IMG/VR virus record: IMGVR_UViG_3300044620_001082
Span: 1-24,696 of that record
Direction: 5' to 3' (one strand)
DNA length: 24,696 nt
From: a virus
Taxonomy: Duplodnaviria; Caudoviricetes
In this document: piece after piece, positions 1-24,696 of the stretch
How the letters are laid out: each line of letters begins with the position of its first letter
How positions within the stretch are numbered: the stretch's first letter is position 1
Notes under the pieces: model-generated
Told to the model about the DNA's origin: nothing
Databases searched by the model: none
What the model saw: only the letters and a program-made list of their open reading frames with translations
Position numbers and translations under genes: made by a program

Positions 1-564
1 AAATTGCGGCTCCATTTCAACAAAATCACGCAATACTAGGTTTGCGTGCTCAAAGTCTGCGTCTGTAATCACTGGAACAAACGGTTCGTTTGGTGCAACT
101 ACTCCCGACCACTCCATTTCTTTACGTCCTTGGCGAGATGTCAGTTTCCTTAGTCTGTCGTCAAATTCGCGATCAGACCACAAACTGCCCCTTACAACGC
201 CCTTCATTTTGCGCCGGCAGTTCTTCATCCCTGGATGATGACATCCCTCATTTGGCCACAGCCCAGTAGTTTCGTGGTGCAGCCATGCGCAAATGTTATT
301 CAGCGGATATAGCTCTGGGTGGTCAGCAAGAATCACACGACAGCGCCTAAAACCACCTGGCTTCTTCATTATCGGACGCCAATAGCGTAGCAGTCTCTCT
401 AAGTTGCCTCTTCTTGGGCCGTACCCACGAAGCACATCACCAGTAACTGCCTCCTGAGCAACAACATCTATGCCTGATGCATTCTGTAAAGCGTTTAGCT
501 GAGATGCACCTGGCGCTTTTTTGATAACTATATTATTTATCTCTGCAAAGTTTTCAAATGTCAT
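1..564 (-). CDS. Head-associated hypothetical protein with Cys/His motif; 3' end truncated by window edge; not in the ORF track
   Basis: Manual translation from ATG at 564 (ATGA overlap with upstream stop): MTFENFAEINNIVIKKAPGA...NLERLLRYWRPIMKKPGGFRRCRVILADHPELYPLNNICAWLHHETTGLWPNEGCHHPGMKNC..., open for 188 codons to position 1. The RL.RYW..PG.F.RC...CA.LH...TG.WP pattern resembles, from recall, a domain in actinophage head maturation/MuF-type proteins. Confidence 0.85.
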   Translation of the reverse strand, partial: MTFENFAEINNIVIKKAPGASQLNALQNASGIDVVAQEAVTGDVLRGYGPRRGNLERLLRYWRPIMKKPGGFRRCRVILADHPELYPLNNICAWLHHETTGLWPNEGCHHPGMKNCRRKMKGVVRGSLWSDREFDDRLRKLTSRQGRKEMEWSGVVAPNEPFVPVITDADFEHANLVLRDFVEMEPQF

Positions 565-965
565 TGCTCATCCAGTTCTTTCAATAATTTTTCAAGCTGT
601 TTGCGGGAGCCATCTGGGAGGTTTTTGGCAATTTGGCGCAATTTAGCAAACTGTTCTGGTGATGCTTTTATTGAGTCAAGCTCCGTATTCCTAAGTTCAG
701 AACCAGGACTAACCGCAAAAACATCTTTTATTCCACTCACCACATTAGCACTTTCAATAATCCCAAAAATGTCGGAATCAGATATTGGCCTAGATCTTGC
801 ACGATCTAAAATTTGTGGCTTAAGACGATCCATTGAGTCATTGAAGCCAGACTTATTAGGCTCGTATCCACGGCTCTTCGTGTTCTTTGGCGGCTTAACG
901 CTCACTAAGGAGTCTTTTGAACCAGACAGTTCCTCGTAAAGTTTTTTATGTGCTCTACTACTCAT
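561..965 (-). CDS. Hypothetical protein (134 aa)
   Basis: ATGA overlaps with both neighbours (translational coupling); no recognisable domain. Confidence 0.75.
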   Translation of the reverse strand: MSSRAHKKLYEELSGSKDSLVSVKPPKNTKSRGYEPNKSGFNDSMDRLKPQILDRARSRPISDSDIFGIIESANVVSGIKDVFAVSPGSELRNTELDSIKASPEQFAKLRQIAKNLPDGSRKQLEKLLKELDEQ

Positions 966-3900
966 TTAATACCTAGCACTTCCATTGCGTCTGGATGAAT
1001 CGTATTGACCCAACGACGTCCACGATACGCCCAGTCAAGCCACTTTACAATATTTTGCTTGACAACTTCTGGAATCATGTAATCCTTTATACCGTGGCCT
1101 GCCATAAGAAGAGCGTGTAGTTCTGCAAATATTTCCTGTGGTTCAATATCGCCTGGCTCAAGCATTAGGCCACCGTAATACGGTCGTTTTGATCCGTAGG
1201 AACTAAACAATTTAGCTAAATCTAACAAAGCTCTACGGTCAATTGGATCAGTAATTCCGTCCCATGTCCTTTGGCTTATTTCCCGAAGAGCTGCGCCTTG
1301 ATAGCCGTCAATTCCTACTTGGGTTGAAGGATCGTAGAACTTTGCAATATCAAGATCGTAGCTGTAAGCATCGTATGAATTTGATGGCGTTAGTTGCACA
1401 TTTGTAACGGGGTCGTCAGGGAAGAATTCTTTATATATGTCTGATTCACGGACGTCTTCCATGAAGATTGGATCAGTAAGTATTGCCATTATTGCGTCTG
1501 TAACTTGCTCATCGGCAATATTCTTTCCATTTGAACTCATATCTTTTCCGTAAAGTGGATGATCGGGTTCAAATGGAACAACAGCATAAATAACTTCTGA
1601 GTCAAGAATTAAATCACGTAGATCAATCATATTCCGACCGATGATCCGTTCAGCTTTTAGATTTGCTAGCGCATTGATATAATTTGCTCTTTGTTGCTGA
1701 AGCGCTTTAGCAATTGATACATCTTTTGTCTGGCCTAGAGAAACTTCAAGTTTTGCAATCTCTAGTGGCAGTTCTAGTATTGCTTCTTCAATCTTGGGCA
1801 GCACTGCTTCATAGCCATCGGCTTGCTTTTTTATCGCTGGTAGTATTTGTCTAACAACTGTTCCAGTAAATATTTGTTTGGCGTAAACCTTAGCTTTTGA
1901 TCTGACAGTATCAACAATTGCTTTGTCGCGCTCTAGTGCAGTTGTTCCAGACATTGACTCGTCATATGAAAGCGATTCGGCTAAAGCATGAGCCATTTCA
2001 TGGTGCGCAATGTTCATGATTGCACCCGTTTGCGCAAGAGAGTGAATTTGTCGGCGCTCAGCCTTACTCATTCCACTATTCCCAGAAGAGTAGGCCGTTT
2101 TCATAATCTGTGTACCGATATTGTCGCTTGTTGAGTCTTCGTTGGATATATAAACAGGCACAGTTTTTCCTGTTCGTGGATCTACGTACATACGCATTGA
2201 ATCACCGGAATGTTGACGGACGAGAGACCCATCTATCGCTAATTCCATAAGAAGCCACTTTGCTCCAGTTGAAGTTGAGCGATCAATGCCCCCACTTCTA
2301 TCAAACTTGGAGACATCGGATTCAACAACGCCAGTCAGCCCACCAAGAGAATCGCTTTGCTCGCGTATTGCGTAGCCCCAATCCTTTAATTCTGGTACTT
2401 GCATTGCTACTGAAATAACACCAGCAAAAGCTGATATTTCCTCATTTGTTAAATCTCTATCATTTTTACCAAAACCAGTTAATTTAATTTCTCTAAATAT
2501 TTGAGCTAATGCGCTCTTTGCATCGCTCACTTTTCGCAGGGGACCATATTTTGATTCAACACTTGATATTGTATTATCAACATATTTTCTGACATTATCA
2601 GCAGACATGCTTGGAGTCTGCTTGATTCTGTCATTATCTGCAATACTCCAATCTTTTATTTTGCTAGTCATTTCATCTATCATGTCGCGCAGCAATTGTT
2701 CAATATCGTTTAATGATGACCCTTCTGATTTTTTTGGTACAAGCCTTGATATGGGGCCCTTTTCAGCTTCTCTTAACTTCTCGCTTACCGATGCAACACC
2801 TACTGGGCGCTCAAACTGCGTTGAATCTTGCACCAAGCCGTCGCCATCACCATCTTCAGCTCTTGGATCAAACCTAGCCGTTAAAAGCCTGCCAATGCGA
2901 CGCATCTTTCGCGGCATCGCTTTTGCCTCTATCTCCACAAAATGTTCTTTTGTCTGTCCAACATTAAGTCCCATGAGTTTAAATACTCTGTATCTGCCGT
3001 CGCGTTTTACGTCGTTGATTAAGTTCAATTGACCGCTACTCATAAGCCTGTCAAGAATGATCATATTATGAAGATCTGCAGCCCATACGCCAAACTGTTT
3101 GCCGTCAGTTTTTTCAAACCCAGCCATGCTGTCTAGGATTTCGTCAATACCAATATCGTCGCCGGCGGACAAACCCATTCTCTGTCTAAAGATCTGCTTC
3201 AGTTGACCAAGGTATGTGTCAGCCGCATCAACTAAAATATCTTTTGCACTATCTTTGAGGCCGACAGTGTCTAGTTCTTGTCCTTTTTCTTTAGGGCTTT
3301 GCGGTCTGCTTGCGTAGAACTCTCCAGTGCGACCATCTTGTCGTACGTTATTTACAGTTGAAATATCTGATGCGTAGTTATTAATCTTTGGCGACCTGTA
3401 TCTACTGCCTTGATTCCTGAGTTGTGACTGATTTCTACGCTCAAGTGAATCAGATAAAAGCGCTCCAGTGCGTCTCCTGGCTCTATTTACACGTCCACCT
3501 TGCTGTGGTGAAAAACGCGGGCCACCAAGACTGCGTGGAACTCCGTCGGCATCAACTGGAACATTGAAGCGATCCGCAAATTCTTTTTGAATTATCTTCT
3601 CTAGTGTATTTTTATCTGCTGCACCGATGAGGCCAGGATCTGCGTCTGCCAGCAATGAGTAGATCATTTTATAAGCTGCATAAAACTCAGCATTTGCTTC
3701 TATACCAAAATTGCCACTTTTGTCAGTTGCATGCGAATATTCCGAACCGACGATGTTGGCAAGGTTTTTAAGATTATCCTGTATCCCTTGGCTTGGATTT
3801 ATGAGATCGTATAGCTCGCTATATATTGCCTCAACGATTTGCTCACGTTTAGTTTCATCAGTTTCTAGTGGAAGTGCATCCACTAAAGGCTTGATATTAG

Positions 3901-5296
3901 GATGTGAACTTATATCTAGAACTTTACGATTTACTAGTTCGCCAGTTTCTGTATCAAGAACTTGCATGTCCTTGGTTTCAGTTATTCCTGCTTGGTTTAG
4001 CTTTGCTCTAAAGTCAGCAAAATGACCAAATTCATGAGTTCCTACTTCATGTCCAAATGTCCGCATATCAGGGGGTGTTGCAAAAAGGTGCCTAGGATTA
4101 TCACCCGATACATATCGGTATGTATCTCGTAGTTGCTCTGGTGCCATCAGGAGCCCGAACATTCCATCGCCATCAATTGTTAATTGGGCTAAGTCGCCAC
4201 CAATCTCTCGTGCGTCAACTAGCTTCATTGAGCCGAGCATTTGAGACCACTCGCGATTATCGTAGGCTTCTAGTAGAAATGCCTCAATAAATCCCCACCT
4301 AAACTTTACATAGTCAGCGACTTCTTCGGCGTCAGAAAATTTTTCCAAAGGAATATTAAGAAAGTCATCTATTTCTTTTTCTGGCACATTAGGAAATGAC
4401 TCCCTCATTGCTTTTTTCATCTGACGAGCAGAGCGAAGGCTGCGACGACCAGATATTAAGCTGCGCCTTCCGAGGCCTTGGTAGGCAGCTTTGCGTCTAA
4501 GAGCAGCGCTTTCCTTGAGGAGCCGTTTACGCAGGCTCAATTCTTCGTCCCCAATGACCATATCGCCATCTGGCGTAGTGGCACGTAAACCTACTGCAAC
4601 AGCTCCGTTTATTGACTGTTTTGCAACCCGAGCCCCTGCACGCGCAGCTCCACCAGCAACAGTTCTAGCTGAGGGAATCATGCAATTTGACAACTGCAGG
4701 TCGGTGAACTGACCGCCGCCTGGAGTCTCCTCCGGACATCTCAAACGCCCTTGATCGTCAAACGGGATGTTCCTTGACCTAGCAATCCGCAGTAGCAGGT
4801 TGGGAAGTTTTAAATCATCACCAAGTGTCATGCCCAAAACGCTTTTGGCGTTAAAAGTCTGACCGTTAACAACGAACTTTTCTGGGTCTTTTATCAGGCC
4901 GTATCCAGTGTCGTTATTGTTTGGACCAAGACGACATACGACCATTTTGTGCCCAGGTGGAACTAGCGGTACTGGATCACCTTTTTTAAATGTTGATACA
5001 AAATGATCGTAGGGGTGTATTTTTTTTTCTGCTTTTGCTTTTGGCGTAGCATCGGTGATTGTCTTCTCTGGCTGCTTTTCGGTTTTGTGACGCACCCCAA
5101 AAGATGATGCTCTAGCTGCGAGTATGCGCGATTCAGCCCACCGACTAGTGTCTATTGCAGTACTTGATTCGCTCGCTTCAAAACTCATTTTTATATGCGA
5201 GCCAACAGACTTGGTGCTAAGGCGCCAAGCGTCGGTAGACGCCGTGTTGCCATCATTGCTATCTGCCAGCGAGCCCTCATGAATACCATCAGGCAC
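962..5296 (-). CDS. Large multidomain head-region protein (1444 aa) with two zincin-like metallopeptidase domains; polyvalent-protein-like
   Basis: GGAGG SD upstream of the GTG start. HEFGH (4022-4036) with distal EANAE (3686-3700); HEMAH (1988-2002) with distal EIFAE (1121-1135). RCPEETPGGGQFTD motif near 4700-4760 and the shared DGDGDG tag at 2804-2875. Confidence 0.8.
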   Translation of the reverse strand: MPDGIHEGSLADSNDGNTASTDAWRLSTKSVGSHIKMSFEASESSTAIDTSRWAESRILAARASSFGVRHKTEKQPEKTITDATPKAKAEKKIHPYDHFVSTFKKGDPVPLVPPGHKMVVCRLGPNNNDTGYGLIKDPEKFVVNGQTFNAKSVLGMTLGDDLKLPNLLLRIARSRNIPFDDQGRLRCPEETPGGGQFTDLQLSNCMIPSARTVAGGAARAGARVAKQSINGAVAVGLRATTPDGDMVIGDEELSLRKRLLKESAALRRKAAYQGLGRRSLISGRRSLRSARQMKKAMRESFPNVPEKEIDDFLNIPLEKFSDAEEVADYVKFRWGFIEAFLLEAYDNREWSQMLGSMKLVDAREIGGDLAQLTIDGDGMFGLLMAPEQLRDTYRYVSGDNPRHLFATPPDMRTFGHEVGTHEFGHFADFRAKLNQAGITETKDMQVLDTETGELVNRKVLDISSHPNIKPLVDALPLETDETKREQIVEAIYSELYDLINPSQGIQDNLKNLANIVGSEYSHATDKSGNFGIEANAEFYAAYKMIYSLLADADPGLIGAADKNTLEKIIQKEFADRFNVPVDADGVPRSLGGPRFSPQQGGRVNRARRRTGALLSDSLERRNQSQLRNQGSRYRSPKINNYASDISTVNNVRQDGRTGEFYASRPQSPKEKGQELDTVGLKDSAKDILVDAADTYLGQLKQIFRQRMGLSAGDDIGIDEILDSMAGFEKTDGKQFGVWAADLHNMIILDRLMSSGQLNLINDVKRDGRYRVFKLMGLNVGQTKEHFVEIEAKAMPRKMRRIGRLLTARFDPRAEDGDGDGLVQDSTQFERPVGVASVSEKLREAEKGPISRLVPKKSEGSSLNDIEQLLRDMIDEMTSKIKDWSIADNDRIKQTPSMSADNVRKYVDNTISSVESKYGPLRKVSDAKSALAQIFREIKLTGFGKNDRDLTNEEISAFAGVISVAMQVPELKDWGYAIREQSDSLGGLTGVVESDVSKFDRSGGIDRSTSTGAKWLLMELAIDGSLVRQHSGDSMRMYVDPRTGKTVPVYISNEDSTSDNIGTQIMKTAYSSGNSGMSKAERRQIHSLAQTGAIMNIAHHEMAHALAESLSYDESMSGTTALERDKAIVDTVRSKAKVYAKQIFTGTVVRQILPAIKKQADGYEAVLPKIEEAILELPLEIAKLEVSLGQTKDVSIAKALQQQRANYINALANLKAERIIGRNMIDLRDLILDSEVIYAVVPFEPDHPLYGKDMSSNGKNIADEQVTDAIMAILTDPIFMEDVRESDIYKEFFPDDPVTNVQLTPSNSYDAYSYDLDIAKFYDPSTQVGIDGYQGAALREISQRTWDGITDPIDRRALLDLAKLFSSYGSKRPYYGGLMLEPGDIEPQEIFAELHALLMAGHGIKDYMIPEVVKQNIVKWLDWAYRGRRWVNTIHPDAMEVLGIK

Positions 5297-5313
5297 GTCG
5301 CCTCCAGTTTTAA

Positions 5314-5556
5314 TTACTCAGAAATGCTTTCTTCTGATGCAGGAAGTTCTTCTGTAGCAACTTCTTCAACTGCATCTGCAACTTGTGGCTCCACGATTGC
5401 CTCTGCAACAGCTTCAACTTTGGGCTCACGAGGCTTTTTTGTCTTGGATTCCTTTGGTGCTTCTGCCTTATTTTCAATAGCAAATGGTGTTTTTGTCTTA
5501 TTTTCAACAGCAGACATAAATCCAGCGGGTCCTGGTTGTGACTTCTTTTTCATCAC
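5314..5556 (-). CDS. Small low-complexity hypothetical protein (80 aa; basic N-terminus, acidic C-terminus)
   Basis: GTGA overlap with the upstream stop; fills the gap before the 1444-aa gene. Confidence 0.65.
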   Translation of the reverse strand: MMKKKSQPGPAGFMSAVENKTKTPFAIENKAEAPKESKTKKPREPKVEAVAEAIVEPQVADAVEEVATEELPASEESISE

Positions 5557-6992
5557 TTCTCCGTTTCGTTAATACCATGCTCAGTAGCGAGCATTTCAAA
5601 TTCCATTAGCGAGGCAATAAAATTTGACTCTTCTGACTTTTCGCCATCGGAAAATCTTTTTTTCACATCTTCTGGAACCCAGTTGCTTGGAATCAATTCG
5701 TCAAGACCGAGCGACATGGCGCGCTTCATGATGTGAGCCTTTGCTGCTTCCTTGTCTTTTGCGCGGCCATACGCCTGAATTGCGTTGCGCAGGTCGGCTT
5801 CATCCTTAATTGGGTATGAACCGTCTGGCAAGGCGTTTCCTTGCTTGGCCATTGACATTCTTGACTCTTCGCTATAAGCACGCTTGAGCGCAATCTCTGC
5901 CGCCTCTGCTTCTATTTCTGAAGCTTCTTCCTGCGTGTACTCGTCGTACCCAAGAATTTCTCCAGACAATGAAACAAAGACATCGTATGATTTTCCGTCA
6001 ATGCCTTCTATCTCAACTGCATAGCTGTCATATCCTTCAAAGATGTCTGGCTCAATTGCAACAACATCACCCATAACGCTCTTTGTTGCGATGTCTGCTG
6101 CTTCCTCAAAGCCAATCATCTTGTTGCCTTCTAGGGCTGACTTGACTTGAAGGACGTCCTGATTCAAAAGCTGCCATCCAAGGCACTCACCAGTTTCGCC
6201 ATCAAAGAACGCCTCAACAGGACGACCATCTTTGCGCTCAATGTCAACCACAAATAGGTCAGCCTTGTCGGAGAATCCAGAATCAAGGACTTTGCCACTA
6301 AACATATCTTCAGCAATGCCTTCAATTTCAAGAAGCCCAGGCATTGAGCCCTCAGATACGCAGCCGCCCGGGCAGTTATCGCAAACCGATGACCCACCAG
6401 GATGAACTTTGCGTTCAAATGCGCACATGAAAGCTTCTTCGTCAAAGTCGGCTGACTTGTAGCCCATTGAGTTCATACGGCGCATACGCATCTTTTTGCG
6501 CATGGCAATCATGTCTACTTCTTCGTCTTCGTCTTCGTCTGACTCGGCATCCATGGATTCGTCATCCATTTCTTCCTCGTCTTCGTATTCTTCAGGCATG
6601 CGCTTTTTCTTTTTTGGCGCCATCATGCCGTACATTTTTTCTTCGTCTTCTTCTTCGTCTTCGTCTTCGTCTTCGGCCATTGCCTCAAGGATGGCTTTTA
6701 CATAAGCATCCTCATCCATATCTTCATCGTCAAGTTCTTCGCCCATGGCCATGTAGTCTTCAACCATTGTTTTTGGACTCTTTTTCTTGCGGACTGGAGC
6801 CATCGGCATTGCGTCCTCATCATCCTCGTCTGTCCCCCACATGTATCCGGCCTTGACGGACGATGCTATGGCTCCGCACTTTCCGCAGGCCTTTGCGCCA
6901 GGCTCGTAGCCGCATTCAGATAGATCCAAACCCTTTGCACACTGGATTATTTCACCGTCTGCATCTAGTTTTACCATAGCTTTTTCGTCCAT
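5553..6992 (-). CDS. Acidic multidomain head-region protein: Cys-rich modules, two PepSY-like repeats, C-terminal ALPDGSYPI domain (about 479 aa; start re-called to MDEKAM)
   Basis: AAGGAG SD and TAATG overlap support ATG at 6992 over TTG at 7028. CAKG..EC..CGKCGA; D/E-rich tract; C..CDNCPGGC; PepSY-like repeats at about 6178-6332 and 5949-6116; ALPDGSYPIKDEADLRNAIQAYGRAK...HIMKRA..LG...LIP..W, recalled from actinophage capsid-maturation proteins. Confidence 0.8.
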   Translation of the reverse strand: MDEKAMVKLDADGEIIQCAKGLDLSECGYEPGAKACGKCGAIASSVKAGYMWGTDEDDEDAMPMAPVRKKKSPKTMVEDYMAMGEELDDEDMDEDAYVKAILEAMAEDEDEDEEEDEEKMYGMMAPKKKKRMPEEYEDEEEMDDESMDAESDEDEDEEVDMIAMRKKMRMRRMNSMGYKSADFDEEAFMCAFERKVHPGGSSVCDNCPGGCVSEGSMPGLLEIEGIAEDMFSGKVLDSGFSDKADLFVVDIERKDGRPVEAFFDGETGECLGWQLLNQDVLQVKSALEGNKMIGFEEAADIATKSVMGDVVAIEPDIFEGYDSYAVEIEGIDGKSYDVFVSLSGEILGYDEYTQEEASEIEAEAAEIALKRAYSEESRMSMAKQGNALPDGSYPIKDEADLRNAIQAYGRAKDKEAAKAHIMKRAMSLGLDELIPSNWVPEDVKKRFSDGEKSEESNFIASLMEFEMLATEHGINETEK

Positions 6993-7186
6993 TACGACTC
7001 CTTGTATTGCATTGACTTTGTCAGGCAACCTTTGGGATTAGTGCATCCCCCACATGGTTGCATTCTTTTTTCGCCCGTAACCATGCAGTGATACTTATTT
7101 TGAAGATTGTTTGAACCTATTGGTTTAGAATAACCCATTTGAGCCCCACTCTGTGGGTACTTTGATGATTTCTTATTCTTTGCCAT
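6992..7186 (-). CDS. Small Cys4 (putative metal-binding) protein
   Basis: HCMVTGEKRMQPCGGCTNPKGC; stop overlaps the next ATG (TAATG). Start taken at MAKNKK (7186); the track uses TTG at 7195. Confidence 0.65.
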   Translation of the reverse strand: MAKNKKSSKYPQSGAQMGYSKPIGSNNLQNKYHCMVTGEKRMQPCGGCTNPKGCLTKSMQYKES

Positions 7187-7229
7187 GGGGATCAAATCCT
7201 AATCTGCATAACGACTAGACAATTTTATA

Positions 7230-8303
7230 CTAACCCGAATACCGTAGCTTTGGTGGCTTCTTAATCCGAGGTCTTGCTTTTTCTGCATTCCTCAATGCTT
7301 CAAGCATTTTGGCTTTGTTAATCTTGACATCTGCGATTCGCATAGAAAATTTTTCAGCAGCCTCAGACTCGGAATGATTACTGAGGTAAAGCAAGAAGTT
7401 TCTCGCACTAGGTGTCAACACTTGTGAATGATTGTTAATTAAATTAATTATTTCTGTATTAACGCCTTCTAGCTTCTGATCTGCTTCAGTGTCAACAATG
7501 CGATTATCTGGAATATCAAGATTAAATTCTTCGCTATATCGTTTAATTAATTTACCGACTAATGTTTGACTAATCTTCAAGGCTTCAGCAATTTTTTCGT
7601 GTGATATTCCATACTGAGAAAAAGTGTACATTAATTGACCTTTTTCCAAAGAAGATAGATCACTTAGCTCAATGTCAAAATCCTTTGCAGACCTATCCAC
7701 AGTTGTTTTGTCTACACCAAATGCCTTGGAAACTGCATCTTTACTAAATCCATATTTTCTAGCAACTGAAATAATTTTACGCTTTTGCTTAAAAACGCTT
7801 CTTGCAGAAATATTATTTTTTCTTAAAACGACAGAAACATAGTCGCTCGTTACCCCAACATCCTGCGCAATTTCATTTGGCCCAATGCCAAGTCTTGCCT
7901 GTCTTACGATTTCTTTAACACGTCCGCTGCGATCCACATTTGAAGTGCTTACACTTCCTAGTTTTTGTTTATTACGCGAGGCGCGCCTAGCGGTGGCAAT
8001 GCTTACTCCATATTTCTTAGCTAATGCTTTTGCTATCTCGGCTCGCTCTTTTGGGGTTTTGCCTCTGGCTATTTCTTCGGCCATTTCGTTACTTCTGCGC
8101 TCAAATTCAGCTACCGAAGATGCTTGGTTTACGGCTCTTCTTACGCCTGTGGTCACACCTCCAGAGACTGCACGACGAGCCGAAGGTCGTTCAAACTGTG
8201 TTGCGTCTTGAACTAGGCCGTCACTGTCGCCATCGAGGGCGTTTGGATCAAACCTATCAGTAAGGCGCCCTAAGCGACGTGGGTCGCCTGTGCGCCTCAG
8301 GCT
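7230..8303 (-). CDS. Multi-HTH DNA-binding protein; probably the -1 frameshift extension of the 8297-8656 gene (fusion about 475 aa)
   Basis: The frame is open 49+ codons upstream of the track's GTG (8156) and encodes SLRRTGDPRRLGRLTDRFDPNALDGDSDGLVQDATQFERP with no ATG/GTG/TTG. Five HTH-like units: ALAKKYGVSIATARR, EIAQDVGVTSDYVSVVL, AVSKAFGVDKTTVDR, KIAEALKISQTLVGKLI, EAAEKFSMRIADVK. Confidence 0.75.
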   Translation of the reverse strand, partial: SLRRTGDPRRLGRLTDRFDPNALDGDSDGLVQDATQFERPSARRAVSGGVTTGVRRAVNQASSVAEFERRSNEMAEEIARGKTPKERAEIAKALAKKYGVSIATARRASRNKQKLGSVSTSNVDRSGRVKEIVRQARLGIGPNEIAQDVGVTSDYVSVVLRKNNISARSVFKQKRKIISVARKYGFSKDAVSKAFGVDKTTVDRSAKDFDIELSDLSSLEKGQLMYTFSQYGISHEKIAEALKISQTLVGKLIKRYSEEFNLDIPDNRIVDTEADQKLEGVNTEIINLINNHSQVLTPSARNFLLYLSNHSESEAAEKFSMRIADVKINKAKMLEALRNAEKARPRIKKPPKLRYSG

Positions 8304-8309
8304 TTTAAA
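8261..8309 (-). other. Candidate -1 programmed ribosomal frameshift element (slippery heptamer plus 3' stem-loop)
   Basis: Minus strand GAT TTA AAA GCC TGA gives an in-frame X_XXY_YYZ heptamer T_TTA_AAA (8309-8303). It is followed by TGAGGCGC-ac-AGGCGAC-ccac-GTCGCTT-agg-GCGCCTTA, an 8-bp plus 7-bp stem (with G-U pairs) at 8299-8261. Confidence 0.65.
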
Positions 8310-8656
8310 TCAAGACCCCTAGCAACAGACTTGACTACAGCACTAATTGCATCTATTGCGTCCTCATCTAGGTAATCCATGTCCTCGATAACTAAAGACT
8401 TTGTTTCCTGTTGCAGAGAAACACCGTAGTAATCAAGTACTGGCTCAAGAAAAGACTTAGCCCCCATCAGGGCGTCGTCGTCGCCAGTAATTACAAGGTT
8501 TACCTTATTCTTGCCACCATCAGATGAATCTATGACTTCCGTCAAAAGCTCTAAGGCTTGTCTCAGTTTGCCCATATTTCTATTGCTTATAACGCGACCA
8601 CTCTTGACATCAATGTCGGTTCCACGCGGTGTTGAAAGAATAATTTTAGTTTCCAT
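8297..8656 (-). CDS. Head accessory protein (119 aa; start re-called to METKII) with KSGRVISNRN motif
   Basis: TAATG overlap with the protease stop. K[AS]GR.[IL]S..N...L..A...L..V resembles a motif recalled from the C-terminal part of many HK97-type prohead proteases. The C-terminal half resembles a segment of the 956-aa protease. Confidence 0.8.
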   Translation of the reverse strand: METKIILSTPRGTDIDVKSGRVISNRNMGKLRQALELLTEVIDSSDGGKNKVNLVITGDDDALMGAKSFLEPVLDYYGVSLQQETKSLVIEDMDYLDEDAIDAISAVVKSVARGLDLKA

Positions 8657-11526
8657 TATCGCCTGTTCCCATAATCTCTCCACAACTGTTGAAGTCTGTT
8701 TAAGTCAGCTGTTGATATTTGACCATTGTCAAAGCGCTCTAAAATGCTCTGCACTATCTGAAATCCGCGATTTTTCCTAGCCCAATCAATTGATTGATTC
8801 TGCTGTCTAGTGAGAACCCTTTTGCCTATTTTTCCACCTTGTAGCTGCTTAAGCATGTCGTCTAGTCCTTTACCGGATCTAGCCCCAAACTCCTTTGCAG
8901 CGTCGTAGTCAAGTTCATACTGCTCAACACCGCCATCACCCATGTTAAATATGACGCGGTTTGTTTGTGGGTCGTATGCAGCATCCGATATTCGCCTACT
9001 GCCTCGAGTGTCAAACCTCATCAAAGAACTAGGCATTGCTGGCTTGTCTGGATTATCTTGGCCTGATCCAGTCATTGACCCAGATACAGAGCGTTTATTT
9101 TTGCGACTACGAAGATCATCTAAGAAATCTTCTACGGCATTGGCTGGGCGAGGCTCTAAAACTGAGTTTGCGTGGATCCTCTCGGCTTCGCTTTCGCTAA
9201 CTTTATGTTCCTCTGTCCTGCCGTTAATCAACGTAAAACGAGCAGTACCGGAATCTTTGTCGTAAGTAGCATCTTTTAGGACTCTTGAACCACGCGTGTC
9301 AAACGATGGAGTCTTATTATCTTTGCTCCATCCAAACTTTTCTAGGTGTTTTCTAGCCTCTTCACTAAACCCTGAATATTGAGGCTTGGGGCGATTTGAA
9401 ATGGATCCAGATACGCGAGGCGTTTTATCTTTTGGGTTATCACCCTCAGTGCGACGCTTCATAGAGGCAACTCGCATTTCAATTTGCCTAACTTCAGCAC
9501 GTGTCATATTCATGCGTTGCGCTACGTCATCCAGCGACATGCCGTCTTCTGTGCGCATTTTCCATATTGCGTCACCAATTTTCTTAGCTTGACGCATTAC
9601 GCTTTCTGGTGTTGGCTTGCCCCTTGCCATTGAACCAGATGTCCGCGACCCAACTGGAACGGGTCTCCCTGGCCGTGGTCCAGGCGCTGGTGTTGGCGCA
9701 GGGCTAGGAACGGATGGTCTAACTGGTGGGCGAATTGGCTCTCTTGCTGGTTCAGGAACCTTTCGTGGAGGATTCATTGGAGGCATCATGCGAGGCGCCT
9801 TTGGGCGCTCAAATGTAGTTCCCTCTTGCACTAGGCCGTCATCGTCTCCATCAATTGCGTTTGCATCAAAACGACCTGTAGCCATTCTTCCCATGCGTCT
9901 CAGTTTGCGACCAACAGCCTTTTCTTCTAAGAAGTTAATTGCCGTCAATAGCGCCTCGTAGCCTTCTTCCGACATGGAGTCACTGTTCGGGACAACAAGA
10001 CCATCTTCAAGACTCTTTATATCAAATCCATGATATTTAGCTACAGTACTAGCCACCTCTAGCAGCTCATCAAGTTCGCTTTCGGATTGTATAAATAGAT
10101 GAATTCCAGGGTTTTCACTCTTAAACGCATCCCATGATGGCATGTCATCAATGACATATGATTTTCCACCACCACAACCACATCCGCAGTCACCTTTTGC
10201 TGGCTTCATTGCTACTCCGCCAAATACTGATCCAAAGTCATCATCGGCGTCGCCTACATATGCATTTCCTGGCATGTTGCTCGGTTTGCCGACTGGCATA
10301 TAGATTGTCTCTGGTTTGACTGTTTCGGCATTGCCAAACATGAATTCGCCATCTTCGTAGTGATAGCCAACTCGGATTGTCTGCATATCTCCGAAGTCGT
10401 TCATGAGGTCAAATATGACCATGTTTTTGTCTGCTGTACGGATTTTTACTTTGCCGCCAAACCGTTGAGAAACAGCCTTAGCAAGGTCATTAACACGCCC
10501 AAATGCTGGGTTCATTTCTTCATCACCACTGTAGATGCGGGATGCGTCGTAACTAGGGTGGCCTTTCTTCTTTACATTTTGGTATCTCTCAAGGAGGCGC
10601 CGGCCTTTAGCTGCAAGCTCGGCTGCATCGGACGCATTTTTAGGAACTGGTTCACCCCATGCAGCGGCAGCTAGTGCTAGACGAGTTGGCTTGCCATTTT
10701 TGCCAACAAGCGGACCAGATGGGTTTGTGTAAAATCGCGTCAAGAACGAACCCTTGCGACGCATTTTCTCTGGTGTGTCAGCTGGGCCTTTAACGCCAGG
10801 CTTCAGATTTGCGCCTTCCTTCTGCTTAAAGTACTTGCGTCCAGCTGGCGTTAGGCCACCCTTTGGATCCTTAAGATCTGCTGACTTGCCTTCAGGATCA
10901 GAAGGTACGCAATTCGGCACCATCTTGCCGTTCTTGCCCTTCTTCATTCCTACCTGCTGGTAACCAGGCCAACAAGGACTATCTGTCTTGCTTTCTGGAT
11001 CGTCGGATTTGATTGAAATTGTGCCAGTCAGCTGATTGGCGCCGTGGAGAACTGGTGAAACCTCATAGAGTTCAACCTCTTTGAGAAGATTTGCTTGCTG
11101 AACTGGGTCAAATACTGCATCAAGTGTCTTGTAACCAATTGACCACTCTTGCTCTTCACCAAAGAAGGCAACATTATTAAAGGCCTCGCGGCCACGCTCG
11201 GAACGCAAATTAAATTGCACTTTTGCAAAAAGTCCACCGATTCCAGCTCTTTTCATCTTTAGTGGTAGGCGTGGGTCATTAGGTGGCACTTCGTATATTT
11301 CAAGAACTTTGCCGATTGGCTCGTTCCAGTTATGACCCCAAACAACTCTTGGCTTACGTCTTTTTAGACTTGCTCCAAAACAGTTCGGCAGGCAAATATC
11401 GCCAACAGAATCTTTATTGCCGATGCCAGCAACGAAGCATTCAACGATGCCCTGCGCCTCATCAACTCCAATTTGAGCTGGAATTGACTTGTATTCTGTT
11501 GCAAATAGCGATGATTGTTCAGACAT
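8656..11526 (-). CDS. HK97-family prohead (capsid maturation) protease, peptidase S78/U35, with about 780-aa modular C-terminal extension
   Basis: GGAGG SD. The first ~170 aa has GN.DSVGD....F, WGHNWNEPIG (His), EWSIGY (Ser), L.EVELYEVSPVLHGAN. Lies directly downstream of the portal. The extension has CWPGY..VPNCVP, a DUF6321-like module, the DGDDDG tag, a sigma-R4-like HTH and two KTSC-like repeats. Confidence 0.92.
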   Translation of the reverse strand: MSEQSSLFATEYKSIPAQIGVDEAQGIVECFVAGIGNKDSVGDICLPNCFGASLKRRKPRVVWGHNWNEPIGKVLEIYEVPPNDPRLPLKMKRAGIGGLFAKVQFNLRSERGREAFNNVAFFGEEQEWSIGYKTLDAVFDPVQQANLLKEVELYEVSPVLHGANQLTGTISIKSDDPESKTDSPCWPGYQQVGMKKGKNGKMVPNCVPSDPEGKSADLKDPKGGLTPAGRKYFKQKEGANLKPGVKGPADTPEKMRRKGSFLTRFYTNPSGPLVGKNGKPTRLALAAAAWGEPVPKNASDAAELAAKGRRLLERYQNVKKKGHPSYDASRIYSGDEEMNPAFGRVNDLAKAVSQRFGGKVKIRTADKNMVIFDLMNDFGDMQTIRVGYHYEDGEFMFGNAETVKPETIYMPVGKPSNMPGNAYVGDADDDFGSVFGGVAMKPAKGDCGCGCGGGKSYVIDDMPSWDAFKSENPGIHLFIQSESELDELLEVASTVAKYHGFDIKSLEDGLVVPNSDSMSEEGYEALLTAINFLEEKAVGRKLRRMGRMATGRFDANAIDGDDDGLVQEGTTFERPKAPRMMPPMNPPRKVPEPAREPIRPPVRPSVPSPAPTPAPGPRPGRPVPVGSRTSGSMARGKPTPESVMRQAKKIGDAIWKMRTEDGMSLDDVAQRMNMTRAEVRQIEMRVASMKRRTEGDNPKDKTPRVSGSISNRPKPQYSGFSEEARKHLEKFGWSKDNKTPSFDTRGSRVLKDATYDKDSGTARFTLINGRTEEHKVSESEAERIHANSVLEPRPANAVEDFLDDLRSRKNKRSVSGSMTGSGQDNPDKPAMPSSLMRFDTRGSRRISDAAYDPQTNRVIFNMGDGGVEQYELDYDAAKEFGARSGKGLDDMLKQLQGGKIGKRVLTRQQNQSIDWARKNRGFQIVQSILERFDNGQISTADLNRLQQLWRDYGNRR

Positions 11527-11584
11527 TTTTCCTCCGAGTCATAGTAAATAATAACTAAGCAAACACTGGCCTAGCGGAAGTTTG

Positions 11585-11623
11585 TGATGAGTTTTATTAA
11601 AGTCTACTGATGACTTTTATTAA
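11585..11623. repeat. 16-bp imperfect direct repeat in the portal-protease intergenic region
   Basis: TGATGAGTTTTATTAA (11585-11600) and TGATGACTTTTATTAA (11608-11623): 15/16 identical, 23-bp period. Confidence 0.75.
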
Positions 11624-13860
11624 TCTCTGTCAAAACGCAACTTACATCTGCAGTTGATGGTCAAATGTGGTGGTGCAGTGGGATCTCCTGGGAAGCGGAG
11701 CGTATTGTTCCCGACCTCAAATTCTTCAAGCAAATCAATTTTCTTGCCCTGAAGTATTAGATGTTCTGGTCGTACCCGCGTATCTTTGCGTGTAACCCAA
11801 GTCTTCGTAATCCCACCAACTTGCTTTCCAGCAAAGTATGTTCCTGCGTTAAAAGCTGTTTGAGACTCGTGTTCGGCAATGGTTCTACGACGTTTCATAA
11901 GAAGATTAATAAATATTGCCGCAAGAGCTGCTTTGAGCATGCCTGAGCGATCCTCATCTTCTGACAGCGCCAGCGCTATAAGGATTGCAGCTGCGATTTC
12001 TTCTTTTGTCGTCGCATTGATCTTCTGCATACGCTTTATCTGTTCATCAAGATATTCATTAACTTCTTCATCATCGAGCTCAGCAGGCATGTTGGCCTTT
12101 TGCGAAGCCAAAGATGCTGCATCAGAAATTATTCCTTGAATGACAGGGCGCATGTCGTCTGATAGTTGCTTGTCCCATACTTCTGAGTCAAAGATTGCAT
12201 CTATGTCCAGAGATCCAGACTGCAGACCTTTCTTGGCCTTTGTTCCACTTGATTTCTCCACAACAACGCGCTGTTGACGCTCAATAAATCGCTCAAGACC
12301 ACGATCAAGAATTTCTGCCCACCTGTTTGAGCTTTCGTCAGCCTTAACTTCCCACTCGTCGTCCATTTTATTTTCAGACTTAAACTGCATACCACCGTCG
12401 TATGCCGACAACAGTCCCTCTGGGGCTGGAGGCATCGCTGTGTCAATTTGTGGCGCACCAGCTTCCGCTGCAAGAGCTGCGGTCATACCCTCTTGTGGCA
12501 TAGGTGGCACACCTGCTTGGCCAGCTAATGGCTGAGGAGCTGTAACCATCTGCTCAGTTCCTGGAACCATTCCTGGTATTGCGCCAGGAGCTCCCATCAT
12601 GTCAATTTGCTGTTGCTGCGTTGAATCAAATGGCTTATTCGTATAACCAATTGGTGTCAGGTTTGGATTGGCAAGCATTGCATCCATTAAGTCGGAATCA
12701 ACTGCTTTCTTACCAGTTCCTTTGCGATATTCGTTACCACTTATGAGTCCATTTTGGAACTCGTCAAGCAAGTAACGCTCACGTTCCTGCTTGTAAAGAA
12801 TTAGTACAGGAACATCTGATGTATCAAAGTCAATGTAGTATTGCTCATCAAGCTCGTCTAGTCCGCGTGCTAGAGAGTCAAGATGTGGAAGCATTGTTTC
12901 GTTCCAAAAAACGCGCAATTCTTCATTTGCGTTATTGAATGTACGGCCAGCTGCATTGCCTATAACCGACTCGGGGACACCGAATGCCGCAAGGATTTCT
13001 TCTTTTGTGATTTGGCGCATCTGTATGTAGTTAGCGTCTCGCGGCGATGACCCAGTGTCCACGAAGTCAACACCCTCGTCGGAGGAAAGTACAGTTACAG
13101 CTCCAGCCCTATTGAGGTTGCCACGGAATCGGTTTCTAATTTCGTCTTTATCGTCATCATCAACTTCTCCACGCAAGACTATTAATCCACCTGGGCGACC
13201 ATCATTAAGCAAAAAGTTTCTGTTATACACCTTCGCTAAGTTTTCAATCTCAATTGCTATGCCAGCAGCTTCCATTGGCGTAAGTGACAGATATGGATCT
13301 AGCGGGTGTGGGCGCCTAACCCAAATTACGTCCTGAGGTTTCAGTATGACTTTTGTGCCGTTGCGCATGTCAACTTCAAAGCCAGATACAAATGTCCTAG
13401 GATCTGGTATTGGTGCCGTGTGTTGTGGTGGTAACAACTGAAGAGCAATTACTTTTCCATTACGTCCGCGCACCTTTTCAATGAAAGCGCCACGGCTTGA
13501 CATTAAAAGTTGTGATGAAAGCCTGTATCTGAATATGAACGAGTTTTCGCCCATGTTCGCTTTCGTGTTAAGTATTTTGAGTAGGTCGTTATCGCTACTG
13601 CGCAAAATCTGACCATCTGGCGAATTGTTCTTCCGCAACATGGCTGGAAGTCGTGCCTGGTTGCCGGCGATAGCGTCAATGCAGCGATTAACCCATGTTA
13701 CTTTTTGAAAGCCTTCGCGGTATGCGCGCTCAATGTCCCACGAGTCCTTGTATGGCTTTCCAGCAAGACCAGGATTAAAGGCAATTGGTGCGCCAGGGGT
13801 CAGAATTGACTTGGCCTCTGGTGAATACAAAGACTTATTATTAGACGAGTTCCAAGGCAT
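11620..13860 (-). CDS. HK97-family portal protein fused to a C-terminal Mu gpF / SPP1 gp7-like minor head domain
   Basis: Portal motifs WVNRCIDAIA...ARLP, NFLLNDGRPGGLI, DANYIQMRQITKEEILAAFGVPESVIG, then a P/Q/A/G/M-rich linker, then the MuF signature KTWVTRKDTRVRPEH...G.....F......LRFPGDP......INCRC. Confidence 0.93.
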   Translation of the reverse strand: MPWNSSNNKSLYSPEAKSILTPGAPIAFNPGLAGKPYKDSWDIERAYREGFQKVTWVNRCIDAIAGNQARLPAMLRKNNSPDGQILRSSDNDLLKILNTKANMGENSFIFRYRLSSQLLMSSRGAFIEKVRGRNGKVIALQLLPPQHTAPIPDPRTFVSGFEVDMRNGTKVILKPQDVIWVRRPHPLDPYLSLTPMEAAGIAIEIENLAKVYNRNFLLNDGRPGGLIVLRGEVDDDDKDEIRNRFRGNLNRAGAVTVLSSDEGVDFVDTGSSPRDANYIQMRQITKEEILAAFGVPESVIGNAAGRTFNNANEELRVFWNETMLPHLDSLARGLDELDEQYYIDFDTSDVPVLILYKQERERYLLDEFQNGLISGNEYRKGTGKKAVDSDLMDAMLANPNLTPIGYTNKPFDSTQQQQIDMMGAPGAIPGMVPGTEQMVTAPQPLAGQAGVPPMPQEGMTAALAAEAGAPQIDTAMPPAPEGLLSAYDGGMQFKSENKMDDEWEVKADESSNRWAEILDRGLERFIERQQRVVVEKSSGTKAKKGLQSGSLDIDAIFDSEVWDKQLSDDMRPVIQGIISDAASLASQKANMPAELDDEEVNEYLDEQIKRMQKINATTKEEIAAAILIALALSEDEDRSGMLKAALAAIFINLLMKRRRTIAEHESQTAFNAGTYFAGKQVGGITKTWVTRKDTRVRPEHLILQGKKIDLLEEFEVGNNTLRFPGDPTAPPHLTINCRCKLRFDRD

Positions 13861-13872
13861 CTTTACTCATTT

Positions 13873-14079
13873 TTACTCTAGTCCCAGAAGGACGCCAAAA
13901 AGACCGCACGTAACGCCAGCGATGAGAAAACCCACCGCTGGAGCTATCATAAAACCGCCAATTGATGTCATAATTATAAATGAAAACATCATTGTATTGG
14001 CGGTTGAGCGCCTATTAATGCGCCCACGAAAAACCGCCAATAACGATCTGCGTTTTTGTTTGTCACCGTTTGTAGCCAT
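13873..14079 (-). CDS. Small membrane protein upstream of the portal
   Basis: Basic N-terminus plus a hydrophobic ~38-aa C-terminus (two short TM segments); such genes commonly precede HK97-type portals. Confidence 0.75.
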   Translation of the reverse strand: MATNGDKQKRRSLLAVFRGRINRRSTANTMMFSFIIMTSIGGFMIAPAVGFLIAGVTCGLFGVLLGLE

Positions 14080-14145
14080 ATTTTCCTATACAACCATAGC
14101 CGATAAAGGCATACTAGTGTATAAGCATACGAAGTGAGCGGGTTT

Positions 14146-15450
14146 ATGACTGATTGGAACAAAGTTCTTGAATATTTGCAGCCAAAGGTTCCTCCATACT
14201 GCCCCGAGGAAGCTTCCATTACCCAAAAAGTATTTCTTAGAACATACGGACTAGAGGCTCTGTTTGGCGGAGCTGCCGGTGGTGGCAAATCATCCGCACT
14301 TCTGATGTCGGCTCTTCAATATGTTGATGTCCCTGGATACTCGGCAATTCTTTTCCGTAGAACATACGCAGATTTGTCCCTCCCTGGAGCCCTGATGGAT
14401 CGTTTTAGGGAATGGATGAAGAATTATGACGAAGTTAGTTGGAATAATAATAGCTACACAGCTACATTTCCTTCAGGTGCAAGAATTTCTTTCGGATATT
14501 TGAATAATACAAATGACTATTTACGCTATAAAGGTTCCGAGTTCCAGTTCATAGGAATGGACGAAGTTACTGAAATCCGCGAACAGGACTATCGCTACCT
14601 TTTCTCCCGTTTAAGACGCCCAGCCAACGGAGAGCTGGCAACCGTTCCGTTGAGAATGAGATGCGCCTCAAACCCCGCTCCGAACTGGGTTAGGCAGAGA
14701 TTCATAGTTGAAGGAACTGAGTCTGGCCGAATATTTGTCCCATCCTTGCTCACCGACAACCCGGGAATTGATGCCGCCTCATACCGTTTGGCACTGGCTG
14801 CCCTTGATCCAGTTGAGAGAAGGCGGCTCGAAGAAGGCGATTGGTGGAGCACAACTCTGGGAACGCTCTTTGATAGGACTTCTTTTGTGCTTATTGATCC
14901 TGTTGAGGTTCCTCAAGTTACTGGCTCCGCTAGGGCGGTTAGATTTTGGGACTTGGCGGCGACCGAGCCGTCATCAACAAACCCAGATCCAGACTGGACA
15001 GTTGGCACATTGATGCTCTTTGACCAAGGCATTGCCTATGTTCTTGATGTCAGAAAAGCGCGTGTCAAAGGAGACAAGGTAGAACACCTAATTGCGCAAA
15101 CAGCCGTAGAAGATGGGCATGCTGTGGCAATCAGAATGGAGCAGGAGCCCGGTTCTTCCGGAAAGGCTTTGGTGGATCAATATGCTAGATATATTCTTCC
15201 TGGCTATGATTTCGGTGGAATAAGGTCAACTGGGGACAAGTTGACTAGAGCACGTCCATTTGCAGCTGCCGTAGCTAACGGAAATGTTCGCGTTGTTAGA
15301 GGATCGTGGTTAACAGACTGGCTAGATGAGTTTTCTTCATTCCCAGAGGCATGTAATCACGACGACCAAGTTGACTCTGCAGTAAGTGCATTTACACATT
15401 TAGCTGGATTGGGCTTGCCACAACGCAGGCCACTTGCTATTTTGGTCTAA
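14146..15450 (+). CDS. terL: Terminase large subunit (Terminase_6-like ATPase plus RNase H-fold nuclease)
   Basis: Walker A GGAAGGGKSS, Walker B FIGMDE, coupling motif ASNP, nuclease FWDLAAT and HDDQVDS. ATG at 14146 (MTDWNK) preferred; GTG at 14134 is possible. Confidence 0.95.
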   Translation: MTDWNKVLEYLQPKVPPYCPEEASITQKVFLRTYGLEALFGGAAGGGKSSALLMSALQYVDVPGYSAILFRRTYADLSLPGALMDRFREWMKNYDEVSWNNNSYTATFPSGARISFGYLNNTNDYLRYKGSEFQFIGMDEVTEIREQDYRYLFSRLRRPANGELATVPLRMRCASNPAPNWVRQRFIVEGTESGRIFVPSLLTDNPGIDAASYRLALAALDPVERRRLEEGDWWSTTLGTLFDRTSFVLIDPVEVPQVTGSARAVRFWDLAATEPSSTNPDPDWTVGTLMLFDQGIAYVLDVRKARVKGDKVEHLIAQTAVEDGHAVAIRMEQEPGSSGKALVDQYARYILPGYDFGGIRSTGDKLTRARPFAAAVANGNVRVVRGSWLTDWLDEFSSFPEACNHDDQVDSAVSAFTHLAGLGLPQRRPLAILV

Positions 15451-15477
15451 CAACACTAACTACTGCTAGGAGAACAA

Positions 15478-15987
15478 TTGAATAACAGTAACTGGCCCGA
15501 TCTTGTCAATGCTTTGGCCAAGGCTATGATTGATATTGATGCTGCTATTAATGAAATCAAAGGTTCAGACGATCCGGAGACTGCGTGCTCAAAACTTGTT
15601 GACATCCATCGCCTCAAGGGAGATATGGCAATGGTTTATGATTCGGCAACAAACGCCGTATCTGAAGTGATGCGCGAAATGAGTGAAGTATCTCTTTCAA
15701 ATGGTATGCGTATTGAGAAAAAAATGGCTTCTACTCGCAAAACATGGAATCACAAAGATCTTGCAAACGTTGTAGCAAAGCGCATTGTTGAATCATCTGT
15801 TGACCTTGGAACTGGAGAGGTTGTTCTCTCTACTGAGCAGATGATTGAAAAGATGCTCGTTTATGTACAGCCTTCATATTGGCGCATTAAAGAACTTTCC
15901 GCAATCGGAATTAACGCAGATAGGTTCTGCGAAGTTGACGAACCAAAAACCAGCATCATTGTAAGAAAGGGATCAAACAATGGCTAA
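15478..15987 (+). CDS. Hypothetical protein (169 aa)
   Basis: AGGAG SD before TTG; overlaps the start of the Rad52-like gene; no firm domain. Confidence 0.8.
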   Translation: MNNSNWPDLVNALAKAMIDIDAAINEIKGSDDPETACSKLVDIHRLKGDMAMVYDSATNAVSEVMREMSEVSLSNGMRIEKKMASTRKTWNHKDLANVVAKRIVESSVDLGTGEVVLSTEQMIEKMLVYVQPSYWRIKELSAIGINADRFCEVDEPKTSIIVRKGSNNG

Positions 15988-16654
15988 ATCAACAGAATCA
16001 ACAGAAATGAAAGCTCTCTACGAGCCGTTTCCACCAGAGATGGAGCGCACTCTCACCAAAGGTGGAGCTGCCCTCACATATATTCCTGTCAGTGAAGTCA
16101 TCAACCGTCTCAATAAGGTAATTGGCCTTGATAAGTGGAGCTTTGCAATTAACTACTGCGAGCGAGACAAGGCAGATACAGACTTCATTGTTGCGCATGT
16201 TACATTCACCGCTACATTCGGAACTGGTGAAGATGAGCGGAAGATCTCACGCGATGGAATCGGCGGTCAGAAGATCAAACGTACACGCGCTGGAGACATC
16301 GTTGATCTCGGTGATGAGATGAAAGGTGCTGTCTCTGACGCACTTAAAAAAGCAGCTCAGACTCTCGGTATTGCCCTCTATCTTGCTAGGTCAGAAGAGG
16401 CCATGGAGGTTGAGGTTGCTAGTGAAATTCCACAAGTTAGTCCTGAGATTGAAACTCTTTGGAACAACTTCGTCGGCCTCTCAAAGAGCTTAAACGCAAC
16501 CGCAAAAGGCACCCTCAACGATCATTGGGTTGAATTTTCTGGCGGCAGGCCGAAACCAACCAAAACAACCGCAACAGTCCAAGATCTGGAAGCGCTGATT
16601 GCAAAATGTGTTGAACTTAAGTTCACTGACACGGACAGCGGAAAAAATGACTGA
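15980..16654 (+). CDS. Rad52/Rad22-family single-strand annealing protein (Sak-like)
   Basis: LTYIPVSEVINRLNKVIGLDKW and KGAVSDALKKAAQTLGIALYL are Rad52-family signatures. Confidence 0.88.
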   Translation: MAKSTESTEMKALYEPFPPEMERTLTKGGAALTYIPVSEVINRLNKVIGLDKWSFAINYCERDKADTDFIVAHVTFTATFGTGEDERKISRDGIGGQKIKRTRAGDIVDLGDEMKGAVSDALKKAAQTLGIALYLARSEEAMEVEVASEIPQVSPEIETLWNNFVGLSKSLNATAKGTLNDHWVEFSGGRPKPTKTTATVQDLEALIAKCVELKFTDTDSGKND

Positions 16655-17420
16655 GCTCAAACCACCCGACTATCTCTCACCTTCGTCAATTTCTACATTT
16701 CAGCAATGCCCGTTACGGTTCAAGCTGAGTCGTATTGACAAAATGGAAGAATTACCAACAGAAGCAACCTTACTTGGCAACTTTGTTCATGATGTTCTTG
16801 AGCTGCTCTATAAGGTGCCAGCTGAGGATCGGAGTTTGGGAGTTGCCAAAAACCTCAGCACAACAGTGTGGAATGAATACGGCTGGGAAGAAAAAGTTCA
16901 GCCATTTCTCAAGAGCTATAACATGAATACATTTAGATGGAACGCATGGTGGTGTATTGAGAATTTGTTCGGCATGGAGGATCCGCGCCTTGTGAATCCA
17001 AATGGAGTTGAGCACGAGCTGAACGGAAAAATTGCTGGAGTCCAGATGCGAGGCTTTATTGACCGTTGGTCGGTAAATAACGATAATGAAATAGTTATCT
17101 CTGACTACAAAACTGGCAAGTCACCAGCGCCACGTTTTGCTGGATCAAAATTTTTTCAGCTGACTGTTTATGCTCATTTGCTGGCTCAAGAAAAACAGCA
17201 ACCTGTTGGCTACCTTGAATTGCTCTTTCTCAAAGAAGGAGTACGTCTTGACAAGCATCCGACACCGTCTGATTTTTCTCAAGTTGAGGAAGTTGTAGTC
17301 GCAGTAAAGCAAAATATTGACACATTGTGTGCGGGGGGCGAGTGGGAAGCTGTGCCAACGAGGCTTTGTGACTGGTGTTCATATAAGAAAACTATTTGTA
17401 GTTATTGGAGCAATAAATGA
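16647..17420 (+). CDS. Cas4/RecB-like PD-(D/E)XK exonuclease
   Basis: LSPSSISTFQQCP, GNFVHDVLE, RGFIDR, ISDYKTG, QLTVYA, C-terminal CDWCSYKKTIC (Fe-S ligand pattern). Start re-called to ATG 16647 (MTELKP). Confidence 0.9.
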   Translation: MTELKPPDYLSPSSISTFQQCPLRFKLSRIDKMEELPTEATLLGNFVHDVLELLYKVPAEDRSLGVAKNLSTTVWNEYGWEEKVQPFLKSYNMNTFRWNAWWCIENLFGMEDPRLVNPNGVEHELNGKIAGVQMRGFIDRWSVNNDNEIVISDYKTGKSPAPRFAGSKFFQLTVYAHLLAQEKQQPVGYLELLFLKEGVRLDKHPTPSDFSQVEEVVVAVKQNIDTLCAGGEWEAVPTRLCDWCSYKKTICSYWSNK

Positions 17421-17929
17421 ATGATGATGTATTTGCTCGTCTTGTAGCGGAAGATGTGAAGAATAAAGTCTCGCATACTCAGCGAAAGATTCTTCGTCAG
17501 CCACAGAACCATGATCGCTGGAAACGTGCTCTTCTTGCTCTTTTGCGCAATGTTGATGAACAGATCAACGACATCAAACACGATATGAACGATGACTATG
17601 GTCGTTATGAGGCGCTGGGCAGTGATGGCAAGGCACTTTTAGAGCATGCGCGGAATGATTACGAGGCTAGGCTCAAGAAGATTGAGCGCTTTGCGTTTCA
17701 TATTTCAAAGCGCCTTGATGAGGTTGCAATAATGATTGAAGAGGACGATCAAGGCGGGTCAATTGATCTTGATGCCGACATTCTTGCGTCTGCAATCAGG
17801 AAGCATAAAGCAATGATGACTGAAATGGACATGGAGGCGACGCCAATTGACAAAGCTCTTTGGTCGGTCTTGGAAAATGAGTGGCTTTTTGATTCAATCA
17901 GCCAGGACGAGCTTGCTTCATACCAGTGA
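17417..17929 (+). CDS. Hypothetical helical protein (170 aa)
   Basis: ATGA and GTGA overlaps with both neighbours. Confidence 0.8.
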   Translation: MNDDVFARLVAEDVKNKVSHTQRKILRQPQNHDRWKRALLALLRNVDEQINDIKHDMNDDYGRYEALGSDGKALLEHARNDYEARLKKIERFAFHISKRLDEVAIMIEEDDQGGSIDLDADILASAIRKHKAMMTEMDMEATPIDKALWSVLENEWLFDSISQDELASYQ

Positions 17930-18228
17930 GACACCGCTCAAAGAAGAAAGAGGCTGAGTACAGACTGCGTCGCCCATTGGTGGCCCGCCTATTAGAAGAA
18001 CGCCCCTTTTGTGAAGCATGCCCAGTATTTGCAGAACATGACGAGAAATCTGTATACCGACGCAACGCCTCCATGGACGTCCATGAGTTAGTGCGCCGCT
18101 CACAAGGGGGCTCAATTCTTGACGAATCAAACCTTATGTGCGTTTGCCGTCAGTGCCACACTCGCATAGGAAACTATCCTCAGCTTGCATTTGACCTTGG
18201 TCTATCTAAGCACTCTTACGATTCTTGA
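17926..18228 (+). CDS. HNH endonuclease-like protein
   Basis: CEAC ... DVHELVRRSQGGSILDESNLMCVCRQCH: zinc-binding HNH pattern. Confidence 0.82.
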   Translation: MRHRSKKKEAEYRLRRPLVARLLEERPFCEACPVFAEHDEKSVYRRNASMDVHELVRRSQGGSILDESNLMCVCRQCHTRIGNYPQLAFDLGLSKHSYDS

Positions 18229-18866
18229 GGACCGACAGAGCCAATACGTGGTTCTATTCGGTCGTTATCGGTAGGATATATTTCTCGTAATTTTTCACCG
18301 TCTGCTGTAGTGACTGCACCACCATGAAGAACTACGCCAGGACTAAATCCGTAACAGGCGTTCACCACGTCACAAACGCCAAACATCATGACTGAAATCC
18401 TCTTACGTCGCCATTTTGGAGCAGTAGTAATCTGCTGAATCTCTGGGTCTCCAGCGCGCCAGTTAATCATTCCGGCCCATGTGGACATGTACTCCTTTTC
18501 AAGAACCCGAGATGCTTCCGCGCCCTCTAATACGGTCCCCCATGGGTATCTGTCGTCTGCAAATCCAAGAAGAATTAAATGAGCAGGCTGAATATGTCGT
18601 CCGTCAAGAAGCACGAACCACATTTTTACTACTTCATCTTCAGGACCAAAAACTTCTTCGCTGTAATACTTAACTACCAAACGGCCTTCTGCGTCAACTT
18701 CACCCCAGCCCCACTTGGTCAGGTCTTCGGTGGGTAGTTCTTCATTGTTCGTGTACCACCTTTTAGGGGGCGGACGCATGCCAGCAGAATGCCAACGAAT
18801 GTCAAAGAAGCGGTCGCTGAGTTTGTTTCCAGTATCAAGCGCAAATGTTGAAGGTAGTTTTGCCAT
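18216..18866 (-). CDS. Hypothetical protein with C-terminal GNAT-like acetyltransferase motif
   Basis: IQQITTAPKWRRKRISVMMF resembles a degenerate GNAT motif A (V.P..RR.GIA..L), followed by LHGGAVTTADG. Confidence 0.6.
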   Translation of the reverse strand: MAKLPSTFALDTGNKLSDRFFDIRWHSAGMRPPPKRWYTNNEELPTEDLTKWGWGEVDAEGRLVVKYYSEEVFGPEDEVVKMWFVLLDGRHIQPAHLILLGFADDRYPWGTVLEGAEASRVLEKEYMSTWAGMINWRAGDPEIQQITTAPKWRRKRISVMMFGVCDVVNACYGFSPGVVLHGGAVTTADGEKLREIYPTDNDRIEPRIGSVGPQES

Positions 18867-18875
18867 ACGGCAAGA

Positions 18876-19556
18876 CTAGTCGTTCCACCATGCTGCCCAT
18901 GGCTTAGCCGAATCTGCTTGAACACTGTGAATGCCAGTGTATGCAATCGAGATGGTGACCTTTCCGTCATTCTCGTAGCCTGTCCAGTCGCCGCCACCAT
19001 CGTAAACGAACAACTGAAGGAACTCATCGGTGTTCAAAATTGCGGCGTCTGCAAGATAGGTCTGTGCATTGAACTCGTTTTCGCTCCAACTGCTGTTCTG
19101 TGCGCGAACCTTGTCAACAGGTGTTTTAGCGGTGCTACGAAGGCTTAATGTACTTGAGTACCCTGAACTTGTGGAGAATGCGCCTGTTCTGCCATCGGAT
19201 TCGTCTGGGTTGCCGAGCCACATTGTTGGCTTCAGGGAATCGTTTGGCTCGTCTTGATATCCAACATTCTCGAATACATACATGTAATCGCTTGGGTTGT
19301 CGGTGTTGTCGTGCTGAACCTTGGTGTTCTTGGTCTTGCTTGCTGCAAGTCTCAAGACTCTGTCGGTTGTTTCAATGTCCAGGGTTTCCTCGTCGCCCTG
19401 CCAAAAACCTGCTGTTTGGCCATAAATCTCCTGTGTGGTAAACCAGATTGACTCAATCTTGACTGGGAATGGGAAAGACACATTTAAGAAAGAAGTGTCG
19501 TTGATTTTGACTGTCCAGTCGTAATTGACGATTGATGGTGGAATAATTCCAGACAT
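18876..19556 (-). CDS. Putative virion structural beta-rich protein (226 aa), possible paralog of the adjacent 115-aa protein
   Basis: GGGAG SD; N- and C-terminal patterns match those of 19650-19997. Confidence 0.7.
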   Translation of the reverse strand: MSGIIPPSIVNYDWTVKINDTSFLNVSFPFPVKIESIWFTTQEIYGQTAGFWQGDEETLDIETTDRVLRLAASKTKNTKVQHDNTDNPSDYMYVFENVGYQDEPNDSLKPTMWLGNPDESDGRTGAFSTSSGYSSTLSLRSTAKTPVDKVRAQNSSWSENEFNAQTYLADAAILNTDEFLQLFVYDGGGDWTGYENDGKVTISIAYTGIHSVQADSAKPWAAWWND

Positions 19557-19595
19557 TTATTCTCCCGCTGTTGGGTAACCAAAATAGTATGGCAT

Positions 19596-19630
19596 AAAAA
19601 AAGAGCGCGCCACAAAATGACGCGCTCTTT
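19596..19630 (-). terminator. Rho-independent terminator after the 115-aa gene
   Basis: Minus strand GAGCGCG-tcattttgtgg-CGCGCTC followed by TTTTTTT, about 20 nt after the stop codon. Confidence 0.85.
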
Positions 19631-19649
19631 CAGTTAATTGAAAGTTTAT

Positions 19650-19997
19650 TTATTGAACAACCGTGAATGCGACAGTCATGTTTGAACCAGCGGTGCTTGA
19701 ACCAACAGCTGAAACGTCAAGGCTGACAAGGTCGCCTTTTGCGAAGTCGCAATTAGCTGCAGTAAGTGTTCCTTCGTCTGAAGTTCCTGCGGCTGCGATT
19801 GAGAACGCTGCTGCTACATCGGAACCGACTTTAAGGTCTGCGGTAAGTGCTGAGCCTACCGGGGCTGTGGTCACTGCGACATAAGCGCCTGTGATTTTGC
19901 CAGCAAATGGCATAGCCATTGTAACGATGCTGGTTGTGGCAAGTGTGCCAGCAATGTTCAGTGTGATGGTTGATGGGGCTAAAATTGCTGTTGACAT
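19650..19997 (-). CDS. Small Ala/Thr/Ser-rich beta-sandwich virion protein (head decoration-like)
   Basis: GAGGAG SD, own terminator, MPFAGKI...TAPVGS.L..D...F.KGD.VSLDV..VGS..AGS..TV pattern typical of small phage surface domains. Confidence 0.7.
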   Translation of the reverse strand: MSTAILAPSTITLNIAGTLATTSIVTMAMPFAGKITGAYVAVTTAPVGSALTADLKVGSDVAAAFSIAAAGTSDEGTLTAANCDFAKGDLVSLDVSAVGSSTAGSNMTVAFTVVQ

Positions 19998-20057
19998 TTA
20001 TGTCTCCTCTGGGTAGCGGGTATTTATATTCTACACAATAAATGATAGGTTTGCAGC

Positions 20058-20600
20058 ATGAACATCCTCGGAGTTGACCTATCTTTAACATCTACTGGCA
20101 TATCCGTCAACGGGAAAACTGGAACCATCACAACACCTGCCAAAGGATCAGAACGGCTATCAATCATTTCACTAGCCATACTAGATGCTGTCATTGACAA
20201 TAGTATTCAACTTGTAGCAATTGAGGGCTATTCATTCGCCTCACGCAATAGTCAAGCCCACAGTATTGGCGAACTAGGTGGTGTTGTTAGAATGCGCCTG
20301 TGGGAGAAAAACATCCCTTACGTTGACATACCGCCAACCTGTCGTGCCAAGTTCGCAACAGGACGTGGAAACGCTGCAAAAACCGAAGTAATGTCCTCAG
20401 TATCTGCTAAAACAGGGCTCGTTTTTTCTGGCAAAGGAGCCGACGACATGTGCGACGCGTGGATACTTGAAGAAATGTGCAGAACGCGTATCGGCATTTC
20501 AGACTACACATGGTCTGCAACACAACTATCAGCCCTTGACAAGATAGATTGGAACGCTTTAACATCCATTCAAACCACAAAGGAGAACAGTGCGCTCTAA
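20058..20600 (+). CDS. ruvC: RuvC-like Holliday junction resolvase
   Basis: ILGVDLSLTSTG, VAIEGYSF, GELGGVVR, KFATGRGNAAKTEV, DDMCDAW. Confidence 0.9.
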   Translation: MNILGVDLSLTSTGISVNGKTGTITTPAKGSERLSIISLAILDAVIDNSIQLVAIEGYSFASRNSQAHSIGELGGVVRMRLWEKNIPYVDIPPTCRAKFATGRGNAAKTEVMSSVSAKTGLVFSGKGADDMCDAWILEEMCRTRIGISDYTWSATQLSALDKIDWNALTSIQTTKENSAL

Positions 20601-20934
20601 ACCTATTAGTCAAATTGATGTTGAAAATGAGCTTTTACGTCTTCTCTCGCTTCTTGAAGAGGAAACTGAATCCTACGAATCACTGGCTGAGGACGCAGCG
20701 AAGAAAGAAGCTTTGTATAAATCAAATTGGGCCAAGGAATACCTCTCTGCAAAGGGTTCAATCAAGGAGCGCGAAGCATGGTCGGACTACAAACTGTCTG
20801 AAGAAATTTTTGATCATAAAATTGCTGAGGCGATGGTTAAGTCAAAAAGAGAGTTACTCACGTCACTGAGAACCAGTATTGACGCACTCAGAACACTTAA
20901 CGCAAATATTAGATTCCAGGTTGGCGGCTCATGA
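20590..20934 (+). CDS. Hypothetical coiled-coil protein (114 aa)
   Basis: AAGGAG SD before GTG; helical composition; overlaps both neighbours. Confidence 0.8.
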   Translation: MRSKPISQIDVENELLRLLSLLEEETESYESLAEDAAKKEALYKSNWAKEYLSAKGSIKEREAWSDYKLSEEIFDHKIAEAMVKSKRELLTSLRTSIDALRTLNANIRFQVGGS

Positions 20935-21680
20935 AAATACACCCAAGTTTGGTGGAGTTTGAAATTGAAGTAGATCTGCTTGTACCTCTGCCTGGCAATC
21001 CGAGGGTTGGCAACGTGAACGCAATCATGGCCTCATATTCTGAATTCGGGCAGGTAAAACCGATAGTAATCAAAGATAATGGCGATGGTTCTTTTACGGT
21101 AATCGCTGGAAATCACCAACTTGAAGCTGCACGGCGTCTCGGTTGGCAAAAAATTGCTGCGGTGAAGCTTGATGCAGATGATTCGCGTGCAATTGCATTT
21201 GCTCTTGCTGATAATAGAACAATGGAGCTTGGGCATACTGAGCCAGATTTATTAAACGAAATGATTTCTCAGGTTACCGATTTCTATCCAGAGTTAATGG
21301 AAGACCTTGGTTGGGACGATTTTGAGATGGCGGCAATAAGCGAGCAGGTCAAGCGTTTGTCTGCTAGCGATATTCTTTCAGAAGGGTATGTTCCACCACA
21401 GATTATAAATCCATTCATGCCAGAATTTGATGATGAGGGTATTGAGCAAAAAGCTGAGAGGCAGAACATGTCTGTTGATGCAGCTTCAAGGGGAGCGGCA
21501 GCTGCTGGAGTATCGTCTGGCGCAAAAGCAGTTGTGCAATACACGCTCATGTTTGACGACGCTGATCAGCAACGTCATTGGTACGATTTTATTCGTTACC
21601 TGAAGAACTCAACTGTCTATGAAGGAGACACAACCGCTCAACGGTTGATGATGTTTATAGATGCACACACAGAAATATAA
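20931..21680 (+). CDS. ParB/Srx N-terminal-like domain protein
   Basis: L.PLPGNPR.....I..S..EFGQVKPIVI....VIAGNHQLEAARRLGW ... ALADNRT. Confidence 0.88.
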   Translation: MKIHPSLVEFEIEVDLLVPLPGNPRVGNVNAIMASYSEFGQVKPIVIKDNGDGSFTVIAGNHQLEAARRLGWQKIAAVKLDADDSRAIAFALADNRTMELGHTEPDLLNEMISQVTDFYPELMEDLGWDDFEMAAISEQVKRLSASDILSEGYVPPQIINPFMPEFDDEGIEQKAERQNMSVDAASRGAAAAGVSSGAKAVVQYTLMFDDADQQRHWYDFIRYLKNSTVYEGDTTAQRLMMFIDAHTEI

Positions 21681-21900
21681 ACACGAGAGCAATTTTAATA
21701 CTTATACGGATTTGGAAAACTACAAGAGATGGGCGTCAAACCACGGACTTCGCATGACTGTGGAGTTTAGTGAAAGCCACGGCTGGTCTTGCTGTTTCTG
21801 TATAGACACAGAATGCATTGGGCATAGTAATGGAGATGTATTAAATGTATCCACATACGAAGCTTATGCTCAAGCAAAGAAAGATCCACGACTGACATGA
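21661..21900 (+). CDS. Hypothetical protein (79 aa)
   Basis: Fills the gap between ParB and PAPS-reductase genes; ATGA overlap downstream; start uncertain. Confidence 0.55.
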   Translation: MHTQKYKHESNFNTYTDLENYKRWASNHGLRMTVEFSESHGWSCCFCIDTECIGHSNGDVLNVSTYEAYAQAKKDPRLT

Positions 21901-23060
21901 CGCGACAAAGAATGTTTTTAGATATGTCGTGCGTAGATGCTGCGCGTGAGCGCATGAGGCATATTTACGACACATTTGACACCGTCTGTGTGCAATTTTC
22001 CGGCGGCAAAGACAGCACAGCAATCCTCTACTTGGCTAAGGAAATACACGAGGAGCGAGGACTTGGGCCAGTAAAGGTCATCTTTAGAGACGAGGAGATG
22101 GTTAGTAATCTTGTAATTAAGTTCATTCAGGAAGTACGTAATTACGACTGGGTTGACATGGAGTGGTACTGCCTTCCTCAGGGTCAGGAAATATGGGTTC
22201 TTGGGCGAAGGGAATACTGTCTTCTCTGGTCCGAGAAGCGCCGGAAGCAAAATCGGCTCATTAGAGATATACCAAAGTGGGCAATAAGGGCAGAGCACTT
22301 TGGACTTGATCCGAACAAGCCAATTCCTCAGTCAATTGACTACTACACGATGCAGGGAAAGAAAGGGCGAGTTGCCTACATAACTGGCGTCAGGGCAAAT
22401 GAGTCAATGATCCGCTATAGGTCGTGCGTACAAAAACTTCATGAGAATTATATCGTAATTCCATATAAAATGAAGTCAAATATACCGTTGCGCTTTGCGA
22501 AGGTAATATACGACTGGACGACCGATGATGTGTTCAAGTTTATTACAGAAGAACATAAAGCGAGTTACTGTGAATATTACGACTTAGCCAGTCTCACGGG
22601 AAGTAATTCTCGTGTTGGTATTCCACTCCATGCTGTTGCGGTTAGGCGAATCGGTGACGTCGTGGTTACGGAGCCAGAATTTTACGACAGACTCGTAGAA
22701 TGCTTTCCACAGGTTGATGCACAGCGCCGCTGGTGGCCAGACTTTGACATTGAAAAAGTCATAATGATATATGCCAAAGAAGAGTGGAGTGGCGTAAAGC
22801 GTTGCATTGAAGAGAATGTTCTTACACCCGGTCTCAATCAGCGGGCAATGGCTTTTGCTTCGGAGTTCCGCAAGAAGCACAGAAAAGATCCACGCTCATA
22901 CCCGATTCATTGGTTAATTAGAAACATTTTATTGAATGAATTCAGCATGACATCTGTGAGTCCGATTGGGCCAGGCACACGGGCGTACAACATTGAAATG
23001 CAACAAATACAGGAAATGGCCGAATTAAATTCGCTCGACTATCAGGATGATTCACGATGA
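21897..23060 (+). CDS. PAPS-reductase-family PP-loop protein (IbrA/DndC-like)
   Basis: PP-loop QFSGGKDS, GVRANESMIR, IYDWTTDDVF; followed directly by an IbrB-like ParB gene. Confidence 0.88.
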   Translation: MTRQRMFLDMSCVDAARERMRHIYDTFDTVCVQFSGGKDSTAILYLAKEIHEERGLGPVKVIFRDEEMVSNLVIKFIQEVRNYDWVDMEWYCLPQGQEIWVLGRREYCLLWSEKRRKQNRLIRDIPKWAIRAEHFGLDPNKPIPQSIDYYTMQGKKGRVAYITGVRANESMIRYRSCVQKLHENYIVIPYKMKSNIPLRFAKVIYDWTTDDVFKFITEEHKASYCEYYDLASLTGSNSRVGIPLHAVAVRRIGDVVVTEPEFYDRLVECFPQVDAQRRWWPDFDIEKVIMIYAKEEWSGVKRCIEENVLTPGLNQRAMAFASEFRKKHRKDPRSYPIHWLIRNILLNEFSMTSVSPIGPGTRAYNIEMQQIQEMAELNSLDYQDDSR

Positions 23061-23611
23061 AAATTGAATATGTAAAGTGGGATTCAATAAAACCAGCTCC
23101 ATGGAGGGCAACGCACTGCCTGAAGGTTGACCTCCAAGTAATAGCCGACTCTATTAATGACTACGGCTGGTTTGCTCCAATTATTGTTAAAAAAGACTCA
23201 TTAGAGATCATTGATGGTTTCCACCGTTGGGTATGTGCCCAAACAGACAAACGCATTCTCAAAAGAGATAAAAAACTTGTGCCTGTAATATTTGAAGATG
23301 TTGACACAGCCGATGCCATGTTGATGCATCTGCGCCTCAATAGAGGAAGAGGTATTATTCTTGCTCAATATATGTCACAGATTGTTCGTGAGTTGTTTCA
23401 CTCGCGCAAATACTCTCCTGACGAGATTAAGGATATGCTTAATATGAGCTACGCAGAAATAACTTTAATGATGGACGGTTCTGTGCTCAAAACAAGAAAT
23501 GTGAAGGAGCATAAATACTCTAGAGCTTGGGTGCCAGTTGAAGCTCCACCAGGTACTATTGAGCAACCTGAGGAAACAGTTATTGAGCGACCACCGAATA
23601 AGGACAGATAA
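23057..23611 (+). CDS. ParB-like protein (IbrB-like)
   Basis: SINDYGWFAPII...EIIDGFHR...LRLNRGRG, followed by an HTH-like segment. Confidence 0.87.
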   Translation: MKIEYVKWDSIKPAPWRATHCLKVDLQVIADSINDYGWFAPIIVKKDSLEIIDGFHRWVCAQTDKRILKRDKKLVPVIFEDVDTADAMLMHLRLNRGRGIILAQYMSQIVRELFHSRKYSPDEIKDMLNMSYAEITLMMDGSVLKTRNVKEHKYSRAWVPVEAPPGTIEQPEETVIERPPNKDR

Positions 23612-23672
23612 ATATAGATAGCCAACAAAGATGATAATCTAATTATGTTTAGATTCGCATCTGGAGGATGCA

Positions 23673-23873
23673 ATGGTCACACCTAATGATGTTGAAGATA
23701 TTGAGCTAGATGGCGAGCAGAAGCCGTCTTGGTGGCGACGAGCAGTTGCTTATACATTGCGACGTATAGCCGACCGCCTACAGTATGGTCGTGGTCAGCG
23801 CGTAAGAACACAGCAGGGTCAGGGGCGTGCGCTCGCAAGAGAAGGCCGCGAGAACCTTACGCGTCGTGGCTAA
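23673..23873 (+). CDS. Small protein (66 aa) with Arg-rich C-terminus
   Basis: GGAGG SD 5 nt before ATG. Confidence 0.7.
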   Translation: MVTPNDVEDIELDGEQKPSWWRRAVAYTLRRIADRLQYGRGQRVRTQQGQGRALAREGRENLTRRG

Positions 23874-23897
23874 ATCCATAATTGAGGGTGGTGCATA

Positions 23898-24521
23898 ATG
23901 CTAGTTAGCATTGCTGAATTAAAAACCTACATGGATATTAGCCTGACGAATCGTCAGGAAGATGCCGCAGAGTTGGTACTTGAAGGTTTACAGAGCGAAC
24001 TTGAGATGTTTCTGGGCAGACCAGTTGAGGTACAAACATTCACTGAAGAATATTCGGTTACTGCTGAATTTCAAGGAGTTCCAGTTTCCTCGTTCTTCTA
24101 CGACTACAGCCTTGACACAACAGGAAATGTACTTCCATATATTCAGCCACCAGCTGCTGTTTACCTAAGAAACACTCCAGTTGTCTCAGTTGAGTCAGTA
24201 ACAATAACCAATCCAGAAGGTTCCCCAATAGTTCAAGTCGCTGAAAGAGACTACATAGTCCGTCGCTACGGCTTGGAGCTATATAGGGCATTTCCAAACG
24301 ACATTGTTACGGTTGAGTATGACGGTGGCCTAGATGGCTCATCAATGAAAGCCTTTAAGTTAATGATTTTGCGTGCTGCAACTAGAGAAATGCAGAACAT
24401 GCATGATGATGTTGTTGGCGTTAAGGATCTAAATCCACGTAATGTCGCGCCACTTGAGACTGGTTTCTTGGAGAAAGAGCTTATGGCTGTTAAGGGATAT
24501 AAGCGCAGAAGGATTGCGTAA
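23898..24521 (+). CDS. Head-to-tail adaptor/connector (HK97 gp6 / SPP1 gp15-like, extended)
   Basis: LVSIAELKTYMDI ... LEMFLGRP ... L..TPVVSVESV ... V.V.Y.GG: typical adaptor pattern. Confidence 0.8.
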   Translation: MLVSIAELKTYMDISLTNRQEDAAELVLEGLQSELEMFLGRPVEVQTFTEEYSVTAEFQGVPVSSFFYDYSLDTTGNVLPYIQPPAAVYLRNTPVVSVESVTITNPEGSPIVQVAERDYIVRRYGLELYRAFPNDIVTVEYDGGLDGSSMKAFKLMILRAATREMQNMHDDVVGVKDLNPRNVAPLETGFLEKELMAVKGYKRRRIA

Positions 24522-24696
24522 TGCCAGTAATAATTAACGCATCAATGGATGCGTCAAGAGCGTATAAAAAACTTTTTGCCATGGAAGCAAGAAGTAAGAA
24601 CTTTATGCCCGTCTTTGAGAAGGCAAGACTTGAACTACAGGCTGCGAATGCATCTAACTTTGCATTAGGTGGACTTCCTGCTGGTGGATGGAAGCC
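24521..24696 (+). CDS. Virion morphogenesis / tail-completion protein (Mu gpG-like), truncated by window edge; not in the ORF track
   Basis: TAATG overlap; MPVIINASMDASRAYKKLFAMEARSKNFMPVFEKARLELQAANASNFALGGLPAGGWK, with an F...G....W.P pattern; follows the adaptor gene. Confidence 0.65.
   Translation, partial: MPVIINASMDASRAYKKLFAMEARSKNFMPVFEKARLELQAANASNFALGGLPAGGWK

Follow-up and report, generated by a model that had tools for sequence, protein, structure and literature searches.

A probable programmed -1 ribosomal frameshift between a prohead-protease tail domain and exchangeable cargo in a family of aquatic phages

We analyzed a 24,696-nucleotide stretch of a 24.7 kb virus record (the window) and found, at the 3' end of a 119-aa reading frame in its head module, what is most probably a programmed -1 ribosomal frameshift. 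Under this reading, to which we give a probability of roughly 0.87, hairpin-stimulated tandem slippage would produce a protein domain alone and the same domain extended by a tag and cargo, in a fixed ratio. As far as sequence can tell, every testable feature of a canonical -1 frameshift is present: a slippery heptamer, a predicted 3' structure, a start-less frame under selection, and a frame break that is genomic.

The head module lies on the minus strand of the window, and DNA of the window was found in lake and freshwater metagenomes, with no RNA data set among the matching sequencing runs listed. Because WhiB occurs in three of five related contigs, including L002, a 94% identical relative, the host of the phage is probably actinobacterial. 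The features of the window are as follows.

11620-13860, minus strand: portal protein fused to a MuF head-morphogenesis domain
8656-11526, minus strand: prohead protease of 956 aa (S78 and DUF6321), just upstream of the 119-aa ORF
8297-8656, minus strand: 119-aa ORF, the 0 frame of the proposed shift; elsewhere its domain belongs to the C-terminal region of prohead proteases
8303-8309, minus strand: slippery heptamer U_UUA_AAA, in phase, one codon ahead of the 0-frame stop
8297-8299, minus strand: 0-frame stop within the spacer, TGA (TAA in L010)
8261-8299, minus strand: predicted stimulatory hairpin, 39 nt, CCAC loop, G/C-rich stem at 8297-8263
8184-8252, minus strand: tag F-D-P-N-A-x-D-G-D-x-D-G-L-V-Q...F-E-R-P, in the -1 frame after Lys-Ser-Leu and an Arg/Gly-rich linker
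8154-8174, minus strand: module linker R-x-x-S-G-[SG]-[MIV], with GTG 8156 as its last residue
7230-8153, minus strand: HTH-type cargo track (Pfam HTH_23, E 1.9e-11); other cargo in relatives
6992-7195: small Cys-rich gene, with a homologue in L003-L007
5553-7028, minus strand: acidic, Cys-rich ORF of 491 aa with a weak PepSY match
962-5296, minus strand: ORF of 1444 aa with a third copy of the tag, in frame, near 2854

The protease stop overlaps the start of the 119-aa ORF in the window (TAATG, 8654-8658, minus strand; ATGA in L010 and L011), which suggests that the 119-aa gene is probably translationally coupled to the protease. We take its product to be a head protein from its homology to protease tails and its position among the genes. 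As the initial annotation had proposed, the site lies outside the tail-chaperone and capsid genes, adjoined by the portal-MuF and prohead-protease genes and with no match to a chaperone family. Among the other ORFs, the C-terminal module of the 491-aa ORF weakly resembles the head maturation protease family phrog_80 (E 0.009), and the 1444-aa ORF, which has no Pfam match, carries besides its tag a P-G-G-G-Q-F motif and two HExxH motifs that are presumably zincin-like. An Rfam search of the window gave no match, and a promoter scan returned the chance level (3 found versus 4.3 expected). Terminator-like sites numbered 5 against 1.4 expected, one of them inside the 119-aa ORF on the minus strand; a weak terminator-like hairpin with a U-run is located there at 8473-8460.

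A slippery heptamer, an open -1 frame, and a predicted hairpin

On the minus strand, the 119-aa ORF ends GAT(8311-8309) TTA AAA GCC TGA(8299-8297), just as the initial annotation had read it, with the heptamer at 8309-8303 in phase. In the -1 frame, a TGA lies directly before TTT AAA AGC, and 357 codons run from 8303 to a stop at 7230. The earlier claim that this frame opens at the heptamer holds in the window; the upstream TGA is not conserved, the frame of L011 being open for 11 codons further. A -1 slip after Lys118 would yield 118 + 357 = 475 aa. The -1 frame of the window contains no ATG, GTG, or TTG ahead of the tag, and the first such codon is the GTG at 8156, directly after GGAGGT. This GGAGGT had been judged unlikely to act as a Shine-Dalgarno (SD) sequence, and our calculation agrees, with a best value for the GTG of -1.9 kcal/mol at a spacing of 4-14 nt.

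The hairpin is 39 nt long with a CCAC loop (8299-8261), as previously described, and only its start is refined here: the three lowest pairs begin 3 nt past the heptamer, and the G/C-rich stem begins 5-6 nt past it. The usual spacing between heptamer and structure is given as 5-9 nt (PMC5009743). Folding of 64 nt of RNA, a check that the initial annotation had proposed, gave -25.8 kcal/mol and a z-score of -3.26, with 1 of 200 shuffles as good; the hairpin is also better than all 500 of 500 synonymous recodings. We surveyed phased X_XXY_YYZ heptamers across 8076 codons in the 28 window ORFs judged real. Of the 17 found, the one at 8309-8303 has the strongest downstream fold (-22.5 versus -10.5 kcal/mol for the next) and the sole long -1 frame (359 codons versus ≤30). 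The sequence AGGGG lies 6 nt upstream of the heptamer in the window and L001, with AGCGG or GGCGG in L002, L009, and L011. Readthrough of the stop was rejected as a route to extension, since another 0-frame stop follows after 8 codons.

Conservation of the frame break in the window clade

At the level of assembled contigs rather than raw reads, and with a possible source run excluded, contigs from six of eight runs, representing six studies, bridge the junction with zero indels; runs X9 and X18 do not cover it. This comparison answers, for contigs, the concern about read errors raised in the initial annotation. Variants within the hairpin occur in runs X10 and X12, either in the loop (8281, 8282) or as an A-U to G-U change that preserves pairing (8289).

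Six related loci reach the end of the gene, at amino acid identities of 99% (L001), 94% (L002, L008), 83% (L009), and 56% (L010, L011), and GATTTAAAAGCCTRA is kept in all six (L001, L002, L008-L011). The initial annotation had asked whether relatives carry one more A in the run; all six share the frame break, so that heptamer and frame change are kept at 56-99% identity, as is the predicted stem in the five loci that are long enough. The tag likewise lies in the -1 frame, with no ATG, GTG, or TTG before it, in five of the five loci extending far enough (L010 ends 21 nt on). Between heptamer and GTG, the -1 frame shows a pS of 0.33 and a pN of 0.06 against L002, and 0.44 and 0.11 against L009, and the other two frames fit this stretch worse. 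Judged by these substitutions, the start-less stretch is under purifying selection in the -1 frame, and our start-codon scan and this selection together bear out the earlier suggestion of a coding region upstream of any standard start. Across five sequences of the window clade, 88% of stem positions pair and only 3 pairs are compensated, a modest covariation among few independent sequences; L011 departs from the common stem fold and has a dinucleotide z-score of -0.96.

Domain, tag, and cargo across the family, with two predicted polarities

The 119-aa protein matches neither a Pfam nor a PHROG family, and NCBIfam, the PDB, and the ESM Atlas yielded nothing convincing. A PDB sequence search for likeness to known scaffold or capsid-binding proteins reached a best E of only 0.83, the ESM Atlas held no usable match for domain or tag, and there was no match to the protein among cultured phages. 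A search by shared words for longer fused homologues also found none, which is weak evidence. The two AlphaFold models are both of low confidence (55.5 and 59.3); that of the 119-aa protein (pLDDT 59) places a β-α-β-β-α core at approximately residues 51-112.

A profile search with the domain was more productive, recovering 81 representatives. Many of these are long proteins that carry the domain internally or terminally. In L003-L007, the domain comes last in a long ORF that we read as the prohead protease because of its position and its match to the tail of the window's protease. No tag or cargo lies behind the domain in these loci, and a homologue of the small Cys-rich gene (window 6992-7195) follows directly; tag plus cargo therefore behaves as an optional cassette. 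In many other relatives, the domain leads through K-[AGS]-L and an Arg/Gly linker to the tag, all in frame. Inside the window's protease, too, there is a diverged copy of the domain, from which reading continues in frame to the protease's own tag (hhalign of the 119-aa family against this copy: probability 43%, E 2.5e-4). These comparisons show homology between the 119-aa protein and the C-terminal domain of the prohead proteases in this family. Since the domain sits at or in protease tails, with a diverged copy in the window's protease, the stand-alone gene appears to be a protease tail that was duplicated. Eight of nine protein homologues end [DN]-L-K-[AV], with P0008 as the exception. Stand-alone homologues at ≈27-30% identity (P0020/P0097/P0098 and P0044) end N-L-K-A or Y-L-K, endings that are compatible with a U_UUA_AAA site.

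We estimate that ≈470 IMG/VR stretches hold the tag pattern, and in cultured phages the only matches to the tag are at E 3-10. The window tag is a 72% nucleotide repeat of the protease copy. Its DxDxDG element, which may be Ca-binding-like, also opens or closes many small unrelated ORFs (e.g., in L017, L033, L037, L085, and L087), sometimes twice in tandem, and the tag therefore behaves as a portable motif. The K-[AS] site noticed earlier at the junction is borne out in the form K-[AGS]-L, which precedes 17 of 23 tags as compared with 265 of 2343 background windows.

Linkers of the form R-x-(x)-[SA]-G-[SG]-[MIV] separate the cargo modules of the window (9645, 9417, 9093, and 8174, minus strand) and of L002, L009, and L011, and G-[ML]-R-S repeats take their place in the cargo of L078. 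In 15 copies from the window, L002, L009, and L011, the codon for the last linker residue is ATG (9), GTT (3), ATT (2), or GTG (1). These repeated linkers are candidate polyprotein cut sites. The window cargo consists of several helix-turn-helix-like repeats, and a classical polyvalent enzyme domain sought there was not found. In relatives, the cargo is swapped for another HTH array (L011), for a sequence with no Pfam match above the cut-off (L009), or for yet another type (L078). From gene content, these are variable domains joined to head genes of a portal-terminase phage, and by analogy the cargo may be packaged in the virion and delivered.

An unbiased scan with the tag alone, covering 17 of 64 parts of IMG/VR, returned 125 loci in 117 distinct contexts. 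Most tag-bearing ORFs of the family have a start of their own. One complete context, L078, lacks a start codon, and two more start-less contexts are cut by locus ends. In L078, a 566-aa protease ends GAA AAA AAA GTC TGA, with an A8 run, and the -1 frame encodes K-S-L-R, the tag, and a frame of 960 codons; a 7-bp stem lies 6 nt downstream, GGGGAG lies 5 nt upstream of the run, and five contigs share this entry site without a difference. A phased G_GGA_AAR or A_AAA_AAA is present at 20 of the 23 domain-tag junctions of the scan and absent from three. L078 is the only entry-type site among the 20. The other 19 are exit-type: domain and tag are in frame, with the heptamer 37-40 nt before the tag. 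A -1 slip at exit-type sites would reach a stop 2-18 codons later; for these 19 the distance is 4-13 codons, and the stop falls before or at the tag. Heptamers of the G_GGA_AAR type are typical of the lambda tail-chaperone class.

Across the family, the stem is positioned 5-8 nt downstream of the heptamer. It is better than synonymous recoding (p ≤ 0.05) at 16 of 19 exit sites and 5 of 6 entry sites, and no better at that level at three exit sites and L078. In an alignment of the 11 exit sites that share one register (the eight with other loop lengths being left out), 97% of cells pair, five of seven pairs change on both sides, and 0 of 500 shuffles match this. A later scan, biased because AAAAG was preselected, gave 62 loci in 43 distinct contexts, with 34 exit sites, 3 entry sites, and 6 contexts without a site; L173 was reassigned in this count by hand from exit to entry because its A8 run fits both phases. 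The same scan added C_CCA_AAA in L212. The first triplet is thus GGG, AAA, CCC, or TTT, and the following AAA is kept.

A tree built from 43 domain sequences groups the entry site of L078 with the A-run clade of exit type (100/100) and sets the window clade apart (100/100), an arrangement suggesting that polarity flipped twice independently; the tree carries a long-branch warning, and a second tree agrees in topology with less support. At the window lineage's own protease junction (six contexts), there is no phased heptamer, as would be expected if the switch has moved to the duplicate gene. Elsewhere, phased U_UUU_UUU (Phe-Phe) occurs near the domain end, 79-100 nt before the tag, in L064, L086, and L109, followed in L086 and L109 by a stem 10-20 nt later, and is possibly an alternative shift site. 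Pattern matches in L013 and L014 and 11 of 18 from another pattern scan were set aside as chance, having their own start or the wrong frame. L165 was a false match, and scans of genome contigs gave no match.

Proposed mechanism, alternatives, and implications

We propose that a fraction of ribosomes shift -1 at U_UUA_AAA at the end of the 119-aa gene, stimulated by the predicted hairpin 5-6 nt downstream. In a tandem slip, tRNA-Leu would move from UUA to UUU and tRNA-Lys from AAA to AAA, giving the junction ...D-L-K-S-L-R. The products would be the 119-aa protein and, presumably as the minority form, a 475-aa fusion with tag and HTH cargo. The domain may act in head assembly in the manner of a scaffold, carrying cargo into the prohead. 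The protease would cut after the Lys of K-[AGS]-L, a cleavage that we liken to HK97-type processing, and the shift would fix how many domain copies bear cargo. In most relatives, in which the domain lies within the protease and reads in frame into tag and cargo, X_XXA_AAA and the stem would instead shift ribosomes out, giving these two products again but with the frames exchanged.

Several other explanations of the junction were weighed. The break falls at a T/A run, as would an assembly or homopolymer error in a continuous gene, but the same break in six independent runs and six related loci, at the contig level, leaves this reading next to no credibility. Transcriptional slippage, or another form of recoding such as a +2 shift or a hop, could also make the fusion at the run. 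The L078 lineage has an A8 run, and in Thermus dnaX transcriptional slippage is described as giving the same two-product outcome (PMC5009743). The window's run, however, is only T3A4, and G_GGA_AAA and C_CCA_AAA are not long homopolymers; moreover, the X_XXY_YYZ phase and the stem spacing are kept across the variants, as ribosome slippage needs. We therefore consider a transcriptional or other recoding origin improbable.

We find it similarly hard to favor two separate genes, in which an old indel was fixed, the cargo is translated from its own start (GTG 8156, ATG in relatives, or CTG 8300), and the tag region is a relic. A start codon does occur at the same place after the tag in the window (GTG) and in L002 and L009 (ATG), so that tag-less cargo from an internal start may arise as a side product; starts of their own are the rule in tag-bearing ORFs of the family, and a CTG lies in the -1 frame at 8300-8298. 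Yet purifying selection acts in the -1 frame on the 51 codons that precede the GTG, which itself has no usable SD and stands where the linker has its last residue, a position occupied by ATT or GTT in 5 of the 15 linker copies; L011 lacks such a start, and the CTG is CTA in L010. A relic, furthermore, would not retain heptamer and stem at 56% identity. The chance that heptamer and stem are by-products of Gly/Lys/Arg-rich linker peptides written in G/C-rich codons appears slimmer still. The linker is indeed Gly/Arg-rich, dinucleotide-shuffle z-scores are weak for several exit-type stems, and related sequences are not independent. Against this, the amino acid ahead of G-K can be L, P, G, or A, yet the third position of its codon remains G, and control x-G-K sites in the same ORFs are slippery in only 4 of 94 cases (chance per site from codon usage, 0.03-0.17). 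The stems both beat synonymous recoding at most exit sites and covary, and a by-product could not account for translation of the start-less tag in the window clade. A programmed -1 frameshift remains our preferred reading.

Several known systems resemble the one proposed here. In lambda gpG/gpGT, a short assembly gene undergoes a -1 shift close to its 3' end, at a ratio of 30:1 (PMC5009743). The window's site shares its entry polarity and, as predicted, its pairing of a short protein with a C-terminally extended form; unlike G/GT, it lies in a head module behind portal and protease, lacks a chaperone match, and has variable cargo and the reverse polarity in relatives. In E. coli dnaX, a heptamer and simple stem-loop give short and long products (tau/gamma), and the same review describes a reversed arrangement predicted in Chlorobium and the swapping of polarities by a single-base change (PMC5009743). 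The family resembles dnaX in its heptamer and stem-loop, in the exit polarity of relatives, and in the existence of both polarities. It differs in that the protein is unrelated, the A site carries AAA, not AAG, at every heptamer observed except one, and no upstream SD-like stimulator appears to be conserved in the window clade. The carboxysome shell-assembly protein csoS2 is made in long and short forms by a -1 exit to a near stop (PMC5009743), as we predict for the exit-type relatives; it belongs, however, to a bacterial microcompartment, with no homology expected, and its extension is not variable cargo.

Frameshift extensions of capsid or tail proteins are described for T7 and T3 gp10, Lactobacillus phage A2, and Listeria phages A118, A500, and PSA (PMC5009743). 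In these, as predicted here, a phage head gene is extended by frameshifting, but there the 0 frame encodes the major capsid or tail protein, to which a mostly Ig-like extension is added, in contrast to our protease-tail domain with its tag and its HTH-type or different cargo. In polyvalent and MuF- or portal-fused effectors, variable domains sit on head components near portal and terminase genes, and packaging and delivery of these proteins are assumed (Iyer et al. 2017, PMC5512222). The window shares the tie between variable domains and head genes, and unlike polyvalent proteins lacks a classical polyvalent enzyme domain in its cargo. The word "frameshift" occurs 0 times in the main text of that study (PMC5512222), and our literature search, made largely in openly available papers, found no frameshift reported at a prohead-protease/cargo junction. 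From its predicted parts, the window system works like lambda G/GT, dnaX, and csoS2 yet belongs to none of these gene families.

The junction is very probably a programmed -1 frameshift, a known mechanism at a location outside the textbook set, with two polarities and exchangeable cargo as added interest. In SEA-PHAGES, 2397 of 2476 annotated frameshifts are tail chaperones (PMC10885494), and a conserved site at a head-protease/cargo junction would add a further class of phage frameshift. For annotation, it would mean that entry-type cargo genes are called from the wrong internal start and that exit-type genes conceal a short form of the protease. The natural series of heptamers and stems in both polarities suits tests of how efficiency and polarity evolve. 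If domain and tag load cargo into heads, they would point to a portable packaging signal. The fullest picture, for which we see about even odds, is of a large, uncultured and probably actinobacterial aquatic phage family in which a Gag/Gag-Pol-like switch ending a protease-derived head-assembly domain doses tagged, swappable head cargo. This switch would exist in four heptamer variants, would have undergone at least two polarity flips, and would have moved to a duplicated domain gene, leaving the protease's cargo constitutive and that of the duplicate expressed by frameshifting.
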